From: a virus | Taxonomy: Duplodnaviria; Caudoviricetes | Reading direction: 5' to 3' (one strand) | Virus record (IMG/VR): IMGVR_UViG_2634166429_000001 | Location: 29,136 to 93,135 of that record | DNA: 64,000 nucleotides | Shown: positions 1 to 64,000 of the stretch, one piece after another | Numbering within the stretch: the stretch's first letter is position 1 | Layout: each line of letters begins with the position of its first letter | The notes under the pieces: generated by a model | Told to the model about the DNA's origin: nothing | The model's input: the letters and a program-made list of their open reading frames with translations, nothing else | Database searches by the model: none | Translations under genes and position numbers: made by a program

Positions 1-402
1 CTCGTCGTGGTTGGGGGCGGTCGGGGTGGGCTGGTAGGTGGTGTTGGCGGGGCGGGTGAGGACGTAGCCCATGCGGTGGACCGTGTAGCTGAGGATGCCC
101 GACAGCGCGAATTCGCGTGCGGCCGTCATGCCCTGGGTGTCCTCGCCGGCGGCGGCCTTCTGGTCGATCTCGGCGGCGCGCAGGCGGCACATGGCGAGGA
201 TGTAGATGTCGCCGCCGGTAACCTCGCCGGTCTTGGAGATCTTTACGGCGCTGGTGCGGAGATCGCTGATCTCAATCGTCCGTACCTTGGGCTCGGCCTC
301 GCCGGGCTTGAGGTAGGTGATGGTGACGGCGTGCTGGCGGTCCAGGGCCCGATACAGGTCGGCGAGGGTCTTGGTGCGGCTCTGGTTCCGGGTGAGCTTC
401 AT
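1..402 (-). CDS. Stand-alone WYL-domain-like protein (runs off the window start)
   Basis: Manual translation MKLTRNQSRTKTLADLYRALDRQHAVTITYLKPGEAEPKVRTIEI...IYILAMCRLR...AREFALSGILSY; follows the WYL pattern (V-x-I-x-Y, R-x-I-E, Y-L-x-A-x-C, R-x-F-x-L); RBS GAGGGG; absent from the ORF track. Confidence 0.7.
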   Translation of the reverse strand, partial: MKLTRNQSRTKTLADLYRALDRQHAVTITYLKPGEAEPKVRTIEISDLRTSAVKISKTGEVTGGDIYILAMCRLRAAEIDQKAAAGEDTQGMTAAREFALSGILSYTVHRMGYVLTRPANTTYQPTPTAPNHDE

Positions 403-433
403 GGTGGTGTCCCCTCGCTGTGGTGTTGAGAGA

Positions 434-465
434 ACACTATCCATACTCCATTGCGCACGCAAGGG
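434..465 (-). promoter_or_regulatory. Class A promoter/operator copy 1
   Basis: Minus strand CCCTTGCGTGCGCAATGGAGTATGGATAGTGT: TTGCGT-17-TAGTGT with a palindrome over the -35. Confidence 0.75.
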
Positions 466-612
466 GTTTACGCGTACTGTGGTGGCAACGCCCCCCGCAC
501 GCCACCACCATGGCGGGCGCAATCAGATATGGAGGACACTGGGTTGGCTACTGCCCCCACGCACCCGCCGAACCGGTCCACAGGCGGCGGGAGCCCGCCG
601 AAAGGACCGCGC

Positions 613-1158
613 ATGCCGCGCAGCCGCCGACTCGCCCCCGACGTCGTCCGCGCCCGCCTCACCGTCCTCGCAGACCGCCTCCACGCCACCGGCGCACAGG
701 ACAAGGACCTTGCCGAAGCCGTCGACGCGATCCTCGCCCCCCGCGGCTGGGAACTCCTGCGCAAGCCGGAGAAGGCCACCGCAGCCGACCGCAACATGGC
801 CATCTCCATGAACAAGGCCGTCAAGGACGCCATCTACGCCTCCGCGGAGGCGGCCGGCGAGAACCTGGCCCGGGTGGTGGAGGAGGGCTGGCGGCAGTTC
901 ATCGTCGGCGAGTTCGTGCCCGCGAAGCCGCTGCGCTCCGTGCGCGGGTCGGAGACGGTGAAGGAGAACCTGAACATCCGCCCGTCGGACGAGCTTCGCG
1001 AGCAGGTCCAGGCGCTGTGCCCGGACCGGTCGAAGGAGCTGGGCTGGAACGTGACGCCGGGCCTGGTGGCCGCGTCGTGGCTGTACGAGGAGTACGGCAT
1101 CACCGATGACGACCAGCGCGGCGTGACCGCCCCGGGCGACAGCACCGTCCCCGAGTAG
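613..1158 (+). CDS. Putative tandem ribbon-helix-helix DNA-binding protein
   Basis: Two RHH-like units (NMAISMNKAVKDAIYASAEAAGENLARVVEEGW; NLNIRPSDELREQVQAL...TPGLVAASWLYE); RBS AAAGGA. Confidence 0.55.
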   Translation: MPRSRRLAPDVVRARLTVLADRLHATGAQDKDLAEAVDAILAPRGWELLRKPEKATAADRNMAISMNKAVKDAIYASAEAAGENLARVVEEGWRQFIVGEFVPAKPLRSVRGSETVKENLNIRPSDELREQVQALCPDRSKELGWNVTPGLVAASWLYEEYGITDDDQRGVTAPGDSTVPE

Positions 1159-1240
1159 CCCCCGGCGGGCGGGGCGGGCCTGGACGCCGACAACCAGGCC
1201 GGCCCCGCCCCCGATCGCACAACCCCATAGGAGACCTCAC

Positions 1241-2176
1241 GTGGCATCCGCCATCGAGGCCCCCGCCACCATCCAGGCGGAGGGCCCCACCCAGCACACC
1301 CAAAACCAGGCTCTGGAAGAGCTGGTGACCCGCCTGGAACGCCTCCTGGAGAAGGAGGCCACCACATCGGGCACGTACGGATACACGCGGGCCGAGCAGT
1401 TGGAGGCCCTGCACAAACTGCGCGAGCCGTTCCCGACCAGCGAGATCCGGCACCGGCCGCAGCCCTGGTGCAAGCGGTGCTCGGAGACGCAGGGCTGGCC
1501 GAAGGTCTGTGGCGACCACCGGCTGGTGAAGTGCCCGAACTGCAACGGCCAGAAGATCACGGACGCGCACATCTGCCTGAAGTTCATCGGGCACGCGGAG
1601 GCCACGAACCGGCTGCTGAACGTAGACCCGTTCTGGGGCTGGGAGCCGATGGCGCTGGACCAGGCGGGTCTTCCCCAGTACGACGGGAACCGCGGCATGT
1701 GGATCCGGATGACGGTGTGCGGGATGACCCGGATCGGCTACGGCGACGCGACCGGGAAGAACGGCGCGAACGCCGTCAAGGAGATCATCGGCGACGCGAT
1801 CCGCAACGCTGGCATGCGGTTCGGAATGGCGCTCGACCTGTGGACTTCCTCCGAACTGGAGATCATTGAGTCCGGCGGTGCGTCGCTGGAAGACGAAGGG
1901 AAGGCTCCGGGGCAGCAGCCGGGGGCTTCTCAGAATCCGCCCGCTGCCGCTGATCAGAGCGCCGACGTGGACGCCTTCCAGAAGCGGGTCAGCAACGGCT
2001 GGAACCACTTGGGCGCGACCGAGATGGCGCTGGCCGAGGCGGAGAAGAAGGGCATCAACCCCGTCGTTCCGTTCGAGGGGGACCACCTGCACATCCAGGA
2101 CGTGCTGAAGATCCGCATCAAGGCACTGAAGGAGAAGGCCGCGCAGGGCGGCGCCACGGAGAGGACGGCGGCCTGA
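1241..2176 (+). CDS. Rad52/Sak-family single-strand annealing protein with Cys-rich insert
   Basis: FIGHAEATNRLL, WIRMTVCGMTRIGYGD, KEIIGDAIRNAGMRFGMALDLW; CKRC/CPNC insert. Confidence 0.75.
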   Translation: MASAIEAPATIQAEGPTQHTQNQALEELVTRLERLLEKEATTSGTYGYTRAEQLEALHKLREPFPTSEIRHRPQPWCKRCSETQGWPKVCGDHRLVKCPNCNGQKITDAHICLKFIGHAEATNRLLNVDPFWGWEPMALDQAGLPQYDGNRGMWIRMTVCGMTRIGYGDATGKNGANAVKEIIGDAIRNAGMRFGMALDLWTSSELEIIESGGASLEDEGKAPGQQPGASQNPPAAADQSADVDAFQKRVSNGWNHLGATEMALAEAEKKGINPVVPFEGDHLHIQDVLKIRIKALKEKAAQGGATERTAA

Positions 2177-3981
2177 TGTACCGCAACGACGACAACGCGC
2201 TGACCGTCATGGACTGGTTCTGCGGGGCCGGTGGTAGCTCGCAGGGCATGCACTCCATTCCGGGTGTCCGGATGGAGCGGGCCGCGAACCACTGGGAGCG
2301 GGCGATCGAGTCGCACGCCGCGAACTTTCCCACCGTCGACCACTACCGCGGCGACATCCGCGAGGCGCCGGTGGAGAAGTGGCCGGTCACCGACATTTTC
2401 TGGGCATCGCCGGAGTGCCCACAGTGGTCCAACGCCCGCGGCAAGAAGCGCGACTTCGACGCCTCCCTCCAGGGCGACCTCTTCGACGGCTTCGGACCGT
2501 CCGAGGAAGTCGAACGCTCGCGCGCGCTGATGGAGGAGGTGCCGCTCTACCTCCGCGGAGTCCAGCAGCGGGGCGGCCTTGTGAAGGCCGGCGTGGTTGA
2601 GAACGTCGTCGACGTCCGCGCCTGGGACCAGTGGGACCGGTGGGTCGGTGAGCTCCACAAACTCGGCTACAAGACCCGGGTCATAGACCTGAACTCGATG
2701 CACGCCGATCCGCGCACCGTGCACAAGGCGCCGCAGAGCAGGGACCGCCTGTACGTCGCCTACTGGCACGCCTCCCTGGGCCGGACCCCGGACTGGGACA
2801 AGTGGCTGCGGCCGCGCGCCTGGTGCTCGGGCTGCGATGCCTGGGTGCAGGCCGTGCAGCGCTTCAAGCAGCCCGGACGCGACATGGGCCGCTACCGGCA
2901 GCAGTACGTCTACCGCTGCCCGAACGTGGCCTGCCGCAACCAGGTCGTCGAACCGGAGACCCTGCCCGCCGCCGTCGCCATCGACTGGACCCTGCCCGGA
3001 CAGCGCATCGGTGACCGCACCAAGCCGCTCGCCGACAAGACGCTGGCGCGGATCCAGGCCGGCCTCGACAAGTTTGCCCGGCCCATCACCCTCGAAGCTG
3101 CGGGCAACACCTTCGAACGGCGCCCCGGCGTCCGCACCTGGCCCGTCGACGCACCCCTCACCACCCAGACGACCACACCCACCAAGGCCGTCGCCTACGA
3201 GCCGTTCATGGTCCCGGCGGGAGGTACCTGGCGCAACGACCCGTCCAGCGTGCTGGACCCGATGGCCTGCCGGACCACCCGCGAGAACGACGGCCTCGCC
3301 ATCCCGCCCCTGCTGATCCCCGTGGAGGGCCGCGATGGGAAGGAGCCCGCGTCCGCGAACAACCCGCTGCGCACCCAGACCGCCCGGAACGAGACCGGCC
3401 TGGCCTGGCTGCCGTTCATGGTCACCATGCGCGGCGGCGGCGACCAGCTCCGCGGGCGCTCCATCGGCGAGCCTGTCGGTACCGTGTCTGCGAACGGCAA
3501 CCACCACGGCCTGGTCACTCCGAACCTGCCTGCGTTCGTGATGCGCAACAACGGCAGTACCGGTGACGGAGGCGAGCACTGCACCACCGCGGCCGAGTAC
3601 TTCCGCACCATGACCACGGCCGGCCATCAGTCCCTCGTCTCCTGGGAACACCTCCTCGTCCCCTACTACGGCAACGGCACGGCGAAGACCGTCCGTGAGC
3701 CGGTCGGCACCCTGTCCACCCGCGACCGGTACGCCCTCGTCCAGGGCGACGTCGACATCGACGACGTGCTCTTCCGGATGCTGGAGCCGCACGAGATCGG
3801 CCGGGCAATGTCCTTCGCCGACCAGTACATCGTCCTGGGCTCCAAGCGCGAGCGGGTCCGGCAGTACGGCAACGCAGTGACCCCGAACTGTGCAGAGGTC
3901 ATCGTGTGCGCGCTGGTGGAGTCCATCACCGGCGAGGACATCGACCGTCACGCGGAAGCATCGTTCGCTGCCGCTGCCTGA
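2176..3981 (+). CDS. DNA cytosine-5 methyltransferase
   Basis: Motif I DWFCGAGG, IV SPEC, VI VENV, VIII QSRDR, X YGNAV. Confidence 0.9.
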   Translation: MYRNDDNALTVMDWFCGAGGSSQGMHSIPGVRMERAANHWERAIESHAANFPTVDHYRGDIREAPVEKWPVTDIFWASPECPQWSNARGKKRDFDASLQGDLFDGFGPSEEVERSRALMEEVPLYLRGVQQRGGLVKAGVVENVVDVRAWDQWDRWVGELHKLGYKTRVIDLNSMHADPRTVHKAPQSRDRLYVAYWHASLGRTPDWDKWLRPRAWCSGCDAWVQAVQRFKQPGRDMGRYRQQYVYRCPNVACRNQVVEPETLPAAVAIDWTLPGQRIGDRTKPLADKTLARIQAGLDKFARPITLEAAGNTFERRPGVRTWPVDAPLTTQTTTPTKAVAYEPFMVPAGGTWRNDPSSVLDPMACRTTRENDGLAIPPLLIPVEGRDGKEPASANNPLRTQTARNETGLAWLPFMVTMRGGGDQLRGRSIGEPVGTVSANGNHHGLVTPNLPAFVMRNNGSTGDGGEHCTTAAEYFRTMTTAGHQSLVSWEHLLVPYYGNGTAKTVREPVGTLSTRDRYALVQGDVDIDDVLFRMLEPHEIGRAMSFADQYIVLGSKRERVRQYGNAVTPNCAEVIVCALVESITGEDIDRHAEASFAAAA

Positions 3982-4058
3982 ACCACCCCGGCCCGCCACC
4001 GTGCGGGCCGGACCCCTTTCCTCACCTTCACCCGGTCGTCGCCGAACGGAGTTCCGTC

Positions 4059-4409
4059 ATGCCCACATCCCTGCCCGACTGGACTACCTCGATGGCCGTC
4101 GTCCTGCTCTTCGGCGGGTCGGCGTTGTACACGGCCGTGGACTGGTGGTGGGGGCGGTGGCTGCGGCGCCGTCACGGCCTGCTGTCGCCGCGCCGCCCGA
4201 AGGCCTACCGGGACGTGGTGCGGGAGGCGCAGGAACGGCAGGCCCGGTTGGAGGGCTTGGGCCGGTCGGTGAACGAGGTCCTGGACCCGGCCGCCGACCA
4301 GATGGCCCGCCTGTACGACCCCACCACGCTGACTGAGCCTCCGGTGGATCCGTGGGGTGAAGCCCTCCTCGAGGACGTCGCCCGCCGGCACACCCTGCAC
4401 CACCGCTGA
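4059..4409 (+). CDS. Small membrane protein
   Basis: N-terminal hydrophobic helix; GC3-biased frame. Confidence 0.6.
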   Translation: MPTSLPDWTTSMAVVLLFGGSALYTAVDWWWGRWLRRRHGLLSPRRPKAYRDVVREAQERQARLEGLGRSVNEVLDPAADQMARLYDPTTLTEPPVDPWGEALLEDVARRHTLHHR

Positions 4410-4469
4410 ACCGCAATCCCCCGTCCTGCCCGCATGCGTCTGGCACACCCCTGGTTGGAGGTGAGCGTC

Positions 4470-4739
4470 GTGCCAGCACCCCCCATCCGCTACCTGGCCG
4501 CGCTCGCCGCCACCACCGTGGCAGCAGCCGGCCTCTACCACCTGCACCGCCTGCGGCGCGCTCTCGATGCGGAGCGCGCCGCAGGCCGTCTCACCAGCAG
4601 TCTCCACACCCGCGACATGGACGCCTTCACCCACCGCCTGACGCAGGCGGTCCACGCCCACCACGCCGTCACCCAGGCCGACCTGGTCCTCACCGAAGCG
4701 CTCGCCGCACACCACAACCCGGAAGGGGGAACCCGATGA
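4470..4739 (+). CDS. Hypothetical protein
   Basis: RBS GGAGG; overlaps next ATG. Confidence 0.6.
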   Translation: MPAPPIRYLAALAATTVAAAGLYHLHRLRRALDAERAAGRLTSSLHTRDMDAFTHRLTQAVHAHHAVTQADLVLTEALAAHHNPEGGTR

Positions 4740-5593
4740 ACCAGCCGATACGTCTGGACGTCACGACCGCCCACCAAGCCTTCACCGACCACGCTCACTT
4801 CCGCTACCGCGGCTGCGCCCCCGACCCCGACCAGCCCCACCTTGCCGCAGGCGACCACACGGTTCCCGTCACCTCCTGGGAAGCCCCCGACCTGGACGGC
4901 GGCGAAGCACCTGCGGTCCGTACCGCTCGGGAGCAGGCCGCGGTCGAGGTGTGCGTGGGCTGCCCGGTCATGGTGCAGTGCCTGGCCTATGGTGCCTCCC
5001 TCACCCGCGACGGGAAGCTCGCCGAGCCGTACGCGGTCCTGGGTGGAATGACGCCCATGGAACGCCACCGGGCGTTCGTCGCCTACAAGACGGCGTTGCA
5101 GGAGATGCCGCAGCCTGCCCCGGCCCGGCAGTTGCAGACGGATCAGAAGCTGGTCGTGTTGCGGGCGTTGGCCGTCCACACCAGCCCGCAGGCTGTTGCC
5201 GACGCCGCTGGCACTCCTATGCGGACCGCGAACTGGCAGCGGTCCATCCTCGTCGGCAAACTCGGGCTGGCCCGGCCGGCGACGCGGATGCAGCTCCTCA
5301 CGGCGGCCGCCGAACGCGGCCTCCTCGACGGCGTGCAGGTCGTGCCGGACGACGGGAGCGTGCCCGCCGTGCCCCGCCCCCCGCACCGCCCCCGCAAACC
5401 CCGCCGTCCCGCGGGCCGGCTCACTGTGGTGGCGCTGCCCGAACCCGGACCGTACGAACCGGCCCGCGTCCCCAGCCTGCGCCGCAGTCGCTTCACCGAC
5501 ATCGCCGGCCAGCTCGCCTTCGACGACCTCGCCCCCGACGCCACCATCCGCAACCTTCCCACCCGCGCCCGCGTCCTGGAGGCCGCAGCATGA
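4736..5593 (+). CDS. WhiB-like Fe-S transcription factor with C-terminal HTH
   Basis: RGC...VCVGCPVMVQC...AVLGG, followed by an HTH-like region. Confidence 0.7.
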   Translation: MNQPIRLDVTTAHQAFTDHAHFRYRGCAPDPDQPHLAAGDHTVPVTSWEAPDLDGGEAPAVRTAREQAAVEVCVGCPVMVQCLAYGASLTRDGKLAEPYAVLGGMTPMERHRAFVAYKTALQEMPQPAPARQLQTDQKLVVLRALAVHTSPQAVADAAGTPMRTANWQRSILVGKLGLARPATRMQLLTAAAERGLLDGVQVVPDDGSVPAVPRPPHRPRKPRRPAGRLTVVALPEPGPYEPARVPSLRRSRFTDIAGQLAFDDLAPDATIRNLPTRARVLEAAA

Positions 5594-6015
5594 CCGCACC
5601 CGCCCCCGCGGCCCCTACCCTCCACGGCATCAACCCGGCCGTCGACCAAGCCCTCGCCGACACCGCCACGACGAGCGGCGCCTACCTGGCCGGGCTTATA
5701 GCCTGCGCCATGCTCGACACCGCCGGCCGCCCCGACAAACTCCCCGAGTACCTGTTCCCCGACCTGGCCCCGGCCGACGTACGCAGGGTGTGGCAGGCCG
5801 CCCTCGCCGTGGGCCTGCGCGCCGGGCGCCTGTCCAACTCGCCCCGCTTCCACCGCGACACCCTCGCCCGGTTGCAGGCCCTCCTCGCCGACGCCGGCTG
5901 GACGGCCATGGCCCACACCGCCCACCACGCCGCTCGTACCGCAGCCACCGAACCCGAACCCGACCACGAACGCACCCCCACCAGCAGCGACGAAACCCGC
6001 GGCGGACACTGGTGA
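5590..6015 (+). CDS. Hypothetical protein
   Basis: ATGA overlap with upstream gene; codon bias. Confidence 0.65.
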   Translation: MTAPAPAAPTLHGINPAVDQALADTATTSGAYLAGLIACAMLDTAGRPDKLPEYLFPDLAPADVRRVWQAALAVGLRAGRLSNSPRFHRDTLARLQALLADAGWTAMAHTAHHAARTAATEPEPDHERTPTSSDETRGGHW

Positions 6016-6458
6016 CCCGCCCCCGAACCCGGCCAGTCCCCGGACGCGGCCGCGGACGCCCCCTCCTCTTCGACGACACCCAGAAGAAGGCGTACCTCAA
6101 GCACGTCACCGCAGGCCTCACGTTGAACGAGGCCGCGGCCGCCGTCGGCATCGACCGACGCACCGTCAACCACCACACCACCACCGACCCCCGATTCCGC
6201 GAAGCCCGCGACACCGCTAAAGCCGCCGGACGGGCCGCCCGTTGGGACGACAAGCCCCACAACGAATACCGCTACATCCACGGCGGCTGTCGCTGCCCCC
6301 AATGCACCACCGCCGCATCCTCCGCCCGCGCCGCACGACGCGCCGAACCCCCGCCACCCGCCGCCGACACCCCCAGACATGCCCCCACCGTCATCCCGCT
6401 GCCCAACCGCGACATCCGCCCCGACCAGCACCTTCCGCCCCTCGCCGCCGTCTCTTGA
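6012..6458 (+). CDS. HTH plus Cys-motif protein
   Basis: GLTLNEAAAAVGIDRRTV helix-turn-helix; YIHGGCRCPQC. Confidence 0.65.
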   Translation: MTRPRTRPVPGRGRGRPLLFDDTQKKAYLKHVTAGLTLNEAAAAVGIDRRTVNHHTTTDPRFREARDTAKAAGRAARWDDKPHNEYRYIHGGCRCPQCTTAASSARAARRAEPPPPAADTPRHAPTVIPLPNRDIRPDQHLPPLAAVS

Positions 6459-6900
6459 GGCCTCCGGCAGGGGCGTGGGCATGATCAAGTTATTTGGTTC
6501 CCAAATGTGTAGGACAGAACCGCAGGCCCGTACGCCCGTGCGATGACCTGGATATCTGACGACAAGTCTGATCAAAAACGCGCAGCAGGGAATGGAGACA
6601 GATGGTGCGTCCAACGAGTAGGCTGAGCCTCGCGTCAGACATGCAGTCAGTTGCGAGGCTGGTTGGACGACGCAGCCCAAGAAAGTTGGAAGCCCCCGCT
6701 GCCACCTTGGTGGCGGTCCCGGTTTGCGAAGCCGAGACGCGAGGGCTGCCGACACCTCACCGATTCGAAGCGAATGAAGGTGCCGACATGGCAGAGCGTA
6801 CCCGCCCTCCGGGGCTATCAGACAGTGGAACCCCAGCCAGCACCGTGAAGATCACACCGGCGCGCGAGCAGGGTCCTGTCACCACTACCCCCATCGTCGC

Positions 6901-7335
6901 GTGAACGCCGCGGCGCCGCTGGCATCTATCTGCCAGTGCGGCGCAGAAGGCAGCTGTGAGACAGATGGATGGGTCCGCTTCTTCGGGCAAGACATCTGCC
7001 CTTCCTGCTGGCGTAAGCAGAAGGAGGCGGAGGCCGCCAACAGGGAGCGGCACTTCCGCGAGAAGCAGGAAGCCCAAAAGGCGTGGCGTGCCCAGAACGC
7101 CGAGGTGGCGGATTGCGCCAAGTGCAGCAGGAAGAACCTTCGCGTGCGTCTGCCGCGTGACGGTCGCCAGGTTGGCGACGGAACCCTCTACATCACGTAC
7201 TGGCACAAGTCCCCGGAGACAGGCACCGACTGCCGCTCCGAGGTGGACACAGAAAACGTCCGGATCGCCAATCGGGCCGAACGGTCCTGGCGCCGGAAGC
7301 AGACCTCACCCAGTAAGGGAGATCAGGTGACGTAG
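6901..7335 (+). CDS. Cys-rich hypothetical protein
   Basis: CQC, CPSC, CAKC motifs. Confidence 0.5.
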   Translation: MNAAAPLASICQCGAEGSCETDGWVRFFGQDICPSCWRKQKEAEAANRERHFREKQEAQKAWRAQNAEVADCAKCSRKNLRVRLPRDGRQVGDGTLYITYWHKSPETGTDCRSEVDTENVRIANRAERSWRRKQTSPSKGDQVT

Positions 7336-7345
7336 TGACTTCCTG

Positions 7346-7545
7346 AGCGGGAGGTCCTGGGCCCCTTGGCGGGGGCGCTTCCTCTACCGCTGGCCGCTGG
7401 TGTTGGCGCACCGTGCGCGGCCTCGTGCAACGGCTCGGTTTGGCGACCGAGCTAAGGCCCGAACTTCGATCCGGTTTGGCGACCGGCCCGAGATTCGAGC
7501 GACCTACAGGTTCTGGCGAACCCACCGAAGTCCCAACCGGGCCTT
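7346..7545 (+). ncRNA. Multi-hairpin leader with five YTGGCG loops upstream of rep1
   Basis: Stem-closed loops at 7366, 7403, 7440, 7476 (TTGGCG) and 7513 (CTGGCG); outer stem AAGGCCCG/CGGGCCTT. Confidence 0.65.
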
Positions 7546-7591
7546 CGTCGTCCCCCTTGTCAGCAAGGACGGATCCATAGTGCAGCACGGC

Positions 7592-9091
7592 ATGCCCTCT
7601 TGTCAGCTTGGCGACGCCCCGAAGGGCGATTCGCGAGGAATCTCCCCCCGCGCGGGCGACACCCCGTGCCCCCAGCCGTCACACAACACGCACGCCCCCA
7701 ACATCGAAATCGAACCCACGTTCGACTACAGTGCTGGTCAGGCGGGTCGTGGCGGACAGCTCCGGGTGCTCGCAGCCGCCCAATGGCTGCACGCCACGAC
7801 CGGCCGCATCGCCACCTGCCCCCACTCCTGGATGACCGCAGTCCACTGGGTCCACGGCAGCGGCCTCTACACGCCGTCCCGCACCCACGGCCCCAAGTGG
7901 GGACCCACCACCATCGCCATCGCGCAGGAACTCTCCGCGCTGAAGGAGTGCCGGCCCGGCATCGACTACCTCGCCCGCAAGCTGCGCATCTCCGAGCGGA
8001 CCGTCCAGTACCACCTGGGCATGCTCCGTGAGGCCGGACTCCTCGTCTACCGCAGCAAGGGCACCCGCATCCAGGGCATCGGCGGCCGCGCCTCCGTCTT
8101 CGAGCGGATCATCCCCACCGCCTTCGACGACGCCCTCGGCATCCGCACCGTCGGCGAGGGTGCAACGCGCCGCCCCGTCGGAGCCGCCCCCGAGCACCGG
8201 ACCCTCCTCGGGAAGCTCGCGAAAAAGGCCGCCCGGAAGACCCGCCGCCGTCCCTCCCGCACCCGGTCTCAGCGAGGACAGCGTTGCACCCCAATGCAGG
8301 GTGGTACCTCAACTGTTTCTTCTACCGCTCTGACTAGCTTTCCCTCTGAGGCAGAACTCGCAAGCGGGGAAGCCGAGTCACAGCCGAGGAAGTCCAACAA
8401 CCGCGGGCAGATCCTCAACAACCAGCCCCACATCCCCAACCAGCTCCCCAAGAAGCCGAAGAAGCTCAACAAGGTCGGCCGCCGCTACCAGCTCGCCCGC
8501 GAACTCCAGCAGATGGTCCCCTGGCTCAACCGCGCCGCCGTCCCCCGCCTCGCATGGATCGTCCGCCACGTCGCTGACGCCGGATGGACGGCCCTCGAGG
8601 TCCAGGCCGCCGCCGAGCAGCTGCCCGTCTCCGCAGACGACGCCCGACGCCCCTCCGGACTCCTCGCCTACCGACTCGCCTCCTGCCACCTGCTCTACAC
8701 CACCCCCGCCCGCCGCAAGACCCTCCTGGACGCCTGGCGCGAGTCCCGCGTAGCCGAGCAGGCCCGCCACACCGGCTACGACGAACTCACCAGCGGCCCC
8801 ACGAGCCTCGCCGCCCGCCGGGAAATCGATGCCGCGTTCAACGCCATCCGCAACCGGCTCGCTGCCGACAGCCCGCCCCTCGACGACGCCCCCCTGGAGC
8901 TCGAGGACCTGTCCCGCGAAGAAGTCATCACCATGCGCACCGAAGCCTCCCGCGACCCCGGCCTAATCCACTCCGCGATCGTCCTCCTCGGTGAACGGCA
9001 GGCCCGCCGGCTCTACACCAACCAGCTCGTCGACCAGACCCTCGCCCTCGAGGCCATCGCAGCCCGCAACCCCAACGCCCCCGCCTTCTGA
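7592..9091 (+). CDS. Replication initiator-like HTH protein (Rep1)
   Basis: CRPGIDYLARKLRISERTVQYHLGMLREAGLLVY winged HTH; followed by DciA-like and parAB genes; start uncertain. Confidence 0.65.
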   Translation: MPSCQLGDAPKGDSRGISPRAGDTPCPQPSHNTHAPNIEIEPTFDYSAGQAGRGGQLRVLAAAQWLHATTGRIATCPHSWMTAVHWVHGSGLYTPSRTHGPKWGPTTIAIAQELSALKECRPGIDYLARKLRISERTVQYHLGMLREAGLLVYRSKGTRIQGIGGRASVFERIIPTAFDDALGIRTVGEGATRRPVGAAPEHRTLLGKLAKKAARKTRRRPSRTRSQRGQRCTPMQGGTSTVSSTALTSFPSEAELASGEAESQPRKSNNRGQILNNQPHIPNQLPKKPKKLNKVGRRYQLARELQQMVPWLNRAAVPRLAWIVRHVADAGWTALEVQAAAEQLPVSADDARRPSGLLAYRLASCHLLYTTPARRKTLLDAWRESRVAEQARHTGYDELTSGPTSLAARREIDAAFNAIRNRLAADSPPLDDAPLELEDLSREEVITMRTEASRDPGLIHSAIVLLGERQARRLYTNQLVDQTLALEAIAARNPNAPAF

Positions 9092-9100
9092 GGAGACGCC

Positions 9101-9586
9101 ATGCCCACCCCAGACATGCCCAGCGACGTGAAAGCCCTCCGGACCCACCTGCGCATCGCCCGGCAGCACGCCCACACCACCGACGCAGAACGAGCCGAGA
9201 TGGAAGCCCGTCTCCACGAGTCCAAGGCGGAGACCGCCCGGGCCCACGCACGCGCCGCCCGCAGCCACGCCGAAGCCGCCCTCGCCTACGCCGCGCTTGC
9301 CGAGGTACGCCGCCTGTGCAACCTGACCATCGCCGAGTCAGTGCGCACCCCGGCCATCGCGCAGGCCCGCGACACCCTCACGGCCATCGACTCCGTCACC
9401 GAAGGCCAGCCGCTGCCCGACGACGCCGCCTGGCACTCCGTGTGGCTGCACGGCAACTGGCGCCACCTCACCAAGAACATGACCACCCCGGAACGCGAGC
9501 ACGCCGCCGACGCCGTCGCCCGCTACAGCGCCCATGTCGAGCCCGACGAGCCCGCCATCGCCGACCTGCGCTGGTGGAGGGACTGA
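9101..9586 (+). CDS. Hypothetical coiled-coil protein
   Basis: RBS GAGGAG; codon bias. Confidence 0.7.
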   Translation: MPTPDMPSDVKALRTHLRIARQHAHTTDAERAEMEARLHESKAETARAHARAARSHAEAALAYAALAEVRRLCNLTIAESVRTPAIAQARDTLTAIDSVTEGQPLPDDAAWHSVWLHGNWRHLTKNMTTPEREHAADAVARYSAHVEPDEPAIADLRWWRD

Positions 9587-9588
9587 CC

Positions 9589-10386
9589 ATGACCACACCC
9601 CAGTCCTCCGGGGCCGACCTCGCCCGCCAGGCCCTCGCCGCAGCCCGCGCGGCCGCCAAAACCCAGCCCGTCGCCGGCCCGAAGAAGACCCGCCGCACCA
9701 TGCGCGTACACCGCGGCGAAGGACGCGACCCCCAAGCCTTCGACGCCATCCTGAACACGCTCCGCGCCGAACAGGGCTGGGAAGGCGGCATCAACGGCGG
9801 CAACCTCCTCGACCAGTGGCCGGACATCTGCCCGCCCGAGCTGGCCACCACCGTCCGGCCCACCGCCTACGATCCCGAACGCGGACTCCTCACCCTTGAG
9901 CCGTCCACCCCCGCCTACGGCACCCAACTCCGCCTCTTCCAGAACAAGCTGATCCAGCACCTCAACCAGGCGCTGGGGAAGCCCGCGGTCCGTACGATCC
10001 GCGTTCTCCCCCCTGGCGGCCGCCGCGACGGCGCCCCCGACCCGGCGCCGCAGCCGACCGCCCCCAAGCCCGAGGCGCCGGTGAAGACCCGGGAGACCGC
10101 ACACGCCGGCTACCGGCACACACTTGCCCTCGCGCTGGAGAACCGGCTCACCCTTCCCCCGGAGACGGCTTACGAGGAGGAAGCCCGACGCCGGCAGGAG
10201 GCCGCCCTCCGCGCCAACCGGCAACCGGAAAGCGAGGACCGGGAGGCGTACTGGGCGCAGCAGGACGCCGCTGCCGCCGCAGGCCCGACCCCGGGCAGCA
10301 TGGCCGCCTCCGAAGCAGCCGCCCGCGCCTACGCCCGCAGCCAAGCCGCCGGCCGCACACCGCAGCGCGCGTTCGACGTCGCATGA
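9589..10386 (+). CDS. DciA (DUF721) helicase-loader-like protein
   Basis: ADLARQALAAAR, RDPQAFDAIL...QWPDIC...LLTL...AYGTQLRL...LIQHLNQALG...VRTIRV. Confidence 0.75.
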   Translation: MTTPQSSGADLARQALAAARAAAKTQPVAGPKKTRRTMRVHRGEGRDPQAFDAILNTLRAEQGWEGGINGGNLLDQWPDICPPELATTVRPTAYDPERGLLTLEPSTPAYGTQLRLFQNKLIQHLNQALGKPAVRTIRVLPPGGRRDGAPDPAPQPTAPKPEAPVKTRETAHAGYRHTLALALENRLTLPPETAYEEEARRRQEAALRANRQPESEDREAYWAQQDAAAAAGPTPGSMAASEAAARAYARSQAAGRTPQRAFDVA

Positions 10387-10823
10387 CCGGCAACCTCGCC
10401 CTGATCGGCCTGACCGGCAGCCGTCTTTGGCCCGACCCACAACGCCTCGAGGACACCCTCCTGGGCGTCTGGCACGACGCCCTCCAAATCGGCTACACCG
10501 GCATCGAACTCATGCAAGGCTGCGCCGACGGCGCCGACACCATCGGCGACCAATGGGCCCGCCGCAACGGCCTCCTCGTCCGCGAACGCCCCGCCGACTG
10601 GGACGGCCCCTGCGGACCCGAATGCCCGCCCGGGCACCGCCGCCGCAACCGCCGCGGCACCGAGTACTGCCCGATGGCCGGCCACAGACGCAACCAGCAG
10701 ATGGTCGACGAACGGCCCGTGCTGTTCGTCGCGGCGTCGTACCGGAAGTCCAGCGGGACCGCGGACTGCCTGCGCCGGGCCCGCAAGGCAGGCATCCCCG
10801 ACCTGACCATCACAGCCGACTGA
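10383..10823 (+). CDS. YspA/DUF2493-type SLOG family protein
   Basis: TGSR, GCADGAD, PADW, AGHRRNQQM, SGTADC. Confidence 0.8.
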   Translation: MTGNLALIGLTGSRLWPDPQRLEDTLLGVWHDALQIGYTGIELMQGCADGADTIGDQWARRNGLLVRERPADWDGPCGPECPPGHRRRNRRGTEYCPMAGHRRNQQMVDERPVLFVAASYRKSSGTADCLRRARKAGIPDLTITAD

Positions 10824-10858
10824 GCAGGGGCAACACGATCCGGAATCTGCGGCACCGT
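10821..10858 (+). promoter_or_regulatory. Class B promoter
   Basis: TGAGCAGGGGCAAC-18-CACCGT. Confidence 0.55.
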
Positions 10859-11138
10859 GGACCGCGACAGCCACACCACCCCCACCTGCACGCGAGGGGA
10901 CACTGCTTTGCCCACACCGATCGCACCCGCACCAGCCCCCGACCAGACGAGCGGCATGTGCCTCCTCCACGCCGACTACCACCCCATGGACGGGCGCTGC
11001 CTGACGGCCCTCACCGACTTCTTCTTCGAGTACGCCGACCTGCCCCTGCCGGCCGCCCGCGACCTCTACCAGCTCGAGGTAGAACGCCTGATGCTCGACG
11101 AGCACATCCGCCGGCACCTCGCCGGCCCCACCCCCTGA
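10857..11138 (+). CDS. Small hypothetical protein
   Basis: ORF with codon bias; start may be the downstream TTG. Confidence 0.5.
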   Translation: MDRDSHTTPTCTRGDTALPTPIAPAPAPDQTSGMCLLHADYHPMDGRCLTALTDFFFEYADLPLPAARDLYQLEVERLMLDEHIRRHLAGPTP

Positions 11139-11286
11139 AGGACCGCCATGCCCACCACCCCGTTCATACCGGCCCAACGCACCGTGCCCGTCTGGGAGAG
11201 TCACCAGCTGTTCCGTGAACCGCAGTACGAGAACGGCGTGCCGTGGACGCCCGAGGACGACGACAGTCCCGAGGACGACGGCTGAG

Positions 11287-11308
11287 GAGTTTTACGGCCG
11301 TAAAACTC
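11287..11308. promoter_or_regulatory. Candidate parS site (22-bp perfect palindrome)
   Basis: GAGTTTTACGGCCGTAAAACTC upstream of parA; core repeated inside parB. Confidence 0.65.
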
Positions 11309-11404
11309 TCGACCCCGCACGTCTCTCCGAGCCCGATCTCCCCGTCTGGCAGGATGCTCCCCGTCCGAAGTACCGGATCCTCGGGAAGTAGTCGGAGAAC
11401 GAAC

Positions 11405-12145
11405 ATGCCTTACATCACCGTGCTCCTGAACAGAAAAGGCGGGGTCGGGAAGTCCCTGATCTCCGTCAACCTGGCCGCGGTCTATGCCGAGATCCTCGGC
11501 TGCGGCGAAGACGACCCCACCGTGGCTGTCGTCTCGATAGACCCCCAGGCCACCAGCGTCGAACACGCCGACGCGGTACGCAAAGCAGGCCGGCCCGTCC
11601 CCTTCCGCGTCGTCAACGCCAAGAACAACGTCGATCAGTTGCGCAAGCTGCGCCGCGCCAAGGCCGACATCATCATCGTCGACACCCCAGGCTTCATGCC
11701 CCTGGAAGAAGGCGAGGAAGACGCAGGACCGTCCATCGACCCGCTTGGCGACGGAACTGTAGGCGACTCACTGCGGGCCGTCTTGGATGCAGCCGACGAC
11801 GTCATCGTCCCCCTCCCCGCCGCAGGAGCAGCGTTCCGTTCCACCAAGACCACCATCGAACGTGTCCTCATTCCCCGGCAGATCCCCTACGGCGTCGTCG
11901 TGTACTGGGATCCGCGCGACAGCGAGGCGGACCGGGACCGCACCCAGAGCCTGGTGCGCCGCCAGGGCTGGGACATGTACAACACCACGATCCGCCACTA
12001 CAAGCCGCACACCCGCGGCATTACCACAGGACGGCTCTGCACCCAGTACGAGCCCAACCCCATCGCACTCAAAGCCAAGGCTGACTTCCAGTCCCTGGCC
12101 CTCGAGCACCAGATGCGGCGCCAGAAGCGTGCGGGAGGTCAGTGA
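11405..12145 (+). CDS. parA: ParA partition ATPase
   Basis: Deviant Walker A KGGVGKS, IDPQA, IIVDTPG. Confidence 0.92.
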   Translation: MPYITVLLNRKGGVGKSLISVNLAAVYAEILGCGEDDPTVAVVSIDPQATSVEHADAVRKAGRPVPFRVVNAKNNVDQLRKLRRAKADIIIVDTPGFMPLEEGEEDAGPSIDPLGDGTVGDSLRAVLDAADDVIVPLPAAGAAFRSTKTTIERVLIPRQIPYGVVVYWDPRDSEADRDRTQSLVRRQGWDMYNTTIRHYKPHTRGITTGRLCTQYEPNPIALKAKADFQSLALEHQMRRQKRAGGQ

Positions 12146-13302
12146 TGGCCAGCCGTAACGACTTCGACGACTTCTTCGGCGACGACGAGGAGACCGCAGT
12201 CGCCGACACCCGGGCGGACGGACGCCTCTACCGGGTGCCTATCTCTCGCATTGCGCCGAACCTGGTCAACCCGCGGAAGGACTTCGGGACCGCGGACCAG
12301 CTCATTGATCTCGGCAAGAGCCTGGCCCGCCGTCAGAACCAGCCCTGCCCCGTCGTCAGCCGCAACGCCTACCTGAAGCTGTGGCCCGAGCCTGAGGACC
12401 GCCTTAAGGACGTCGACTACGTCCTCGTGTCCGGCGAGCGCCGGTACCGGGCGGCCACCGCTGTCGGCCTGGCCACACTGGATTGCGTCGCCAACGACGA
12501 CTTCGCCAGCGACCGGCGCACGTTCATGGAGGCCGTGGTCTCCGAGAACGTCGACCGGCAGAACTTCGACCCCGTCGAAGAAGCCTACGCCGTCCAGGCC
12601 CTGGTGGCGGAGTTCGGCACCAACCGGGCCGTCGCCCAGCACTTCGAGCGCGCCGACGGATGGGTCACCCAACGCATCCTCCTCACCAACCTGGCCCCTG
12701 AAGTACAGGACCTGGTGCGGAAGAAGACTCTCCCGCTCGAGGCGGCTCGAACCTTGGGCAAGCTGGCCCGGGATAAAGACTGGGCTGCCCGCGACCAGCT
12801 GGAGTGGTGGGAGGGCGAGCAGGAACGGCGTGCGGCCGCGTCTGCGGCCCGCTCGGCTGCACGCCGCGCCGGCAGCCAGGAGCCGGTGCCGATGCGCCAG
12901 CCAGCTCCGGAACCTCTTCCAGCGGTGCCGGGGGCCACCGGTCCGGGGACGCCGAGTTTTACGGCCGTAAAACCGTCGGTGCCCTCCAGCAACGAAACGG
13001 CCCCCGCCCTCGAGAACGATGCGCCCGGGCCCGCCGCGGTTCACGCTCCGCGGGAACCCGCCCTCGCACCGGTCCCGGCGGCAGTGGCTGAAGCAGAGAG
13101 GGTGGTGCCGGAGCAGCCCGGCCCAGTGACCCCGGAACAGACGGCGGCTGACGACCGGAAGCCGGCGAAGCCCTTCCCATACGACGACGGCCTGTTCGCG
13201 GGACAGCTGGTCGTGCACAAGATGGATCTGGCTGAGGTCGCCAAGATGTACGAGGTTCTCGGCCTGCATCTGAAGAAACACGAAGCTTCCTCTTCCGTGT
13301 GA
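12142..13302 (+). CDS. parB: ParB partition protein
   Basis: NPRKDF, QPCPVV, SGERRYRA, SENVDRQNFDPVEEA, HTH. Confidence 0.92.
   Translation: MMASRNDFDDFFGDDEETAVADTRADGRLYRVPISRIAPNLVNPRKDFGTADQLIDLGKSLARRQNQPCPVVSRNAYLKLWPEPEDRLKDVDYVLVSGERRYRAATAVGLATLDCVANDDFASDRRTFMEAVVSENVDRQNFDPVEEAYAVQALVAEFGTNRAVAQHFERADGWVTQRILLTNLAPEVQDLVRKKTLPLEAARTLGKLARDKDWAARDQLEWWEGEQERRAAASAARSAARRAGSQEPVPMRQPAPEPLPAVPGATGPGTPSFTAVKPSVPSSNETAPALENDAPGPAAVHAPREPALAPVPAAVAEAERVVPEQPGPVTPEQTAADDRKPAKPFPYDDGLFAGQLVVHKMDLAEVAKMYEVLGLHLKKHEASSSV
12956..12973. promoter_or_regulatory. Candidate parS site inside parB
   Basis: GTTTTACGGCCGTAAAAC, identical to the core at 11289-11306. Confidence 0.6.
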
Positions 13303-13314
13303 CCTGTCGACCCG

Positions 13315-13354
13315 GCCCCGCTCGTACGGCATGCAGCCGCTCGGGCGGGGCTTT
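13315..13354 (+). terminator. Intrinsic terminator after parB
   Basis: GCCCCGCTCG...CGGGCGGGGC followed by TTT. Confidence 0.6.
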
Positions 13355-14024
13355 CGCGTGCAGGACGGCCTCACCTGCGACGTTGAACGTCGGTCAGTTT
13401 TGGGGCGGGTTGCCGGGGTTTCGTATCGCCCAAGAGAGTGATCCACCCGCAGAGGTCTTCACAGCACATACGTGCACGTGAACGGATTGGGGCGCTGCCG
13501 GCTCTGGGGAGTCGGCGGACGTACGGCCGGGAACGGTACGCGCGTGGATCGCAGCCCACACTGGGCGTTCCCGGCCCGCGCGCCACCCCCCACACCTCCG
13601 GCCCACCCGTCCGCCACCCCAACCCGAATTGGCGGGGGATAGCGTCTGTCCGCGTGGTGAGTTCCCGGACTAGACTCCCGTCATCGAGCGGGCCTGTGCC
13701 TGTGAGGTCTCGAGGCCCTTCCCGGGGCCAGGAGTGCGGTTGTCGGCAACCATCCACCCTCCAGGACAACGGGAGGGGCCCACCCCCGCACTGCCGTCAC
13801 CGACCGCACACATTCGGCCTACACGCCGTCAGGCTATGGCCAAATCAGTTAAGACTTCGCGTCAAGAGCGCACTTTTCGTTCCGACACGCCCGCCCAAGG
13901 TGCCACAGTGGCATCCCGCACTAGTGGACTGGCAGCCAGACTGTGCGGGAATGAGGGCCCGGTACTGCGAATACCAGGCTGCGAGAACCTTCCCTATATC
14001 TGCCGGAGGAGCGGAGACGCCCCG

Positions 14025-14387
14025 ATGTCCGCAGAACCCGTACGAACAACCGAGCCCGAGCCGGCCGCCGTCCCGGCTACGGTCCTCGCCTTCAAGCGCC
14101 CCCGCCATTCGAGCAGGGAGCCACGCGTGCCGATACAACCCGGACCCGACGCCGGCGCCGACCTCACCCCGGAGCAGCGGCTGGCCGCCACCGTGGAAGC
14201 CGCGTTCGCCCGGCAGGGACGAAGTCTCACCGACGAGGGCACAGCCTTGGACTTCACCATCACCCTCGGCATCGTTATCACCCTGCTCAACGGGGCCCGG
14301 GACCAGAACCACCTGGGGGAGGAGGAGTTCGACCGGCTGAACGGGATGGTGCAAGGGGTGCTCACCGTTCCCCGCCTCCTGGCCTGA
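14025..14387 (+). CDS. Hypothetical protein
   Basis: RBS GGAG; codon bias. Confidence 0.6.
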   Translation: MSAEPVRTTEPEPAAVPATVLAFKRPRHSSREPRVPIQPGPDAGADLTPEQRLAATVEAAFARQGRSLTDEGTALDFTITLGIVITLLNGARDQNHLGEEEFDRLNGMVQGVLTVPRLLA

Positions 14388-14619
14388 ATGTCCCAGTACT
14401 CCGGGTAACCGCAGACCTTCACAAAGGTTGTCAAACGGTAACAGTGCACACGGCCTGTTGATCGTTTGCGACAGTCTGTTCAACCCCCGCCCCATCCGTG
14501 GCACGATGGGGCGTCCGGACACACCCGGAGGAACTACTTCCGGCCACCCCGGCGCGCGCCCCGCACACGCTACGGACCCCCCGCGCCCCCAGGGCAGGCC
14601 ACTCAGGGACGGGGACACC

Positions 14620-15159
14620 ATGGGCCAAGACACCGCCGGAGCCGCCGCACGCGCCTTCCGCCTCCTCAACAGCCCTGCACTCCGACAGCCCACCCGCAAC
14701 GCCCCCGCCGAACGCCGTACCACCAGCACAACACCCGCCGCACCCCTCGACCTCGGCCTCCTCGACTACCTCAACGCCCACGTCGACGAGGTAATCACCC
14801 ACACCCGCGCCGCCGCCGGCGAGCCCGGCCCGGTACCCCGCCAGCGCGCCGACATCTACGACTGGTGCGAACAGGTCATCCCCACCACCGAGGAAGACCA
14901 GCAACTCCTCCTACGGACCATGCTCGAACGCCACCGCCTCGAACACGCCGTACGCCTGGGCGACTTCAACGCCATCCGCAAAGAGTTCTGCCCCGCATGC
15001 GGTTGCCTCGGACTCTTCTGGGAAGACGCAGCCCAGCGCGCCGCGTGCAGCAACAGGCGATGCCGAACCCCAGACGGCCTCACCCAACGCTGGACACTCG
15101 CCCGGCTCGCCGCACAAAAGGCAGGCGGCACAGAAAAGTGGCGCCGCAATGCAACCTGA
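14620..15159 (+). CDS. Zn-ribbon hypothetical protein
   Basis: CPACGC...CSNRRC. Confidence 0.65.
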   Translation: MGQDTAGAAARAFRLLNSPALRQPTRNAPAERRTTSTTPAAPLDLGLLDYLNAHVDEVITHTRAAAGEPGPVPRQRADIYDWCEQVIPTTEEDQQLLLRTMLERHRLEHAVRLGDFNAIRKEFCPACGCLGLFWEDAAQRAACSNRRCRTPDGLTQRWTLARLAAQKAGGTEKWRRNAT

Positions 15160-15285
15160 CCGCCACCCCGACGGTCTACACAGCACCACAACAGCACACG
15201 CCCGTCCCCGCACCCGGATGACCCGTCATCCGCCCGTATCGGCTGCTGGAGCTGCGAACTGTAGCCGCCGTCATGGGAGGCCGAC

Positions 15286-15534
15286 TTGGCCGCAACGCAC
15301 TACAGCCCGCTCCCCGTTGAGATCGACGACCCCGTCACCTACGAAGAGGCCTCCGCCCTCCTGGCCCAGACCGGCCACCGCGCGCCCGTGAACACGCTGC
15401 GCCGGTGGGTGAAGGAAGCCGGCCTGGCCACGGTGAAGTCCGGCCGCGCGGTGTACGTGTCCTGGACGGACATCCTCGAGATCCACCGGGACCGGACCGC
15501 GGTGAAGCTGAGAGCGTCCTCGAACTGGCCCTGA
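15286..15534 (+). CDS. Excisionase/MerR-like HTH protein
   Basis: TYEEASALL...PVNTLRRWV; RBS GGAGG. Confidence 0.65.
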   Translation: MAATHYSPLPVEIDDPVTYEEASALLAQTGHRAPVNTLRRWVKEAGLATVKSGRAVYVSWTDILEIHRDRTAVKLRASSNWP

Positions 15535-15563
15535 CGCCGGCGTTGACGGCCACCCCCCTGATG

Positions 15564-15593
15564 AAGCCCTGACCCTCCGGTCGGGGCTTTCTT
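15564..15593 (+). terminator. Intrinsic terminator
   Basis: AAGCCCTGACC-CTCC-GGTCGGGGCTT-TCTT. Confidence 0.7.
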
Positions 15594-15611
15594 CATGCCC
15601 TCACACCCAAC

Positions 15612-15643
15612 CCATTGCGACGCCATGGAATATGGGTTACGTT
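15612..15643 (+). promoter_or_regulatory. Class A promoter/operator copy 2
   Basis: CCATTGC-GAC-GCCATGG-AATATGGGT-TACGTT. Confidence 0.8.
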
Positions 15644-15711
15644 GGGAGTGTTGGAAACGCCACCCCACACCACGGGAAGCGCGCAACACCCACACCACCC
15701 CGGAGCCCTCC

Positions 15712-16041
15712 ATGGCGCTGATGACGCACGCCCACAACCAGGCCCAAGCCAACTACTACGACATGGGCACGGCCGACCAGGAACGCTTCGACGAAATGAT
15801 GGAACTCGCCGACGTCCGCGCCGAAAACAGCGTCTTCCTGGCCCTCATGGTCGCCGCAGCCCAGATCGCCGGACTCCGCATCAACTACACCCAGGAGATC
15901 CGCCGCTGCGCCTGCTCCTGCTGGTGCCCCGTCATCTTCGACCCCCACGGGCCCGACGCGCACTGCATCGAAACCGACGAGTACAACCTCGGCCGCCACC
16001 AGTGCCCCCGCTGCGCCGACGACCACCGCGAAACCGCCTAA
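15712..16041 (+). CDS. Cys-rich hypothetical protein
   Basis: RBS GGAG; CACSCWC, CPRC. Confidence 0.65.
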   Translation: MALMTHAHNQAQANYYDMGTADQERFDEMMELADVRAENSVFLALMVAAAQIAGLRINYTQEIRRCACSCWCPVIFDPHGPDAHCIETDEYNLGRHQCPRCADDHRETA

Positions 16042-16128
16042 CCCACACCCCAGACACCCCGGTCGCGTGACGACACGGCTCTGCGCGGCCGGGTGACAGA
16101 CCACCAGCACAACCACAGGGGAGACCCC

Positions 16129-16455
16129 ATGCACGCCACCTCACGCCCCACCCGCATCACCCCCCAAGCCGCAGCCCAAGCCGCAGCCGACTACCTCGGT
16201 CTCCCCACCGCCCGCCTCACCACCCACAACGACGCCGCCCACATCTTCACCGCCGACATGCACCACCTCACCGCCTGGTACCGCGCCCTCGGAGGCACCG
16301 TCACCCGCGAACGAGCCGGCCTCGGCGTCACCCTCTGGACCCTCCGCACCCACACCGAACCCCGCAACGACGGAACCCACACCCCCATCCTCATCCACTG
16401 CCTGGCCCTCACCACCGAGGACATCGACCCCACCCTCACCAACGCCGCCGCCTGA
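16129..16455 (+). CDS. Hypothetical protein
   Basis: RBS AGGGGAG. Confidence 0.65.
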   Translation: MHATSRPTRITPQAAAQAAADYLGLPTARLTTHNDAAHIFTADMHHLTAWYRALGGTVTRERAGLGVTLWTLRTHTEPRNDGTHTPILIHCLALTTEDIDPTLTNAAA

Positions 16456-16472
16456 CACCCCGGAGCCCCGAC

Positions 16473-16763
16473 ATGAGCCTCATGACCACGGCCCCCGCCG
16501 TCAGCCCCTTCGCCAACGACCCCTTCTACTCCATGGGCATCGCCGACGCCTACGACGAACACCAGGCAGGCGAAAGCGTCGACACCCTCAAGCAGCGCGC
16601 CGCCGACATGCTCGAAGCCGACACCCGCGGCCAGATCCCCGCAGAGCTCTACCGCATCGGCTACGCCACAGCCATCGCTGGCCTCCTCAACTTTCACATT
16701 GCCACCGTCAACGCCCAAGCCGACGTCGCCCACGACGACCACCACGAAAGGCGTGCAGCATGA
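16473..16763 (+). CDS. Hypothetical protein
   Basis: RBS; overlap with next gene. Confidence 0.65.
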   Translation: MSLMTTAPAVSPFANDPFYSMGIADAYDEHQAGESVDTLKQRAADMLEADTRGQIPAELYRIGYATAIAGLLNFHIATVNAQADVAHDDHHERRAA

Positions 16764-17575
16764 CCGCGCCCAGCCTTCGATCCATCAGCTACGGGGGGGG
16801 CGTTCAGTCCACCGCGCTGCTCGTCCTCGCCGCGCAGCAGCGCATCGACTTTTCGTTGTTCCTCATGGCTAACGTTGGCGACGACTCCGAAAACCCGGCC
16901 ACTCTCCGGTACATCGAGGAGCACGCCCGCCCATTCGCCGCCGAGCACGGCATAGAGCTGGTCGTGCTGGATCGTGTGAAGCGAGACGGCAGCGTCGAGA
17001 CCCTGATGGGCCGACTCACCCGGCCCGGCTCCCGCTCGCTACCGATCCCGATCCGCATGTCCAACGGTGCGCCCGGCCAGCGTTCGTGTACGGCCGACTT
17101 CAAAATCAAGGTGATCGGCAAGGAACTGAAGCGGCGCGGGGCCACCGCGGCGGCCCCGGCAACGATCGGGATCGGTATCTCGGTCGACGAGATCCACCGC
17201 GCGAACAACCGCAGGGTCGAACCTCACGAGGTCATCACGTACCCGCTCCTTGACCTTGGGCTCCGGCGAACCGACTGCGCCCGCATCATCCGCGACGCCG
17301 GCCTGCCCGTGCCGCCCAAGTCCAGCTGCTTCTTCTGCCCGTTCCACCGGCCGGAGACCTGGCACGACCAGCGGCGCGACGAACCCGAGCTGTTCGAGAA
17401 GTCGTGCCAGCTCGAAGAACTCCTCAACAAACGGCGTGACGAGCTGGGCAAAGACCACGTCTACCTGACCCGCTTCAACCGGCCCTTGCGTGAGGCGATC
17501 CCCGACGGCGTCGACCTGCTGCCGATGTTCGACGAGGCGGACGGCCTCTGCGACAGCGGCTGGTGCATGACCTGA
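16760..17575 (+). CDS. PAPS-reductase-like PP-loop protein with Cys cluster
   Basis: SYGGGVQST PP-loop, RSCTADFK, YPL, KSSCFFCPF, C-terminal CDSGWC. Confidence 0.8.
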   Translation: MTAPSLRSISYGGGVQSTALLVLAAQQRIDFSLFLMANVGDDSENPATLRYIEEHARPFAAEHGIELVVLDRVKRDGSVETLMGRLTRPGSRSLPIPIRMSNGAPGQRSCTADFKIKVIGKELKRRGATAAAPATIGIGISVDEIHRANNRRVEPHEVITYPLLDLGLRRTDCARIIRDAGLPVPPKSSCFFCPFHRPETWHDQRRDEPELFEKSCQLEELLNKRRDELGKDHVYLTRFNRPLREAIPDGVDLLPMFDEADGLCDSGWCMT

Positions 17576-17654
17576 CGATCCCCTGTCCACCCGGCCGAAC
17601 CAGCACCGGAGCCCCACCGCACCACACCCCAGCCCCGCAGGACGGAGAACGACC

Positions 17655-18269
17655 ATGCCCCGCACCCGGCCCCGCGCCGCCAAAGCCGCCCCCAAGCCGA
17701 CCCCCAAGAAGACCACCCCCACCCCGGCCGCCGTCGACCTCCGCCACCTGCTCAAACCACGCCGCCGCCTCTTCACCGGCCCCATGGGCCCCAACGAGCA
17801 AGCCGCCATCCGCGCAGCCCTCGACACCGCCCGCGCAGCCCTCCCCATCCCCGTCCGCACCTGGAACGGCTCCACCGCCAACCTCACCGACGGAACCCTC
17901 CTCACCCACAACCCCGGCCCCGACCGCCTCTTCACCGCCCACATCGCCTGCCGACACGGCGCCATACACGGCTACCCCATCACCACCCACACCGACCTCC
18001 GCGAAGCCCGCGCCCTCACCCACGCCTGCGAACGCCCCCACACCAACCCCACCGACGACGGCATGAACTGGGACAAGGCCATCACGGGCGGCGTCCACCC
18101 CGCACCCGCCCCCAAGCCCGGCGTCGTCGTCCAACTCCGCGAAGGCATACGCCGCGCCGCAGCCACCAAAGCCGAAACCCAGCCCCTCACCCTCGCCGAC
18201 ATCGCTGAAGGCCTCGCCGCCCGCACCGCCGATGCCGAGACCGCGAAGGAACACCCCACCGATGCCTGA
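17655..18269 (+). CDS. Hypothetical protein
   Basis: RBS GGAG; codon bias. Confidence 0.65.
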   Translation: MPRTRPRAAKAAPKPTPKKTTPTPAAVDLRHLLKPRRRLFTGPMGPNEQAAIRAALDTARAALPIPVRTWNGSTANLTDGTLLTHNPGPDRLFTAHIACRHGAIHGYPITTHTDLREARALTHACERPHTNPTDDGMNWDKAITGGVHPAPAPKPGVVVQLREGIRRAAATKAETQPLTLADIAEGLAARTADAETAKEHPTDA

Positions 18270-18552
18270 CCTCGAAGACCTCTACGCCGCACCCGCCGCC
18301 GACATCGGCCCCACCAGCCCCCGCGACGAACTCCTCACCGCGGCCGCCACACTCCGCACCCGCGACGGATTCCTCAACGGACAACTCAGCCTCTGGTTCC
18401 TCGACACCGCCGAACTCCACGGCCCCGACGAGACCGGCCACTACTGCTGGCGCGACCGCGACACCTGGCCCTGCTTCGACGTCCAAGCCGCACAGAAAGT
18501 CGCCTTCGCCCTCGGCATCGGATCCGGGCCCTGGGGAGCCGTCCATGCCTGA
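18262..18552 (+). CDS. Hypothetical protein
   Basis: RBS AAGGA; operon overlap. Confidence 0.6.
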   Translation: MPDLEDLYAAPAADIGPTSPRDELLTAAATLRTRDGFLNGQLSLWFLDTAELHGPDETGHYCWRDRDTWPCFDVQAAQKVAFALGIGSGPWGAVHA

Positions 18553-18817
18553 GACCACCCCCGGCTACAGCGCAGCCCTCGGCGCCGCCGAACACCACGC
18601 CACCACCCAAAACCTCCGCGACCAGGCCTACACCACCCAACTCGCCCGGCAGCTCTACCAGCGCTACCCAGACCTCCTCACCGCAGAAACAGACCTCGCC
18701 ATCCTCCGCGCCCGCCTCGCCATCGTCACCACCTTCATCCAAAACCCCATCTACGACGCCACCACCCGCCACGCCCTCGCCCAAGCCCTCAACCTCCCCA
18801 CCCCGGAGAAGACGTGA
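18545..18817 (+). CDS. Hypothetical protein
   Basis: Operon overlap. Confidence 0.6.
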   Translation: MPETTPGYSAALGAAEHHATTQNLRDQAYTTQLARQLYQRYPDLLTAETDLAILRARLAIVTTFIQNPIYDATTRHALAQALNLPTPEKT

Positions 18818-19215
18818 CCCCCGACGACTACGGACACCTCTACGCCGAAGCCCACGACGAACCCGCCTTCTCCAACAGCGATGAAGGCTACGGCTGGATG
18901 GACGCCAACTGCGCCACCTGCATCCACGACAAGCCGGCCCGCCAAGGCCGCGACCACGAAGGATGCCCCCTCATCCTCATCACCCTCATGAGCAAGCGCC
19001 CCATCCAATTCCTCGACGGACCGCGAAGCCCCGAAGGCCTCTACAACATCGCCGACCAATATCGGTGCATCGAGTACCGGCACGAGAACGACGGACCCAC
19101 CGACCCCCAACCCATCCCCGACCCGCCCGGACAACTCACCCTCCTGCCCCGAGAGGACTACCAGGGCCACCGCATGCTCACCCAGGCCCCGCAGGAAACG
19201 GCGGTACCCCGATGA
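18814..19215 (+). CDS. Hypothetical protein
   Basis: GTGA overlap; CATC motif. Confidence 0.65.
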   Translation: MTPDDYGHLYAEAHDEPAFSNSDEGYGWMDANCATCIHDKPARQGRDHEGCPLILITLMSKRPIQFLDGPRSPEGLYNIADQYRCIEYRHENDGPTDPQPIPDPPGQLTLLPREDYQGHRMLTQAPQETAVPR

Positions 19216-19685
19216 CCACCACCGTCCCCGAAACCGTTCACGGCAGCATCACCCGCCCCAAGTCCTGGCGCATCGCCCTCCCCGAAGGGACCTTCCTCCT
19301 CAACGACAACCAGCGACTCCACCACAGGCGCAAGGCCGAGTACATCGAACTCATCCGACGGGCCAGCGCAGTCGCCGCCCGAGCCGCCGAAATCCCCACC
19401 TTCGAACGCATCCACGTCTACTACGTCGTCCACCCCAAGCCCAGCGTCCGACGCCGCGACCCCGGCAACTGGTCCCCCACCGCCAAAGCCGCCATCGACG
19501 GCCTCGTCGACGCCCGCACCATCCCCGACGACAACTCCACACGCGTCCTCGGCGGAGACCCCCGACTCGGCGACCCCGTCAAGGGATCCCAGTTCGTCCT
19601 GTGGATCACCGACCTCGACCAGATACACCCCGAACACCTCGCCCTCCTCAACCCGCCCACCGCCCTCCCGGGAGCCACCCGATGA
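19212..19685 (+). CDS. RusA-like Holliday junction resolvase
   Basis: RRRDPGNWSPTAKAAIDGLVD...IPDDN. Confidence 0.75.
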   Translation: MTTTVPETVHGSITRPKSWRIALPEGTFLLNDNQRLHHRRKAEYIELIRRASAVAARAAEIPTFERIHVYYVVHPKPSVRRRDPGNWSPTAKAAIDGLVDARTIPDDNSTRVLGGDPRLGDPVKGSQFVLWITDLDQIHPEHLALLNPPTALPGATR

Positions 19686-20131
19686 CCACCATGACGCCCC
19701 CGACAGGCCGCGTAAGGAATTCCGCCGCGCCGGCCCGAGACTGGCGGTCCTACGCCACCTGCCGCGAGACCGACCCGGAACTCTTCTTCGCAATCGGCCC
19801 GCACTCCGCGAGGGAGATCGCGCAGGCGAAGCGTGTGTGTGTGGGCTGCCCGGTCCGGTCCGCATGCCTGGAGTGGGCGCTGGACACCGGCCAGAACCAC
19901 GGCGTGTGGGGCGGCCTGGACGAAGCCGAGCGCCGCCAGATAGCCCGGAACCCGTTCTCCCACCGTGCCGTGGCCCTGGCGAACCAGGAGTTCATCGAGG
20001 AGCAGTTGGCCGCGAAGGTGTCGTTGCGGCAGATCGCCGCCGAGTTGGGGATCGGGCATGCGGCGGTCCGGCACGCGGTCGCCGAGTTCCGCGCCAACCG
20101 TGAGGGCGTGGAGGAGGTGCAGGCGGCATGA
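19682..20131 (+). CDS. WhiB-family transcription factor with C-terminal HTH
   Basis: ATCRETDPELFF, CVGCPVRSAC, GVWGG. Confidence 0.92.
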   Translation: MTTMTPPTGRVRNSAAPARDWRSYATCRETDPELFFAIGPHSAREIAQAKRVCVGCPVRSACLEWALDTGQNHGVWGGLDEAERRQIARNPFSHRAVALANQEFIEEQLAAKVSLRQIAAELGIGHAAVRHAVAEFRANREGVEEVQAA

Positions 20132-20943
20132 GCGAGCTGAACGCGGCGCAGCGAGGGGACCTGGCGGAGTCGATGCTTCCCGTAGCCGCACACCTCGCCG
20201 TTCTCGTCCACGGCGACGGAGGTCCGGAAGACGTCAGCGCCGTCATCCACGGCCTCACCGACACCGAGAAGGACGCCCTCATCGTGGTCCTGGCCGGCTT
20301 GGTCGACCCGGAGCAGCCGATGGGGAAGGCCCTTGGCTGGCTGGACTTCAACGAGCACGGCAGTCTCACGGTGCCGCCGTCGTGGAGTGAAGCGGGAACG
20401 ATTCGTGATCTGGTCCCGGATCAGGAGGAGCTCGAGCTGGGGGACGACTACGTCGACCCGGCTGCGGTCGCCAAGTTCGTCAAGGGCTTCCGCGTGGAGG
20501 TCACGGACGCCGACTTCCTGGCCGCGGTCCAGGAGTGCTTCGCCCTGGGGATGACCTTGGGGGATGTGGACCGGCTGCGCGGATGGGCATCGAAGACCGC
20601 CGAGAAGTGGGTGAACCGGCTCAGGAAGCGGTATCAGCGTGCCGGCCGCGAGTTCCCGAGCCTGGGCCCGGTCGTCGGTCCGGTGCTGACGGAGCGGGAC
20701 GTGGTGAAGATGCGGCAGCGGTCGGAGCGCGGCGACTCCGATGTGGCGATCTCCATGTCGTTCGACGTGACCAGGGAGACCGTGCGGGCGATCTGCACGG
20801 GCAAGCGGTACCCGCACTTCGGGGGGCCGATCCGGAAGGTTCGGAGTGCGAAGGGCACGCAGGCATCGAGGGACTTCATGTGCGGGCACGGGGCGACGTC
20901 GCAGTTGGCGACGAAGAAGCACCAGCTGGGAGAAGCGGCATGA
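20128..20943 (+). CDS. Hypothetical DNA-binding protein
   Basis: ATGA overlap; HTH-like segments. Confidence 0.6.
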   Translation: MSELNAAQRGDLAESMLPVAAHLAVLVHGDGGPEDVSAVIHGLTDTEKDALIVVLAGLVDPEQPMGKALGWLDFNEHGSLTVPPSWSEAGTIRDLVPDQEELELGDDYVDPAAVAKFVKGFRVEVTDADFLAAVQECFALGMTLGDVDRLRGWASKTAEKWVNRLRKRYQRAGREFPSLGPVVGPVLTERDVVKMRQRSERGDSDVAISMSFDVTRETVRAICTGKRYPHFGGPIRKVRSAKGTQASRDFMCGHGATSQLATKKHQLGEAA

Positions 20944-21067
20944 GCAGGGGGAAGGCACCCCAGCGAAACCGCCTCTGAACTGGGAAAATTCTTCTGCGGG
21001 GCCGCCGGTGTTAGCGCACCAAAGCGGCCCCTGACCCTGCCATCCGAGATACCGGAAGGAGGGCTTC

Positions 21068-21802
21068 ATGGACAGTATCGAGTCCTACCCGCTACATACC
21101 AAGCGGGGGCCCAAGGCGTGCACCATGCCCGACTGCGGCGCGAAGGTCAGCGCTCGAGGACTGTGCAACAAGCACTACAAGCGTTGGAAAGCCCACGGTG
21201 ACCCGAACACCTTCTTGCCGATCAGGCACACAGGGTGCGCCGTGGATGGCTGCGGTGGGGAGCACAAGAACAGCGGTTACTGCGCCAAGCACTACAAGCG
21301 CTGGCGCAGATGGGGCGACCCCAATGGATCCCGGCAGCTCATTCCGGCAGATGTGCGGTTCTGGGCCAAGGTCAACAAGTCCGGGCCTATGCCGGCGCAG
21401 GGGCGTGTCACGGGAGCTTGTTGGCAGTGGACGGCAGGGCAGAACGGTCGCGGATACGGAGTATTCCACCCCGTGAAGAGCCAGTCGGTTCTTGTGCACC
21501 GCTACTCCTGGGAGCTTGCGCGTAGTCCGATACCAGAGGAACTGGTCATAGACCACCTGTGTCGTAACCGGGCTTGTGTGAACCCCGCTCATCTTGAGGT
21601 GGTCACACTCGCCGAGAACACGCGCCGTGGCTTTGGGATCAGCACCTGGAACCGTCTGAAAACGCATTGCCCGGCCGGTCACCCGTACGACGCCGAGAAC
21701 ACCTACCTGCAACCTCGAAAGAACAGTCGCAGATGTCGTGCCTGTGCCCGTGATCGAGACAAGGCATCCCACCGACGCAATCGACGGAAGAAGACAGCAT
21801 GA
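21068..21802 (+). CDS. HNH homing endonuclease
   Basis: [38 protein letters not shown]; lower GC than neighbours. Confidence 0.9.
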
Positions 21803-22302
21803 GCAACGAAACGATCATCACAGTCGTCGGAAACCTAGTAGACGATCCCGAGTTGCGCTGGACGAGTAGCAGCGTGGCGGTGGCGAAGTTCCGTATCGCG
21901 TCGACGCCGCGGACGTTCGACAAGCAGACCAACGAGTGGAAGGACGGCGAGTCCCTGTTCCTGACGTGCTCGGTGTGGCGTCAGGCTGCGGAGCATGTCG
22001 CGGAGTCCCTTCAGCGCGGTATGCGGGTGATCGTGCAGGGCCGGCTGAAGCAGCGGTCGTATGAGGACCGGGAGGGGGTGAAGCGGACGGTGTATGAGCT
22101 GGATGTGGAGGAGCTCGGCCCGTCTCTGCGGAACGCGACGGCGAAGGTGACGAAGGCGGGTGGTTCGGGGCAGGCCAGGGAGGCGTTGCAGCAGGCGCGT
22201 ACGCGGTCGTCGCGGGAGGGGAGGGAGGATCCGTGGGCGTCGTCGGGTGCGGCTGCTGAGTCGGCTCAGGCGGGCGCGTGGGGGGACGCTCCGCCGTTCT
22301 GA
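21799..22302 (+). CDS. ssb: Single-stranded DNA-binding protein
   Basis: [14 protein letters not shown]...CSVWRQAAE...C-terminal DAPPF. Confidence 0.95.
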
Positions 22303-22320
22303 CTGGCGGGTGTTGGGCGT

Positions 22321-22352
22321 GAGGGGTCTGGCTTTTGGGTTGGGCCCCTTTC
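22321..22352 (+). terminator. Intrinsic terminator
   Basis: GAGGGGTCTGGC...GTTGGGCCCCTTT hairpin. Confidence 0.55.
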
Positions 22353-22373
22353 GTGTGTCCGGGGGCGTCACAA

Positions 22374-22405
22374 CCATTGCGGTGCAATGGAATATGGGTT
22401 AGAGT
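22374..22405 (+). promoter_or_regulatory. Class A promoter/operator copy 3
   Basis: CCATTGC-GGT-GCAATGG (perfect arms)-AATATGGGT-TAGAGT. Confidence 0.85.
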
Positions 22406-22445
22406 CGTCTTATTCCACCACCCCACCAAACCACCGGGGGACCCC

Positions 22446-22673
22446 ATGCTGACCACCGGCTTCGCCTCCATCCCCGCGGGCACCAACGTGCAGACCCCCA
22501 GCGGCCGGCGTGCCACCACGGTGGACGACTCCACGCTGGTCCGGAACTCCGAGACCGGCCTGATCACCGCAACCAACCTGATCAGGTTCTCCGCCGACGA
22601 CGAGGTCTGCCCGGGCGGCGAATGGCTCTGGGACGCCCAGAAGCTCACTCCGGTAGTCGAGAACGGCGCATGA
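22446..22673 (+). CDS. Small hypothetical protein (possibly frameshifted, continuing to 22788)
   Basis: RBS GGGGG; a codon-biased Cys-containing frame continues at 22669-22788. Confidence 0.55.
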   Translation: MLTTGFASIPAGTNVQTPSGRRATTVDDSTLVRNSETGLITATNLIRFSADDEVCPGGEWLWDAQKLTPVVENGA

Positions 22674-22799
22674 CGTGGGCTGCGACTGCGGCGCCAGCGC
22701 CCGCGACATCGCCGCCGGCATCCACTACCCCGGCTGCACCACCACCGAAGGACCGGTCGACGACCCGTCCGACCACTACGGCCAGTAAGAGGGCACAAG

Positions 22800-23159
22800 A
22801 TGCGCAACAACATGGCCAAGGAAGCACGGCTCCGCATCATGCGGCTGGCCCGTCAGCGAGACACGCTGAAGACAGTTGAGGGTGTTGAGCAGCGTACATC
22901 CGTGGATGACGCCCGAATCGCCCTGTGCATCGCCCTCGGCGTCGACCTGGACGACATCGACCCCACCTCCGGACACAACCTGAGCCGCTCCGCCTACGAA
23001 AGCGTTCGCGAATCCTGGCGGTGGAACATCCAGATGCACGGATGGACGGAGTGGTGGGAACGCAGTCTGAACGAGGCGCTGGCCTCTTGGCGGGAACGCC
23101 GTCCGGAGTTCCTGGACGGCGATGACTGGCTGAAAGGCATTCCCCTCGAGCCCAAGTAG
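22800..23159 (+). CDS. Hypothetical protein
   Basis: RBS GAGG; lower GC. Confidence 0.6.
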   Translation: MRNNMAKEARLRIMRLARQRDTLKTVEGVEQRTSVDDARIALCIALGVDLDDIDPTSGHNLSRSAYESVRESWRWNIQMHGWTEWWERSLNEALASWRERRPEFLDGDDWLKGIPLEPK

Positions 23160-23336
23160 CCCCCATGCCATGGGCCTCCCGCCCCCAGGAGGCCCCTCCC
23201 CGGGCCGCGCCACCCCCGCACCCCCAACCCCCTCCTGCGGGGGTGCGCGGTCCCCCCTCCCACGACGGGCCGCCCGCCACGATCGCAGCCGTGCGGGCGG
23301 CCCACCCCTCGTTCCCGCTGAAGGAGCACCGCCACC

Positions 23337-23732
23337 GTGAAGACCCTCGACTTCGAATCCCCGTACGGCTGCCGCTGGTGCGGGACCCAACGCTGGCACC
23401 ACGGCCGTCGGTGGAAGCCGGTCGTTGGCCTGCACGCCTGGGAGGTCCCCAGCGAGGCGCTGATCCTCGAGCGAATGACGCGGCGCCGTGCGGACCGTCT
23501 GGCCGCCCTCCCGCAGGTCTTCCACGCCACCACCGGCTGGGCCGCCGACGGCACGGGGGAGAGCGCCGACCCGTACTGCGCGGACTGCAAGCGGGACGGC
23601 TGCCCCCGCTGGGCACGCATCCAAACCCGCCTGGACCAGCAGCGCCACGGCCTGCCCCGCCGTTTCCGTCGCCGCCGTAAGGCGCCCGCCGGCGCTGGCG
23701 GATGGGGCGGCAACTCGACCTGGCCGTTCTGA
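23337..23732 (+). CDS. Cys-motif hypothetical protein
   Basis: RBS AAGGAG; CRWC, CADC. Confidence 0.65.
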   Translation: MKTLDFESPYGCRWCGTQRWHHGRRWKPVVGLHAWEVPSEALILERMTRRRADRLAALPQVFHATTGWAADGTGESADPYCADCKRDGCPRWARIQTRLDQQRHGLPRRFRRRRKAPAGAGGWGGNSTWPF

Positions 23733-23766
23733 CCGAACCTCACCTGCAAAGGAGCAGCACCACGCC

Positions 23767-24324
23767 ATGACCGTGACCCCGGACGCCGCACCTGGCCCGC
23801 CCGCCGTGCGCCCCATCGACCCGCAGCAAGCTGCCGCGACCCTGTGGGCCAGCCTGAAGGAGTACCAGCCCGCGATTGCCGGCGCCCTCGCCCTCCACCT
23901 CCGCGGTCTCCCCGAGGACTGGGCGCCGCGGGAGTTCGGTATCGCCCGCCCCGACGCTCTCCTCACCCTGCGGCCGCCGCTGCGGCCGGGCTGCAACCAG
24001 ATGCCGGAGGCCGCCCCCTACAACCCGGGAAGCGTCGACAACTTCGACGACTGCCCGGCCTGCGCCGAGACGGGTCTGATCTGCCGGTGGCACGACGGGC
24101 AGGCCAACGCGCACGAGTACTGGCACAACCACGTCATGGACGCCCTGCGGCACGACCGGGATGCGCGTGTCGACGACGTCCTCACCCATCAGGAGGCGGA
24201 AGACGAAGGCACGCCGTGCGTCTGCGCCCGCTGCGCCCCACCCAAGCCCGTCCCCGTCCGTGGCCCGTGGTGGTCCCGGATCCGCACCATCCTCACCCGC
24301 GCAAAGGAGAACCACGCCCGATGA
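23767..24324 (+). CDS. Hypothetical protein
   Basis: RBS AAGGAG; CPAC...CRWH. Confidence 0.65.
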   Translation: MTVTPDAAPGPPAVRPIDPQQAAATLWASLKEYQPAIAGALALHLRGLPEDWAPREFGIARPDALLTLRPPLRPGCNQMPEAAPYNPGSVDNFDDCPACAETGLICRWHDGQANAHEYWHNHVMDALRHDRDARVDDVLTHQEAEDEGTPCVCARCAPPKPVPVRGPWWSRIRTILTRAKENHAR

Positions 24325-24857
24325 CTACAAACGTTCCGGAGGCCGTTCCCGGACGCCTCATCACCTACACCCACCCCGTCACCAGCCAGGTCCTGCCCGG
24401 CATCATCGCCGCCATCGACGAAGGCAACCTGCTTCGGCTGCGGTTCGACGGGCACCGGCTCACCCTCACCGTGCCGGACGCCACCGACAAGGTCACCTAC
24501 CTCGACATGGGGACCCTGCCCGCACCCGACCCGGAGCCGGGGGACCGCTTTCACCCCATCCCGGAGGAGCTCACCGGCGCCTGGCAGAGGATCCCGGTCC
24601 ACCAGTTCGACACGGGTGAGCTGATCGCACTGACCGACGACCACGACCAGGCGGTGGCGGCACTGACCGCGTTCCGTGTGTCGCAGGGCTGGGAGCCGGA
24701 GCTCGTCGACCTCACCGCGCTCGAGCTGGCCTACGCGGCATTCGAGTGGCTGCCCGAGGACGCCGGCACCGCCTGGTCCATGACGCCCGCGGTGGAGGGC
24801 GACGACCAGGCCATCCACCTGCACCGCCTGCCCGTCCCGCCCATGGAAGACGAATGA
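24321..24857 (+). CDS. Hypothetical protein
   Basis: RBS AAGGAG; ATGA overlap. Confidence 0.65.
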   Translation: MTTNVPEAVPGRLITYTHPVTSQVLPGIIAAIDEGNLLRLRFDGHRLTLTVPDATDKVTYLDMGTLPAPDPEPGDRFHPIPEELTGAWQRIPVHQFDTGELIALTDDHDQAVAALTAFRVSQGWEPELVDLTALELAYAAFEWLPEDAGTAWSMTPAVEGDDQAIHLHRLPVPPMEDE

Positions 24858-24880
24858 GCCCCCACAGGAGGTACCACCGC

Positions 24881-25678
24881 ATGACCGCAACACCCGAAAC
24901 CGAGACCATCACGACCCAGACCCCCGAGGAGCTTCTGGCGGAACTGGCTCAGCTACACATCCGCACCATCGTTCCCCCGTCCCCGAAGCAGCTGGCCGCT
25001 TTCGGGTGGCAGGCCATCGCGGGTTGCCAGGCTGCCGGGTTCGCCCGTGCCCTGCACGTCCTGATGGAGACGGCCCCGGACAAGGCTGCGGAGATCACCG
25101 ACTGGTTCCAGGGGCCGTTCGAGGAGGGACCGGACCCGGAGGAGCACACGGACTGGATCGCACGGACCGTGGCGCAGGACGTGAACGTGCTGGACCAGTG
25201 GATCACGGAGGCTCGGGAGCTCGCCGTGAAGTCCGCGGAAGCGACAGCGGAGCGCGAGGCCGGCGAGGTCGAACGCGACGCCGTTCACAAGCACTTCGGC
25301 CTGTCGTACGCGAATTACCTGGTCCTGCCGCGCACGCTGCTCCAGTCGATGCCCGACGAGTGGCAGACCAAGTTCGTGGCGCTGCTGAAGGTCCTCGAGG
25401 ACGCGTTCGCGCACGTGCCGCAGGCCGACGTGTACGACGTCACCGCGGGCAAGGAAGACCTCCTGCGGGACATGACCGAGTCCGAGCTCTACCAGGCTGG
25501 CGTTGAGGTCACCGGCGACGACGACCTCGGGCACGGCCCGGACACCGTGTACCGCAGAATCAAGACCGGTGAGGAGCTGGACGGCGACTCGTACGGCTTC
25601 CGCCCGGGCAAGGACCCAGTGCCGCACTACAACCGGGGACGCGCCCGTGTGGAGCCGCGCCTGGGCGGTGGCGAGTGA
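24881..25678 (+). CDS. Phage hypothetical protein
   Basis: RBS AGGAGG; FGLSYANYLVLPRTLLQSMPDEWQ motif. Confidence 0.7.
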   Translation: MTATPETETITTQTPEELLAELAQLHIRTIVPPSPKQLAAFGWQAIAGCQAAGFARALHVLMETAPDKAAEITDWFQGPFEEGPDPEEHTDWIARTVAQDVNVLDQWITEARELAVKSAEATAEREAGEVERDAVHKHFGLSYANYLVLPRTLLQSMPDEWQTKFVALLKVLEDAFAHVPQADVYDVTAGKEDLLRDMTESELYQAGVEVTGDDDLGHGPDTVYRRIKTGEELDGDSYGFRPGKDPVPHYNRGRARVEPRLGGGE

Positions 25679-26247
25679 GCGTCCTGACGCTGATGCCGGC
25701 GGACACGGAGCTGGACGTGCACGTGGAGCAGACGCGGGACCTCGCCGGAGGAACCGCCGCTGCCGTATTCGACAGCCCCGCCCGCACCTACCGGTACCTC
25801 CTCACCCGAATCTGGGACCCCACCACCAAGCCCCTCGTGGTCCTGATGCTCAACCCCAGCACCGCGAACGCCCTGACCGACGATCCGACCATCCGCCGCC
25901 TGGCCGGCCCAACCGGGTTCGCCCGCCGAGAGCAGGCGGGGGGAGTGGTCGTCGTCAACCTGTTCGCGCTGTGTTCCCCGGACCCGCGGGACCTGGCCCG
26001 GCACCCCGACCCGGTCGGCCGGTACGCGGACGTGTTCATACGGACTGCCGCAGCCATGGGGGACGCGGTGGTGGTGGCGTGGGGTGCGTTCCCGGTAGCG
26101 GCGGAGCGCAGCCAGGTCGTGGTGGAGGGTCTGCGCGGGCGTGGCGTGCGTCTGCTGTGTCTGGGGACGACGTCGAAGGGGCTACCGCGGCATCCGCTGT
26201 ACCTGCCGGGTGCGGCGGCCCTCGAGCCGTACGGGGTGACGGCGTGA
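25675..26247 (+). CDS. DUF1643 family protein
   Basis: YRYLLTRIW, MLNPSTA, DDPTIRR, VNLFA, VAWG, PRHPLY. Confidence 0.85.
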   Translation: MSVLTLMPADTELDVHVEQTRDLAGGTAAAVFDSPARTYRYLLTRIWDPTTKPLVVLMLNPSTANALTDDPTIRRLAGPTGFARREQAGGVVVVNLFALCSPDPRDLARHPDPVGRYADVFIRTAAAMGDAVVVAWGAFPVAAERSQVVVEGLRGRGVRLLCLGTTSKGLPRHPLYLPGAAALEPYGVTA

Positions 26248-26624
26248 CCGCCCCAGTCCAGGCGGGCCCGACGTCCTCGAGCGTCGGGCCCGTCCGTCCT
26301 CTCACCCAGCAGGAACTGGCTGTCCTCCAGTACGTCTCGGAGGGTCTGACGTACTTGGAGATAGCTGAGAGGACGGGGTACAGCCGCAACGGGGTCCTGA
26401 AGACCAGCACGCGGATCCTGCGGAAGCTGGATGCCAAGAGCCAGGCGCACGCCGTGTTCTTGGCCTGTCAGGCCGGGATTCTCGATCCGAAGCGCCGTCA
26501 CGGAGACCATGCCGGGTTCGCCGCTCACCAATACCGCGGCGAGGAGCCGTGCGACCGGTGTTGGGACGGCGAGCGGGAGTACCGGCGGGAGCGCCGTGCA
26601 GCCCGGAAAGCCAACGCAGCGTAG
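26244..26624 (+). CDS. LuxR-type HTH protein with His/Cys tail
   Basis: LTQQELAVLQYVSEGLTYLEIAE...ILRKLDA; HG...H...PCDRC. Confidence 0.8.
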   Translation: MTAPVQAGPTSSSVGPVRPLTQQELAVLQYVSEGLTYLEIAERTGYSRNGVLKTSTRILRKLDAKSQAHAVFLACQAGILDPKRRHGDHAGFAAHQYRGEEPCDRCWDGEREYRRERRAARKANAA

Positions 26625-26730
26625 CCGGACTGCACCTGTGAACCGGACATCTTAGACACGTCCGTCGGCCTGATACCCGGCCCGTCCGAGTCCCGCTTAC
26701 CCACCGTCACATCCGCCCCGTGGAGGGCCC

Positions 26731-26967
26731 ATGCTCCGCAAATACCTGCCCGTCATCACCTCCACCGTCTTCTTCGTCGGCTTCGGCATCACCTTCGGCA
26801 TCCTCTGGTGGGCTGTCACAGGCCGTACCAGCCCGCCCTGGTGGCTGGGCGTCCTCCTCGTCGCGGTCGCCGCGTTCATAGCCGACCTGGCCGAGCAGGC
26901 CGTACGCGCCATCCGCGGCCGCCGTAACCGGACGGGGCCCACCCCGCGGCACCGTAAGGCCGTGTGA
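26731..26967 (+). CDS. Two-TM membrane protein
   Basis: Two hydrophobic helices with a basic tail; RBS GGAGG. Confidence 0.65.
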   Translation: MLRKYLPVITSTVFFVGFGITFGILWWAVTGRTSPPWWLGVLLVAVAAFIADLAEQAVRAIRGRRNRTGPTPRHRKAV

Positions 26968-27176
26968 TGGGCGCCGCCCGTACCGACTGCCCGTCCTGCC
27001 TGAAGCCCGTGCTCATGTCCGAGTACGGGCGCCTGGACGAGCACGGCAGCCCGCGCTGTGAACGGTCCGGGAAACGCGTGGGCCGCATCTGGCCTGCCAA
27101 GCACTTCGGCCGACGTGTGCAGACCGTGCCCGGCCCCGACACCTGGAACCCCACCGCCCTCGAAGGAGCAGCATGA
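26964..27176 (+). CDS. Small hypothetical protein
   Basis: CPSC...HGSPRC; overlaps. Confidence 0.55.
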   Translation: MMGAARTDCPSCLKPVLMSEYGRLDEHGSPRCERSGKRVGRIWPAKHFGRRVQTVPGPDTWNPTALEGAA

Positions 27177-27708
27177 CCAGCAGAGCAGCCCATTTCGCGG
27201 CCGCCTACGCCGCACTCACGGCAGCGCACGAGGTCGCCGACCACTGGGTCCAAATCGACGACCAGGCCGTCCACAAGGGCGGGGCCGGGCGCGACGGCGT
27301 GATCGCCTGCGCCGGGCACGTCATCACCTACACCGCCACGCAGGCTGTCGCAGCTGGCGTGCCGGCTCGATGCATCCGACGTGTCTGGTGCGGGGGCGGG
27401 TGCACTGCGGGACGGAGGACCGGCATGGGCAGGTGGAGGCGGTGGCCCGGTATGCGGTCGGGGTGGGGCGGGTGCTGGGGATGCCGGGCGGGTCGGTGTG
27501 GCCGCTTCTGGTGGTGCACGGCTCTGCGGTGGCCGGCGGGGAGCTGGCGCCGAACGTGGTGGTGGAGGGGTGGTCGGGTCCGGTGTACGTGTTGTCCGCG
27601 GACCGTCTCGTGTCCCGGCTGGCGGCCGCGCCGAAGGGGGTTCGGGATCCGGTGCGGGCTGCTGCGGTCGCGGGGAGGGTCGATCAGGTGCTGCGCCCCT
27701 ACCATTGA
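27173..27708 (+). pseudogene. Chimeric remnant: DUF3307-like 5' part and out-of-frame NERD-like 3' part
   Basis: AHEVADHWVQ...ACAGHVITY in one frame; VWPLLVVHGSAV...VDQVLRPY in another; switch near 27350-27380. Confidence 0.55.
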
Positions 27709-27750
27709 GCACAGCCAGGGCGTACGGTGATCGCACGCCTGGGGGGCACT

Positions 27751-27788
27751 CGCCCGTCACCTGTTTGCGCAGGTGGCGGGCGTTTTTT
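27751..27788 (+). terminator. Strong intrinsic terminator
   Basis: CGCCCGTCACCTG-TTTGCG-CAGGTGGCGGGCG-TTTTTT. Confidence 0.85.
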
Positions 27789-27796
27789 CATGCCCG

Positions 27797-27817
27797 TAGG
27801 ATCGAACGCGTGAACGA
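27797..27817 (+). promoter_or_regulatory. -10 box (TAGGAT) with overlapping LexA/SOS box
   Basis: TCGAAC-GCGT-GAACGA fits the actinobacterial TCGAAC-N4-GNNCGA consensus. Confidence 0.6.
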
Positions 27818-27818
27818 T

Positions 27819-28148
27819 ATGTCGACAAGTGAGCGTCTCGCGAAGCAGCGCACCCTGGAGGAGTGGCTGGTCTGGCAGCTGGCCCAGACCCGGCAGACGA
27901 TCCGCACGCTGGAGGTGCAGGAGGAGCGGGAGAAGCGTCAGGCGGAACGGGCGTGGGTGGAAGCCCGGTGGAAGCTGGAGCCGGCCCGGAACCGCCGGTC
28001 GGTGCTGCATCGGGGCGGGTGCGGGATCTGGAAGGGCGAGGCGGGGTTCCTGGAGCGGGGCGAAGTACTGCTGGCGCTGGGGGACGACAGTCTGGTGGTG
28101 GAGATGTGCGGGGTGTGCAACCCGGAGCCGGGACTGCGGCAGCCGTAG
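27819..28148 (+). CDS. DUF6233-like protein
   Basis: Coiled coil then VLHRGGC...CGVCNPE. Confidence 0.7.
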   Translation: MSTSERLAKQRTLEEWLVWQLAQTRQTIRTLEVQEEREKRQAERAWVEARWKLEPARNRRSVLHRGGCGIWKGEAGFLERGEVLLALGDDSLVVEMCGVCNPEPGLRQP

Positions 28149-28178
28149 ACGTGACACCTACCGACAACGCGCAGGCGT

Positions 28179-28940
28179 TCAGGCCTTGCGGAGGGTGTAG
28201 TTCGCCAGCATCTGCTTCAGCCCCGGAAGGTCGAACGGCGGCGTGAACCGGCCGGCGTCGACCGGGTTGTAGTAGCCGCCGTTCGGCGCGCACATCAGGG
28301 GCCGGGTGCCGGTCGCGGTGGTCACGCACTCGTACGACTCCACGGTCCCGTCCTTGTCGCGATCCTCGTTGGGATGGTCCAGGCCCAGGACATGCCCGAG
28401 TTCATGCGTGACCGCGTTCTTCCTGTACCCCTCGTTCTTCGTCGCGTCCGTGGAGAACCAGGCGGGGGTCGACCAGTACTCGGAGTCGACGAGGACGTGG
28501 CCTCCCCAGGCTGAGCCGTCTGCGACGGCGTAGCAGGGGCGTCCCTGGCTGACGCCGGTCTGGCCGGTGGGCCGGTAGGTGTAGTGGACGACGATGCGGT
28601 GGTAGGTGGGGCAGGAGGTTGCGGGGGTGGTGTCGAGGAGGGTGGAGACGGTGATGGGGACGCCGACGTCGGTGGTGACCTGGTTGGCGGGTGCGGTGAA
28701 GTACGCGGCGAGTTTGGTGCGGGCTGTGTCGTCGGCGAACACGATGGTGTACCGGTCGGGGGACAGGCTGTACACGCCGGCCGATGTGAATGCCTTCCAT
28801 CCGTTCCCTGCGTAGACGGGCCCGGTTGCGCCGTGGGCGGGTGGTGCGGAGGCGGTGAGGAGGGCCAGGACGGCGACGAGTGCGGCGGTCAGGGCGGTGA
28901 CGATACGGCGCGTACTGGGACGCGAAGGGGTGGAAGGCAT
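28179..28940 (-). CDS. Secreted matrixin-like Zn metallopeptidase
   Basis: Signal peptide (..PAHGA), HELGHVLGLDH, Met-turn PLMC. Confidence 0.85.
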   Translation of the reverse strand: MPSTPSRPSTRRIVTALTAALVAVLALLTASAPPAHGATGPVYAGNGWKAFTSAGVYSLSPDRYTIVFADDTARTKLAAYFTAPANQVTTDVGVPITVSTLLDTTPATSCPTYHRIVVHYTYRPTGQTGVSQGRPCYAVADGSAWGGHVLVDSEYWSTPAWFSTDATKNEGYRKNAVTHELGHVLGLDHPNEDRDKDGTVESYECVTTATGTRPLMCAPNGGYYNPVDAGRFTPPFDLPGLKQMLANYTLRKA

Positions 28941-28947
28941 GCCCTTC

Positions 28948-28985
28948 AGTCTGGGCACGAAACCGGGACGTGTTGCCCCTGCTCA
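28948..28985 (-). promoter_or_regulatory. Class B promoter, probably giving a leaderless mRNA
   Basis: TGAGCAGGGGCAAC-18-CAGACT-7-ATG. Confidence 0.65.
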
Positions 28986-29002
28986 AACGGGGCCGGGTGT
29001 GC

Positions 29003-29146
29003 GTGTGGCCCGGTCCCACAGGGAGGACCGGGCCACGTTTCCCTGGCACGCGACGCGGATTGCGGCCGGGAGCCTTGTGGCTGGCGCCGCTACGGGGGAC
29101 GAGACGGCGCCAGCTCCGTTCGGGAGTCTGCCACGCGGCACTGACA
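29003..29146 (-). ncRNA. Candidate small RNA with PafBC-type promoter
   Basis: TGTCAGTG-N8-CAGACT (29146-29125), then a CTGGCGCCG/CGGCGCCAG hairpin and a GTGGCCCGGTCC/GGACCGGGCCAC hairpin. Confidence 0.45.
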
Positions 29147-29158
29147 ACGCGGGACGGT

Positions 29159-29623
29159 TCAGGCGGGAATCCACTCGTCGTTCAGGCGGACCAGAGGCGT
29201 GGGGCACCACGTGCAGATGCCGGGAGTCTGGGTGTCACCGACCTGGGGAACCTCGATGACGTCCTCGTGCCCGCACTCCGGTACGACCGTGCCCATGTCA
29301 GGGCGCAGCGCCTCGAGAACGTGGAGGAGCTGTAGGAGGGCGTAGTCGTTGGACTTCGCGGTCGTGGTCAGCGCGTCGACGTCCGCGGCCAGGAGACGGT
29401 AGGCGGGGAAGTCGTAGGTGGCTGCGTCGGTGCCGTCGCTGTACAGGTCGTACGGGTGTTCTTCCAGCTCGAGGTGGAGGTACGGGAAGTCCTCGTTGGT
29501 GACGTGGAGGGAGGATTCGGCGAGGTAGCCGGCGTCGGTGGAGCCGTCTGAGGTGATGTAGAGGCGGCGGTCTCCTGCGAGGCGGCGCAGGCGTACGGGC
29601 GAGCGGACCTGGAATTTGGGCAT
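29159..29623 (-). CDS. Hypothetical protein
   Basis: Coupled to upstream stop; C-terminal CGH...CTWC. Confidence 0.6.
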   Translation of the reverse strand: MPKFQVRSPVRLRRLAGDRRLYITSDGSTDAGYLAESSLHVTNEDFPYLHLELEEHPYDLYSDGTDAATYDFPAYRLLAADVDALTTTAKSNDYALLQLLHVLEALRPDMGTVVPECGHEDVIEVPQVGDTQTPGICTWCPTPLVRLNDEWIPA

Positions 29624-30003
29624 CACATCACCTGGGCTAGGTCGAGCAGGGCCTGGTCCCAGGTGGTGAAGCGGATGCCGCGGTCGTCGATGTAGGCGAT
29701 GGCGGGCAGCTTCCGGTCGGTGACGAGGAGGACGCCGGTTTCGTTCCAGAACTCGCGCTTCGGGTGGTCGGGCCCGGGAACGTCGACCATGGTGTCGAAT
29801 CCGTGGTCGGCGAGCCAACAGGCGACGGTGGTGGCGTCGCGGGTGGTGTGGATGAAGACGGCGTACGTCTTGGTCAGATGCTCGAGGGCTTCAAGGGTGC
29901 CGGGGAGGGGCGGGTCGTAGATGGTGCCGTCTTGCCAGCCGCGGCTGTAGGCGTGGATGACGCCGTCGAAGTCGATGGCGAGGGTTTGGGGGTGGGAGCT
30001 CAT
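29623..30003 (-). CDS. HAD-superfamily phosphatase
   Basis: IDFDGVIH, HTTR, K, YIDDRG. Confidence 0.85.
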   Translation of the reverse strand: MSSHPQTLAIDFDGVIHAYSRGWQDGTIYDPPLPGTLEALEHLTKTYAVFIHTTRDATTVACWLADHGFDTMVDVPGPDHPKREFWNETGVLLVTDRKLPAIAYIDDRGIRFTTWDQALLDLAQVM

Positions 30004-30010
30004 GGGCTCT

Positions 30011-30045
30011 ACCGTCCCGCTGATCCGCCGTCGTGTTGCCCCTGC
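30011..30045 (-). promoter_or_regulatory. Class B promoter, probably giving a leaderless mRNA
   Basis: GCAGGGGCAAC-18-GACGGT-7-ATG. Confidence 0.6.
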
Positions 30046-30097
30046 CCGGGGCCCGGCAGGGTGCTGGGGGCACGTCCTGCCGGGCCGGCCGTGGGTG

Positions 30098-30283
30098 TCA
30101 GCCCCACCAGGTGTCGAGGGGGGCGACTGTCGGCAGTTCGATCGTCGCGTCGGCGGTGGTGGTGTCGACGGTGACCGTGGTGGTGGTCTCGGCGGCGTGC
30201 GCGGTCGCGGTGAGTGCGGTGCCGGTGAGGGTGGCGGTGGTGAGGGCTGCGGTGGCCAGGATGCGGCGCAGGGTGGGCTTCAC
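30098..30283 (-). CDS. Small secreted peptide precursor (candidate signal), C-terminus LDTWWG
   Basis: RBS AGAAAGGGA; Sec signal MKPTLRR...TAHA-A; Thr-rich spacer; downstream hairpin GGCCCGGCAGG/CCTGCCGGGCC. Confidence 0.75.
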   Translation of the reverse strand: MKPTLRRILATAALTTATLTGTALTATAHAAETTTTVTVDTTTADATIELPTVAPLDTWWG

Positions 30284-30565
30284 GAGCGGTCCCTTTCTGG
30301 GCGTCAGCAGGGTCGGTAGGGATGCTGATGGGGCGTCTTGCCCGGTGTGTCGTACTCTGATCCGCTGCGATCCCCATGTCCGGGTGCGTGTTCTGGCAGT
30401 AGACGCGCGAGGGTGTTGGGGAGGATGTGGAGTACGAGCGCCGGGGGACGCCCCGCAGCTAATTTGCCTTACGCTGGTTCGACTCTCAACTGTTGTCGTG
30501 TGCGTGTGTGTGCATTGCGTGTTGGTGCAGTCGTGCGGTTTGTTTTGGGCGGGGGATCATAAGCG

Positions 30566-31645
30566 TTGGCCATAGATTTCGGTAAGGGTGACGCAGGGTG
30601 TTTGTCTCCGGCTGCCGTGGACGCGTTCGCGCTGATCGCGGCCGGTGAGGACCCATCGGAGCGGATGCCTGACGCGGTCGCCGAACTGTTGGAACTCGGT
30701 TTGGTGGTGCGGGATGTGCGGGAGGGTCACCGGCTGGTCCCGTTGAATCCGCGGGATGTTCTCCGACGCCGCATGATGATCGAATTCGGGGCGTTGGACG
30801 ACTGCCTGTCCCGCATGCGGAGCCTGCCCGGGACGGTGTTGGCGCTCGAGGACGCTTTCGAGCGTTCCCAGCTGCATGCCGGTGGCCGATCCGAGTTCAT
30901 TCCGGATCCGGTGGTGGTGAATGCGCGTCTTCAGGATGTGGTGGGCGGTGCGCAGTTCGAGATCCTGGCGGCGCAGCCGGCCGGGCCGCGGACGAAGGAG
31001 CACCTGGAGGCGGGCAGGGGCCGGGACACTGACGCTTTAGAACGCGGTGTCACGCTTCGGACCCTGTACCGGGCGACTGTCCGCGACAACCCGGTGACGG
31101 CGGAGCATGCCCGGATGATGGCCAACCGGCCCGACGGGCGGTCAGCCGAGTTCCGTACGCTCGCCGAACCGTTCGAGCGGGCCATCATCGTCGACCGCCG
31201 GACGGCGTTCATCTCGAACACGGTTGTGCCGGGCGCGCACGAAAACTCGGCGTGGCAGATCACTGACGGGGCTTTCGTCGCGTACGTCGTCTCGGAATTC
31301 GAATCCCGGTGGAAGCGGGCAGACCCCTGGTTCGGGGAGCTCCGGCCGCGCACGGGCTGGCCGGCCGTCGACACGGTGTCCGGGGCCCAGGGCGTACGGA
31401 CGACGAAAGAGGAGCGGGAGATCCTGCGGGAACTGTGCTCGGGCCGGGACCAGAAGGGCGCCGCACGGCAGTTGGGAATCTCCCTGCGCACGTTCAACGC
31501 GAAGGTCGCGAAGTTGCGGGAGCTGTTCGATGCGGAGTCGGTCCCGGAGCTGACTTTCAAGTGGGCGCTATCGCCGGACCGGCACGTCGACGACAGCGAA
31601 GGCGGCACGGCAGCCGCGGGCGAGGCCGGGTTATCCGCCGCCTAG
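30566..31645 (+). CDS. TrmB/PLD-like sensor domain plus LuxR HTH regulator; two TTA codons
   Basis: AVAELLELGLV; GVTLRTLY...RAIIVDRRTAFI...FESRWKRA; EREILRELCSG...AARQLGISLRTF; in-frame TTA at 31037 and 31631. Confidence 0.85.
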   Translation: MAIDFGKGDAGCLSPAAVDAFALIAAGEDPSERMPDAVAELLELGLVVRDVREGHRLVPLNPRDVLRRRMMIEFGALDDCLSRMRSLPGTVLALEDAFERSQLHAGGRSEFIPDPVVVNARLQDVVGGAQFEILAAQPAGPRTKEHLEAGRGRDTDALERGVTLRTLYRATVRDNPVTAEHARMMANRPDGRSAEFRTLAEPFERAIIVDRRTAFISNTVVPGAHENSAWQITDGAFVAYVVSEFESRWKRADPWFGELRPRTGWPAVDTVSGAQGVRTTKEEREILRELCSGRDQKGAARQLGISLRTFNAKVAKLRELFDAESVPELTFKWALSPDRHVDDSEGGTAAAGEAGLSAA

Positions 31646-31652
31646 GACCTTC

Positions 31653-32414
31653 TCAAGCATCTGCGCCCTCGAGGTCGGCGCCGCCCAGCACAAGGCGCAG
31701 GCGGGCGCGCTGCGGGATGGGGTCCTTGCCAGGAGTAGGCCAGTTGTCGGCCACAACGCCGTACGTCTTCGACGGTTCCCAGAAACTGTCGATCTTCCAC
31801 ACCGCGGCCTCCTTGTACAGGCGGGCCCAGGCCTCCTCCTGCCCCTCAGCCATGAGGTACGAGGTGATGAGTCCGCCCGCGTTCGGGATGGGTTCCGGTC
31901 CAGGGTTGGCCAGACGCTGGGCCCGGAGGTCGCGCCCCCACGGTTCGTGACGTCGGCAGTACCAGACCGCGGTCCGCCACCCAGTCTCCTGGTCGACGGT
32001 GTAGTCCCGGTCGGTGGCGTGCTGCCCGCACAGGCCGGCGCGCCGGATCATGGGCGCTGCGCAGACCCGCTGCCCCCATTCGACGTGCTTGTCTTCGTAG
32101 CGGGGCCGGTCTGCGTATACGAGGTCGGCGAGGCGGGATCCTCGGCGCGGTCCTGGGCCGTACTCTCCGAGGATCTTCGAGGCGCGTTTCCTCCAGCTGA
32201 TCTGGGTGCCGTCGGTGTCGTAGCGGTCGGGGTCGCGTGCGGACAGCCAGGCGAGGAGGAGGATCAGTTCACGGGCTTCTGGGGTCATGCGCTGGTCTTG
32301 GTAGACGCGGGCTACGAGAGCGTCGTAGCCGTCGCCTCCGCTGCCGCCGCCCTTCCTCTTCCGCTTCCGCACGGGCGCCTGCTGGACGTGCGCGAGGTGC
32401 AGGGCTGCTCCCAC
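31653..32414 (-). CDS. Hypothetical protein
   Basis: RBS GAGGAGG; Cys/His motifs. Confidence 0.65.
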   Translation of the reverse strand: MGAALHLAHVQQAPVRKRKRKGGGSGGDGYDALVARVYQDQRMTPEARELILLLAWLSARDPDRYDTDGTQISWRKRASKILGEYGPGPRRGSRLADLVYADRPRYEDKHVEWGQRVCAAPMIRRAGLCGQHATDRDYTVDQETGWRTAVWYCRRHEPWGRDLRAQRLANPGPEPIPNAGGLITSYLMAEGQEEAWARLYKEAAVWKIDSFWEPSKTYGVVADNWPTPGKDPIPQRARLRLVLGGADLEGADA

Positions 32415-32415
32415 G

Positions 32416-32814
32416 TCAGTCCTCCTCGTCGGTGATGGCTTCGATGCGCAGGCCGGGCTGTTGGCCGTTCACGGTGTGGCAGTGTCCGTCGGGTGACGTG
32501 ACGACGAAGTCGAGGCCGCGGTTGCCGGCGCTGGACCACTGCCAGGCGTCGGCGATCTCGCCCTCGTAGATGACGCGGACGCGTGTGCCCTTCCGGGCGA
32601 GCGCACGGAGGCGGGCTTCCTCGTCGCTGAGGGCGTGCATGGGGCGGGGTTTCGGTGCGTGCATGACGGTGACCTGGGTGGGGTGCAGGCCGGGTACGGG
32701 GTTTGGGCACTTGCAGGCGACCTGCTCGGGGTCGGGCGGTTCGACCTTGCAGGACTTGTCGCAGGATCGGCAGTACCAGACCAGGAGCGTCGTCTCGGAC
32801 ATTGGCTCGGTCAT
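32416..32814 (-). CDS. Hypothetical protein
   Basis: RBS GGAGG; CRSC, CKC. Confidence 0.6.
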   Translation of the reverse strand: MTEPMSETTLLVWYCRSCDKSCKVEPPDPEQVACKCPNPVPGLHPTQVTVMHAPKPRPMHALSDEEARLRALARKGTRVRVIYEGEIADAWQWSSAGNRGLDFVVTSPDGHCHTVNGQQPGLRIEAITDEED

Positions 32815-32816
32815 CG

Positions 32817-33386
32817 TCAGCCCTCCCGTCCCGGTCGGCGAGCTTGGCGGACAGCGCGGGCCACGGAACGGCCGACTTCCGCAGCGTCCTGCGGTTCGGC
32901 GGGCACGCTGACGGTGGTCTTGCTGCTGCGCCCGGAGTACCAGGGCAGGGCCAGGCCGTCGTTCTCCGCTCGCGGCACTAGGTGCAGGTGGAGGTGCCAG
33001 ACACTCTGAGTCGCTTCTCTGCCCTTGCTGGTGATCAGGTTCATGGGGCTGCGCATCTGATTGCCGAGGAGAGCGGCCTTGGCCATGGTCCGGGCCGCAA
33101 CGTAGGTGGAGGCCGTGAAGTCCTCTACGTGCGTCTTCGGAATGACGAGGGTATGTCCTTCCACGACGGGGTTGTGGGGGACGATGGCGATGACGTCGTC
33201 CCACTCGCGGACGATCGTGGCGGGTGCTTCGCCGGCGACGATGTCGCAGAACGGGCAGCCGGGCTTGGCTACGCGTTCGGGGAAGTAGACCAGGCCCTTG
33301 TTGTAGCTGGGGTGGGCCGGGTTGGCGAGGCATACGGCGGGGTCGGCGTCCTTGCAGTGCCAGCATGCGTGAGCGGCGTCGGTCAT
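32817..33386 (-). CDS. HIT-family nucleotide hydrolase
   Basis: CPFCDI, GHTLVIPK, ATQSVWHLHLHLVPR. Confidence 0.9.
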   Translation of the reverse strand: MTDAAHACWHCKDADPAVCLANPAHPSYNKGLVYFPERVAKPGCPFCDIVAGEAPATIVREWDDVIAIVPHNPVVEGHTLVIPKTHVEDFTASTYVAARTMAKAALLGNQMRSPMNLITSKGREATQSVWHLHLHLVPRAENDGLALPWYSGRSSKTTVSVPAEPQDAAEVGRSVARAVRQARRPGREG

Positions 33387-33829
33387 CGGGCGTCTCCGCG
33401 GGTGATGTGGTGGATGGCGTCGGCGGCCGTCTTGGTGAGGATCGTGTCGGGGAGGCGTTCGAGCCAGGCGAGGGCCATTTGGTCCAGGCGGGCCACCTTC
33501 CGTTCGGCTTCCTCGCCGGCTCGGAGGTGGGCGTTGATGCTGGCGTTGAGCGGCGCCCCGAAGCGGTGGGCGCGGGCGATCTGCTGGAGGGCGTCCCAGA
33601 ACGCGCGGGCGGCGGTGTCGGGGGTGTAGTCGGGCCCGTATTCGAGGCGGCCGTCGGGGTGGATGGTGACGAGCGTGGTCCCATTGCGGCCTTGGACGCT
33701 GATGCTGTCGGGGGTGACGGGGCTGGCGGCCCACTGCTGGACGGCGCTGCTGGTGATGTACGTTGCGGCGGCGCTGAGGTCGTGGTCGAGGGGCGTGGTG
33801 CTGGTGTCGGGGGTGCTGGAGTCGCTCAC
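33383..33829 (-). CDS. Hypothetical protein
   Basis: RBS AAGGAG; overlaps. Confidence 0.6.
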   Translation of the reverse strand: MSDSSTPDTSTTPLDHDLSAAATYITSSAVQQWAASPVTPDSISVQGRNGTTLVTIHPDGRLEYGPDYTPDTAARAFWDALQQIARAHRFGAPLNASINAHLRAGEEAERKVARLDQMALAWLERLPDTILTKTAADAIHHITRGDAR

Positions 33830-34422
33830 GGTGTGGTGGGCTCCTTGTTCTCGAGGGCGGGGCAGGTGGGGTGCTGCTGGAGGGCTTGGTCGATTGCGAA
33901 CGGGTGGTCGTACAGGCTTGACGGGGGCAACCAGCTCTCGCCGCGGGCCGGGCAGGTCTTGCACTTCCAGAACTCGCCGTTCCGGTCCCGTTCCAGGGTG
34001 AAGCGGTCGTAGAACGGAGCGAGTTTCGCTGCCCGGCGGGTCCAGATGGTGGTGCGGGTCTTGTACTCGCGGTAGGTGGATCCGCTGCCGGTTTCGGGCT
34101 GGTCTACGGCTCGGTTCCATCCGGGCTGGTAGTCGGGGTGGGTTCGCCAGATGCGTGCGAGGCCGGTCATGGTCAGGCAGGGGACGCCTCCGGCGGAGGG
34201 GCTGCATGTTCGGCATCGGCCTGCGGATTGGCCGCGGAGGTCGATCCAGATGTTGTGCTGGGAGGCGATGAGGTAGAGGGAGTCGATGCGGTTGGACTCG
34301 GCGTCACGGGCGGGACCGGGCGGCATCTCGTCGGCAGCAGCCTGGGCGTCGGCGAGGCGGGCGTAGACGAAGTCCTCGCAGCGGAACTCCCACCGCCAGT
34401 GCGGGTCATCGGGGCCCGTCAT
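33826..34422 (-). CDS. DUF6221-like hypothetical protein
   Basis: PCLTMTGLARIWRTHPDYQPGW. Confidence 0.55.
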   Translation of the reverse strand: MTGPDDPHWRWEFRCEDFVYARLADAQAAADEMPPGPARDAESNRIDSLYLIASQHNIWIDLRGQSAGRCRTCSPSAGGVPCLTMTGLARIWRTHPDYQPGWNRAVDQPETGSGSTYREYKTRTTIWTRRAAKLAPFYDRFTLERDRNGEFWKCKTCPARGESWLPPSSLYDHPFAIDQALQQHPTCPALENKEPTTP

Positions 34423-34808
34423 TCGTCATCCTCGGGGTCGTCGGCGCATCCGCAGCGGACTCCGCCCTGATGCTTGGGCGGGTCGGCGGGGACCAGGCGG
34501 AGGTTGGGGCAGCCCTCGGGGAAGCCTGGGCATCGCTCGATGGTGGCGACGGCGGGGTACAGGTCGGGGAAGGCGAAGCAGGCGTTGACGACGTCGGCCA
34601 GGATCGCCTTGTTCAGGGGGATCTCTTCGTTCTTCGGGTGCATGCTGCCGCGGACGTAGCCCATGACGGCAATGTCTTGGACCAGGGCTCGTTCGCGGGC
34701 GGTGAGGTTGTTGAGGAAGTCGCGGATCCTGGCTGTGCGGGCGGCTTCCCGCTTTGTGAAGTAGTCGGCCAGTTCCGCCGTGACGTGGGGCTCGCGGTAG
34801 TCGGTCAA
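34419..34808 (-). CDS. Hypothetical protein
   Basis: Overlapping TTG start; codon bias. Confidence 0.6.
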   Translation of the reverse strand: MTDYREPHVTAELADYFTKREAARTARIRDFLNNLTARERALVQDIAVMGYVRGSMHPKNEEIPLNKAILADVVNACFAFPDLYPAVATIERCPGFPEGCPNLRLVPADPPKHQGGVRCGCADDPEDDE

Positions 34809-35035
34809 AGTGACTCCAGGGTGGGCTGTAGGTAGAAGAGGGGGATGGTTTCCTGGCCGGGGAGTTCGTCGGGGGCGGGTCGTACGGGGGCTGGGCGGGC
34901 GCTGGAGCGCCTTGCGGTGGTGCGGTGGCGGCGTGGGGCGGGTGGGGTGTGCTTGCGGGCGCAGACGGGCCCGTAGCCGGTCGGGGTGGGGTTCTTCAAA
35001 CGTCGCTTGCAGCCCTTGCAAACCAGAGCCGTCAC
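34805..35035 (-). CDS. DUF6011-like Zn-finger protein
   Basis: CKGCKRRL...GYGPVCA. Confidence 0.6.
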   Translation of the reverse strand: MTALVCKGCKRRLKNPTPTGYGPVCARKHTPPAPRRHRTTARRSSARPAPVRPAPDELPGQETIPLFYLQPTLESL

Positions 35036-35274
35036 GCGTCGCGCAGCAGCTCGTACATCCGCTGCCCCTCCGCCGACCGGTCGTTCAGCCAGCCTTCGCC
35101 GTGCTGGTCGCAGTACTTCGAGTCCTCCTCGCTCCCGGGGGCCAGGCGGCAGTGGTCGTGCTCGTTGACGCGGGGGCAGCAGCCGCAGGTGGCTTCGCAG
35201 CACTCGTCGTACGGTTCCTCGGGGGTGGGCGGGGCGCAGTCCTCGCACCGGTCGCCGGAGCAGTAGCGCTCCAT
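35032..35274 (-). CDS. Small Cys-rich protein
   Basis: RBS AAGGAGG; many Cys. Confidence 0.6.
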   Translation of the reverse strand: MERYCSGDRCEDCAPPTPEEPYDECCEATCGCCPRVNEHDHCRLAPGSEEDSKYCDQHGEGWLNDRSAEGQRMYELLRDA

Positions 35275-35275
35275 G

Positions 35276-35410
35276 TCAGGCCTCCTTGCGGGTTCGGATG
35301 CGGCGGATGCCGGCGCGGGTGACGTGGATGGTGAGGGCGAGGAGGCCGATGACGGCTACGTGGGCGGCGACGAGGGCCTCGAGGACCAGCCAGCCCGGCA
35401 CGTCGTTCAT
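35276..35410 (-). CDS. 44-aa single-TM peptide
   Basis: MNDVPGWLVLEALVAAHVAVIGLLALTIHV...; fills an operon gap. Confidence 0.55.
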   Translation of the reverse strand: MNDVPGWLVLEALVAAHVAVIGLLALTIHVTRAGIRRIRTRKEA

Positions 35411-35697
35411 TTCCGGGCCTTCCTTGCTCGGGTGCAGGCGTTGTGCCAGGCGCGCTGGTATCGGTCGCGCTGCGTCTTCAACTCGCGCACTTCGGCGGCC
35501 AGGGCGGCGGCCTCCTGCTGCGCCTCGGTGGGACCACCCGTGATGGCGAGGGTCTCCCGGGCAAGATCGAGGTAGTCCTTGCGGAGCGAGGCGGGCGCTC
35601 GTTTCCAGGCGTCGTCGTCGTCAAGCCAGCCGTGGTTGTGAGCGAGGCGTCGGGCGAGGTGGGTTTCTGCCTGGCTGGGCGTCTGGGTGTCAGCCAC
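35407..35697 (-). CDS. Hypothetical protein
   Basis: RBS AAGGAGG. Confidence 0.6.
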   Translation of the reverse strand: MADTQTPSQAETHLARRLAHNHGWLDDDDAWKRAPASLRKDYLDLARETLAITGGPTEAQQEAAALAAEVRELKTQRDRYQRAWHNACTRARKARK

Positions 35698-36685
35698 GGC
35701 CGGCCTCCTTCGGTTGCTGCTCGATCAGCACGTCCACGCCACAGCTGGCGCACAGCCCTCCGTCGGGCAGGTCGTCGGAGGTGAGCGGCATGATTCCGTC
35801 GCCGAGTTCGCTGGTGTGGCGGGTGCAGTAGATCGACCAGGCGCCGGGGAGGGCGGAGCGGTAGGCGACGACGCGGTTGCTGTCGGCGTCCTTCGCCTGC
35901 TGCGACCCGCCAGCAGGCAGGGTGGGAGCGGGCCACTCGCCGAGTTCCTTCTGCATGACCCGGGCCTGTCGCAAAATGGTCAGCGTCTTCACGCGATTTC
36001 CCCATTGGCGCTGCTGCGTCTGTGCCCGCCGGATCTGAACGTCGATCGATTCGACGCTGGCGTGCTCGAAGAATTCAGGCCGTAGCCGGTCGACGCGCGC
36101 CGGGTCCTCCTGTGTCTCGTCGGCCGTCCGACCCGGCCCGGCGGCAGCAGGCTCGGCGGCCAGGCGGCGGAGCTCGGCAATCACGTCGGCGGCGGTCGTC
36201 CAGGGGTTGCGCTGACACTGCGCCTCGGCGACGTCGGCGGCTTCCCGCAGTACGGCCGCCCGGTCGGCGGGCGCGCGGGTTGCGGCTGCTCGCCAACGGG
36301 CGATCACCTCACGGGCAGCCTCGGGCACCAGGTAGTCCCCGCAGTCGCAGACGAGGCAGGCGTCCTCGAAGTGCTGCGCCTCCTTGTGTCCGCAGATGCA
36401 GGCGGCGGCCCGGTCGGTGCGCAGTCGTTCCGCCTGGGCCTCGGCCTGATCGGCGCGCTGGCGCTGCTTGGTGTAGCCCTCGCCGAGTCGTTCGAGGCGC
36501 TGTTGATAGATGTCGGCGTCACGCGCGGCCGTGTCGGCTCGCTGCTCGGCCAGGTCGGCGCGGACGGTCTCGCGGGTGTAGAGCCGCTCGAAGCGGGCGC
36601 GTTCCTGCTCGGCCCACTCGGTCTCGGTGCAGTCGGCGCGCTGCTTGACGGGAGCTGCGGCGCGGTCGGTGGTGGACTCGGTCAT
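35690..36685 (-). CDS. Mosaic coiled-coil hypothetical protein
   Basis: RBS AGGAG; CICGH/CLVCDC; DRAAVLREAAD motif. Confidence 0.65.
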   Translation of the reverse strand: MTESTTDRAAAPVKQRADCTETEWAEQERARFERLYTRETVRADLAEQRADTAARDADIYQQRLERLGEGYTKQRQRADQAEAQAERLRTDRAAACICGHKEAQHFEDACLVCDCGDYLVPEAAREVIARWRAAATRAPADRAAVLREAADVAEAQCQRNPWTTAADVIAELRRLAAEPAAAGPGRTADETQEDPARVDRLRPEFFEHASVESIDVQIRRAQTQQRQWGNRVKTLTILRQARVMQKELGEWPAPTLPAGGSQQAKDADSNRVVAYRSALPGAWSIYCTRHTSELGDGIMPLTSDDLPDGGLCASCGVDVLIEQQPKEAGRG

Positions 36686-36828
36686 GGTGTGTCTCCTGGT
36701 CGTGTGGTGTGATCGGGGGTGCGGCCGGCCGCGGCTCCAACGCGGCCGGCCGTCCTGCTGCTCCGCTACAGCGGGCTCGTCCCCGGCCTGCGTGCCGCGG
36801 CAGTGCGGGCACATCTGCTCATGCCGGC

Positions 36829-37224
36829 TCATGTGACACGCCCCTGCCGTGCTGCACGCAGCCGCGCCTCATACGCCCGCTGCGGGGCCCGCGCCCGCCG
36901 CGGGTTCTTCGCGTACCGCTCCCGGTCGTACTCCCGCTTCATGGCCTTGCTGGCCTCGCAGGCGTCCTCGCCACGCCTCTTGTGGGCGAGGTAGGTGCCG
37001 TAGCTGGGGGCGGGGCAGCAAGCCTGCTCGAGGAGGCTTGGGGTGACCTTCTGGTCGCAGGGGGCCGGGCAGGTGGCGCACAGCGTGGCGGCTTGGTGGA
37101 TGGCTTGCTGTCGCTTGGGGGCGGCGGCGAGGTTGTCGAGGGCGGTGTCGTAGAGGGCTTCGTGGCCGTAGCAGGGGAGCCGATCCGACGCGAGTCGCTG
37201 CGTCTCGTCTGTTGTCGTGGGCAT
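36829..37224 (-). CDS. Degenerate WhiB-like protein with His/Cys tail
   Basis: LPC...LCATCPAPC; YLAHKRRGEDAC. Confidence 0.5.
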   Translation of the reverse strand: MPTTTDETQRLASDRLPCYGHEALYDTALDNLAAAPKRQQAIHQAATLCATCPAPCDQKVTPSLLEQACCPAPSYGTYLAHKRRGEDACEASKAMKREYDRERYAKNPRRARAPQRAYEARLRAARQGRVT

Positions 37225-37272
37225 TGGTTGCCTCCGGGGTGGGTGGGGTCGCGGGCGGGTGACCACGGCAGG

Positions 37273-37674
37273 TCAGGCGTCGTAGTACGTGGCCGGGTCG
37301 TCCGCGAGCACCGCCACGCCGTCCTTCAACAGCCGGATCGGGCCGGTCTGCGAAGCGCGCTCGCTGGACACGGCGAAGTAGGCGTTGCCCTCGCCGCGAG
37401 CATCGGGCCCGTAGGTGCCGTGCTCCTCCCACGCGTTGGTCGGCCAGTTCCAGCGCTGAAGGATGAACGTCGGCCAGCTGGCCGTGCGCTGCTCCTCGAC
37501 GGCCGACTGCTCCGCGGTACCGGGCCAGGCGATTCCGAGCCTGGCCAGGACGGCGTGGAGGATCGTCCCGGGGTCGGCGCCTTCCTCGCCGGCCGCGCCT
37601 TCGACGGCGTGCCAGGCGGCGTTGTACTCGCCCTCGGTGAGGGGGCGGGTGGTAAGTGGGGTGGTGTCCGGCAT
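37273..37674 (-). CDS. Hypothetical protein
   Basis: RBS GGAGG. Confidence 0.65.
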   Translation of the reverse strand: MPDTTPLTTRPLTEGEYNAAWHAVEGAAGEEGADPGTILHAVLARLGIAWPGTAEQSAVEEQRTASWPTFILQRWNWPTNAWEEHGTYGPDARGEGNAYFAVSSERASQTGPIRLLKDGVAVLADDPATYYDA

Positions 37675-37703
37675 GGGTGGCCTCCGGTGGCAGGGGTGGG
37701 GTC

Positions 37704-37739
37704 AGGTTCTCGCGGTTGGGGGTGGGGGATTGCCCCTGC
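37704..37739 (-). promoter_or_regulatory. Class B promoter
   Basis: GCAGGGGCAAT-19-GAACCT. Confidence 0.55.
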
Positions 37740-37809
37740 GCGGGTCAGGCGGGAGGGGTTTGAGTGTGTGGGGGTCTTGCCTGGCGTGTGCGGGGCGACC
37801 ACCTGACCC

Positions 37810-37841
37810 ACTCTAACGCATATCCCATTGCACTGCCATGG
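37810..37841 (-). promoter_or_regulatory. Class A promoter/operator copy 4
   Basis: CCATGGC-AGT-GCAATGG-GATATGCGT-TAGAGT. Confidence 0.8.
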
Positions 37842-37863
37842 GTTCGACGGACCCCGGGCACAC

Positions 37864-37893
37864 AAAAGGGCGGGCACCCGCAGGCACCCGCCC
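37864..37893 (-). terminator. Intrinsic terminator
   Basis: GGGCGGG...CCCGCCC-TTTT on minus. Confidence 0.65.
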
Positions 37894-37916
37894 CTGAACG
37901 AACCGTCAAGCCCACC

Positions 37917-38321
37917 TCACACGCCCGACTCCTCCTCCTCGTCCTCCCACGGCGCACCCATGTGCGACAACGGGCCCTTCACCTCACGCATCCGGTCATC
38001 CAGCCGGGACAGATCCACCCGCGCCTCCCGCAACGCCAACACCACCGTCGTCACACGGTCGAAGATGTCCTGCTGCGACGTCTCCGCGGGCGGCTTGTCG
38101 TCCAGTCGGATCCGCTGCTCCTCGTGAAGCCGTTCCAGGCCGGTCTCGAGCTGGCGGAGGGCCCGCGGAAGGTACTGCACGACCCGGGCCAAGGCATCGG
38201 CGGCCTCGGACACGTCACCAGGCTGCGCGAAGGCTTTCGCGTCCAGCGTGCGGTGGTTGAACGCCCGAAGTTCCTCTGCTGCGGCGGTGGCAATCTGCGC
38301 GGGTGTACGGCTCAAATCCAC
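37917..38321 (-). CDS. Hypothetical helical protein
   Basis: RBS GGAGG before GTG. Confidence 0.65.
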   Translation of the reverse strand: MDLSRTPAQIATAAAEELRAFNHRTLDAKAFAQPGDVSEAADALARVVQYLPRALRQLETGLERLHEEQRIRLDDKPPAETSQQDIFDRVTTVVLALREARVDLSRLDDRMREVKGPLSHMGAPWEDEEEESGV

Positions 38322-38451
38322 GAGGGTCCTCCAGGCTGGTTGTCGGCGCCGTCCAGCATGCCAGCGGCCACCGGCAGGCCGCGGGGGTTCCGTCCAGCCC
38401 GGCCCGGCAGCATCCTGGACCCTGCCGACACCAGCACCCGGGAGGCCCCAC

Positions 38452-38571
38452 GTGAACTGCAACAAATGCGGCGGCACGGCACAGCAAGGCCCAGACGGCT
38501 CCTGGCTCTGCCCCCTATGCGGCCCCATCTCCAAGACCGTGCCCGAGCCGCAGGTAGGGTCGGCTGAGTGA
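38452..38571 (+). CDS. Tiny Zn-ribbon protein
   Basis: CNKC...CPLC; RBS GGAGG. Confidence 0.55.
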   Translation: MNCNKCGGTAQQGPDGSWLCPLCGPISKTVPEPQVGSAE

Positions 38572-38798
38572 ACCAGCACCAAAAGCGCCCCGCTACCCCG
38601 CCCGGGACTACACCCGCAGAGGCGGCGGCGTTCCTGGAGGCTCAGGAGATCACGACGACGGGATGCCGGCGTTGCGGGACGGAGATCTCCGGGGTGAACG
38701 GCAGGTATGCCTGCGGGAACTGCGGGTGGGTGTCGCACTGGTCGGATTCCCACACCGAGCTGCCGACCGCGCCGCGGCAAGACACCACCCAGGCGTGA
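38568..38798 (+). CDS. Small Zn-ribbon protein
   Basis: CRRC...CGNC. Confidence 0.65.
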   Translation: MNQHQKRPATPPGTTPAEAAAFLEAQEITTTGCRRCGTEISGVNGRYACGNCGWVSHWSDSHTELPTAPRQDTTQA

Positions 38799-38943
38799 AG
38801 CGGCCCCCGGACATGGCTGCCGGGGGCCGAACCAGCTCTTCCCCTACCGTCGAGCACGGATCATGGGGGCGCTTCCGGAAGTGGCCCGCATCCACGGGCA
38901 CACACCGGAGCATGACACCCGGCACCGACAGACGTTGCCCCTG
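38795..38943 (-). repeat. Duplicated promoter plus structured RNA element, copy 1
   Basis: About 148-bp imperfect direct repeat of 40296-40442. Confidence 0.85.
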
Positions 38944-38950
38944 GTCCGTT

Positions 38951-40216
38951 TCAGCCGGCGCTGCCTTCGTGTATCCGCGCCGTCATCTCCCGTAGCCGTT
39001 CAACGACCGCCCGGCAGTCCCCCAGCGCCCGATGGTCCCCGCCATATAGCGGCTGCCAGGCGTAGTTCCCCCAGTAGTCAGACCAGTCCCCGACCCAGTC
39101 CGAGTACGGAATCATCGCGTCCTCGAACCGCATGCCCGACATCCAGGCCGCGGCAGCCGCTTCCGGCTCGGCGTGGCCCGTCTGCCGGTAGTGAAGGGTC
39201 AGTTCGTGGTGCAGCCGTGCCACGTCGTACGGCTTGTTGTAGATCAGGCATCGCCGCCCCTCCAGCACGCCGGCCAACTGGACGAGGATGTCTGCGAACC
39301 GGGGCGCTGCAGCCACCTGGGCGTCGGTGATGCCGTGAAGGCCGGTCGCCTCGTTGGGGATGGGCTCTCCCGGGTTGACGAGCGTGTCCATGAGGATGTC
39401 GCCGGCCACAGTCTGAACAGCGATGTCGACGATGCGCGCATCGTCCTCGAGGCCCGTGGTCTCGGTATCCAGGATGACCGTGCCCGGGTCGGCGAGGACT
39501 TCGCGTGCCCACGCCTCCAGGGCGGCAACCTGCTGGCGCCGTGCTTCAACGGCAGCGCGGGCGTTCTCCTCTGCCTGCCGCTGGCGCTCTACCCGCTCGA
39601 GCGTGTCCCGTTCAGCGCAGGGCGGGCACCAGCGCGGCGACAGCCACGTCTTCGCGGCCCGTTCAGCGGCGATCTCCTCATCGGTGGCCGTGACCACCGC
39701 GCAGCCCTGCCCAGGGCATGTACGGCGCCACACGGCCAACCGCTCGGCCTCGAACTGCTGCTGGAGACGCCACAGCACCCAGCACGGCACACACCGGTCC
39801 CGCTCGCCCGGGCCTGCGGCAACGCGCAACGCGGCAACCGAGACCCTGCGGCACTTCCAACAGGTCCGGGCCTGCAACGCCAGCCGATCCTCACGGTCCT
39901 TCGCATCGCATGCCGAGCACTGCCGGTACACGGGCTGCTGGCGGACCTGATGGCAGCGTGGGCAGGTGCGCCGTTCCGTCATCGCCTGCTGCTGCCTCGC
40001 GGACAAGGGCCGCATCTTCGCCGCGCCGGCCGGATCATAGAGAGGGAACTTTCCCCATCCGTGCCCACGCCGGTACATGCTCAAGAACCCGACCGGCTCC
40101 TGCCCCTCCGCAGGCTTCAGCCGATCAGCCTTCAGCTGCGTCATCGTCCGCAGATGCTCGGGGACCTCCCCGGCCTTGTACACGGGAAGGCTGTCTGTGG
40201 TGGTGGCATCGGGCAT
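38951..40216 (-). CDS. DEDDh 3'-5' exonuclease (DnaQ-like) with N-terminal Zn fingers
   Basis: ILDTETTGL, YNKPYD, HRALGDC. Confidence 0.9.
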   Translation of the reverse strand: MPDATTTDSLPVYKAGEVPEHLRTMTQLKADRLKPAEGQEPVGFLSMYRRGHGWGKFPLYDPAGAAKMRPLSARQQQAMTERRTCPRCHQVRQQPVYRQCSACDAKDREDRLALQARTCWKCRRVSVAALRVAAGPGERDRCVPCWVLWRLQQQFEAERLAVWRRTCPGQGCAVVTATDEEIAAERAAKTWLSPRWCPPCAERDTLERVERQRQAEENARAAVEARRQQVAALEAWAREVLADPGTVILDTETTGLEDDARIVDIAVQTVAGDILMDTLVNPGEPIPNEATGLHGITDAQVAAAPRFADILVQLAGVLEGRRCLIYNKPYDVARLHHELTLHYRQTGHAEPEAAAAAWMSGMRFEDAMIPYSDWVGDWSDYWGNYAWQPLYGGDHRALGDCRAVVERLREMTARIHEGSAG

Positions 40217-40295
40217 GGGGGCCTCCGAGGTGAACGTCCTGGGGGTATGAAAGCGCACAGGTCTGACATCCCGCGGGGCTTCGGCCGGGCCCAGA

Positions 40296-40442
40296 TGTGA
40301 AGCGGCCCCCGGGTGGACGTCCGGGGGCCCTCCAGCACTTCCCCTACCGCGGAGCACGGATCGTGGGGGCGCTTCCCGGAGTCGCCCCCGCGAACGGGGA
40401 CCACCCCAGCATCCCAGCCCCCACCGACAGACGTTGCCCCGC
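40296..40442 (-). repeat. Duplicated promoter plus structured RNA element, copy 2
   Basis: Shares TGAAGCGGCCCCCGG, CTTCCCCTACCG, GAGCACGGATC, TGGGGGCGCTTCC, CACCGACAGACGTTGCCCC with copy 1. Confidence 0.85.
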
Positions 40443-40468
40443 TTCTTCGGCTGTGCCGAGAACAGCGG

Positions 40469-40756
40469 CTACTGAGTCCGCTCAAGGGGCTTCGGGTACA
40501 TCCGCCGCAGCTCGTCCATCGTCAGGCTCCGGATCAGCGGGTCGGGCTTCCCGGTCTCGGGTGTGCCGAGCACCCTCTCCTGGATGGTTCGCAGCTCCAC
40601 CTGCATGACCTGAGCCAGCAGCTTTGCGGCGTCGCCGGTGATGCAGCGGTTTCTGACGGCGTCCTCAACCCACTGGGCGAGTCCGACGATGGCGCGGCGT
40701 ACGAGTTCGTCTGCCTCGGCGTCGTCGTTGGCGGGCGGAGTGTTGTCGGTCGTCAC
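40469..40756 (-). CDS. Hypothetical protein
   Basis: RBS GAAGGGA. Confidence 0.6.
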   Translation of the reverse strand: MTTDNTPPANDDAEADELVRRAIVGLAQWVEDAVRNRCITGDAAKLLAQVMQVELRTIQERVLGTPETGKPDPLIRSLTMDELRRMYPKPLERTQ

Positions 40757-40885
40757 GCGGTAGGTCCCTTCGGTGGACGGGTGGGTGGGCTTCTTGCGGC
40801 AGTGTGGCAGTGGTGGCCGGTCGCGTGGGGGGAAACGTTCGGGCCCCGCCGTCGAGGGGGTTCGGTGGCGGGGCCCAGGGGTGCG

Positions 40886-42286
40886 TCAGGCGATGTCGCT
40901 GAACAGAGCAACGCTGTACGGCTCAGACAGGCGCTGCACGCACAGCTGGGCGTACGGCTCCTCCTTCTCGACGCCGACCGCGGTCATGCCTTCACGAAGG
41001 GCTGCGGCGAGGGTCGTACCGGACCCGGCGAACGGGTCCAGGACGGTCCCGCCGGGCGGGGTGACGAGCCGGACCAGCCACTGCATCAACGCGAGCGGCT
41101 TGACCGTGGTGTGGGCGGTGCCGTCGGCGAGACGGGGCCGCTCGGACGCTGGCGCCTTCGCCTCGTACCGGAACACGGGGAAGAACCTGGCCTCCGCCCC
41201 GAAGTCCGGCACGGGGCAGCCGGGGCTGCAGGCGTCATCGCAGTCCGGGCCGTGGCCGAGGAGGACGTTCGTGGGCCAACGGCCGGCCGGATGCGCGAAG
41301 TCCTCGCACACACCGGTCCACTCACCGTAGGCGTCCCCGTTGCGGTCCGAAGCGAGGCCGACGACGGAGGCGCATTTGTCGCGGTAGTCCTGCCCGGCTT
41401 GCGTCCGGCACCCGTCGATGTTCAGGGCGCCCGTGCCGTGCTCCAGCACGTTGGCGACGGTCGTGTTGAAGCCGGTCGACTTCCGGGCCAACACGATCGG
41501 CTCGTGCGCCGGCTTCAACGCCGTGTTCCAGCCCTGCCACTGTCGGGCAGGGGCAGAGGCAGGAGCGGTGAGGTCGTAGGCGCCGTCGCTGAGGGCGGCT
41601 ATCTGAACATCGGACTCACGGCGCACCCGGTGGGCTTGGCCGATCACCTCTCGTTGCAACCAGGCTTCGCCCAGGGTGCCCCGGCGGGCGTTCAGCTCGG
41701 CGACGAGCGGGCGGATCTCCGTATCGTCGAAGCCGAGTTCCTCACGAAGCCGGTCCCACTGCTCCGGGGTGGGTACGGTGGCTGCGACTCCCTGAGTTGT
41801 CCAGTGCCCAGCCATGCCGTTGAAGCCCCACAGGGCATCGATCCGCTGATTCGTCCAGGCCGCTGCGTCGCGGGCTACTGCCAGCCATGCCGTTACCTGT
41901 AGAACCTTGGCACGGTCATCGCGGCGACGGTCGATGGACTTGGCGATGTCCTGGCCTTTGGGGAATCCGCTGCCGTAGATCCAGTGCAGGCTGTCGCGGA
42001 TCTCGAAGCCGGCGTCTTCGATAGCAACGGTCATGCGGTGGTAAGTGCGAGTCCCGCCGAAGGCGAGGAGGTGCCCGCCGGGCTTGAGGACCCGCCAGCA
42101 GTGCCGCCACAGATCGACGTTGTAGGCGATACCGGACGAATCCCACGCCTTGCCCATGAAGCCGAGCTCGTAGGGCGGGTCGCAGACGATCGCGTCGACG
42201 GAGGCGTCGGCCAGGGCGGGCAGGATGTCGAGGCTGTTGCCGAGGTGGAGGGTGACGCCGTCGGATTCGTAGTAGGGGGCGGTCAT
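40886..42286 (-). CDS. Beta-class N6-adenine/N4-cytosine DNA methyltransferase
   Basis: CDPPY, HTTVKP, VLDPFAGSGTT. Confidence 0.92.
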   Translation of the reverse strand: MTAPYYESDGVTLHLGNSLDILPALADASVDAIVCDPPYELGFMGKAWDSSGIAYNVDLWRHCWRVLKPGGHLLAFGGTRTYHRMTVAIEDAGFEIRDSLHWIYGSGFPKGQDIAKSIDRRRDDRAKVLQVTAWLAVARDAAAWTNQRIDALWGFNGMAGHWTTQGVAATVPTPEQWDRLREELGFDDTEIRPLVAELNARRGTLGEAWLQREVIGQAHRVRRESDVQIAALSDGAYDLTAPASAPARQWQGWNTALKPAHEPIVLARKSTGFNTTVANVLEHGTGALNIDGCRTQAGQDYRDKCASVVGLASDRNGDAYGEWTGVCEDFAHPAGRWPTNVLLGHGPDCDDACSPGCPVPDFGAEARFFPVFRYEAKAPASERPRLADGTAHTTVKPLALMQWLVRLVTPPGGTVLDPFAGSGTTLAAALREGMTAVGVEKEEPYAQLCVQRLSEPYSVALFSDIA

Positions 42287-42322
42287 TCACTCTCCCAAAG
42301 GGTGGGCCGGGGGCGTGGGTCA

Positions 42323-42358
42323 AGGATGGTTCGGATCGGGGCGGGGGATTGCCCCTGC
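42323..42358 (-). promoter_or_regulatory. Class B promoter
   Basis: GCAGGGGCAAT-19-CATCCT. Confidence 0.6.
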
Positions 42359-42418
42359 TGCGGGAAGGCCCCGCCGGCGAGGAGGTTGGCGGCGAGGCCT
42401 GGGCGGGCAGTGCGGAGG

Positions 42419-42709
42419 TCAGGCGACGGCGAGACAGTTGGCGAGGTCCTCCTGCACGATGCGGTGGTGGACGTCCCGCAGGGGGGAATCGGAGTGGAAG
42501 AAGTCCCCGCGCTGTAGCTCGCCGACCTGCACGCCGGCCTCGTCGACCAGGCGGAGGAAGCTGACGGCCCCGTAGGCGCGGAGCATCCGGCATGCGGCCT
42601 CCTGGGCGCTCGTCTCGTCCTCGGCCTGACGCGGGGCCAGGTTAGGGGTGGGGTAGTGCTGGTGGCGTCCGTCGCGGATTCCGCCGGTGACGGGGTGCAG
42701 GGTGATCAT
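42419..42709 (-). CDS. Hypothetical protein
   Basis: RBS GAGG. Confidence 0.6.
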   Translation of the reverse strand: MITLHPVTGGIRDGRHQHYPTPNLAPRQAEDETSAQEAACRMLRAYGAVSFLRLVDEAGVQVGELQRGDFFHSDSPLRDVHHRIVQEDLANCLAVA

Positions 42710-42741
42710 GGGGCCTCGCTTTCGTCTGATGCGGTTGGCGG

Positions 42742-42885
42742 TCAGTGTGTTGCCGGCTTGGGGTTCGTCACCTTCCAGTACGACAGGACGGCCATTACCG
42801 CGGGGGCGGACGGTGGGTCGAAGCGGATGAGGACGGTCAGCAGGATCAGGAGCGTGTACCGGCCAAGGGCGTGGCTGAGCGGCAT
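42742..42885 (-). CDS. Small hydrophobic peptide
   Basis: RBS GGAG; TM-like segments. Confidence 0.45.
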   Translation of the reverse strand: MPLSHALGRYTLLILLTVLIRFDPPSAPAVMAVLSYWKVTNPKPATH

Positions 42886-42990
42886 CTGGTGGTCTCTCCG
42901 GGAGGGGTTGGATGATGTTCGCTGGCCCAGCCACGACAGGGCCTGTGCGAAGCCCGCCGGGGGCGCAATCCCCGGCGGGTGCACACAATG

Positions 42991-43022
42991 AAGCTAACCC
43001 ATATTCCATGGCCCTGCAATGG
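42991..43022 (-). promoter_or_regulatory. Class A promoter/operator copy 5
   Basis: CCATTGC-AGG-GCCATGG-AATATGGGT-TAGCTT. Confidence 0.85.
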
Positions 43023-43031
43023 GGTCGGCGT

Positions 43032-44228
43032 TCACTTGGGAACGCGTCTCCTGTTCAGCAGCGCCTCCCGAGCGGACACCCTCTGATGCACCGACACCTC
43101 CGTCATGGCCGCCTCGCGCGGCGGCGGCACAGGCCCAGGAAGCTTCCACGCCGGCGCCCTGGGCGCAGGAGCAGCAGCGGGCCGTGGAACCTCCTCCACG
43201 CCCCCCTCGGCAGCCCGTCCGGCCCGCTTGTCCTGCTTCCGAACGTCGCAGGCCCGGCAGTCCTGCCCGGTGTCGACGTTCGTCCGCTCGTCACACCGCG
43301 GGTCCCCGCACTCCGCGTCCCGGCGCAGCATCGCCACCAACGCGCCCACCGGCTTCTTGAGCGGCCCGGCCTGGTCCCGGCGCGAGTAGTGCTTGTCCCA
43401 CTTCGGCAGCAGCCGGTACTCGATCAGCTGCTCCACAGTCCGGCCCACTGGGTTGGAACCGTCTGTGGCAGCCAGGACGGCGCGCACCAGAGGCTCCGGG
43501 AGCCCGTTCGGCACCAGAGCCTTCAGCGGAGCGGGCAGGGCCTGCACGAAGGCGTCGTACTGGCGCCGTTCCTCTCGTGAGAAACCGGGCTGCTTGATCT
43601 TGCCGGACGCGGCGGAGCCGCCAGCACGCGAACCCCTACTACCTGTAGAGGCCTGACGGCCGTCACCACCCCTTTCTCCCCCCTTCTCTTCTTTTACTTC
43701 TCTCTGGTCTTTTACCGCCGCACCCATGCGGCCAGGGGTAGCCGCACTGGCGCGGCCAGGGGTAGCCGCATCCATGCGGCCACCCCCCTGATCAGGGCGA
43801 TCCGCCTGGACCCCCTTACGGGCAGCTCGCGCAGCTGCCCGATCGGCGGCCCGCTGGTCCCAGATCTCGTGGTCCAGCAGCTCGTATTCGCTGGGCAGGT
43901 TCAGCTTCGGGTTATCCGGATCCTGCTGCCGATGCACCCTCAGCAGGCCTCGGGCCTCGAGGCGGGCTGTGGCCCGGTCCACGGTGTCCACGGACCGGCC
44001 GATGCACGCCGCCAGGCGCTTACGGGTCGGAACGTCCAGTGGGATCACGTTGCAGTCCGTGTCGGTGGTCTCCGGAGACTCCCGGGTTTCCACGTCCACG
44101 AACGATGCCAGGGCCGCATACAGGGCCTTGTCGGTCGGGTCCACGCTGCCATCTCGGGCCAGCTCAAAGTCGAACTTCACCCAGTCCAGACGACTGGCCC
44201 GGCGCGTGGCACGGGGAAGAATCGTCAC
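43032..44228 (-). CDS. Second replication initiator-like wHTH protein (Rep2)
   Basis: TDKALYAALAS...PTRKRLAACIGRSVDTVDRATARLEARGLL; internal iterons. Confidence 0.7.
   Translation of the reverse strand: MTILPRATRRASRLDWVKFDFELARDGSVDPTDKALYAALASFVDVETRESPETTDTDCNVIPLDVPTRKRLAACIGRSVDTVDRATARLEARGLLRVHRQQDPDNPKLNLPSEYELLDHEIWDQRAADRAAARAARKGVQADRPDQGGGRMDAATPGRASAATPGRMGAAVKDQREVKEEKGGERGGDGRQASTGSRGSRAGGSAASGKIKQPGFSREERRQYDAFVQALPAPLKALVPNGLPEPLVRAVLAATDGSNPVGRTVEQLIEYRLLPKWDKHYSRRDQAGPLKKPVGALVAMLRRDAECGDPRCDERTNVDTGQDCRACDVRKQDKRAGRAAEGGVEEVPRPAAAPAPRAPAWKLPGPVPPPREAAMTEVSVHQRVSAREALLNRRRVPK
43670..43786. repeat. Intragenic iterons plus purine/A-rich tract (candidate ori)
   Basis: Three GCCGCA-N4-YGCGGC units at 43717, 43741, 43765 (24-bp period) next to a strand-biased tract. 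Confidence 0.7.
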
Positions 44229-44453
44229 CGTTGCGCCCCCAGCATGTGAGTGATTTCGCTGGGGGCCCCACTTGGCAGACGACGAACAGGCTCTACGATG
44301 GCCATGAAGCCTCGCCTTACTTCTCTTGGGCGCTTCGAGTGCCAGCGGACTGCAATCCACTGGTTGTGCTTGACGGCCGGTGGGCGCTGCGACCCGCCGG
44401 CCGTTCTGCGTCGCCAGGCGCTGAGGGCTGCGATCCCCAGGCTTGCAACGCGA

Positions 44454-44756
44454 TCACTGTTGCTTCTTCCGCCGTGGCTTCCTGTCCGGGCCCCGACCGG
44501 CGGGGTTCGGCGGGTGCTCCTTCAGGTGCTTCAGCAGGGCTTCGGTGCGCATAGTGCGGGCGTTGGCGACCTTGCCGTACTCGTACGGGCGTCCCTCGCG
44601 GGAGTTCCCGAACGGCCAGGTGGTGTGCTTACGGCTGCGGGCGAGGTGTCGGAGCTTGTCTGCGGTCGCTCCGAGGTACAAGCCGAGCTTGTCCGCCAGC
44701 TGCGCACCTTCAGTGAACGTGACATTGTCGGGCAGATTGGCCCATTCGTTGGTCAT
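44454..44756 (-). CDS. Putative small DNA-binding protein
   Basis: VTFTEGAQLADKLG...ADKLRHLAR; basic tail. Confidence 0.5.
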   Translation of the reverse strand: MTNEWANLPDNVTFTEGAQLADKLGLYLGATADKLRHLARSRKHTTWPFGNSREGRPYEYGKVANARTMRTEALLKHLKEHPPNPAGRGPDRKPRRKKQQ

Positions 44757-44915
44757 CGTGGGCCGCCAAGAGGCAGCGGACTTTTCACGAGTCTCGTGAA
44801 AGCGGATAGGCTCATGACGAATCTCCTAGCGGGATTCCCCACCGACGAAGGATTCGCAGTTCAGCGTCGTGTGGGGCGGCCGGCCGTGCCGCTGGTGCGG
44901 TCGGCCGTACTACTT

Positions 44916-45647
44916 CTACTCCTGAGGGCGCAGCGAGGTGGTCCAACGAAGGATCGTCGATCCCTCTGCGACCTTCACCGCAACCTCAACGACCCGGCCG
45001 TCTTCCAGAGTCACGGTGCGCACCACCTGGGTCACCACGACCTGGCTGGCAGTCAGGCCCAGTACCTCCTTCTCCGCGGCCGTGGCATGCCGGCTCGTCA
45101 CCTCCTCCAACACTTGATCCTGGGCGAGCCCCAACCGTGACGCCGCGAGCTCCCGCGATGCGCCGGTAGAGACCGGCTCCATCAGCTCAGGAGTCACCGC
45201 AACCACGTAGGCCGGGTAGTAGCTGCTGCTCAGGTGGATGGGGAGGCCGTTCCGGCTGACCACCCGCCGGCGCACCTGCACAGGCGTTCCGGGGGCTACG
45301 TCAAGCCGCGATGCCACCAGCTCGTCGGCACCGGTTGTCCCGACCTCCAGGATGCGCGAGACCTCGCCGCCATCAAGAGCGCTACCGGTAGCCGCGTGCA
45401 AGGCCACGCGAGTGCCGATGTTGTTGCTGACGGGACTGGATACGACTGTCCCCACGCCAGTCTTGGCGTGCGTTAGCCCCTCCATCTTGAGGACCCGGTA
45501 GGCGCGGTTGATGGTCGTATGCGCCACGCCGAACTGCTCGCTGGCTGCCTTGAAGCTCGGCAGAGTATCGCCGGGCCTCAACGTCCCGTCGCGGATCTGC
45601 CGACGAAAGTGCTCAGCGATCTCCGCGTATCCGGGGGTGTCGCGCAT
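44916..45647 (-). CDS. GntR/UTRA (KorA/TraR-like) transfer repressor
   Basis: YAEIAEHFRRQI...GDTLPS...FGVAHTTINRAY plus UTRA domain; divergent from the tra operon. Confidence 0.9.
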   Translation of the reverse strand: MRDTPGYAEIAEHFRRQIRDGTLRPGDTLPSFKAASEQFGVAHTTINRAYRVLKMEGLTHAKTGVGTVVSSPVSNNIGTRVALHAATGSALDGGEVSRILEVGTTGADELVASRLDVAPGTPVQVRRRVVSRNGLPIHLSSSYYPAYVVAVTPELMEPVSTGASRELAASRLGLAQDQVLEEVTSRHATAAEKEVLGLTASQVVVTQVVRTVTLEDGRVVEVAVKVAEGSTILRWTTSLRPQE

Positions 45648-45727
45648 GGTCGACCTCCTCTCTACGTCGTTAGCTGCCGCGCTTAGCAGCGCAGCGGTAC
45701 ACCCCTGAGATTAGCCGAAAGATACCT

Positions 45728-45758
45728 AGAGCGCGAGTACTAGCGCTAAGAGCGCGAG
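45728..45758. promoter_or_regulatory. Candidate GntR operator direct repeats
   Basis: AGAGCGCGAG at 45728 and 45749 (21-bp spacing), upstream of -10-like TACATT. Confidence 0.55.
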
Positions 45759-45893
45759 GACGCTACATTGGTTCTCGTCGGGAAGGACGGACCCCGGAAA
45801 CGCCAAACGGCCCAGGTGGTTGCACACCCAGGCCGCTCGGAGGCCCCGAAGGACCCGACAAATCGCTACCCGCCTCAACAGGAGCGACTGCCA

Positions 45894-46196
45894 ATGAAGA
45901 ACCGTAGCGGACACACGGTGGATGTAAAGCACTCCACCCACCAGCAGAGCAGCACCATTTCCCAGGCCACGGCCGACCAGATCGGCCCGCGCCGGCCGGG
46001 TGTCGTCTACTACGACGGCCCGCGCCTCGTCCAGGTCACCGAGGTCATCACCGACACCACCGAGTCGCAGCGCGTCCTCCGCCGCAACGCCGCGAAGTTC
46101 GCCGTCCGCGTCGTCGACCAGCACGCCGGCACCGACTACTACACCGGCGCCATCTGGACCGGATCCGACCGCGTCCTCAAGGCGGTGGCCGCGTAA
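45894..46196 (+). CDS. Hypothetical protein (first gene of transfer operon)
   Basis: RBS AGGAG. Confidence 0.6.
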   Translation: MKNRSGHTVDVKHSTHQQSSTISQATADQIGPRRPGVVYYDGPRLVQVTEVITDTTESQRVLRRNAAKFAVRVVDQHAGTDYYTGAIWTGSDRVLKAVAA

Positions 46197-46432
46197 TGCA
46201 GCAGCCCGAGTTCGAGCAGATCCCGTCCGGGGAGTTCTCCGCGGCTGCGGTCGCCCAGTGCAACCCCGACCTGTACGCCGACGTCACCGACGTGTTCCTC
46301 CTCCTCGACCCCCGTGAGATCACCGCCACGGTCCTGGACCACCGGCAGGTCGACATGCTGTATGCGATCCAGGCCCTGGACGACGTGTACGGCGAGGTCG
46401 TCGACCCGTACGCCGACGAGGACGACGCCTGA
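46196..46432 (+). CDS. Small acidic protein
   Basis: TAATG coupling. Confidence 0.6.
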   Translation: MQQPEFEQIPSGEFSAAAVAQCNPDLYADVTDVFLLLDPREITATVLDHRQVDMLYAIQALDDVYGEVVDPYADEDDA

Positions 46433-46794
46433 TGTCCGCCCTCGACGACACCCTCGACGACCTGGCCGGCTTCGCCTGGATCCCCGGCGTCGACCAGATC
46501 CTCGACAGCATCCGCACCGCGAAGAACGCAGCCGCCCGAGGCGAACTGTCCCTGGAAACCGCGCAAACCCTCCTCACGCTCCTCGGTAACCCGGCCGGCC
46601 CGGACCTTCCCGAAGCCCTCGCCGGACTCGCCACCGACGTCACGAACCCGGCCACCAACCCCACCCTCAACAGCCTCGACCCTGACACCGCCAAGGACGT
46701 CCAGCGGCTCGGGGAGCAGCACGCCCGCGACACCGCCGACTACACACCCCGCGACCACACCAACGAAGCCGCCGCCCTCATCAGCGGCATCTGA
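46432..46794 (+). CDS. Hypothetical protein
   Basis: TGATG coupling. Confidence 0.65.
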   Translation: MSALDDTLDDLAGFAWIPGVDQILDSIRTAKNAAARGELSLETAQTLLTLLGNPAGPDLPEALAGLATDVTNPATNPTLNSLDPDTAKDVQRLGEQHARDTADYTPRDHTNEAAALISGI

Positions 46795-46812
46795 CCCCAC
46801 GGAGGAATCGCC

Positions 46813-46968
46813 ATGGACACCACCGCCGCCATCCAGGCCGCCGCCACCGCGGTCCGCGCCCACCAGACCAGCCCCGACACCGTGACCCTCCGCGACATGC
46901 AGGACAAGGTCCAGCAGGCGCAGAACCAGGGCGCCAGCCTCCAGGACATCGCCAACGCCAACCGCTAG
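46813..46968 (+). CDS. 51-aa hypothetical protein
   Basis: RBS GGAGGA; MDTTAAIQAAA...; not in the ORF track. Confidence 0.6.
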   Translation: MDTTAAIQAAATAVRAHQTSPDTVTLRDMQDKVQQAQNQGASLQDIANANR

Positions 46969-47105
46969 CCCCCCGACCGCCGCCCGGTCTGGCCCCCTGG
47001 GCCGGGCGGCACCCTCTCTGGCCCTGCCCGAGACCCCACCACCTCGGTGGTGTGTCGAGTACGACCAGCCCCCACCCACCAACCCGAAGCCCGAAGGACC
47101 CCACC

Positions 47106-47465
47106 GTGGACCAGGACACCCGCGAACGACACACCGCCCGCTGCTACTCCCTGTGGGCCGCCGCCACCAACTACCGCCGTTACACCGCCGACATGTCCAC
47201 CGCCGACAAGACCAAGGCCGCCGCGGACCAGGTCAAGACAGTCGCCCTCACCCTCACCGCCAACCTCCTCCTCATAGCCGTCGTCCTCCTCGCCGGACTC
47301 ACCGGCTTCTACCTCCTCCTCGACTGGAACCAGTGGGCGGCCGCCGTCCTTGCCATCGCCGTCGGCTGTGCCGCTGACGACTACGCCACCCCGGTCCTCA
47401 GCCGGATGTTCGCCCCCGCCGTCGGCGCCGGCACGGACACGGACAAGACGGAGGCGAACGTCTGA
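47106..47465 (+). CDS. Membrane protein (Spd-like)
   Basis: Two TM helices. Confidence 0.55.
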   Translation: MDQDTRERHTARCYSLWAAATNYRRYTADMSTADKTKAAADQVKTVALTLTANLLLIAVVLLAGLTGFYLLLDWNQWAAAVLAIAVGCAADDYATPVLSRMFAPAVGAGTDTDKTEANV

Positions 47466-47686
47466 TGGCCTCCACACTCCACATCCCCGGCCCGCAGCAG
47501 CCCATCAGTGACGCCGAAGCCCGCATGCGGGTCTTCCAGATCATCGGCTCCGACATCCCGCCCGGCACCGCCGCCTACACCGGCGACTGGCACCAGGCGC
47601 TGAAGGCCACCGCCCGCCGCTGGACCCCCACCCGCAGGCAGCGCATCACCCGACGCCTCCGCCGCGCCCTCCACCTCGCCGCCTGA
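47465..47686 (+). CDS. Small basic protein
   Basis: TGATG coupling. Confidence 0.55.
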   Translation: MASTLHIPGPQQPISDAEARMRVFQIIGSDIPPGTAAYTGDWHQALKATARRWTPTRRQRITRRLRRALHLAA

Positions 47687-47709
47687 CCACCGGAAGGACA
47701 CCACACCCC

Positions 47710-48027
47710 ATGCTCGCCTCCCTTTTCCGCCGCCAGCCCATCAAGACCCCCGACGCCACCAGCGAGACCGCGCAGCCCGACGGCAGCACCATCCTCATGC
47801 GGTTCCTCACAGCGGGCGGCGCAGAAGTCCACGTCGCCTACCGCGGCATCTACACCGAGAACACCTTCTCCGGCACCCCGTACGGCGAGAAGGACCACAG
47901 CTGGACCTGCCACGGCTGCGACGAGCACACCGACCGCCGCCACCACTTCACCCTGACCGAAGCCCGCCGCGACGCCAACGACCACGCCACCGTCTGCCGG
48001 GCCATGCCGAAGCCCACCGCCGCCTGA
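47710..48027 (+). CDS. Zn-binding hypothetical protein
   Basis: WTCHGC...NDHATVC. Confidence 0.65.
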   Translation: MLASLFRRQPIKTPDATSETAQPDGSTILMRFLTAGGAEVHVAYRGIYTENTFSGTPYGEKDHSWTCHGCDEHTDRRHHFTLTEARRDANDHATVCRAMPKPTAA

Positions 48028-48064
48028 CCCTCCACCCCCACACGCCAGGAAGGAACCCGATCTC

Positions 48065-48967
48065 GTGACCACCGGCACCCGCCCGACTGGCCGACTCTCT
48101 GTCGTAGCCGACCGCATCGTGTGCGGACTCGCCTGGACCATGCAGGCCGTAGCAGCCGCCACGTACACCGCCGTCATCGTCCAGCCGGCCGGGTGGCGCT
48201 CCATGTGGGCCACAGACCCCGTGAACCCCATCTGCCTGTGGGTCTTCGCTGCCGGTATGGCCGGACTCTGGGGCATCAGCCTCTGGGAAGAACAGAAGAA
48301 CTTTTACGACCGGCGGTCCCAGCGGCTGTACCGCAAGTCCAGCCTCCTCGGGCACATCAGCGTGCTGCTGGTCGCTGCCCTCGCGGCCGCAGCCCAGCCG
48401 GAACGGATCGGGCTCTGGGTCATCCTGGCCATGTTTGCTTTCTACGCCACCCTCACCTGGTCCGCGTGGATGCGAACCCGGTTCCTGCCCCCAGAGGACC
48501 AGGCCGTCATCGACGCCATTCACGACCGCGAGGACCAGCAGGCGGCAGCAGCGCACGACGCCAGCCAGAAGGAACAACGCCGCCAGCGGCTCAGCGCCAT
48601 CGTGAACAGCCTCGGCTACCAGCTCACCGACACCCCGGCCGGCCAGAGCCGCAAGGAAGCCTCCGAGCAGACAAACCGCTGGTCGGTTCCCGCCGGGAAG
48701 CACGCCCCCCTCGTGTACTTCATCAGCAACGGCAACCGAATCAAGATCGGTACCTCCACCGAGCTGAAGCGCCGCATCCGCACCCTCGCCCTGCGCGCCG
48801 AGAACATCGCTCTCCTCATCGACGGAGACCGACGCCTCGAACGCCAGCTCCACGACCAGTTCGCCGACCTCCGAATCGGCAACACCGAGTGGTTCGCCTA
48901 CGAAAGCCCCCTCACCGACTTCGTCGCCGACCAGAACCGATCCGCCCGAAAGGAGCAGGCCAAGTGA
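48065..48967 (+). CDS. 4-TM membrane protein fused to a GIY-YIG (T5orf172-like) domain
   Basis: TM helices then VYFI...IKIGTS...RRIRTL...ERQLHDQF...EWF. Confidence 0.75.
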   Translation: MTTGTRPTGRLSVVADRIVCGLAWTMQAVAAATYTAVIVQPAGWRSMWATDPVNPICLWVFAAGMAGLWGISLWEEQKNFYDRRSQRLYRKSSLLGHISVLLVAALAAAAQPERIGLWVILAMFAFYATLTWSAWMRTRFLPPEDQAVIDAIHDREDQQAAAAHDASQKEQRRQRLSAIVNSLGYQLTDTPAGQSRKEASEQTNRWSVPAGKHAPLVYFISNGNRIKIGTSTELKRRIRTLALRAENIALLIDGDRRLERQLHDQFADLRIGNTEWFAYESPLTDFVADQNRSARKEQAK

Positions 48968-49965
48968 ACGCCACCACCGCCAAGAAGTCGCCCCTCGTCA
49001 AGCTCGCCGCCTTTCTGTCCCTCGGCTCCGTTATCTGGACCACCTGGAGCCTGTTCGACCTCCTCGGCGCTGGCCCGGCCGGCATCACCGTCGCCGCGTG
49101 CGCCGACGCCGTGTGGGGATCCGTCATCTACGCCGAATACCGCGGCGTCCGGGTCGCGGGCAGAAGGTGGCCGGTAGCCCTCTTCGGGTGGGCCTCCCTG
49201 ATCGCGGTCGCCGTGTTCCTCGTCTGGCACGGCATCGCCGACAGCAACCTCGCCATGGCCGGCGCCGGACCGTTCCTCCCCCTCGGCGCCAAGGTCATCT
49301 GGGTCCTCGCTATCGCCGACATGCGCGACCCCGCCGCCCTCACCGATGAAGAGAAGACCACCCTCGCCGCAATGGAACGCGGCCTGGCCTTCGAAGAGGC
49401 GCAGCACGCCACAGAGATGCGGCGCCGCACGATGCTTGCTGAGCTCCTCATGTCCGAGGTGTCCGTCGACTTCGACATCGAGCTGATGCGGCAGAACCGG
49501 ACCCGCGAACTGCACCGCCGCCGCCCCCTCGAGCTGACCGCCGGTGATACGCCCCGCATCACGCATCACGACAGCGATACGGACCAGGTCGACGATGCGC
49601 CCCACAGCCCCGACGCATCTACCGTCCTCGGCGTATCAGCAGCGCCCCACCGCCCGGCCCGAACCCTCACCGCCCGTACCGATGCGGTCAGTGAAGCCGC
49701 AGCTCACACCCACGATGCGCCCCAGATGCCCACCACCCCCGCCCGGCCCGCGGCGCCTCGCATCACCGATGCGGCGCTTCGCCTCGAGGGCCTCTCCAAG
49801 GCCGCCGCAGTCCGCGTGGTACGCGATGCGCTCCCCACCGCATCAGCGCCTCAGATCGCGGAGCGCCTCGCGCATCACGGAATCGACGCGAGTGATGCGT
49901 ACGTCCGCACCGTCCTGTCCCGCGAGAAGCAGCAGCGACCCGCCAGCGACGGCGGCTACCTCTAA
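48964..49965 (+). CDS. SpdB-like plasmid spread protein
   Basis: Four TM helices, coiled coil, C-terminal HTH; in the tra operon. Confidence 0.65.
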   Translation: MNATTAKKSPLVKLAAFLSLGSVIWTTWSLFDLLGAGPAGITVAACADAVWGSVIYAEYRGVRVAGRRWPVALFGWASLIAVAVFLVWHGIADSNLAMAGAGPFLPLGAKVIWVLAIADMRDPAALTDEEKTTLAAMERGLAFEEAQHATEMRRRTMLAELLMSEVSVDFDIELMRQNRTRELHRRRPLELTAGDTPRITHHDSDTDQVDDAPHSPDASTVLGVSAAPHRPARTLTARTDAVSEAAAHTHDAPQMPTTPARPAAPRITDAALRLEGLSKAAAVRVVRDALPTASAPQIAERLAHHGIDASDAYVRTVLSREKQQRPASDGGYL

Positions 49966-49988
49966 CCCGCCCAGAAGGAGAACCACCG

Positions 49989-50183
49989 ATGGATCAGCGC
50001 GTGTTCGGCCCGTACTACGGCACCCCGCCCGAGGACCGCAGTCCCCGCCCCACGATCGTCATCGCCCCACCCGCCGTGCCGCGCGCCACGACCAGACGGC
50101 AGGACCCGCGGATCACGAAGCGGCGCCTGCTCCTCGCCGTACGTCAGCTGACCAAACGCACCGCACCCCAGAACCGCCCCTGA
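49989..50183 (+). CDS. Small basic protein
   Basis: RBS AAGGAG. Confidence 0.55.
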   Translation: MDQRVFGPYYGTPPEDRSPRPTIVIAPPAVPRATTRRQDPRITKRRLLLAVRQLTKRTAPQNRP

Positions 50184-50219
50184 CCAGCACCAACACCCCA
50201 CCGAGAAGGGAGGCCGACC

Positions 50220-50738
50220 ATGGCCCTGACCCAGCAGATCGGACAGCGGGCGGCGCCCACCAGCGCCGCACCCGTGCGGCCCGCACCCGCACCCGCACCC
50301 GCGCGCGGGCCGGCCACGGCCCCCCGCCCCGCCCCCGTAGCCCCCGACTACCCCTCCCGCCTGCACCTCCTCATCCCGCCCGGCGTCCGCAACCAGATGG
50401 CTGCCTGGGGCCTGTGGCAGAACCCCATCCCGCTCATCCCCTCCGACCACCTCGCCCAGACGCTCGCCGTCCTCGAGCGCCACGGATGGGGCAAGTCCCT
50501 GGACTTCTCCCCGACGGGCCGCATGTGCATCCGCGGCGCCCAGACCCTCCTCCAGCACACCGGACACGTCACCCCGACCTCACGGAACCGGGCCGTCGAC
50601 TACATGCAGCAGACCCTCCGCGAACACCGCATCCACGAACCCTTCTTCGCCTGGAACGACCACACCGACCGCACATTCGAGCAGGTCAGCGACCTGCTCA
50701 CCCTGTCCGCGCACGCAGCCCGCAAGAACGGAGAATAA
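50220..50738 (+). CDS. DUF6197-like protein
   Basis: LERHGW...CIRGA...WNDHTDRTFEQV. Confidence 0.6.
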   Translation: MALTQQIGQRAAPTSAAPVRPAPAPAPARGPATAPRPAPVAPDYPSRLHLLIPPGVRNQMAAWGLWQNPIPLIPSDHLAQTLAVLERHGWGKSLDFSPTGRMCIRGAQTLLQHTGHVTPTSRNRAVDYMQQTLREHRIHEPFFAWNDHTDRTFEQVSDLLTLSAHAARKNGE

Positions 50739-50744
50739 GCCCCC

Positions 50745-51338
50745 ATGTCCCCCGAGGAATTCCACAACGAATTCGCCCCCGAATTCGCGCCCGAGACCAG
50801 CGCATACGGGAACACCGTGTATCCGGTGAAGCCCGGTCTGACCAGGCGTGGAAAGGTTGCCCTGGCTGTCGGCGTCACGGTCATTGCGAGCGGAGGAATG
50901 CTGACCTGGCAGCACTACTCCGCGCAGGCCCAGGAGAACGGGATCAAGGCACAGGAACTCGCCCTGAAGCAGCAGGAACTGCGCATCCAGGAACTGAAGG
51001 AAATCAACAAGGCGACCGCTGCTCAGAGTAAGGAGCAGGACGCCGAGGACGCCGACCGGAAGAAGTTCGTCGACGCCTGCGTGCAGGCCGACAAGAGCCT
51101 CATCGGGAAGCAGATGGGCGTCAAGTACAGCTCCGTCGTCGCCGACTGCCAGGCCCAGTATCAGGGCGGTCAGACCAGCGTGGCCGGGGCTGACATGGCA
51201 GCGGTCGGGGCCGCTGCGGGCACCGTCGGTGGTGGTGGAGCCAGCATCAACTCCACGGGCCTCCTGGCCATCGCGGCCGGCGGTGGCGTCCTTGTTCTGG
51301 TGGCCGCACGCCGCACCAAGAAGGTCAACGCAAAGTAA
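50745..51338 (+). CDS. Membrane-anchored coiled-coil protein
   Basis: N- and C-terminal TM segments. Confidence 0.7.
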   Translation: MSPEEFHNEFAPEFAPETSAYGNTVYPVKPGLTRRGKVALAVGVTVIASGGMLTWQHYSAQAQENGIKAQELALKQQELRIQELKEINKATAAQSKEQDAEDADRKKFVDACVQADKSLIGKQMGVKYSSVVADCQAQYQGGQTSVAGADMAAVGAAAGTVGGGGASINSTGLLAIAAGGGVLVLVAARRTKKVNAK

Positions 51339-51461
51339 CCGTTGATGTTCATTCCTCACTCACTGACACCGCTGGATGCCCAGGATCCGGGTCCCACATG
51401 ACCGGCCGCCAGGGCATCCACGGAAGGAATGAATGAGGAATGAAGTGACAGAGAGTGAGGA

Positions 51462-53177
51462 ATGATGGCGACCGACACGGTCCCCGCAGCGGTCCCCATG
51501 CCGCCCGAACCGCCGAACGGGACGCCGGCTGCAACGAACCACACCACCCCCGGCAGAGGCTTCCTGGCATCCATGGTGGCCGCCGTGGAACCCGCCCGCC
51601 CCACCACCTTCGACCTCGCCCCCACCCCCGACACCACCACCAGCGACACCCCGGACGGGGTACTGGACCGCTCCACCCCCGGCATGTCCTCAGCCTCCTT
51701 CCGCGGCACCCAGGACGCCGCCGAAAAGGACCCGTCCGGCGAAAAGCGCAAGGCCCAGGGATCCGTCTGGAAAGCGTGGTGGCTGGCGGGTGCGCAGCGC
51801 TGGGCGAAGGGCGGCGGAACCGCCAACAAGCGCCTCGACCTGCACAAGGCCAGGGCCCAGTCCCACCAGGTGAAAGAAGCCCGGACGACGACCGTCAACA
51901 AGTCCGGCGGATTCCCCATCCGTAATTCCGGATCTGCCGGTGGTGGCGCGAAAGGAATCGACAGGAAGCCCGCCCCGAATAGCGGCGGGAAAGGCCCGGT
52001 CAACGCGTCTGGTAACCGTTCCGGTGGTGCTGGATTGGGCGGGTCCGGAGGCGGTGCGGGCAGGCAGTCCGGCGGCCAGAAGACGCCCGTCGTGAAGCAG
52101 CAGCCGGCCGCCAAGCACCAGGGGAAGGGCACGCCGGGCGCGGGCGGCGCGGGCTCCGCAGGCGGAAACTCCGGCACCGGCGCAAGCAAGGGCAGCGGCG
52201 GCCACGACACCAAGACGAAAACCCACGGTGACAAGACCTCCGGCAAGACACCCGGAACCGGCAGCGGCACCAGCACCAGCGCGGGCGGCTCCGGGAAGCA
52301 GGGATCGTCCGGGAAGAACGGCACCACGGGCAAGGACGGACACTCCGGCACCACCGGATCCGACGGCCGCCGAACCGCCGACGCCCAGGGCCAGGGCCAG
52401 GGACAGGGAGACGACACGGCCACCCGCAAGGGCAAGAAGCCCGGCGAGCAGCACGACACCCGGACCCCGCTCGAGAAGTCCCGCGAAACCGGCCACAAAG
52501 ACGGCAGCACCGTCCGCGACGTCGTCGACCACGTCATGGCATACGTCGACGGCGGAGTCGACGGCTGGCACGACAAGAAGGCCCAGAACGCCAAGGAACA
52601 CGCCCGCCTCGACAAGGCCTACGACGACCGCATGACGAAGACCGGACGCGACCAGGCCACCACCACAGCCGACCAGGAGGACGACGGAGTGTCCACGGAC
52701 ATCAAGCCCCTCACCGTCAAGAACATCGACGCCAACACCCTCACCCTGGGCACCGACGCCACCCGCCCCACCATCGGCCGCCGCGAACTGCGCAACTTCA
52801 AGCAGTACGAATCCAAGCTCGAGGAGAAGTCGACCAACCTCGACAAGATCGCCGAAGCATGCACCCTGCTGGAGAAGGAAGCCGAGAACGAAGCCCGGGA
52901 ATGCCAGACCCTGGCCGAGCAGGCCAAGAGCATCGAAGGCGGCGAAAAGCTCCTGGCCACACTCAACCGGCTCACCGACGCGGCGAAGAACCAGGCCACG
53001 GAAGCCAGCGAACTCACCCGGCGCGCCCAGCGCGCCGCGGAACTGTGCAAGTCCGTCCTCGCCAACATCCAGACCCGGTACACGCCCCTGTACAAGGCCG
53101 TCGTCGACAGCGACGAGATCAAGCCCGCCGAACTGCGCTTCTACAACGACAAGGGCGTCTACGCCACCGCCGCCTGA
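51462..53177 (+). CDS. Gly/Ser/Lys-rich transfer-associated protein with C-terminal helical hairpin
   Basis: Low-complexity middle, helical C-terminus; two genes upstream of traB. Confidence 0.7.
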   Translation: MMATDTVPAAVPMPPEPPNGTPAATNHTTPGRGFLASMVAAVEPARPTTFDLAPTPDTTTSDTPDGVLDRSTPGMSSASFRGTQDAAEKDPSGEKRKAQGSVWKAWWLAGAQRWAKGGGTANKRLDLHKARAQSHQVKEARTTTVNKSGGFPIRNSGSAGGGAKGIDRKPAPNSGGKGPVNASGNRSGGAGLGGSGGGAGRQSGGQKTPVVKQQPAAKHQGKGTPGAGGAGSAGGNSGTGASKGSGGHDTKTKTHGDKTSGKTPGTGSGTSTSAGGSGKQGSSGKNGTTGKDGHSGTTGSDGRRTADAQGQGQGQGDDTATRKGKKPGEQHDTRTPLEKSRETGHKDGSTVRDVVDHVMAYVDGGVDGWHDKKAQNAKEHARLDKAYDDRMTKTGRDQATTTADQEDDGVSTDIKPLTVKNIDANTLTLGTDATRPTIGRRELRNFKQYESKLEEKSTNLDKIAEACTLLEKEAENEARECQTLAEQAKSIEGGEKLLATLNRLTDAAKNQATEASELTRRAQRAAELCKSVLANIQTRYTPLYKAVVDSDEIKPAELRFYNDKGVYATAA

Positions 53178-53201
53178 CCCCGCCCCAGGAAGGACCCGAC
53201 C

Positions 53202-53585
53202 ATGTCGACAGACCTCACCTACAAGGCCCTGCTGCGGGCCGTGCAGAACAAACAGCAGACCCTGGCCCGCAACGCCGAGAACGTGAAGCAGGCCGCGGAC
53301 ACCATCACCCAGTACGCCGACGACACCGCGAAAGACGCCGACACTCTGGGCGCCAAGTCCGTCGACCGTGACTCGATCGCCGAATGCCAGGAACTCGCCA
53401 GGACCATCCGCGGCGTGTCCGAGACCGCCCACACCTACGCCGCGAAGGGCGCCGACACCGCCAAGGCCGCCAAAGCCGCAGCAGACCAGGCCCGCAGCAC
53501 CCACGGCGGCTTCCAGGAAGCCTTCGACCGCTCCAGCATCACCGGCCTCGAGGACGTCAGCCGCGACTGGCTCGAGCAGGAATAA
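53202..53585 (+). CDS. Helical transfer-associated protein
   Basis: RBS AGGAAGG; all-helical. Confidence 0.7.
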   Translation: MSTDLTYKALLRAVQNKQQTLARNAENVKQAADTITQYADDTAKDADTLGAKSVDRDSIAECQELARTIRGVSETAHTYAAKGADTAKAAKAAADQARSTHGGFQEAFDRSSITGLEDVSRDWLEQE

Positions 53586-53653
53586 CACCCACCCGCCACC
53601 GGCGGCCCGAACCCGCGGGCCGCCACCCCACTTGAAGACGAGGAGCCCCACCC

Positions 53654-55996
53654 GTGTCCACGAACACCCACTCCGCGCCGCGCACCGAACCCGCGGAGCG
53701 GGCCGCCGCCCTCGGCCAGACCCTCCTGCCCGTCGCCGCCGGCGCCCTCGCGCCGATGCTCGACCCCTCCGCCGCCGTCATCGCCGGCGGCGCCTACCTG
53801 GCCGGTGCAGCCCTCGTGTACGCCAACTTCACCAGCCAGCTCGGCACCTGGGCCGACGACCTCCCCGCCATCGACATCGCCCGCAAACACCGCGACACCC
53901 TCGGCATCGCCACCCTCACCACCGGCATGGCCCTCGGCGTCGGCATCACCGGCGGTCCCCAGGCCACCGAACTCCTCATGGCCGGCGTCACCCAGATCGC
54001 CACCCAGCCGCTGCCCGCGATCCTGTCCCTCGGCTGGCTGGCAGGCGTCGCCCTGGTCCCGGTCAAGCTCCGCAACGTCCTCGGACGCAAGAAGGCCAAG
54101 ACCGCCCCCGCCGGTACCGCCGCACCCCTCAATCAGGGGCCCGCCGCCCCCATCACCCTCGCCGACCAGATCATGGCCTCCTGGGACGTCCACATCTCCC
54201 ACCCCGACAAGGGAACCCACCGCCACCAGATCCTCACCGACGTCACCGTCTACACCGACCGATGGACCGGCCGCATCATCGCCCCCTCCGGCGCCTCCGT
54301 GAACGTCAGCAAGGAAGCCGTCTCCTCCGTCTACAAGAAGAACGCCGGATGGATCACCATCCAGCACGGCGACCACGCCGGCGAAGCCCTCATCACCGTC
54401 TCCCACAACGCGCCCGCCGACCTCGACCCCAACACCCTCGAAGGCGCCTGGAAGAAGCGCGTGGCCTGCACCGGCGGCACCATGCCGAAAACCCACCTCG
54501 AAAAGGTCACCGACGACCCCAACACCGGAGGCAAGGCCGCCTGGGTCATCGCCGACGACGACATGCGCGGCGCCCTCAAAGCCCCCGACCTCATCGACCT
54601 CGCCGGCGACCTCCGCAAGTCCCCCCTCCTGATCTCCTACGAACCCAACTCCACAAATGTCCGCAAGGCGATCATCCGTGTCATGGATGCCAACCCCCTC
54701 GAGGCAGGCCACGACTTCCAGGGCCTGGACTCCATGAAGGCCTCCGCCGGCGGCTGGTTCCCCATCGGCAAAATCATCTCCGGCCACCCGGCACGCTTCC
54801 AGATGTTCGACCCCGCCCTCGGCGCACTCCACATCGTCATCGCCGGCACCACCGGCAGCGGCAAGGGCGGAGCCGTCCAGGTCGTCTGCCTCGGCTACCA
54901 CGCCAACGGCGCCGCCATCCTCTACGCCGACCCCAAAGGCGCATCCAACCCCGCCATCCCGAAAATGGCCGCCTACTCCGGCCTCCAAAAACACGGCGCT
55001 CTCGGCGCCATGCGCATCTCTTACTGGGTCCTCCAGCACCGCATCGAGGAGGCCAGCAAGTACGACCTGAAGAACTTCCAACCTTCCAAGATGCGCCCCT
55101 GGTGCCCCACCGTCCTCGACGAAGCACCACAGATGCTCGGCCCCAAGGTCCCCAACCGTGCCGAGGCCGTCCACATCGTCAAAGCCGGCGCCAGCCTCGG
55201 CCGATCCATGGGCATGCCCTGGGCCCTCATCACCCAGACCGTCAACCTCGACCAGATGGGCGGAGAACAGGCCATCCGCGCCAACCTCCTCGCCGGCGGA
55301 GCATGGATCATCCTCCGGACCGACTCCGACCAGGTCAACCTCGGCGACCTCCCCACCGGATTCGAAGGCATCGACCCCTCCAAGATCCCCGCCGTCTGGC
55401 CCACCGAAGACGAATCCCTCATCTACGACCCCGACATCCCCGAGAACGACCCCCGCCGCACCTTCGGCCTCGGCTACCTCGCCACCCCCGGCGGCCGCGC
55501 CGGCATGATGCGCATCGACACCCTCGAAGACGCCACCCCCCACACCCGCCCCGACCTCGTCGCCGTCCCCGAAGACGTCCCCTGGTGGGGCGACGAAGCC
55601 AAGATGGAAGAACTCGCCAACACCCCCCTGCCCGGCTTCGAGGAGAAGGGCGACGGAAGCGACGACGAAGACGGCGGCTCCCGCCAAGTCATCGCCACCG
55701 GCATGACCTTCCAGAAGAAAGACGCCACCGCGGAAGAGAAGATCCTCACCGCGCTCCGCGACGAAGCCGACCCCATCCACCTCGACTACCTCAACGGCGG
55801 CAACGACATCGACCCCGACGACTTCGAGATCACCTACACAGACCGGACCGCCCTCCTCACCACCACCGGCCTGAAGGAAGGCACCTTCGCTAACGCCCTC
55901 GGCAAGCTCGAGACAGCAGGCAAAATCCACCGGATCGCGGAAGGCAAGACCGTACGCGTCGGCCTCGGCCGGCCCATCGACGACACAGCCGCGTAG
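53654..55996 (+). CDS. traB: TraB-like FtsK/SpoIIIE conjugative DNA translocase
   Basis: N-terminal TMs, Walker A GTTGSGKG, DPKG, Walker B VLDEA, ITQ, C-terminal wHTH. Confidence 0.8.
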   Translation: MSTNTHSAPRTEPAERAAALGQTLLPVAAGALAPMLDPSAAVIAGGAYLAGAALVYANFTSQLGTWADDLPAIDIARKHRDTLGIATLTTGMALGVGITGGPQATELLMAGVTQIATQPLPAILSLGWLAGVALVPVKLRNVLGRKKAKTAPAGTAAPLNQGPAAPITLADQIMASWDVHISHPDKGTHRHQILTDVTVYTDRWTGRIIAPSGASVNVSKEAVSSVYKKNAGWITIQHGDHAGEALITVSHNAPADLDPNTLEGAWKKRVACTGGTMPKTHLEKVTDDPNTGGKAAWVIADDDMRGALKAPDLIDLAGDLRKSPLLISYEPNSTNVRKAIIRVMDANPLEAGHDFQGLDSMKASAGGWFPIGKIISGHPARFQMFDPALGALHIVIAGTTGSGKGGAVQVVCLGYHANGAAILYADPKGASNPAIPKMAAYSGLQKHGALGAMRISYWVLQHRIEEASKYDLKNFQPSKMRPWCPTVLDEAPQMLGPKVPNRAEAVHIVKAGASLGRSMGMPWALITQTVNLDQMGGEQAIRANLLAGGAWIILRTDSDQVNLGDLPTGFEGIDPSKIPAVWPTEDESLIYDPDIPENDPRRTFGLGYLATPGGRAGMMRIDTLEDATPHTRPDLVAVPEDVPWWGDEAKMEELANTPLPGFEEKGDGSDDEDGGSRQVIATGMTFQKKDATAEEKILTALRDEADPIHLDYLNGGNDIDPDDFEITYTDRTALLTTTGLKEGTFANALGKLETAGKIHRIAEGKTVRVGLGRPIDDTAA

Positions 55997-56302
55997 ACAG
56001 CGACCGAAGCGACCGGCCCCCGGACACCACCGTCCGGGGGCCGGCGCGTGCACAGGGGATACCAGCCCAGACAGACCCCCAGAACTGCGCCACCATCAAA
56101 CGTGTCGGCCCGAACGGGGGTGAGCCCGGTGTCCCCGCGCCCAACTCGCCCCCGACGGGCCGACACACCCCCCGCATATATGCACCCACCCCGGGCATCA
56201 GCCCACCACGACTCGGGACGCCCACCCCCAGACGCCCCGAGCACCCGACGGCCCCGCACACGACCAATCCCCCCGGTCGCAGTGCGGGGCCGCTCCCATT
56301 CC

Positions 56303-56530
56303 TCAGCCGTAGTAGTCATCCGTATACACCGGCCCCGACGGCTCGTCCTCACACCCCTCGGACCGATCCGGCGTCCCATGCATGACCACCAAGCTGTACC
56401 CCCGCGGCAGACCACACCCCTTATCCGCCCACTGCCCAGCCATCGCCGTCCACGCAATCAGCACCACCAGAACAGCCACAATCTTCACCGTGCGCGAAGG
56501 CCGCCAGCCCCGCTTCTCAGACTCCGTCAT
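56303..56530 (-). CDS. Small membrane protein
   Basis: Single TM; divergent from the terminase genes. Confidence 0.5.
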   Translation of the reverse strand: MTESEKRGWRPSRTVKIVAVLVVLIAWTAMAGQWADKGCGLPRGYSLVVMHGTPDRSEGCEDEPSGPVYTDDYYG

Positions 56531-56557
56531 GCCGCGCAGCATCCCCCCACCACCCGG

Positions 56558-56612
56558 GCAGGGGGAACGCTTCAGCCCAAATCGGCGATCATCTGTGACA
56601 AGGCGCGGGGCC
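56558..56612 (+). promoter_or_regulatory. Class B late promoter plus AGGCGCGGGGCC box
   Basis: GCAGGGGGAAC-18-GATCAT; box at 56601. Confidence 0.6.
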
Positions 56613-56644
56613 GACAATCACACACGAGCGGGAGCCCCACCGCC

Positions 56645-57160
56645 ATGAGCGCTTCAACGGATCAGCAAGCCGAGACCTTGGCCCGACGCACCGCACTGAT
56701 CGCACTGCGGCGCCAACGGCCCAAAATTTCCTTCAGCTCCGACGAGGTCCTGGCCCTCGGCTACTCCTCCGACAGTGCAGCCCGAAAGGACTTCTACCGC
56801 GCCCTGGAGCAGCGTCGGAAAGACCTGAAGATCGAGGTCACCGCCTTCCGGGAAGAGCAGAACGAGATCATCGACCAACTCCTGGAAACGCACCTCCCAC
56901 CGGCAGTCGACGGTGACATCAAGGCCAGCGAACTCGTCCTCAAGCTCCTCGAGCGGCAGGCCAAGCTCAACGGCTGGGAAGAAGCCCTGAAGGCGGAGCT
57001 GTCCGGGCCGAACGGCGGCCCCGTCCCCATCCGCGGCGCCTCCCTTGCCCAGCTCCGCGAACTGATCCGTACAGCAGGCGACCCCGACGAGGACGACGAG
57101 GAAGAGGACCTGGGCGACGACACCGACGGTGACGCGGATGACGACAGCGACGACGCCTGA
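56645..57160 (+). CDS. Terminase small subunit
   Basis: Position; LKLLERQAKLNG, ELSGPNGGPV. Confidence 0.7.
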   Translation: MSASTDQQAETLARRTALIALRRQRPKISFSSDEVLALGYSSDSAARKDFYRALEQRRKDLKIEVTAFREEQNEIIDQLLETHLPPAVDGDIKASELVLKLLERQAKLNGWEEALKAELSGPNGGPVPIRGASLAQLRELIRTAGDPDEDDEEEDLGDDTDGDADDDSDDA

Positions 57161-58781
57161 CCCCGCCCTCGAAGACGACGTCGCCCAGGAAGCCGCAGCC
57201 TACCTCCAACTCCGCGACGAATACCGGCGCCTGAACCGCGCCCAACGCCGCCGCATCGCCGCCCACGCCACCAGCGAAGTCCGCGCCGTCATCGCCCACA
57301 TCGAACGGGAGATGGCCCTCGAGCGGTCCCCAGGATCGATGTCGGCGATACTCACCGACGGCCGGGAGAAGCAGGCCGCCCACCTGGACCTCATCGACCG
57401 GGTGTTCCGCGACATCGCCCGCGGCCGCCCGCGCAAGGTCCTCATCACCATGCCTCCGAGGCACGGGAAGAGCCGGCGTGCCGCACGCTGGGCGCCGCTC
57501 TGGTACCTGTCCCGGCACCCGGACCACCGGGTGATGATCGCCTCCTACTCGGCCGACCTCGCTGACGACCACGGCCGGTGGATCCGCGACGCCATCAACG
57601 CTTACGGCCCCCAGATCGGCCTCAGCCTGCACGCCGGATCGAAGGCCGCCAACCGCTTCGACCTCGCCGACCCCCAGACCGGAGAGCGCCTCGAAGGGGG
57701 CCTCGTCACCGCTGGTGTCGGTGGCGGACTTACGGGCAAGGGCGCTCACCTCGCCATAGTCGACGACCCGATCAAGGACGATGCCGAAGCGCAGTCGCCC
57801 ACCATGCGGAAGCGGCTGTGGGAGTGGTGGACGTCCGTCCTCAACACGCGCATCGAGCCCGGCGGCTCCATCATCGTCATCCAGACCAGATGGCACGAAG
57901 ACGACCTCGCTGGCCGCATCCTTGCAGGTGAGGACGCCGAAGACTGGACCATCCTCGACCTACCCGCCATCTGCGACAGCGCCGACGACCCCCTCGGGCG
58001 GGAGATCGGGCGCCCCTTGTGGCCGCTTCGGTACGGCCTGAAAGCCCTTGCGAAGATCCGGCGCGCGGTTGGCGAGCGCGTCTGGGGATCCCTCTACCAG
58101 CAAAAGCCCCGCCCGGTCGCCGGCGGTGTCTGGCAGGAAGAGTGGATCGAACGCAACCGCATGTCGACCGCCACCCTGCGCGGCATCGACCTGGACCGCA
58201 TCGTCATCGCCGTCGACCCCGCCGGCGGAGAATCTGCCGTCAATGACGAGGTCGGCATCATCGCCGCAGGCTGCGCCGAAGTCGAATCCGTCTCCGACCG
58301 CCACGACCATCCCGAGCACCGCGACGAGTACTACCTCCTGGACGACAAGTCAGCCTCCCTCGGAGCCGACGAATGGGGCACCACCGCCTGCCTCCTCGCC
58401 GTCGAATGGCAGGCCGACGCCATCGTCGTGGAAGCGAACTTCGGCGGCGACATGACCAAGCAGGTCATCACCCAGGCATGGCAGGAACTGGCCCGCCGCA
58501 GGCTGACCAAGGGCCAGCTCATGCCGCGGATCATCCCCGTCACCGCGAAGCAGGGCAAACGACTGCGCGCCGAACCGATCGCCCAGCTGTACCAGCAGGA
58601 CCGCGTCCACCACGTCGGGAAGTTCCCGAAGCTGGAATCACAGATGGTGTCGTGGATGGTCGGCATGGACTCACCCGACCGCATGGACGCAGCCGTCCAC
58701 GGCATCACCGAACTCGCCGAGCTCGACGGCGGTGAAACCGTCTACGGCGACTACGACCGAGACGACCCCCGCGGCCGCTGA
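57138..58781 (+). CDS. terL: Terminase large subunit
   Basis: MPPRHGKS, IVDDPIKD, QTRWH, LYQQ, AVDPA, DRMDA. Confidence 0.95.
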   Translation: MTTATTPDPALEDDVAQEAAAYLQLRDEYRRLNRAQRRRIAAHATSEVRAVIAHIEREMALERSPGSMSAILTDGREKQAAHLDLIDRVFRDIARGRPRKVLITMPPRHGKSRRAARWAPLWYLSRHPDHRVMIASYSADLADDHGRWIRDAINAYGPQIGLSLHAGSKAANRFDLADPQTGERLEGGLVTAGVGGGLTGKGAHLAIVDDPIKDDAEAQSPTMRKRLWEWWTSVLNTRIEPGGSIIVIQTRWHEDDLAGRILAGEDAEDWTILDLPAICDSADDPLGREIGRPLWPLRYGLKALAKIRRAVGERVWGSLYQQKPRPVAGGVWQEEWIERNRMSTATLRGIDLDRIVIAVDPAGGESAVNDEVGIIAAGCAEVESVSDRHDHPEHRDEYYLLDDKSASLGADEWGTTACLLAVEWQADAIVVEANFGGDMTKQVITQAWQELARRRLTKGQLMPRIIPVTAKQGKRLRAEPIAQLYQQDRVHHVGKFPKLESQMVSWMVGMDSPDRMDAAVHGITELAELDGGETVYGDYDRDDPRGR

Positions 58782-58786
58782 ACCCG

Positions 58787-58840
58787 GCAGGGGCAAGCCC
58801 AGACCGGTCTGCCTCCTATCCTGATCAAAGGCGCGGGGCC
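58787..58840 (+). promoter_or_regulatory. Class B late promoter plus AGGCGCGGGGCC box
   Basis: GCAGGGGCAAG-19-TATCCT; box at 58829. Confidence 0.65.
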
Positions 58841-58867
58841 TGACGACGTTCCAAAGGGGAGCGACTG

Positions 58868-60751
58868 GTGGGCCTGTTCAAACTCATCGTGGACCGGTGG
58901 GGTCCGCTGAACTACAAGCGCGCCTTCGCCGACCCCGTGTACAAGACGCCCGACCGTGAAGCGTTCCCCGGCGCCATGCGCACCTGGGTGCCCACAGAAG
59001 ACCGCCGCCGGCTGGCCTCCTACACCCTGTTCGCCGCCTACTGCCACAACCAGGCCTGGGAAGTCGACGCCCTGCAAAACGGTGCCGAGGCACGCCTGCG
59101 CCGCGAGTTCGGCGACCCGGCCATGCTGGTCGCCTCCCTCACCTCCCACATGCTGGGCCGGGAACAGACCATCACCGTCGACGGCTCCGAAGACGCCGAC
59201 CCCGCCGATGGATCCACCCCCGACCCGGAAGCCGTCCACGCAGCCGCCGTCCAGGACAGGCTGCGCACCTGGGCGCGCCAGGAACTGTTCTCGCTGCGCA
59301 TGCAGCAGAACGAACGCAAGGCCGTCCGCGAGGGCGATGGCGTGTACACCCTCGCCTGGGACGGGCAGAAGATGCGGCCCCGCCTGTCCGTCGTTGACCC
59401 CGGCTTCTACTTCCCCGACCTCCCCGACAACGCTGGCGACTCCGCCGACTACCCCACCCGCGTCCACTTCGCGTGGGAAGTCGAACCCGACCCCAAGATC
59501 AAGGGCGGGAAGACCAAGCTGCGCCGCATCACCTACGAACTCGCCCCCATCGGCACCCGCACCATCTCCGACCCCGGCGAAGACGGCAGCCGGCCCTTCC
59601 GCACCCCGGCCCTCGCCGACGACGGCTCCACCCCCCTTATCACCGCCGGCGACCTCTACCAGCCCGACACCGGGCAGATCGTCCGCCAGTACCCGTGGAA
59701 CGACGCCCCCACTTACCTCACCTGCTATCTCACCGACGCCGAGTGGGACCTGGACGACATCAAAGCCGACCAGGACGTCCACACCCTTGACGAGCGCTAC
59801 GCCACCTACCTGGTCGGCCCCGACGGGGAGGTCCTGGACCACCTTGACCTGTGGCAGGACTACATCCCCGTCGTACACCTGCCCAACACCATCCCCGAAG
59901 ACGGGCACTGGGGAGAATCGTCCCTGGCGATGCTGATGCAGCTGTTCGACGAACTCGCCGGAACCGACCGCGACTCCGCGCTCGCCTCCGCTTCGACCGG
60001 CAACCCGATCCTCGGCATCGTCAACGGCGGCGAGAAGACCTCCTCACGGCGCAGCGAACCGCAGCAACGAAAGATCCGGCCCGGGATGGCCATCGAGCTC
60101 GCCCAGGGCGGCAACATCATCACCGTCGACACCAGCCCCCAGCTCGCCGAACTCCGCAACAAGACCAGCGAACTCCAGGACCGCCTGTCCCTGATCGCCC
60201 GCATGCCGGCCGTCGCCCTGGGCACCCTGGACCCCACCAAAGCACCGTCCGGGTTCTCCATCGAACTGTCCTACGGACCCATGGACCCCCTGATGGACTC
60301 CATGCACCTGGCCCGCGACCACAAGTACGAGCTGCTGTTCAAAATGGTCCAGCGCCTGTACCTGGCCGGGCAGCACCCCGACTGGACCGGTCCCGTCGTC
60401 AACGCCCGCCTCGCCTGGGGCAGCTACAAGCCCACCGACAAGGCCGCCACCCTGACCATGGTCCAGGACGCCGTCGACAAGGGCGTCATGTCGCTGGAGA
60501 CCGGCGTGCGCATGCTGATGGAAGTCGGACTGCCCATCGACGACGTCAGCGAAGAGATCGAACGCATCCAATCCCGCCAATTCGCCAAGGCCCGCGACCT
60601 CGCCGACGCCACCGGAGACACCACCGCCGTCGGCAACTTCCTCGGCCTGGACGTCAACCCCGACCCCGAACCCCCCGCCCCGACACTTCCCCCCACCCCC
60701 ACCGAACCCGCACCACAGGACCCCCAGGGGAGCGGGGGCAACACCCAATGA
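58868..60751 (+). CDS. Portal protein
   Basis: After TerL; GDG, IPVVHLPN...WGES, SG...L, EIERI motifs. Confidence 0.8.
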   Translation: MGLFKLIVDRWGPLNYKRAFADPVYKTPDREAFPGAMRTWVPTEDRRRLASYTLFAAYCHNQAWEVDALQNGAEARLRREFGDPAMLVASLTSHMLGREQTITVDGSEDADPADGSTPDPEAVHAAAVQDRLRTWARQELFSLRMQQNERKAVREGDGVYTLAWDGQKMRPRLSVVDPGFYFPDLPDNAGDSADYPTRVHFAWEVEPDPKIKGGKTKLRRITYELAPIGTRTISDPGEDGSRPFRTPALADDGSTPLITAGDLYQPDTGQIVRQYPWNDAPTYLTCYLTDAEWDLDDIKADQDVHTLDERYATYLVGPDGEVLDHLDLWQDYIPVVHLPNTIPEDGHWGESSLAMLMQLFDELAGTDRDSALASASTGNPILGIVNGGEKTSSRRSEPQQRKIRPGMAIELAQGGNIITVDTSPQLAELRNKTSELQDRLSLIARMPAVALGTLDPTKAPSGFSIELSYGPMDPLMDSMHLARDHKYELLFKMVQRLYLAGQHPDWTGPVVNARLAWGSYKPTDKAATLTMVQDAVDKGVMSLETGVRMLMEVGLPIDDVSEEIERIQSRQFAKARDLADATGDTTAVGNFLGLDVNPDPEPPAPTLPPTPTEPAPQDPQGSGGNTQ

Positions 60752-60785
60752 AATCTGTGCTCTCCTTGATCTCAGGCGCGGGGCC
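60732..60785 (+). promoter_or_regulatory. Class B late promoter plus AGGCGCGGGGCC box
   Basis: GCGGGGGCAAC-18-TCTCCT; box at 60774. Confidence 0.55.
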
Positions 60786-60816
60786 TGGAAAACAGTCCGA
60801 GGGAGGACTAGCACTG

Positions 60817-61632
60817 ATGCGTCGCCCCGCGCACAACAGCTTCGGCCCGACCGCCGCCACCGAATGGACCCACCCCTACACCGGTGCCGCAGCGCTCGCC
60901 GTGTTCTACAACGACGGCGGCAACCAGCCGCCCGCCGCTCCTCCCGCATCGCCGCCCGCCCCGTCGCCCGCCGACCTGGCAGCCCAGGCGAAGAACCCGC
61001 CCGCCACCGAACCCATCCGGGACCCGGAAACCGGCGTCGTCATGACGCAGGAGCGATTCGGGCAGAACATGGCCAAGGAACGCCGCGCCGGCCGCCACGC
61101 CGCCTTCCGCGAGCTCGCCGAGGCCGCCGGCATTCCCGTCGACATCGACAGCTTCGACCCGAAGAAGTTCGGCGAGATGTTCCGGCAGGCCGACGAAGCC
61201 CGTAAGGCCAAGCTGACCGAGGACGAGAAGCGCGCAGAAGCCCTCCGCGAGCAGGAAGCCGCCCTCGCAGCGAAGGCCGCCGACATAGAGGCCCGTGAGC
61301 AGGCAACCCGCGACCGCGAGCACGCCACCCGCGTCCGGTCTGTCCTGGTCGGCCTCGGCGCGTCCGGCGCTGACCTCGAAGACGCCGCCTCCCTGCTTCG
61401 GGTACCGGCCGACGCCAGCGACGAAGACCTGGCCAAGGCAGCCGAGGAACTCAAGGCACGCCGCGCAGAGATGTTCGGCGGAACCCAGTCCGCAGCAGCC
61501 GGCACCCCTCTCCCGGCGCCGTCCGGCATGCCCGCACCCGGCATGCCCCGGCCGGGCGGGAACCAGCCCAAGCCCGGCGAGCGCGGCCTGGCCATGCTCA
61601 AGCGCCGCGGAAAGATCGCAGCCGACGCCTGA
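60817..61632 (+). CDS. Capsid scaffolding protein
   Basis: Pro-rich N-terminus, MTQE, long coiled coil; position. Confidence 0.75.
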   Translation: MRRPAHNSFGPTAATEWTHPYTGAAALAVFYNDGGNQPPAAPPASPPAPSPADLAAQAKNPPATEPIRDPETGVVMTQERFGQNMAKERRAGRHAAFRELAEAAGIPVDIDSFDPKKFGEMFRQADEARKAKLTEDEKRAEALREQEAALAAKAADIEAREQATRDREHATRVRSVLVGLGASGADLEDAASLLRVPADASDEDLAKAAEELKARRAEMFGGTQSAAAGTPLPAPSGMPAPGMPRPGGNQPKPGERGLAMLKRRGKIAADA

Positions 61633-61732
61633 CCCGCACCACCGCACGCCTTGGGACCACGACCTCTCCCACGTGGACGCGCCACCACCGTGACGCCGCC
61701 GAACTGCTGTCACCCCACCTCAGGAGAGGGCC

Positions 61733-62479
61733 GTGAACGACTTCCAGCCCGTGCGCGTCAGCGAGGAAGCCACCGCCGATCGGCCGTGGCTCGCCTCCCT
61801 GGTCGGCACCAACGACTGCAACTCCATCCTTCTGGACCTGACCAAGTTCACCGAGACCGTGCACTGGGAGAAGGGCACCGCCCTCCAGCCCCGCAACGTC
61901 CTCAAGTCCGGAATCCCCCTCGGAAAGATCACCGCGTCCGGCCTGTACGCGCCGTACGCCGGACCGCGCTCCGAGGTCCAGACCGTCACCATCACGGGCA
62001 GCCCCACGGGCGGCACCTACACGCTGACCTTCAGCGGGCAGACCACGTCGGGCATCCCGTACAACGCCACCGCCGCGCAGGTGAAGGCGGCCCTTGAGGC
62101 CCTGTCCAACATCAACGTGGGTGACGTCACCGTCGCCGGCGGCCCGCACCCCGGCACCGCTGTGCTCGTCACGTTCGCCGGCCAGTACATGGGCGACGAC
62201 GTCGCGCAGATGACCGCCTCGGCAGCGTCGCTGACCGGCGGCACCAGCCCGGCCGTCACCGTCACCACCTCCACCGCAGGCGGCGCCGCTTCCGCATCCG
62301 ACGGAACCGAAGTCCTCGCCGGCTTCCTCGCCACCGAGACCATGTTCGCCACCGGGTCCACCAAGACCTCCGGCGCGCTCCTCTGGTACGGCGAGGTCTA
62401 CGCGGCCAAGACGCCGATCCCGTTCGACCCCACCGACATCGGGTCCACCGCCCCCGGCGTCAACATCCACTACCGGTAA
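61733..62479 (+). CDS. Head decoration protein with inserted beta-rich domain
   Basis: LKSGIPLGKITASGLYAPY...LAGFL; EVQTVTITGSPTGGTYTL insert. Confidence 0.75.
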   Translation: MNDFQPVRVSEEATADRPWLASLVGTNDCNSILLDLTKFTETVHWEKGTALQPRNVLKSGIPLGKITASGLYAPYAGPRSEVQTVTITGSPTGGTYTLTFSGQTTSGIPYNATAAQVKAALEALSNINVGDVTVAGGPHPGTAVLVTFAGQYMGDDVAQMTASAASLTGGTSPAVTVTTSTAGGAASASDGTEVLAGFLATETMFATGSTKTSGALLWYGEVYAAKTPIPFDPTDIGSTAPGVNIHYR

Positions 62480-62497
62480 ACAAGGAGACCGATCACC

Positions 62498-63568
62498 ATG
62501 AGCACAACCCTGGACCGGCTCCTCCAGAACGTGACGCCGGAAGACATCAACGCCTACATCAACGGGCTGCCCACCCCGAACAACTACGCCCTCACCCAGA
62601 GCGTGATCCCCGAGCGGAAGATCTTCGGCCCGAAGTTCCGCATCGAGTCGAACAAGCGGCGCGTCAACGCCGCCAAGTTCCGCGCCTTCGACACCCCGCA
62701 CGCACTGGCCAAGCGGCAGGCGGAGCGGGTCGTCAACGAGGGCATGTTGCCCCCGGTCGGCCAGACCCTCGAGATGGGCGAACTCTCCCTCATCCTGTTC
62801 AACGCCCGCCGCGGCGCGGACGACCAGGAGTTCATCGACCAGCTCTACGACGACCTCGAGCGACACTTCACCTCCATCAAGATCGCCATGGAGATCGCGG
62901 CCGGAGAACTCCTGTCCACCGGCGTCGTCAACCTCCCCGGCATCGGAGACAGCGGCGACTACCTCGAGGTCGACTGGCAGGTCCCCACCGAGAACCGTCC
63001 CGTCGCCTCCGTGAAGTGGGACCAGGAAGGCGCCACCCCGCTCACCGACGAGATGGCGTGGCTGCGCTACCTCAAGAGCGTCGGCGCACCCAAGCCGGCC
63101 CGCGTCATCACCTCCGAGCGCGCCGCCTCCGTCCTGGCCTCCAACCAGGAGTACCGCACCGCGTTCTGGAACTCCTCCAGCCCGGAGACCACCCCCTCCA
63201 CCACCCTCAGCCCGCCGGACGTCAACTCCGTCCGCGCCCGCTGGAACCTGCCGCCCATCGAGATCTACGACGAGCAGGTGTGGAGCGACGACGTCTACCG
63301 GCGCGTCACCCCCGAGGGCCTGTGGGCCATGGTCCCGCCCAACCCGGAGCAGTGGGCCCAGACCCAGTACGGCGTCACCGCCGAACAGGACAACCTGGAC
63401 TCCTCCAGCAACCCGGGCCTCGAGGCCGCACGGGAGCCGGGCATCTACGTCTCCTACGACAAGAAGTCCAACCCCGTCCAGTTCTCCACCACGGCCAACG
63501 CCATCGCGATGCCGGTGCTGTACGTGCCGAACTTCCACATCGCGGCCACCGTGCTGGACGAGGACTGA
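62498..63568 (+). CDS. Major capsid protein (lambda gpE-like)
   Basis: Size and position; AKFRAFD, LPPVGQ, C-terminal AMPVL. Confidence 0.85.
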   Translation: MSTTLDRLLQNVTPEDINAYINGLPTPNNYALTQSVIPERKIFGPKFRIESNKRRVNAAKFRAFDTPHALAKRQAERVVNEGMLPPVGQTLEMGELSLILFNARRGADDQEFIDQLYDDLERHFTSIKIAMEIAAGELLSTGVVNLPGIGDSGDYLEVDWQVPTENRPVASVKWDQEGATPLTDEMAWLRYLKSVGAPKPARVITSERAASVLASNQEYRTAFWNSSSPETTPSTTLSPPDVNSVRARWNLPPIEIYDEQVWSDDVYRRVTPEGLWAMVPPNPEQWAQTQYGVTAEQDNLDSSSNPGLEAAREPGIYVSYDKKSNPVQFSTTANAIAMPVLYVPNFHIAATVLDED

Positions 63569-63573
63569 TCGCC

Positions 63574-63879
63574 ATGGCCCGACTCGCACGGACGGTCTTC
63601 GTCCGAGACCCCAAGAAACACCGGGACATCATCCTGCGCGAGGGAGAGGAACCAGCGCCCGAATACGCGGCCCTGGTCCCCGACCCCTCGTGCTGGGTGG
63701 ACGGCGAACTCCCCGACACCGTCAAGGCAGACCAGGACAACGCCGGGAGCGCATCCGCCGCTGACGACGGCGACAAGGCCGCCTCCGCGGCCAAGAAGAC
63801 CGCCGCACGCAAGACCAGTGCGGCCGCCAAGCCGGCCGGGGGCCGGGACGCCGCTGCGGAGGGCACCAGCGGCGACTAG
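63574..63879 (+). CDS. Virion-associated hypothetical protein
   Basis: After MCP; Ala/Lys-rich tail. Confidence 0.65.
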   Translation: MARLARTVFVRDPKKHRDIILREGEEPAPEYAALVPDPSCWVDGELPDTVKADQDNAGSASAADDGDKAASAAKKTAARKTSAAAKPAGGRDAAAEGTSGD

Positions 63880-63964
63880 CGGCGTGCGGGCCCGCCCCTG
63901 TGGTGGGGGCGCCAACCGGCGGGCCCGCACCCGCACCCCCCTTCCCCCGCCCCAGGAGGGCCCC

Positions 63965-64000
63965 GTGGACACAGCTACCCGCGCCTGGCTCATCCCCCAA
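63965..64000 (+). CDS. 5' fragment of the next structural gene
   Basis: RBS AGGAGG, GTG, open to the window end. Confidence 0.5.
   Translation, partial: MDTATRAWLIPQ

Follow-up and report, generated by a model that had tools for sequence, protein, structure and literature searches.

Layout of the locus

The stretch of DNA analysed here (the window, 64,000 nucleotides) is part of a 93,135-base IMG/VR virus record that is rated complete. Its positions 6800-9200 find matches in 127 plasmid records, 125 of them from Streptomyces and mostly of ~85-93 kb, among which are pSLE1 (S. leeuwenhoekii) and pSAM1 (S. ambofaciens). pSLE1 combines genes for terminase, capsid and tail with ParAB, SSB and DciA, and its authors relied for its annotation on homology and synteny with the plasmid-phage pZL12 (PMC4487206). 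Together, the Streptomyces plasmid matches, the mixed phage and plasmid gene set of pSLE1 and the synteny to pZL12 identify the element, by its gene content, as a Streptomyces phage-plasmid of the pZL12/pSLE1 type; a paper on a mycobacteriophage origin names pZL12 in a passing mention only (PMC7157519). Regions upstream of rep were taken from plasmid records, species genomes, pZL12 and IMG/VR contigs, and a set of 35 loci (numbered with an L), on phage-plasmids of this type and on large plasmids, was compared in detail; these loci hold 33 distinct cassettes and their counts overstate the independent cases, because a plasmid present in two collections sometimes enters as two loci and cassettes can be identical (L014 = L024, L030 = L039).

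Between an upstream ORF (6901-7335) and a plus-strand gene for a rep-like initiator (7580-9091) lies an array of hairpins. The earlier note had placed this array upstream of rep, which is borne out, with the start of the gene now moved to a probable GTG at 7580. In 33 of the 35 loci, the frame that begins at this GTG, inside an invariant CATAGTG, runs on into Rep without a break, several database records begin rep at the GTG, and the codon-position G+C of 7580-7765 (0.69/0.58/0.76) is compatible with coding. With rep probably starting at GTG 7580, the cassette would therefore end ~30 nt 5' of the start codon. A purine-rich, SD-like stretch (AAGGACGG, 7566-7573, plus strand) precedes the start, and purine-rich stretches such as GGAAGCAGG or AAGGAGGACGG occupy the same place in the 35 loci. 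The 62-codon N-terminal extension that this start gives to Rep (7580-7765; V.. ..CQL.. GDSR..SP..) is included in some database records and omitted from others; in L031, L032 and L049 the frame from the CATAGTG start ends after ~106-110 codons and may there be a separate small ORF. The protein has an HTH at about residues 111-181 and matches HTH_20 (E 1.2e-5, below the Pfam cut-off) and the PHROG 'replication initiation O-like' (E 3.9e-6); HTH families and this PHROG are its only matches, and an initiator of the RepZ/RepA type (ColIb-P9, R1) was not recognised.

On the minus strand, over the beginning of rep, lies a promoter-like element pointing leftwards (7577-7606), with a -35 hexamer CTGACA (7606-7601), an 18-nt spacer and a -10 hexamer CACTAT (7582-7577), the hexamers covering rep codons 8-9 and the start codon. 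Of the 35 loci, 32 have CTGACA-18-CACTAT exactly, CAAGAT and ATGACA occur once each as variants, and the element is absent from one locus. The rep codons TGT CAG CTT are invariant at synonymous positions, and the six codons between the hexamers vary freely; TGT and CTT are rare codons in Streptomyces. Because two conserved hexamers thus flank a spacer of variable sequence and fixed length, the pair looks like an antisense promoter, with a start expected near 7570. A promoter scan of 7200-7900, whose consensus is of the E. coli type, did not call it, and its -10 CACTAT does not begin with the T of TANNNT. A protein-binding site would be another explanation for the invariant TGT-CAG-CTT. On the plus strand, TTGTCA and CATAGT were discarded as promoter hexamers upon inspection of the alignment, in which neither has a conserved partner 16-18 nt away; neither a sense promoter nor an antisense terminator was found. 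A query of public sequencing runs listed no RNA run with this DNA.

All hairpins of the array are given on the plus strand. Hairpin 1 (7361-7376, GCCCC-TTGGCG-GGGGC) caps stem-loop 1 (7347-7390), whose basal helix pairs GCGG-GAGG (7347-7354) with CCTC..CCGC (7381-7390); the cap is absent from pZL12, L002 and L017, where the base is retained. Hairpin 2 (7398-7413, (T)GGTG-TTGGCG-CACC(G), with four Watson-Crick pairs and one T.G) forms the top of stem-loop 2 (7392-7422), on a base of GGCCGC/GCGGCC. Hairpin 3 is a stem-loop in its own right (7432-7453, GGCTCGGT-TTGGCG-ACCGAGCT, or in letters (G)GCTCGGT-TTGGCG-ACCGAGC(T)), with seven Watson-Crick pairs and one G.T. Hairpin 4 (7471-7486, CCGGT-TTGGCG-ACCGG) tops stem-loop 4 (7460-7497), in which a lower stem pairs CGAA (7460-7463) with TTCG (7494-7497) and which is wholly swapped for another hairpin in L006, L007 and L012. 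Hairpin 5 (7509-7522) can be written GGTT-CTGGCG-AACC and is better drawn GGTTC-TGGC-GAACC: in nearly all relatives its stem GGTTC/GAACC is conserved and its loop is free (N4-6, including GGGA, CCCC, CTCAC, GACCA and TTCCG), with a compensated stem, GCTTC/GAAGC, in L001 and L012. Five hairpins with one and the same loop had been claimed earlier; four do share TTGGCG, at 7361-7486, and the fifth, with its conserved stem and free loop, belongs to another class and could be a protein site or a structural RNA hairpin. The loop words begin at 7366, 7403, 7440, 7476 and 7513 and are thus spaced by 37, 37, 36 and 37 nt.

Two further helices enclose hairpins, both lying where they had first been noticed: a long-range helix (7454-7549) of AAGGCCCG (7454-7461) with CGGGCCTT (7538-7545), around hairpins 4 and 5, and a second one of ACTTCG (7463-7468) with CGAAGT (7526-7531). 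A leader terminator of the pIP501/pT181 kind would take the form of AAGGCCC/GGGCYTT followed by a T run (GGGCTTTTT), and this arrangement is seen in most relatives; in the window the T run is weak and a simple terminator scan (7200-7900) called none. Helix and T run together suggest a candidate plus-strand attenuator or terminator.

As a word, YTGGCG is common in the window, with 153 matches where shuffles give 131.8 +/- 11.6. The window contains 363 hairpins that have at least four pairs and a loop of 6 nt; those among them with a TTGGCG loop, four in number, all fall within the 126 nt of 7361-7486. The folding energy of a 265-nt stretch is unexceptional against shuffles (z = -0.32 on the plus and -0.41 on the minus strand), so that support for the structure comes from relatives and not from energy. 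The earlier note had also proposed a search of Rfam; cmscan of 6500-8500, on both strands and with E up to 10, returned no matching family, its six weak matches (to miRNA, snoRNA and sRNA models) being far below gathering scores. Two hairpins with CGCCAA loops elsewhere in the window, at 18940 and 63825, both apparently lie in coding DNA and were taken as chance.

At the left border of the module (7300-7335, plus strand), the last 11 codons and the TAG of the upstream ORF contain an SD-like AAGGGAG (or GAGAGGAAG in relatives), a start codon, one codon and TAG. The start codon is GTG here and GTG, ATG or TTG across the loci, the codon after it ACG, ACC, ACT, GCA or TCT, and TG.C.TAG is invariant across 25 sequences. 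The upstream ORFs of 16 loci encode mostly unrelated proteins with a common tail (..SPSKGDQVT*, ..PPIEGDRVT*, ..PPERKQMT*), and in pZL12 the left-border DNA lies outside any annotated gene. The border thus looks like a conserved start-one codon-stop just 5' of the cassette; it is the sole small frame, and no leader peptide was found between cassette and rep. The upstream ORF (144 aa) contains several CxxC pairs, which give it a zinc-ribbon-like look, and has no family match in Pfam, NCBIfam or PHROGs.

Stems and loops in related replicons

The intergenic stretch that holds the cassette finds matches in 53 plasmid records, and a covariance model of the cassette is positive in 6 genomes out of a sample of 151 from the genus, with the centre genome included. 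The cassette occurs on phage-plasmids and on large plasmids of up to 892 kb, in each case before a rep-like gene. L030 (an 892-kb linear plasmid), L031 (linear, 144 kb) and L032 (pSGZL, 237 kb) carry it with a rep-like gene on large non-phage plasmids, and it may therefore be seen as part of a replication module common to phage-plasmids and large plasmids, several of them linear. In all 35 loci the cassette consists of three or four hairpins with differing stems and one common loop word. Ten loci form a second class (class II), in which the hairpins are spaced by ~47/47/28 nt instead of 37/37/37.

Motif words directly flanked by at least four Watson-Crick pairs make up 88 of 112 inside the cassettes and 5 of 537 outside them in the same loci, and come in 29 distinct combinations of arm and loop. 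A covariance model built on 24 class I cassettes with a hand-drawn structure matched 35/35 cassettes, on the plus strand every time. In the model alignment (35 cassettes, 33 distinct), 96.7% of cells are paired against 86.9% in shuffles, both-sided changes are found in 22 of 43 pairs and 0 of 500 shuffles reached any of five measures, all on an alignment fitted to the model structure and hence biased towards it. The raw hairpin lists show the same compensations, and sliding the partners by 1-3 columns lowers pairing to 36-49%. Helices 1-3 are paired at 96-100% in the 33 distinct sequences, and both sides have changed in 7/9 pairs of helix 6 (stem-loop 3), in 4/4 pairs of helix 7 (lower stem 4, CGAA/TTCG vs CGAC/GTCG) and in 3/5 pairs of helix 8 (stem-loop 4). 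The stem of hairpin 2 varies as GGTG/CACC, GATG/CATC and GGTCG/CGACC, that of hairpin 3 as CTCGGT/ACCGAG, CTCGAAG/CTTCGAG, CTCGGAT/ATCCGAG and CGGAG/CTCCG. RNAalifold on a MAFFT alignment misdrew hairpins 1 and 3 because of the register of that alignment, and the model-based alignment was used instead. The fate of the loops and stems in homologues had been named beforehand as the point on which the proposal could fail: across the 35 cassettes of the covariance model, the stems covary, and the loops of a cassette share one word, which differs between plasmids.

Within a cassette the loops agree in their word; between cassettes the word differs. TTGGCG fills the loops of 19 of the 35 loci, with an occasional CTGGCG or TTGGCA, and TTGACG those of all or nearly all hairpins in 6. 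Class II loops read either CGCCAA, the exact complement (pZL12, pSAM1, L002), or TGCCAG/TGCCAC/TGCCAA, sometimes with TTGCCG, and most of them are TTGGCG, CTGGCA or GTGGCA on the opposite strand. Among 31 IMG/VR contigs with the anchor motif, one was too short and all 30 assessable ones contained the array, 17 with TTGGCG, 9 with CGCCAA, 3 with TTGCCG/TGCCA and 1 with TTGACG. With stems that differ, the loops must have changed one by one, and parallel changes of this kind point to selection by a common reader.

The loops also share a way of opening. Most cassettes have, on one strand, loops that begin with UUGG, UUGA or CUGG, the TTGCCG loops excepted, as in the YUNR U-turn rule described in a passage of PMC4485353. 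A structured target with YUNR U-turn loops, as found in antisense-controlled rep leaders, is therefore present here, in covarying stems and in loop openings alike.

Several other identities were considered for such an array. A Type III toxin-antitoxin system (ToxI-like) was rejected on the grounds that the 37-nt units share the loop word only, that class II is spaced by ~47/47/28 nt and that the next gene is a rep-like HTH gene. ANTAR targets were rejected on the rule that their hexaloops carry A1 and G4, and a T-box leader, suggested by UGGN, was dropped because TTGACG loops lack UGG.

Strand choice and the search for a reader

Which strand folds can be read from the wobble pairs. In class I cassettes G.T pairs outnumber A.C pairs by 53 to 15, and the plus-strand minimum-energy folds are the richer in G.U pairs in 18 of 19; on the pairs that class II shares with the class I model the counts are 11 G.T and 16 A.C, and the minus strand of class II folds better in 9/9 cases, by 9.9 kcal/mol on average and by 19.4 in pZL12. 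Many of these wobble pairs stand at the same columns and so represent few independent events. The long-range helix leans the same way: its left arm AAGGCCC is invariant, its right arm reads GGGCCTT, GGGCTTT or GGGTTTT, and the C-to-T changes keep pairing on the plus strand only (as G.U) while lengthening the T run. Because of the G.T/A.C bias, the minus-strand energies of class II and the plus-strand-only changes of the helix, the molecule is, on comparative grounds, read as a single strand, and the strand showing YUGGCR is the one that keeps the wobble pairs.

A reader that follows the loop type was sought among the neighbouring proteins. The rep-like proteins fall into two clades only ~25% identical, each of which is found with all loop types. 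L014, L015 and L016 have near-identical rep-proximal DNA and Rep N-termini with three loop types; the cassettes of L014 and L024 are identical and adjoin Reps of different clades; L019 and pZL12 have almost identical Rep N-termini with TTGGCG and CGCCAA loops, respectively. The peptides at the N-terminus of Rep show no grouping by loop type, and the upstream ORF and the Rep N-terminal peptide were both rejected as loop readers for want of co-variation with it. Within these comparisons, what always changes together with the loops is only their complement in the other strand.

These findings bear on a single structured RNA, whether the leader of rep or the upstream operon's 3' end, whose loops are bound by a protein (a repressor, an antiterminator or a titrated factor, in the manner of boxB/N or CsrB/RsmZ) and which has no antisense partner. 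Selection by a single protein reader would account for one word recurring in several loops on differing stems, the structure covaries, the wobble pairs of class I favour one strand, and the T run after the long-range helix suggests control of termination. A sequence-specific reader should nevertheless be intolerant of the complementary loop words that stand in the same flanking context in 10 of the 35 loci, unless the other strand were transcribed there, and no neighbouring protein follows the loop type, be it by Rep clade, Rep N-terminus or upstream ORF. We consider this reading unlikely. CsrB/RsmZ-type RNAs and boxB/N do resemble the cassette in showing many hairpins, varied stems and one loop word; they have a known protein reader, whereas no candidate here varies along with loop type, and the cassette tolerates the complementary word.

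Alternatively, the hairpins might act as DNA and belong to the replication origin, where, on its opening, they would take the shape of cruciforms or single-strand hairpins and be recognised by Rep, DciA/DnaB, primase or another protein; single-strand initiation signals and hairpin-binding initiators would come closest as models. The flip of the loop would then merely swap the strand that displays it in a cruciform, the cassette always adjoins a rep-like gene on phage-plasmids and on large plasmids alike, and YTG, kept in all loop variants, recalls the CTG at which E. coli primase starts. A precedent for an initiator that binds such DNA is RepA of the unrelated Streptomyces plasmid pWTY27, which binds a long inverted repeat according to a passage of PMC3583192. 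Against this stand the independence of loop type from Rep clade, two features that fit RNA better (G.T outnumbering A.C on one strand, and a helix that is kept on the plus strand only and has a T run), and the composition of the region, which is 67-73% G+C without an A+T-rich stretch. Neither a plasmid primase nor a rolling-circle initiator is annotated on pSLE1, and the hexamer pair conserved at synonymous sites of rep would be left unexplained. A DNA role thus seems doubtful to us, to about the same degree as a protein-bound RNA. An origin of the iteron type was rejected, in that the arms vary, only the 6-nt centre is kept and the loop type is independent of Rep clade.

We also considered that the plus-strand RNA might regulate in trans, its loops pairing with a short word that many plasmid genes have at their translation starts. 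CCGCCA, which holds a 5-mer complementary to UGGCG, is found in 16 of 124 pSLE1 start regions against ~7.4 expected; the exact words are not enriched at the same 124 starts (CGCCAA 3 vs 3.7 expected, TTGGCG 1 vs 3.7), on which the pairing was rejected, and in plasmids whose loops read TTGACG or TTGCCG, many genes would have to have changed to match. Such a regulator is thus very improbable. The CCGCCA excess at pSLE1 (L028/L029) starts sits among enriched ATGACC and TGACCA and, because of this co-enrichment, probably reflects N-terminal Thr-Ala codons.

Proposed antisense control of rep

The reading that we prefer, with a confidence that we would put at even, is that the cassette (7347-7549) is a structured rep leader through which a countertranscript controls rep by several identical kissing loops, and that it is also an incompatibility determinant. 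In this proposal the rep message would arrive from the upstream operon (sense transcription being assumed) and fold into four stem-loops, each capped by 5'-UUGGCG-3' of the YUNR type. The minus-strand promoter over the rep start codon would fire leftwards from ~7570, and the resulting RNA would carry the complementary CGCCAA loops; its complementarity would begin, at the 5' end, with the ribosome-binding region of rep and go on through the entire cassette. Pairing would begin by loop-loop kissing at up to four equivalent sites and would block rep translation and/or favour the AAGGCCC...GGGCYUUU helix just 5' of the start codon. The loop word, above all its fourth letter, would set which plasmids inhibit one another and thereby serve as the incompatibility determinant. 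No separate reader gene would be needed, because target and inhibitor are the two strands of one stretch of DNA. Transcription of both strands, kissing and the effect on rep are steps that we infer from the comparison of sequences.

Antisense control of this kind would explain how the cassette moves between replicons without a reader, how the loops flip and how all loops switch jointly. It leaves the identity of the loops within one plasmid unexplained, known antisense systems such as ColE1 and pIP501 having differing loops and not one repeated word, and it does not account for TTGCCG loops, which fit YUNR on neither strand. Of the functions suggested in the earlier note, a multivalent kissing-loop leader for copy control nevertheless fits best, given the covariation, a plasmid-specific word independent of Rep, the complement loops, the minus-strand hexamers and unlike co-resident plasmids; its protein-sponge and ssDNA-hairpin options are weakened.

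Co-resident plasmids offer a view of incompatibility from natural strains. Five strains carry two cassette plasmids, and the loop types differ in 5/5: TTGGCG (L021) with TTGACG in hairpins 2-4 (L034) in NBC_00873; a cassette 100% identical to L021 with TTGACG (L035) in NBC_00842; TTGGCG (L015) with TTGACG (L036) in NBC_01240; a cassette 100% identical to L015 with class II TGCCA (L037) in NBC_01238; and TTGACG (L038) with TTGGCG (L039) in NBC_01369. This is the predicted direction, and it is weak evidence that is not significant alone, because two plasmids drawn at random would differ with a probability of ~0.59 per pair (from the type frequencies of the sample) and because the pairs are partly related. 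TTGGCG and TTGACG are one transition apart, so one cross-combination still forms a G.U pair and discrimination may be leaky.

Several known systems share parts of this design. In the ColIb-P9 Inc RNA/repZ leader and in IncB/IncK RNAI/repA, a rep leader stem-loop with 5'-UUGGCG-3' faces a complementary antisense RNA, as proposed here. For the loop word, the precedent is the title of Asano 1998; for the role of loop bases in the incompatibility of I-complex plasmids, as would be the case here, it is PMC10724649, where single loop bases change the compatibility of IncK1 and IncK2. UUGGCG as the loop motif of ColIb-P9, given earlier as established, can be traced to a cited title and to the passage on the YUNR U-turn in PMC4485353, and stands to that extent. 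The differences are nonetheless considerable: (i), I-complex plasmids have one stem-loop, a leader peptide, a pseudoknot and enterobacterial RepZ/RepA replicons, whereas the present cassette has three or four equivalent loops, an unrelated HTH initiator followed by DciA, and Streptomyces hosts; (ii), in some of the present plasmids the motif is on the other strand.

In pIP501 (RNAIII/RNAII) and in pT181-type attenuation, an antisense RNA with multiple stem-loops acts on the rep leader, as proposed here; these systems have a U-turn in the recognition loop and a terminator 5' of rep, and the title of Heidrich and Brantl 2007 states that two loop pairs act at once. Their loops differ from each other, whereas those of the cassette are identical, and termination is only suggested here, by the long-range helix and T run. 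Several sense and antisense loops also kiss at once in ColE1 RNA I/RNA II, as would be the case in the cassette; RNA II is, however, a primer and not a rep leader, its three loops differ and there is no Rep protein. In c4 RNA (P1/P7) and CI RNA (P4), short, repeated complementary words switch together between heteroimmune relatives of a phage-plasmid or satellite; these RNAs control lytic or anti-repressor genes and not rep, and their target words are not on an antisense partner from the same stretch.

More broadly, the cassette could be a portable and self-contained module for copy control and incompatibility in Streptomyces phage-plasmids and large plasmids, in which one kissing-loop word, repeated three to four times on a sense/antisense pair, allows a one-letter change in all loops, or a flip of strand, to create a compatibility group without touching the initiator; we hold this wider proposal more tentatively, at somewhat below even. 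Titles and abstract openings of the literature contained no description of the cassette or of antisense-RNA copy control in Streptomyces theta-type plasmids or phage-plasmids, the original description of pZL12 being outside this scope, and a full-text search for UUGGCG yielded nothing relevant by title or abstract opening among the matches listed. If the proposal is true, this would be, within the literature searched, the first antisense-RNA copy control found for these plasmids, and of unusual design, with several identical U-turn loops in place of distinct ones. The rep start of this plasmid family would be better annotated, compatibility might be predicted from the loop word as a sequence-readable barcode for the replicon family, and a small cassette would become available with which to adjust the copy number of Streptomyces vectors. 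The loop switches and flips found in nature also form a ready data set on the origin of incompatibility groups.

Beyond rep, on its 3' side, lies a DciA/DUF721-like gene (9316-10386; Pfam DciA, E 1.3e-15). Neither DnaB nor a primase is annotated on pSLE1, and the plasmid may therefore come with a helicase operator of its own for use with the host's DnaB. Beside the DciA-like gene, relatives have a SLOG/DUF2493 gene, small ParB-like genes or a DNA methyltransferase.

What the first reader, a model, noticed from the sequence alone, without database searches (positions are those of the whole stretch)
30098..31645. Candidate phage peptide-communication module: secreted LDTWWG peptide plus divergent TrmB-LuxR receptor
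Seen: a 61-aa ORF with a strong RBS, a Sec signal peptide (AHA-A cleavage), a featureless Thr-rich spacer and a distinctive C-terminus (APLDTWWG), followed by its own hairpin. It faces a 359-aa regulator (wHTH-like N-terminus, TrmB/PLD-like middle, LuxR HTH) that is one of the few plus-strand genes in a minus-strand arm. Established: pre-pro-peptide plus adjacent cytoplasmic regulator is the layout of RRNPP/arbitrium systems, but their receptors use TPR domains. Inference: this is a non-TPR actinobacterial analogue. The C-terminal peptide would be released, re-imported and bound by the regulator to control lysis or conjugation of the element.
Basis: partly seen in the sequence, partly recalled or inferred. 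Interest (0 to 1): 0.9.

Follow-up and report, generated by a model that had tools for sequence, protein, structure and literature searches.

The report
Phage-plasmid secreted DTWWG peptide and regulator
A Streptomyces phage-plasmid carries a tiny gene for an exported peptide ending in DTWWG back-to-back with an unusual regulator, a pairing that recurs across related phages and plasmids and looks like an undescribed, still untested, peptide signalling system.

Summary
Window 30098-30283(-) is a 61-codon gene: ribosome-binding site, export signal, Thr-rich spacer, C-terminus APLDTWWG. It faces a 359-aa regulator built of a winged HTH, a long helix, a PLD-like/TrmB-like domain and a LuxR HTH.

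The element is a 93-kb pZL12-like phage-plasmid.

Linkage is strong. 58 of 61 regulator homologues of at least 39% identity, with enough upstream DNA, have the same divergent small exported gene. It carries 1-4 copies of D-[TS]-x-W-(G), the last copy at or within one residue of the C-terminus. So does temperate phage Chymera (DPGWG x2, beside integrase and repressor).

Searching from the motif, 15 of 15 exported-type genes lie by the regulator.

Units within one precursor change together (50 of 59), and selection acts on the protein.

Binding, uptake and the controlled process remain untested. Three results count against a simple peptide-receptor reading:
- Most conserved PLD-domain residues are kept in peptide-less relatives.
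- There is no convergent receptor change where W arose twice.
- Leaderless 7-residue M-S-D-T-x-W-G genes occur in phages where I found no regulator.

This scan found the same cassette before on other DNA. One sister finding's bold reading was later marked down to 9/100.

The parts
30098..30283 (-). pre-pro-peptide gene, 61 codons plus stop
   Evidence: GC3 0.93; homologous small genes at the same place in 58 of 61 related loci
30194..30283 (-). export signal, residues 1-30 (MKPTLRR, hydrophobic core, AHA)
   Evidence: sequence read directly; a positive n-region and a 15-residue hydrophobic core are present in the family peptides listed; Sec or Tat not decided
30101..30118 (-). C-terminal LDTWWG; the conserved unit DTWWG is 30101-30115, directly followed by the stop
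   Evidence: the unit D-[TS]-x-W-(G) ends the precursor across the family; the closest relative L058 (65% regulator identity) also ends DTWWG
30290..30297 (-). ribosome-binding site GAAAGGGA, 6 nt before the GTG start
30039..30095 (-). GC-rich hairpin after the stop codon (possible terminator, no T-run)
   Evidence: -40.3 kcal/mol, z -1.54; no terminator-like site
30312..30547 (-). conserved intergenic control region, probably promoters plus a structured 5' leader of the peptide mRNA
   Evidence: 26 invariant columns among 52 loci whose regulators are only 40-65% identical; an 8-bp long-range helix whose variable pair is U-A in 25 and U-G in 22 sequences on the minus strand (these would be mismatches on the plus strand). 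No Rfam family
30566..31645 (+). regulator, 359 aa from the TTG at 30566. Alternative starts: TTG 30602 (where the annotated homologues L001 and L002 begin) or GTG 30617 (the 342-aa database form P0005)
   Evidence: tblastn similarity starts at residue 1 in many loci
30617..30751 (+). N-terminal winged-HTH-like domain
   Evidence: (TrmBL2/TrmB alignment)
30890..31318 (+). PLD-like alpha/beta domain corresponding to the N-subdomain of the TrmB effector-binding domain; candidate ligand site
   Evidence: 1byr, 2f5t, 3qph; weak Pfam DUF7436/TbsP_N
31406..31585 (+). C-terminal LuxR/GerE-type HTH
   Evidence: PF00196 precomputed on many homologues
28179..28958 (-). secreted zinc metalloprotease (HELGHxxGLxH), same strand, about 1.1 kb downstream of the peptide gene; accessory, possible maturation protease
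   Evidence: weak metzincin and serralysin hits; a homologue is present on the peptide side in 7 of 36 loci with at least 2.5 kb of flank, the window included

Best explanation
This is a two-gene signalling cassette of temperate Streptomyces phages and phage-plasmids. It works like arbitrium or Rap-Phr but is built from unrelated parts.

Shown:
- a small exported precursor whose selected unit is the C-terminal D-T-x-W-G (here DTWWG, one copy);
- a divergently transcribed cytoplasmic regulator with a TrmB-like/PLD-like middle domain between two DNA-binding domains;
- a strongly conserved control region of about 240 nt between them;
- tight co-occurrence of the two genes.

Inferred:
- The precursor is exported and the signal peptide removed.
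- Extracellular proteases, in some elements perhaps the neighbouring metzincin, trim it to about (L)DTWWG.
- The peptide accumulates with the density of carrier cells.
- It is taken up by a host oligopeptide permease and binds the PLD-like domain of the regulator.
- That changes transcription from the shared control region and from other targets, so that the element chooses between plasmid or prophage maintenance and lytic growth.
For: - Linkage: 58 of 61 unique regulator homologues of at least 39% identity with at least 650 bp upstream carry the divergent exported gene. The regex found 56; L071 and L090 were read by eye in the same call. It also occurs in 5 of 18 more distant homologues (L032, L045, L046, L055, L057).
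- Motif-first searches: 11 of 11 exported-type hits in IMG/VR lie by the regulator. Ten have it 446-623 bp away in the fetched locus; L114 has it on the same contig as L035. The same holds for 4 of 4 in 201 Streptomyces genomes.
- Anatomy matches Phr/AimP-type propeptides: export signal, unalignable spacer, and an active-looking unit at the extreme C-terminus. Among 65 precursors, copy number is 1 in 6, 2 in 34, 3 in 24 and 4 in 1. Tandem pheromone copies are documented for phage Rap-Phr (PMC11343458, abstract read).
- Protein-level selection: across 133 units, Gly is encoded by GGC 89, GGA 27, GGT 11 and GGG 3 times, and W is invariant.
- Units change in concert: 50 of 59 multi-unit precursors have identical cores, against a mean of 11.3 and a maximum of 22 in 2000 shuffles (not corrected for relatedness).
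- Regulator clades match peptide types. One clade (SH-aLRT 99) has DTTWG in 20 of 24 known peptides and no DTAWG or DTGWG. The other (SH-aLRT 98) has DT[AG]WG or DSGWG in 23 of 26 and no DTTWG.
- The regulator has the fold of a ligand-sensing family.
- In phage Chymera the pair sits beside the integrase and the immunity repressor.
- Leaderless 7-residue versions suggest that the unit acts inside cells.
Against: - No binding, processing, uptake or expression data exist.
- Most near-invariant residues of the PLD-like domain (R121, Q137, P138, R142, D154, Y168, R173, R205, D210, R211, D234, W249) are equally kept in 12 Kitasatospora chromosomal homologues with no peptide gene within 3 kb. Only W230, W255 and a few others are specific to the peptide-linked set.
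- W at the variable position arose twice, yet the 13 and 8 lineage-specific regulator columns overlap in none.
- A and G variants interchange often and are mixed within 6 precursors, so specificity, if any, is loose.
- The best structural relative, TrmBL2, is titled an archaeal chromatin protein in its PDB entry. That it does not sense a ligand is recalled, and the second (beta-barrel) half of the TrmB sugar site is absent here.
- Leaderless M/V-S-D-T-x-W-G genes (19 of 40 motif hits) show no regulator in the fetched stretch (0 of 19) or in the whole record (0 of 5, which had no positive control).
- A sister finding of this scan had its bold reading cut to 9/100 by a later check whose reasons I could not see.
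Confidence: 0.4

Rival explanations
1. This is a regulator-target pair, not a receptor-ligand pair. The regulator simply controls the divergent small gene through the conserved intergenic region. The exported DTxWG peptide acts on something else: a host protein, a host membrane sensor, or other phages and cells. It may still be a signal, but the neighbouring regulator is not its receptor.
For: - Divergent transcription-factor/target pairs are the commonest cause of such conserved layouts (general knowledge).
- The intergenic region is more conserved than either gene.
- The conserved polar residues of the PLD-like domain do not depend on presence of the peptide.
- Leaderless DTxWG mini-genes occur in phage records in which I found no regulator.
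- There are no convergent receptor changes.
Against: - The regulator family is large and mostly peptide-less (299 representatives at E <= 1e-30; the Kitasatospora chromosomal loci). Exported DTxWG genes, by contrast, were never found without it (15 of 15). That asymmetry fits a ligand that needs this receptor.
- Peptide type follows regulator clade.
Confidence: 0.3
2. The small exported protein is a lysogen-expressed effector rather than a signal, for example a surface-masking or decoy factor against superinfection, or an adhesive or wall-binding repeat peptide. The regulator is the element's own switch protein.
For: - Temperate phages often express small exported 'moron' proteins from the lysogeny region (general knowledge).
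- The Thr/Pro/Asp-rich spacers resemble extended linkers.
- The pair sits in the lysogeny module of Chymera.
Against: - Only the 5-residue unit is conserved, while spacers are unalignable and vary from about 10 to 40 residues.
- The last unit is followed directly by the stop codon in most precursors, which a binding repeat does not need.
- 7-residue leaderless forms cannot be surface proteins.
Confidence: 0.15
3. The small gene is the precursor of a modified Trp peptide (RiPP-like or ComX-like). The repeated core is a recognition site for a modifying enzyme encoded elsewhere.
For: A multi-core precursor with an invariant Trp. The ComX pheromone carries a modified Trp near its C-terminus (recalled).
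Against: - No modifying enzyme is conserved beside the pair; the only recurrent neighbours are the regulator, and in 7 of 36 loci a protease.
- RiPP precursors usually lack a general export signal (recalled).
Confidence: 0.05
4. Not a gene: a chance open frame in GC-rich DNA, or a DNA or RNA repeat.
For: The antisense frame has the same third-position GC; small ORFs abound in 69% GC DNA.
Against: - Start context, export signal, unit and stop position are conserved in 58 of 61 loci.
- Synonymous codon variation occurs within the unit.
- The gene is annotated as a CDS in several GenBank/RefSeq plasmids and in phage Chymera (gp30).
Confidence: 0.01

Closest known systems
Arbitrium (AimR-AimP-AimX) of Bacillus SPbeta-like phages
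   Same: Phage-borne. A small exported propeptide whose active part is the C-terminal 5-6 residues, encoded next to a cytoplasmic DNA-binding receptor and linked to the lysis-lysogeny region. Peptide variants track receptor clades. (The mechanism is as summarised in the abstract start of PMC13220667 in the listing; the rest is recalled.)
   Different: - The receptor here has no TPR domain; it is wHTH + TrmB-like/PLD-like + LuxR HTH.
- The genes are divergent, not co-directional.
- Most relatives have 2-4 units.
- No aimX-like output gene was identified.
- The host phylum is Actinomycetota.
- Nothing is shown experimentally.
Phage Rap-Phr systems with tandemly duplicated pheromones (phi3T, phi105)
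   Same: Several copies of the putative pheromone within one propeptide, matured by extracellular proteolysis (PMC11343458, abstract).
   Different: Rap is a TPR protein without a DNA-binding domain (recalled). The window's own precursor has a single unit.
Rgg-SHP and PrgX-PrgQ (RRNPP members)
   Same: The peptide gene is transcribed divergently from its receptor across a shared control region (recalled). Some of those peptides have no Sec signal, like the leaderless mini-genes seen here.
   Different: TPR-type receptors, hydrophobic peptides, Bacillota.
TrmB / TrmBL2 family of archaeal regulators
   Same: N-terminal winged HTH, a long dimerisation helix, and a PLD-like first half of the effector-binding domain.
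   Different: The second, beta-barrel half of the sugar site is replaced by a LuxR HTH. Pfam's TrmB model is not matched. The ligand, if any, is unknown.
Phage VqmA (VP882) and LuxR-type autoinducer receptors
   Same: A phage-encoded cytoplasmic receptor-regulator with a LuxR-type HTH that senses a quorum signal. The Foldseek hits 7dwm and 7r3h cover the HTH only.
   Different: Those sense small molecules made by host enzymes, through PAS or autoinducer-binding domains.

Membership tests
RRNPP / arbitrium receptors | Receptor with a TPR-type peptide-binding domain | tested here: not met
   The top PDB fold matches listed and the 17 PDB profile hits show TrmBL2/TrmB, PLD-fold and LuxR-HTH proteins; none is an RRNPP or AimR-type receptor. 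No TPR family in Pfam or NCBIfam.
RRNPP / arbitrium systems | Small gene for an exported propeptide adjacent to the receptor gene | tested here: met
   Window 30098-30283(-), 282 bp from the regulator start; 58 of 61 related loci.
RRNPP / arbitrium systems | Mature peptide derives from the C-terminal end of the propeptide | tested here: inconclusive
   The conserved unit sits at or within one residue of the C-terminus across the family, but no maturation data exist.
RRNPP / arbitrium systems | Re-import by an oligopeptide permease and direct binding to the receptor | not testable with these tools
RRNPP / arbitrium systems | Peptide-receptor co-variation (pherotypes) | tested here: inconclusive
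   Peptide type follows the two main regulator clades, which shared descent also explains. The two independent W lineages share 0 specific columns. A and G are mixed within 6 precursors.
TrmB family regulators | wHTH, dimerisation helix and PLD-like effector-domain N-subdomain | tested here: met
   Foldseek: 5bpi E 7.6e-12, 3qph 2.2e-8, 2f5t 8.7e-6. Profile against TrmBL2: E 0.0017 over residues 23-247.
TrmB family regulators | Match to the curated family model, and the complete two-lobed sugar-binding domain | tested here: not met
   No PF01978 hit; only DUF7436 (16.1 bits) and TbsP_N (14.6 bits), below their cut-offs. The model shows a LuxR HTH where TrmB has its beta-barrel lobe (TrmB layout recalled).
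LuxR/GerE C-terminal HTH (PF00196) | Four-helix HTH matching the family model | tested here: met
   20.7 bits, just under the 23.5 cut-off for this protein. PF00196 is precomputed on many homologues. Profile hits to NarL, FixJ and GerE from 2.4e-5.
pZL12-like Streptomyces phage-plasmids | Phage head and packaging genes together with plasmid partition and replication genes on a replicon of about 90 kb | tested here: met
   TerL 5.7e-100, portal 1.2e-12, major head protein 4.5e-47, ParB-like 2.7e-14, weak Rep. The genome is a single 93,135-bp contig. DNA matches to 86-93-kb Streptomyces plasmids, including pSLE1, which PMC4487206 describes as syntenic with pZL12 (passages).

The most novel reading that the evidence does not exclude
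This is the first gene-encoded peptide quorum-sensing family of Actinomycetota. It is carried by temperate phages and phage-plasmids and uses a TrmB-like/PLD/LuxR receptor unrelated to the TPR receptors of Bacillota.

Exported D-T-x-W-G peptides would report the density of carrier cells and set the choice between plasmid or prophage maintenance and lytic growth. Receptor-less phages would make leaderless 7-residue copies of the same peptide inside the cell, to jam or exploit the resident element's decision.
Probability: 0.25. Interest if true: 0.92.

Novelty: new variant of a known kind. Interest (0 to 1): 0.78.

Why it matters
Cell-to-cell signals in Actinomycetota are described as "typically ... 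small molecules synthesized by enzymes", and gene-encoded peptide signals are assigned to Bacillota (PMC10075063, passage).

A phage-borne propeptide-receptor pair in Streptomyces would:
- extend phage 'communication' beyond Bacillus;
- add a new receptor fold for peptide sensing;
- give a testable handle on how pZL12-type phage-plasmids switch between plasmid and lytic life.

The peptide is short and unmodified in sequence, so it can be synthesised and tested directly.

Even under the rival readings, this is a large, conserved and, as far as my searches show, undescribed cassette. It has an unusually conserved leader region and has unexplained 7-codon relatives in other phages.

Tried and rejected
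- Known RNA family in the intergenic region: none. One sub-threshold hit, Actino-ugpB, 19.3 bits against a gathering score of 42.5.
- Sigma-70 promoter and intrinsic terminator scans: 0 and 0 sites.
- Near-identical DNA in phage records: none.
- Pfam and NCBIfam for the peptide: nothing except a 15-bit 'WGxxGxxG' hit far below its cut-off.
- Protein atlas for the peptide: best score 0.88, a lead only.
- BFVD fold search: only PLD-fold and HTH fragments.
- Convergent-substitution test for the two DTWWG lineages: no shared column.
- Hairpin around the conserved CUGCCAG loop in the leader: mean stem 4.12 bp against 3.48 +/- 0.12 in 200 arm swaps. There are clear compensatory cases in some loci but only 2-3 bp in 22 of 50, so support is weak.
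- RNAalifold on the leader: 19 pairs, 3 with compensatory change, covariation term -0.52. This is suggestive only.
- RNA expression: no RNA holder was listed for this stretch.
- tRNA or tmRNA origin of the structured region before the leaderless mini-genes: none. Rfam: none.
- Literature. I found no paper on this cassette:
  - motif strings;
  - Streptomyces + arbitrium + phage + peptide;
  - temperate phage and communication peptide;
  - Actinobacteria peptide pheromone;
  - arbitrium-like and Actinomycetota;
  - TrmB + LuxR + Streptomyces + phage.
- The library misses most subscription journals. The pZL12 paper (Zhong et al. 2010) was not held; I know it only from the reference list and text of PMC4487206. 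Supplementary files were not consulted and may hold annotations of pSLE1 or pZL12 genes that bear on this.
- Considered and rejected: a classic Trp attenuator for the leaderless mini-genes. In several loci the sequence after the terminator reads as the end of a gene on the opposite strand.
Full report
**What is there.** The window is the last 64 kb of a single 93,135-bp record of 69% GC. It encodes a large terminase (PHROG E 5.7e-100), a portal, a major head protein (4.5e-47), a ParB-like protein and a weak Rep match. It shares DNA with 86-93-kb Streptomyces plasmids, including pSLE1. PMC4487206 describes pSLE1 as homologous and syntenic to the plasmid-phage pZL12 (passages read). So the finding lies in a pZL12-like phage-plasmid.

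**The small gene.** The small ORF is exactly as described: 30098-30283(-), GTG start, 61 codons, third-position GC 0.93, and GAAAGGGA 6 nt upstream. Residues 1-30 form an export signal (MKPTLRR, an Ala/Thr/Leu core, AHA). A Thr-rich spacer follows, and the protein ends APLDTWWG-stop. A hairpin of -40.3 kcal/mol follows the stop, but it is not better than 12 of 200 shuffles and has no T-run.

**The regulator.** The facing gene, 30566-31645(+), is the only plus-strand gene that my gene call puts between 27328 and 45647. An AlphaFold model built from 40 homologues has mean pLDDT 86.7. Its parts are:
- a winged HTH;
- a 40-residue helix;
- an alpha/beta domain that Foldseek matches to TrmBL2 (E 7.6e-12), to TrmB and to PLD-fold nucleases;
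- a disordered linker;
- a LuxR-type HTH.

No TPR is present. The one correction is that the signal may be Tat rather than Sec: RR precedes the core in 38 of 62 family members.

**Linkage.** I collected regulator homologues with flanks from four sources:
- annotated plasmids and phages;
- species-representative genomes;
- IMG/VR;
- metagenomes.

Together with the window these make 106 stretches and 99 non-identical regulators. Of the 61 regulators with at least 39% identity to the window's and at least 650 bp upstream, 58 have a small gene on the opposite strand. Its stop lies about 450-620 bp before the regulator. It has a positive N-terminus, a hydrophobic core and a Trp unit at or within one residue of the C-terminus. 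A regular expression found 56; L071 (…DTWQG) and L090 (…DTAWGS) were seen by eye in the same output. The three without the gene are L007, whose regulator match starts at residue 98, and the linear plasmids L053 and L054.

Among 18 more distant regulators (30-36% identity), 5 have the gene:
- two 130-kb plasmids (DSAWG x2);
- a 52-kb viral contig (D[ST]GWN x3);
- L032 (…DWEWG);
- the isolated temperate phage Chymera. Its gp30 (DPGWG x2) faces the regulator homologue gp29, next to the integrase and the immunity repressor.

Twelve Kitasatospora chromosomal homologues, all downstream of dnaJ-hspR, have none within 3 kb.

**Reverse linkage.** I then searched from the peptide side with the pattern for D-T-x-W-G-stop. 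In IMG/VR, 11 of 40 hits are exported-type genes, and all 11 lie by the regulator. In 201 Streptomyces genomes there were 10 hits (6 for the reversed control pattern). Four are exported-type, and all four have the regulator adjacent. The regulator family itself is large: 299 representatives at E <= 1e-30.

**What is selected.** Only the unit is conserved; the spacers cannot be aligned.
- Across 133 units W is invariant. Gly is written with all four codons: GGC 89, GGA 27, GGT 11, GGG 3. This points to selection on the protein, not on a DNA or RNA repeat.
- Of 65 precursors, 59 have 2-4 units. The window's, and that of its closest relative L058, are among the six with one unit.
- In 50 of the 59 multi-unit precursors all units share the same D-x-x-W core. 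Shuffled units give a mean of 11.3 and a maximum of 22. This control ignores relatedness.
- Rare types (DSVW, DPGWG, DSAWG, DTWWG) are repeated faithfully within their own precursor.

This is how a multi-copy pro-hormone behaves.

**Co-variation.** A maximum-likelihood tree of 65 regulators has two well-supported clades. In the first (SH-aLRT 99), 20 of 24 known peptides end DTTWG. The others are derived forms: DTWWG in the window and L058, DTCWC, and DSTWG. In the second (SH-aLRT 98), 23 of 26 end DT[AG]WG or DSGWG, and none ends DTTWG.

Shared descent of two linked genes explains this as well as co-evolution does. The sharper test fails. W at the variable position arose twice (window/L058, and L009/L016), and the 13 and 8 regulator columns specific to each lineage do not overlap. 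The window lineage does carry three changes at otherwise conserved positions (H219T, P225H, H227N), in a loop next to W230.

**Evidence that bears against a simple receptor reading.**
- Most near-invariant polar residues of the PLD-like domain are also kept in the peptide-less Kitasatospora proteins. W230, W255 and a few HTH residues are specific to the peptide-linked set.
- 19 of the 40 IMG/VR motif hits are not exported precursors. They are 7-codon genes, M/V-S-D-T-x-W-G-stop (three with two units), with a Shine-Dalgarno site and a strong terminator. They lie beside recombinase genes or overlap the stop of the upstream gene. One group is preceded by a structured RNA with compensatory changes in 11 of 43 predicted pairs.
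- None of these 19 loci shows the regulator in the fetched stretch. A profile search of five whole records found none; that call had no positive control.
- One such mini-gene (L146) lies in the same genome as a DTAWG-type phage-plasmid.

These mini-genes argue that the short unit is the active entity and that it can act inside cells. They also show that it can exist without this regulator.

**The space between the genes.** The 282-bp intergenic region is more conserved than either gene. It has 26 invariant columns among 52 loci. An 8-bp long-range pairing, GGGGCGUC with GRCGCCCC, has a variable position that is U-A in 25 and U-G in 22 sequences on the minus strand; those would be mismatches on the plus strand. 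There is also an alternative local hairpin. No Rfam family matches. I read this as promoters plus a structured leader of the peptide mRNA. The structural evidence is modest.

**Verdict.** The cassette is real, conserved and, as far as seven literature searches show, undescribed. Its logic is closest to arbitrium and to phage Rap-Phr. Tandem pheromone copies are documented for the latter (PMC11343458, abstract). It fails the defining RRNPP feature of a TPR receptor, so it is not a member of that family.
- Peptide signalling through the adjacent regulator: 0.4.
- A regulator-target pair whose peptide acts elsewhere: 0.3.

This scan has met the same cassette on other genomes several times.

No RNA run holds this DNA.

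Noticed in passing
L107, L109, L111, L113, L117, L118, L120, L123, L128, L130-L132, L134, L135, L137, L140, L141, L143, L145 (IMG/VR) and L146 (genome G006): Leaderless 7-codon genes M/V-S-D-T-x-W-G-stop (three with two units) in phage contigs. Each has a Shine-Dalgarno site and a strong terminator, and lies beside a recombinase gene or overlaps the upstream stop as GTGA. No regulator homologue was found in the fetched stretches (0 of 19) or in five whole records.
   Followed up: partly
L107:1930-2150, L109:5470-5710(-), L120:4867-5090, L131:1127-1350, L134:210-450(-) and others (alignment A4): A conserved structured RNA precedes one group of the leaderless mini-genes: an outer stem GCGGCC...GGCCGC enclosing two hairpins. 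Compensatory changes occur in 11 of 43 predicted pairs. No Rfam or tRNA match.
   Followed up: partly
window 30312-30547: The intergenic region between the peptide and regulator genes is more conserved than either gene. Its pairings are wobble-compatible only on the minus strand, and two mutually exclusive partners exist for GGGGCGUC. It may be a regulatory leader RNA of the peptide gene.
   Followed up: partly
window 28179-28958(-): A secreted zinc metalloprotease lies downstream of the peptide gene on the same strand. Homologues are present at the same side in 7 of 36 related loci, so it is an accessory part of the cassette and a candidate maturation protease.
   Followed up: partly
window 31037-31039 and 31631-31633: Two in-frame TTA (bldA-dependent Leu) codons in the regulator, at codons 158 and 356. 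9 of 66 homologues have at least one TTA. Four, the window included, have it at the equivalent spot in the C-terminal tail, E-[AD]-G-L.
   Followed up: partly
L020-L031 (Kitasatospora and one Streptomyces chromosome): Chromosomal homologues of the regulator (31-35% identity) sit directly downstream of dnaJ and hspR and have no small exported gene nearby. They are perhaps the host-side ancestors of the phage regulators.
   Followed up: no
L053, L054 (92- and 220-kb linear plasmids): Regulator homologues of about 41% identity without the peptide gene. They are flanked by an HTH gene, a sigma factor and a DUF4344 metallopeptidase.
   Followed up: no
L001, L002, L047-L052 (related plasmids): NERD-domain and DUF6233 genes recur within 1-3 kb of the cassette on the peptide side in annotated relatives.
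   Followed up: no
L004:2510-2750(-), L108, L126: Further unit variants: …PFDTCWC (two Cys), DTHWG x2, and DPNWG/DTNWG. The variable position tolerates T, A, G, W, H, N, C and V.
   Followed up: no

Follow-up and report, generated by a model that had tools for sequence, protein, structure and literature searches.

A previously uncatalogued putative small structured RNA gene of plasmid-like Streptomyces phages, present in two copies around an exonuclease gene

Temperate phages that live as plasmids can carry short, structured and stable RNAs in their early or regulatory regions, among them c4 of P1 and P7, CI of P4 and CB of N15. These small immunity or regulatory RNAs of phage-plasmids and satellites are cut out of leader transcripts, and their targets are defined sites of complementarity within their own operon. 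Lambda OOP and the 6S RNA of pR′-tR′ are short constitutive promoter-to-terminator transcripts located inside the phage gene array; OOP converges on a small regulatory gene and works through a long antisense overlap with it, and away from this gene its sequence shows no conservation. HK022 has two copies of its put RNA per phage genome, each right after a promoter, and these make RNA polymerase ignore terminators in cis. In actinobacteria, the small 6C RNA carries C-runs that could pair with G-rich ribosome-binding sites. Streptomyces phage-plasmids are barely studied, and we know of no RNA regulator described for them; our literature search returned none, and nothing relevant on the core motifs presented below. 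The phage-plasmid pZL12 is described as a singleton in PMC7157519.

Here we describe two direct repeats of about 150 bp in a 64,000-nt stretch of DNA (the window) that belongs to a 93,135-bp record, a 93-kb pZL12-like Streptomyces phage-plasmid. The repeats lie at 38788–38941 (copy 1) and 40290–40440 (copy 2), with the minus strand as the RNA sense. A repeat search of the window resolved them into three collinear blocks at a spacing of 1499–1502, namely 38788–38810 and 40290–40312 (91% alike), 38814–38901 and 40314–40401 (76%), and 38903–38941 and 40402–40440 (82%), and pairwise alignment of the two copies gave a mean column identity of 85%. Exactly two occurrences of the 24-nt core are found in the window, compared with 0.00 expected from 100 shuffles. 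When the whole record was searched, copy 2 was the sole other match (79% identity, E 1.4e-30). A preliminary description, made from the letters of the window, had proposed a duplicated cassette here, and these results confirm it. Both repeats represent a conserved gene for a putative small structured RNA, not catalogued before, that plasmid-like Streptomyces phages carry.

Four parts make up the members of this family: a promoter-like motif, an optional 5′ hairpin (P1), an invariant core, and a terminal hairpin (P3) with a weak U-rich tail. On the minus strand of copy 1, the promoter-like motif GGCAAC-N19-CATGCT occupies 38909–38939, with TGT immediately 5′ of the −10, and the predicted RNA would run from about 38902 down to 38794. 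P1 (GCCCGU-GGAU-GCGGGC) lies at 38884–38899. The core (38832–38875), which contains a kink-turn-like internal loop, consists of block 1 (GAAGCGCCCCCAUGAUCCG, 38857–38875), the small hairpin P2b (38847–38859) and block 2 (GGUAGGGGAAGAGCUGG, 38832–38848). The P3 region (38794–38829) comprises a GC hairpin at 38801–38829 and the tail CGCUUCAC, and it overlaps the TGA stop codon (38796–38798) of a convergent Zn-ribbon ORF, ZnR2. Copy 2, on the same strand, has the motif GGCAAC-N19-GATGCT at 40408–40438, P1 (GUCCCCG-UUCG-CGGGGGC) at 40384–40401, the core at 40332–40375 (block 1 40357–40375, P2b 40347–40359, block 2 40332–40348) and P3 at 40297–40329, made up of a hairpin at 40304–40329 and the same tail; its predicted RNA would extend from about 40401 down to 40297, ending some 80 nt before the ATG of the exonuclease gene. 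Covariance model R2 scored 114.7 bits on copy 1 (38786–38903) and 88.6 bits on copy 2 (40288–40404). The preliminary description had named 5′ hairpins that differ in letters (GCCCGT-GGAT-GCGGGC and GTCCCCG-TTCG-CGGGGGC as DNA), conserved cores, and GGCCCCCGG/CCGGGGGCC hairpins with differing loops, and all of them are present at these positions.

Between the copies, as had also been described, lies the exonuclease gene (38951–40216, minus strand, 421 aa, ATG preceded by GGAGG). It encodes a 3′–5′ exonuclease of the RNase_T/DnaQ type (Pfam E 2e-15), assigned to the PHROG ‘DNA polymerase exonuclease subunit’. By eye and with a consensus scan, the 80 nt from copy 2 to this ATG contain no −10-like hexamer placed so that a transcript would still include the ribosome-binding site. 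On the other side of copy 2, a 95-aa minus-strand ORF (40469–40756) ends 65 nt before the predicted RNA start. ZnR2 (38568–38798, plus strand, 76 aa, CxxC..CxxC) converges on copy 1 and is joined through a GTGA overlap to a second Zn-ribbon ORF, ZnR1 (about 38386–38571). The minus-strand ORF ‘DLx’ (37917–38321, 134 aa) encodes a three-helix protein and, in other loci, adjoins the RNA on its upstream side more often than any other ORF. It has 14 homologues and an AlphaFold model with a pLDDT of 88 and three helices, belongs to no Pfam or PHROG family, and retrieves only hypothetical proteins from the Atlas. A Foldseek search of the PDB had no match at E ≤ 0.001 and retrieved generic helical bundles only, which offers no hint of RNA binding.

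The surroundings of the element were compared across loci. Downstream neighbours vary, being convergent in up to 14 of 48 loci and otherwise drawn from several unrelated small-ORF clusters, and no conserved class of same-strand downstream genes was found across the 48. Start codons with a ribosome-binding site mostly lie 85–210 nt after P3, and in 10 of 45 loci P3 is separated from the next gene by a palindromic operator with a near-consensus −10, a combination seen in 3 of 1021 control windows. Two copies around an exonuclease gene occur in this record only, while relatives have one copy or a decayed remnant; elsewhere, one replicon (G070) has three copies within 45 kb. The link to the exonuclease is incidental. 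In relatives a single copy sits in other contexts, so the gain or loss of the cassette through the repeats, raised in the preliminary description, would be plausible.

The element resembles the c4, CI and CB RNAs in being a short structured RNA of phage-plasmids that can adjoin regulated promoters, but it has its own predicted promoter and terminator and no complementary target in the window, where the reverse complements of blocks 1 and 2 (up to three mismatches) occur only in the elements themselves or at chance level. It is unlike these RNAs both in sequence and in Rfam, where the C4 family gave no match. Like lambda OOP and 6S, it would be a short, constitutive transcript running from promoter to terminator within a gene array. 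Lambda OOP overlaps the 3′ end of a convergent small regulatory gene, as copy 1 does with ZnR2; however, the conserved core of the element lies outside the overlap and most loci have no convergent gene. A Q-type antitermination factor is not in evidence for the element. With the HK022 put RNAs it shares the presence of two copies in the genome, each right behind a promoter (here a predicted one), and two stem-loops whose stems vary while loop and bulge nucleotides are kept, but there is no sequence similarity, and a dominant terminator stands immediately behind it in all members without exception, so that a constitutive anti-terminator role makes little sense. As a small actinobacterial RNA with C-runs (CUCC, CCCCC) that could pair with G-rich ribosome-binding sites, the element recalls 6C and other C-rich sRNAs, but Rfam 6C was not matched and its C-run is predicted to be part of a helix rather than of hairpin loops.

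Using the covariance model, we collected 48 distinct members scoring 53–115 bits, from Streptomyces plasmids, genome contigs, viral contigs and soil metagenomes. Plasmids of S. janthinus JCM 4387 (NZ_CP134214.1) and S. chartreusis NBC_00851 (CP108843.1) are among the carriers. The alignment of these 48 omits exact duplicates (L021, L024), re-finds of L010–L015 (L057, L059, L060, L062, L063, L065), presumed duplicates with scores identical to another locus (L086, L089, L098, L107, L116) and partial matches without the core (L005/W02, pZL12, G089). Rfam 15 gave no match anywhere in the window at gathering thresholds; at E ≤ 10, the region 38700–40500 gave seven chance-level matches, the best with E 0.55 and all at most 17 bits against cut-offs of 35–70. 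The preliminary suggestion of an undescribed structured-RNA family is supported. In blastn searches, the repeat region had no match among phages, its matches among plasmids covered the exonuclease only, and copy 2 alone retrieved nothing from plasmids. Exact patterns from both copies were likewise absent from viral contigs, and matches appeared only once the patterns were made degenerate.

The 48-member alignment shows 95.2% of cells paired and double-sided change in 17 of 24 pairs, counts that lean towards the model structure because the alignment was fitted to it. None of 500 shuffles reached the observed values, and slid controls were at most 62.6% paired. All six pairs of P1 covary across the family. 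P3, with 10 modelled pairs, has 97.3% of its cells paired and double-sided change in nine of them, and the top seven mutual-information column pairs all fall within P1 or P3. Covariation, which had first been read from two copies, is thus clear in the 5′ and terminal hairpins of the wider alignment. G.U pairs outnumber A.C pairs by 67 to 26, which favours the minus strand as the RNA. P3 is part of the minimum-energy fold of 42 of the 48 members, and blocking it costs 17.6 kcal/mol on average (range 6.0–26.2), which argues for terminator dominance. P3 supplies the G+C-rich hairpin of an intrinsic terminator. A U-run directly after the hairpin is absent, the tails reading CUUCUUCAC, CGCUUCAC or UUUCUCGC, and a terminator consensus scan (at least five T in eight) of 37600–40900 found none. 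U-poor terminators are common in actinobacteria.

Upstream of the predicted start, the motif GG(G/C)AAC-N18-NANNNT is found in 33 of the 48 members, compared with 57 of 1415 control windows (4%). Its spacer is 18 nt in 29 of the 33, and this bipartite arrangement with fixed spacing supports the promoter that had been called at both copies. The −10 variants are CACACT (10 members), CAGACT (6), CAGGAT (4), GATGCT (4), CATGCT (3) and others; A at the second and T at the sixth position, as required of a sigma-70-type −10, stand at a fixed place in all 33. A TTGACA-like −35 is absent, its position reading GG(G/C)AAC. A sigma-70 consensus scan of 37600–40900 returned no promoter, which counts against a stand-alone transcription unit, and the record encodes no sigma factor (Sigma70_r2). 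We predict that the motif represents a recurrent, non-canonical promoter class, which is testable. Two minus-strand ORFs of the window (ATG at 30003 and 28940) also have this motif, ending 7 nt ahead of their start codons, the arrangement expected for leaderless mRNAs.

The core has the layout AGCGCCCCCAYGAYCCG – small hairpin – CGG(N)(G/U)AGGGGAAGAGCUGG. About 33 of its nucleotides are frozen while the helices vary in sequence, an invariance that is partly by construction, as part of the family was gathered with patterns forcing parts of the core. The seven members obtained from BLAST or the model alone (L003, L006, L008, L009, L045, L047, L048) also keep the core, with single-base differences only. 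The invariant internal loop is a candidate kink-turn: as a sequence pattern, CCCC-CAY-GA-YCCG opposite CGGN-(G/U)A-GGGG fits the consensus given in PMC2790904 and PMC5061560, with a 3-nt bulge (C-A-Y) after a G-C stem, G.A and A.G (or A.U) pairs, and a second stem. All 48 members have the GA of the bulged strand and the A before GGGG (A1n). For the opposing 2n base, a regular expression parsed 47 members and found 33 with G, 13 with U and one with C; by eye, the remaining member (L006) has G. PMC2790904 names G and U as the two bases at 2n that support kink-turns. The element differs from the consensus in that its register needs four of the five Cs to be paired and that eight members have no nucleotide opposite position 3b. 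Being invariant, the CCCC:GGGG helix is without covariation support, and it appears in the minimum-energy folds of 20 of the 48 members in the exact model register and of 32 in any register. No L7Ae-type kink-turn binder is encoded in the record. To our knowledge, the phylum has no known kink-turn-binding protein, and a candidate kink-turn in this setting is directly testable.

We give roughly even credence to the reading that each repeat is a self-contained transcription unit for a predicted structured RNA of about 105–110 nt, which would act through its invariant core. Transcription would start about 7 nt after the phage-plasmid-specific promoter GG(G/C)AAC-N18-NANNNT, and P1 would form a protective 5′ hairpin at the RNA start. 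The invariant blocks would then fold into an irregular CCCC:GGGG helix with the kink-turn-like internal loop and a small variable hairpin, and the RNA would end with the strong GC hairpin P3 and its weak U-rich tail. Since the helices change while the core is frozen, we infer a folded particle, with the core as a specific binding platform, that would act in trans. Its partner would most probably be a protein, or some other host or phage factor, that is itself conserved; extended antisense pairing and refolding of the RNA on itself seem less likely. In cis, P3 would also end transcripts coming from upstream genes, so that synthesis of the exonuclease behind copy 2 would probably depend entirely on read-through, and the convergent Zn-ribbon genes would be shielded by copy 1. 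Convergent ZnR2, separate operator-promoters and distant start codons suggest that the RNA is independent of downstream genes. Counting against a stand-alone RNA are the lack of covariation in the CCCC:GGGG helix and the non-canonical −35 and tail. So does the exonuclease gene without an evident promoter of its own, which makes a cis role real at least at copy 2.

Such a cis role could go further, and we regard as possible, if rather unlikely, a leader with a conditional terminator, in which the core would bind a protein, small molecule or RNA and set stop versus read-through at P3. Read-through would reach the exonuclease at copy 2 or run antisense into the ZnR genes at copy 1, with the short RNA as the default product. 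Consistent with this, the element is built like a riboswitch, in that a terminator follows covarying helices and an internal loop with invariant nucleotides; it sits within co-directional gene arrays, often about 40–50 nt after the upstream gene’s stop codon, and no evident promoter for the exonuclease is seen in the 80 nt past copy 2. The lower P3 stem has C on its 5′ and G on its 3′ side in 40–47 of the 48 members, so that pairing between the GGGG of block 2 and the 5′ half of P3 is conceivable in principle. However, blocking the 3′ half of P3 leads its 5′ half to pair with block 2 in no more than 14 of the 48 members, the large average advantage of P3 faces no consistent antiterminator, pairing of the core with the 3′ half of P3 lacks covariation, the downstream genes are not a conserved set, and many loci have their own operator-promoter after P3. 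The preliminary description had envisaged an attenuator in which GAAGCGCCCCC pairs with GGGGGC-CGCTTC. The complementarity is real, but this pairing uses only invariant or compositionally forced bases and so shows no covariation, and two comparable, mutually exclusive folds kept across the 48 members were not found, nor did covariation back an alternative helix of any kind. The high cost of blocking P3, together with the lack of a consistent alternative fold, argues against that proposal and makes an RNA-only attenuator switch unlikely.

The position of the ZnR2 stop codon inside the RNA tail would suit an antisense regulator of the convergent Zn-ribbon genes, similar to lambda OOP or to a type I toxin–antitoxin RNA, with a shared bidirectional terminator and a 3′ overlap whose duplex would control ZnR mRNA stability. 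ZnR2 is convergent within 60 nt of P3 in seven of the 48 loci and three partial matches, and within 520 nt in 14 of the 48, the order being the same in G157, G158, L008 and L009. We nevertheless judge this explanation very improbable: ZnR2 was not seen in the examined flanks of 34 of the 48 loci and is absent from three whole records that have the RNA (W01, W03, G155), so an overlap with a convergent gene is not found in most members. It would also leave the conservation of the core, which is outside the overlap, unexplained, and ZnR2, a hydrophilic 76-aa protein, is unlike the usual type I toxins. Scarcely credible, in our view, is a DNA-level element (the conserved blocks serving as a protein-binding site of an origin, a partition system or a regulator, or as a hot spot of recombination where phage-plasmids exchange modules) with the hairpins as ordinary terminators alongside. 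The element does mark borders between differing gene modules in different genomes, and the two copies of this record, mutual nearest relatives (73% identity, compared with no more than 67% for any other member), enclose a gene that in relatives is located elsewhere or missing. But compensatory changes also occur in P1, which is not a terminator, the excess of G.U over A.C points to one strand, the promoter motif keeps a fixed orientation and distance to P1, and replicons have one to three copies with no iterons or arrays.

A wider proposal is a kink-turn riboregulator of the plasmid-versus-lytic decision or of maintenance in pZL12-like phage-plasmids, working through a particle that titrates a conserved factor or through a factor-dependent terminator. 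We consider it improbable. If true, it would correspond, in actinobacteria, to the immunity RNAs c4, CI and CB while being built differently; in the terminator version, it would sit directly upstream of an operator-controlled early promoter, and read-through would also silence the convergent Zn-ribbon genes. A conserved, covarying RNA with a frozen 33-nt core beside a regulated early promoter is testable and would add a family to Rfam.

Some minor observations concern the letters of the element itself. The core was compared with the TraB/clt 8-mer (GACCCGGA), which was rejected, as GACCCG is followed by a variable base and the sites form no array. A coding function of the repeat was likewise rejected: loop indels differ between the copies, and the peptides are unrelated downstream of them. 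A GTG within the core opens ORFs in both copies, at 38642–38857 and 38951–40357. The latter is a false 468-aa reading of the exonuclease gene, a mis-annotation that recognition of the RNA family would prevent.

The window codes for a large terminase (57129-58778), an E-type major capsid protein (62498-63565), ParA/ParB (11243-13299), DciA, two DNA methylases and, on the minus strand, a GntR regulator (44919-45647). The best phage match of the capsid protein is Streptomyces phage/plasmid ZL12 (55.8% identity across 99% of its length), and the exonuclease described below matches plasmids only, mostly from Streptomyces and many of about 90 kb. Judged by these sequence matches, the replicon is a pZL12-like phage-plasmid; a passage of PMC7157519 describes pZL12 as a singleton among extrachromosomal actinophages. 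Upstream of the RNA copies, in their leftward gene array, lies a possible replication initiator of the plasmid, a 442-aa protein (43035-44360, minus) whose similarity to DnaD-like and O-like initiators is only faint (E about 0.004).

A DnaQ/RNase T-type 3'-5' exonuclease gene (38951-40216, minus) is flanked by a pair of direct repeats, each about 150 bp long, copy 1 (38788-38941) and copy 2 (40290-40440), whose RNA sense is on the minus strand. Translation probably begins with the ATG at 40216, preceded by GGAGG, a start that fits the 426-428-aa plasmid homologues; a 468-aa reading (38951-40357, minus) is false and opens at an in-frame GTG within the core of copy 2. The repeat search of the window resolved the copies into three collinear blocks with 76-91% identity and a spacing of 1499-1502 bp, and their pairwise alignment has a mean column identity of 85%. 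The window contains two occurrences of the 24-nt core (0.00 expected), and all sequence details quoted in the preliminary description were found there. A third copy was not found in the 93,135-bp record, of which the window is bases 29136-93135: BLAST returned two places only, and the covariance model gave two strong matches, its three others (E 0.04-0.14) being GC hairpins or noise.

Copy 1, used as a BLAST query, matched at 75.5% a stretch of an S. janthinus plasmid that carries no annotation; that copy as query led to two further plasmids. A degenerate core pattern added six viral-contig loci and nine Streptomyces genome loci, two of which duplicate viral ones. A single-sequence covariance model built from copy 1 recovered 19 elements at E<=1e-4, and from these a second model was built. 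This model accepted 31 of the 62 loci found with a looser pattern (4 new viral and 58 metagenome loci) at E<=0.001 with 54-91 bits; the remaining 31 fitted the pattern by chance. Of 151 Streptomyces genomes sampled, four matched at E<=0.001, two of them already known, and one of the new genomes, G070, carries three copies within 45 kb; genome G089 of this sample gave a partial match without the core. The final alignment holds 48 distinct members, and an Rfam search returned nothing comparable to the element. The suggestion of an undescribed structured RNA family is thus borne out.

P1, a hairpin of 5-7 bp, starts 6-9 nt after the -10, and all six of its modelled pairs change on both sides. A few members lack it, and in these 18-20 nt separate the -10 from the core. 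The linker contains CUCC or CCUC in 33/48 members. The invariant core has the consensus AGCGCCCCCA(Y/G)GAYCCG, a variable small hairpin, then CGG(N)(G/U)AGGGG-A(A)(R)(N)-GCUGG. P3 is a hairpin of 10-14 bp with double-sided changes in 9 of 10 modelled pairs. Over the whole structure 95.2% of 1119 cells are paired and 17/24 pairs show double changes, in an alignment that was fitted to the model and is biased towards the modelled structure. None of 500 shuffles reached the observed values, and slid controls stayed at or below 62.6%. An unbiased mutual-information scan ranked the P1 and P3 pairs first, and the covariation proposed from two copies therefore holds for P1 and P3 in the wider alignment. 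The element is a real, conserved, previously uncatalogued structured RNA family of Streptomyces phage-plasmids.

Within the core, the C-run pairs with the G-run of block 2, in any register, in 32 of the 48 minimum-energy folds. Since the sequence of this helix never varies across the family, it has no covariation support. The asymmetric loop between this helix and the small hairpin reads CCCC|CAY|GA|YCCG versus CGG(N)|(G/U)A|GGGG, and its GA and opposing A are present in all 48 members. By pattern match the loop appears kink-turn-like. At the '2n' position, 33 of the 47 regex-parsed members have G, 13 have U and one has C; the remaining locus, L006, has G by eye. According to the abstract of PMC2790904, A.U is the only natural exception known at this position with which the motif still folds. 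The record encodes no member of the L7Ae family.

The promoter initially assigned to each copy corresponds to a conserved bipartite promoter-like motif, G[GC]AA[CG]-N16-20-NANNNT, found at the right distance in 33/48 members (spacer of exactly 18 in 29) versus 57/1415 control windows from the same loci. The -10 variants include CACACT, CAGACT, CAGGAT, GATGCT and CATGCT, often preceded by TGT or GGT. A consensus scan found no E. coli-type promoter, so the motif is not of this type; no sigma factor is encoded in the record. The window contains 10 motif matches (3.9 in shuffles). On the minus strand, two ORF starts, the ATGs at 30003 and 28940, come 7 nt after the end of GGCAACACG-N15-NANNNT (30011-30040 and 28948-28977, respectively), which suggests that these ORFs could be read from leaderless mRNAs made from the RNA's non-canonical promoter class. 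A third copy of the motif (10829-10858, plus) stands just before an ORF at 10857, and protein genes are also preceded by it in several other loci.

In many phage-plasmids a three-gene module recurs beside the RNA, in the window DLx (37917-38321, minus), a 134-aa ORF with an acidic tail, and two Zn-ribbon ORFs, ZnR2 and ZnR1 (38386-38798, plus), joined by a GTGA overlap. DLx (117-134 aa) is the commonest upstream neighbour (12 loci); no family was found for it, and its predicted three-helix fold gave no significant structural match. The usual order, seen in G158 and L009, is DLx followed by the RNA and, on the other strand, by ZnR2 and ZnR1; in G158 an operon follows that opens with a homologue of window gene 37276-37674. 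G157 and L008 have the RNA and then two opposite-strand Zn-ribbon ORFs. In the window, the methylase gene is followed by the 95-aa ORF, then by copy 2, the exonuclease gene and copy 1; next come the opposite-strand ORFs ZnR2 and ZnR1, then DLx, a terminator and the operator-promoter. Co-occurrence of the RNA with ZnR2 or DLx is not strict: W01, W03 and G155 have it with neither. Conversely, core-less remnants follow DLx (gp093) in pZL12 (NC_013420.1, 75723-75809) and the exonuclease in W02 (NZ_CP109440.1, 1525-1607), the latter before ZnR2 and ZnR1. Both decayed elements are in homologous positions and keep the 5' and terminal hairpins; the whole invariant core is gone.

A conserved double palindrome resembling an operator, CATTGC..GCAATG, stands at 37810-37842 (minus) of the window with the sequence CCATGGCAGTGCAATGG and directly precedes a near-consensus -10, TAGAGT (37810-37815). 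The window example comes after DLx and the terminator of that gene, and in many relatives the palindrome directly follows the RNA; it lies downstream of the RNA in L003, L010, L014, L019, L023, L058, L077, L087, L106 and L117, and occurs in L006 at about 5125-5160. Palindrome and -10 (TAGAGT, TACTGT or TAGACT) stand between P3 and the next gene in 10 of the 45 loci with enough flank, and the strict pattern occurs in 3/1021 control windows. The combination probably marks a regulated early promoter of these phage-plasmids.

The preliminary description proposed an sRNA or an attenuator, with GAAGCGCCCCC alternatively pairing with GGGGGC-CGCUUC. This pairing is present in both window copies but does not covary across the family, where it reduces to C-run:G-run and AAG:CUU pairs that are invariant or compositional. 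P3 is in the minimum-energy fold of 42/48 members. Barring the 3' half of P3 from pairing costs 6.0-26.2 kcal/mol (17.6 on average), and under this constraint the 5' half is paired with block 2 in just 14/48. These values speak against an attenuator working through RNA alone. The surroundings favour an independent unit: in 7 loci, with 3 partial matches in addition, the RNA is followed at no more than 60 nt by a convergent Zn-ribbon gene as its next neighbour (within 520 nt in 14/48), in 10 of 45 loci operator and -10 follow P3, and start codons preceded by a ribosome-binding site mostly lie 85-210 nt after it. An antisense regulator of the Zn-ribbon genes, which these convergent neighbours might bring to mind, is improbable. 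The 67 G.U versus 26 A.C pairs support the minus strand as the RNA strand, and a site acting at the DNA level seems most improbable of all.

Frequently, some 40-50 nt separate the start of the element from the stop codon of a co-directional gene before it, and neither inspection of the sequence nor a consensus scan showed a usable -10 in the 80 nt that lead from copy 2 to the ATG of the exonuclease; P3 should therefore also act in cis, and exonuclease expression probably depends on read-through. The P3 tail is pyrimidine-rich and not a proper U-run, unlike the classical intrinsic terminator after DLx (37864-37894, minus; GGGGCGGGUGCC..GGUGCCCGCCC then UUUU), which shows that proper U-run terminators exist in the replicon. 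A conditional terminator depending on a factor is a possible but rather doubtful reading. Our preferred reading, to which we give an even chance, is a stand-alone RNA of about 105-110 nt, whose kink-turn-like invariant core would be a binding platform and whose terminator would also punctuate the operon.

Among related complete records, W01, W03, W04, W05, G155, G157 and G158 have one full copy each, and W02 and pZL12 have none; the sole copy of W01 lies 1.1 kb downstream of the exonuclease. Each window copy is the other's closest relative (73% identity versus at most 67% to the remaining 46 members), with 85% identity in the small hairpin, and their P1 hairpins are not each other's closest. 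This pattern is consistent with a local duplication long ago or with two phage-plasmids having recombined at the element. Since the longest identical run reaches 19 nt, the two copies could in principle recombine and so delete the exonuclease. G070 is a second multi-copy case: its copies (contig C1, 198-315, 35521-35638 and 44926-45043) are without the 5' hairpin, have CAGAAT as -10 and lie within repeats of 180-320 bp that are 87-96% identical.
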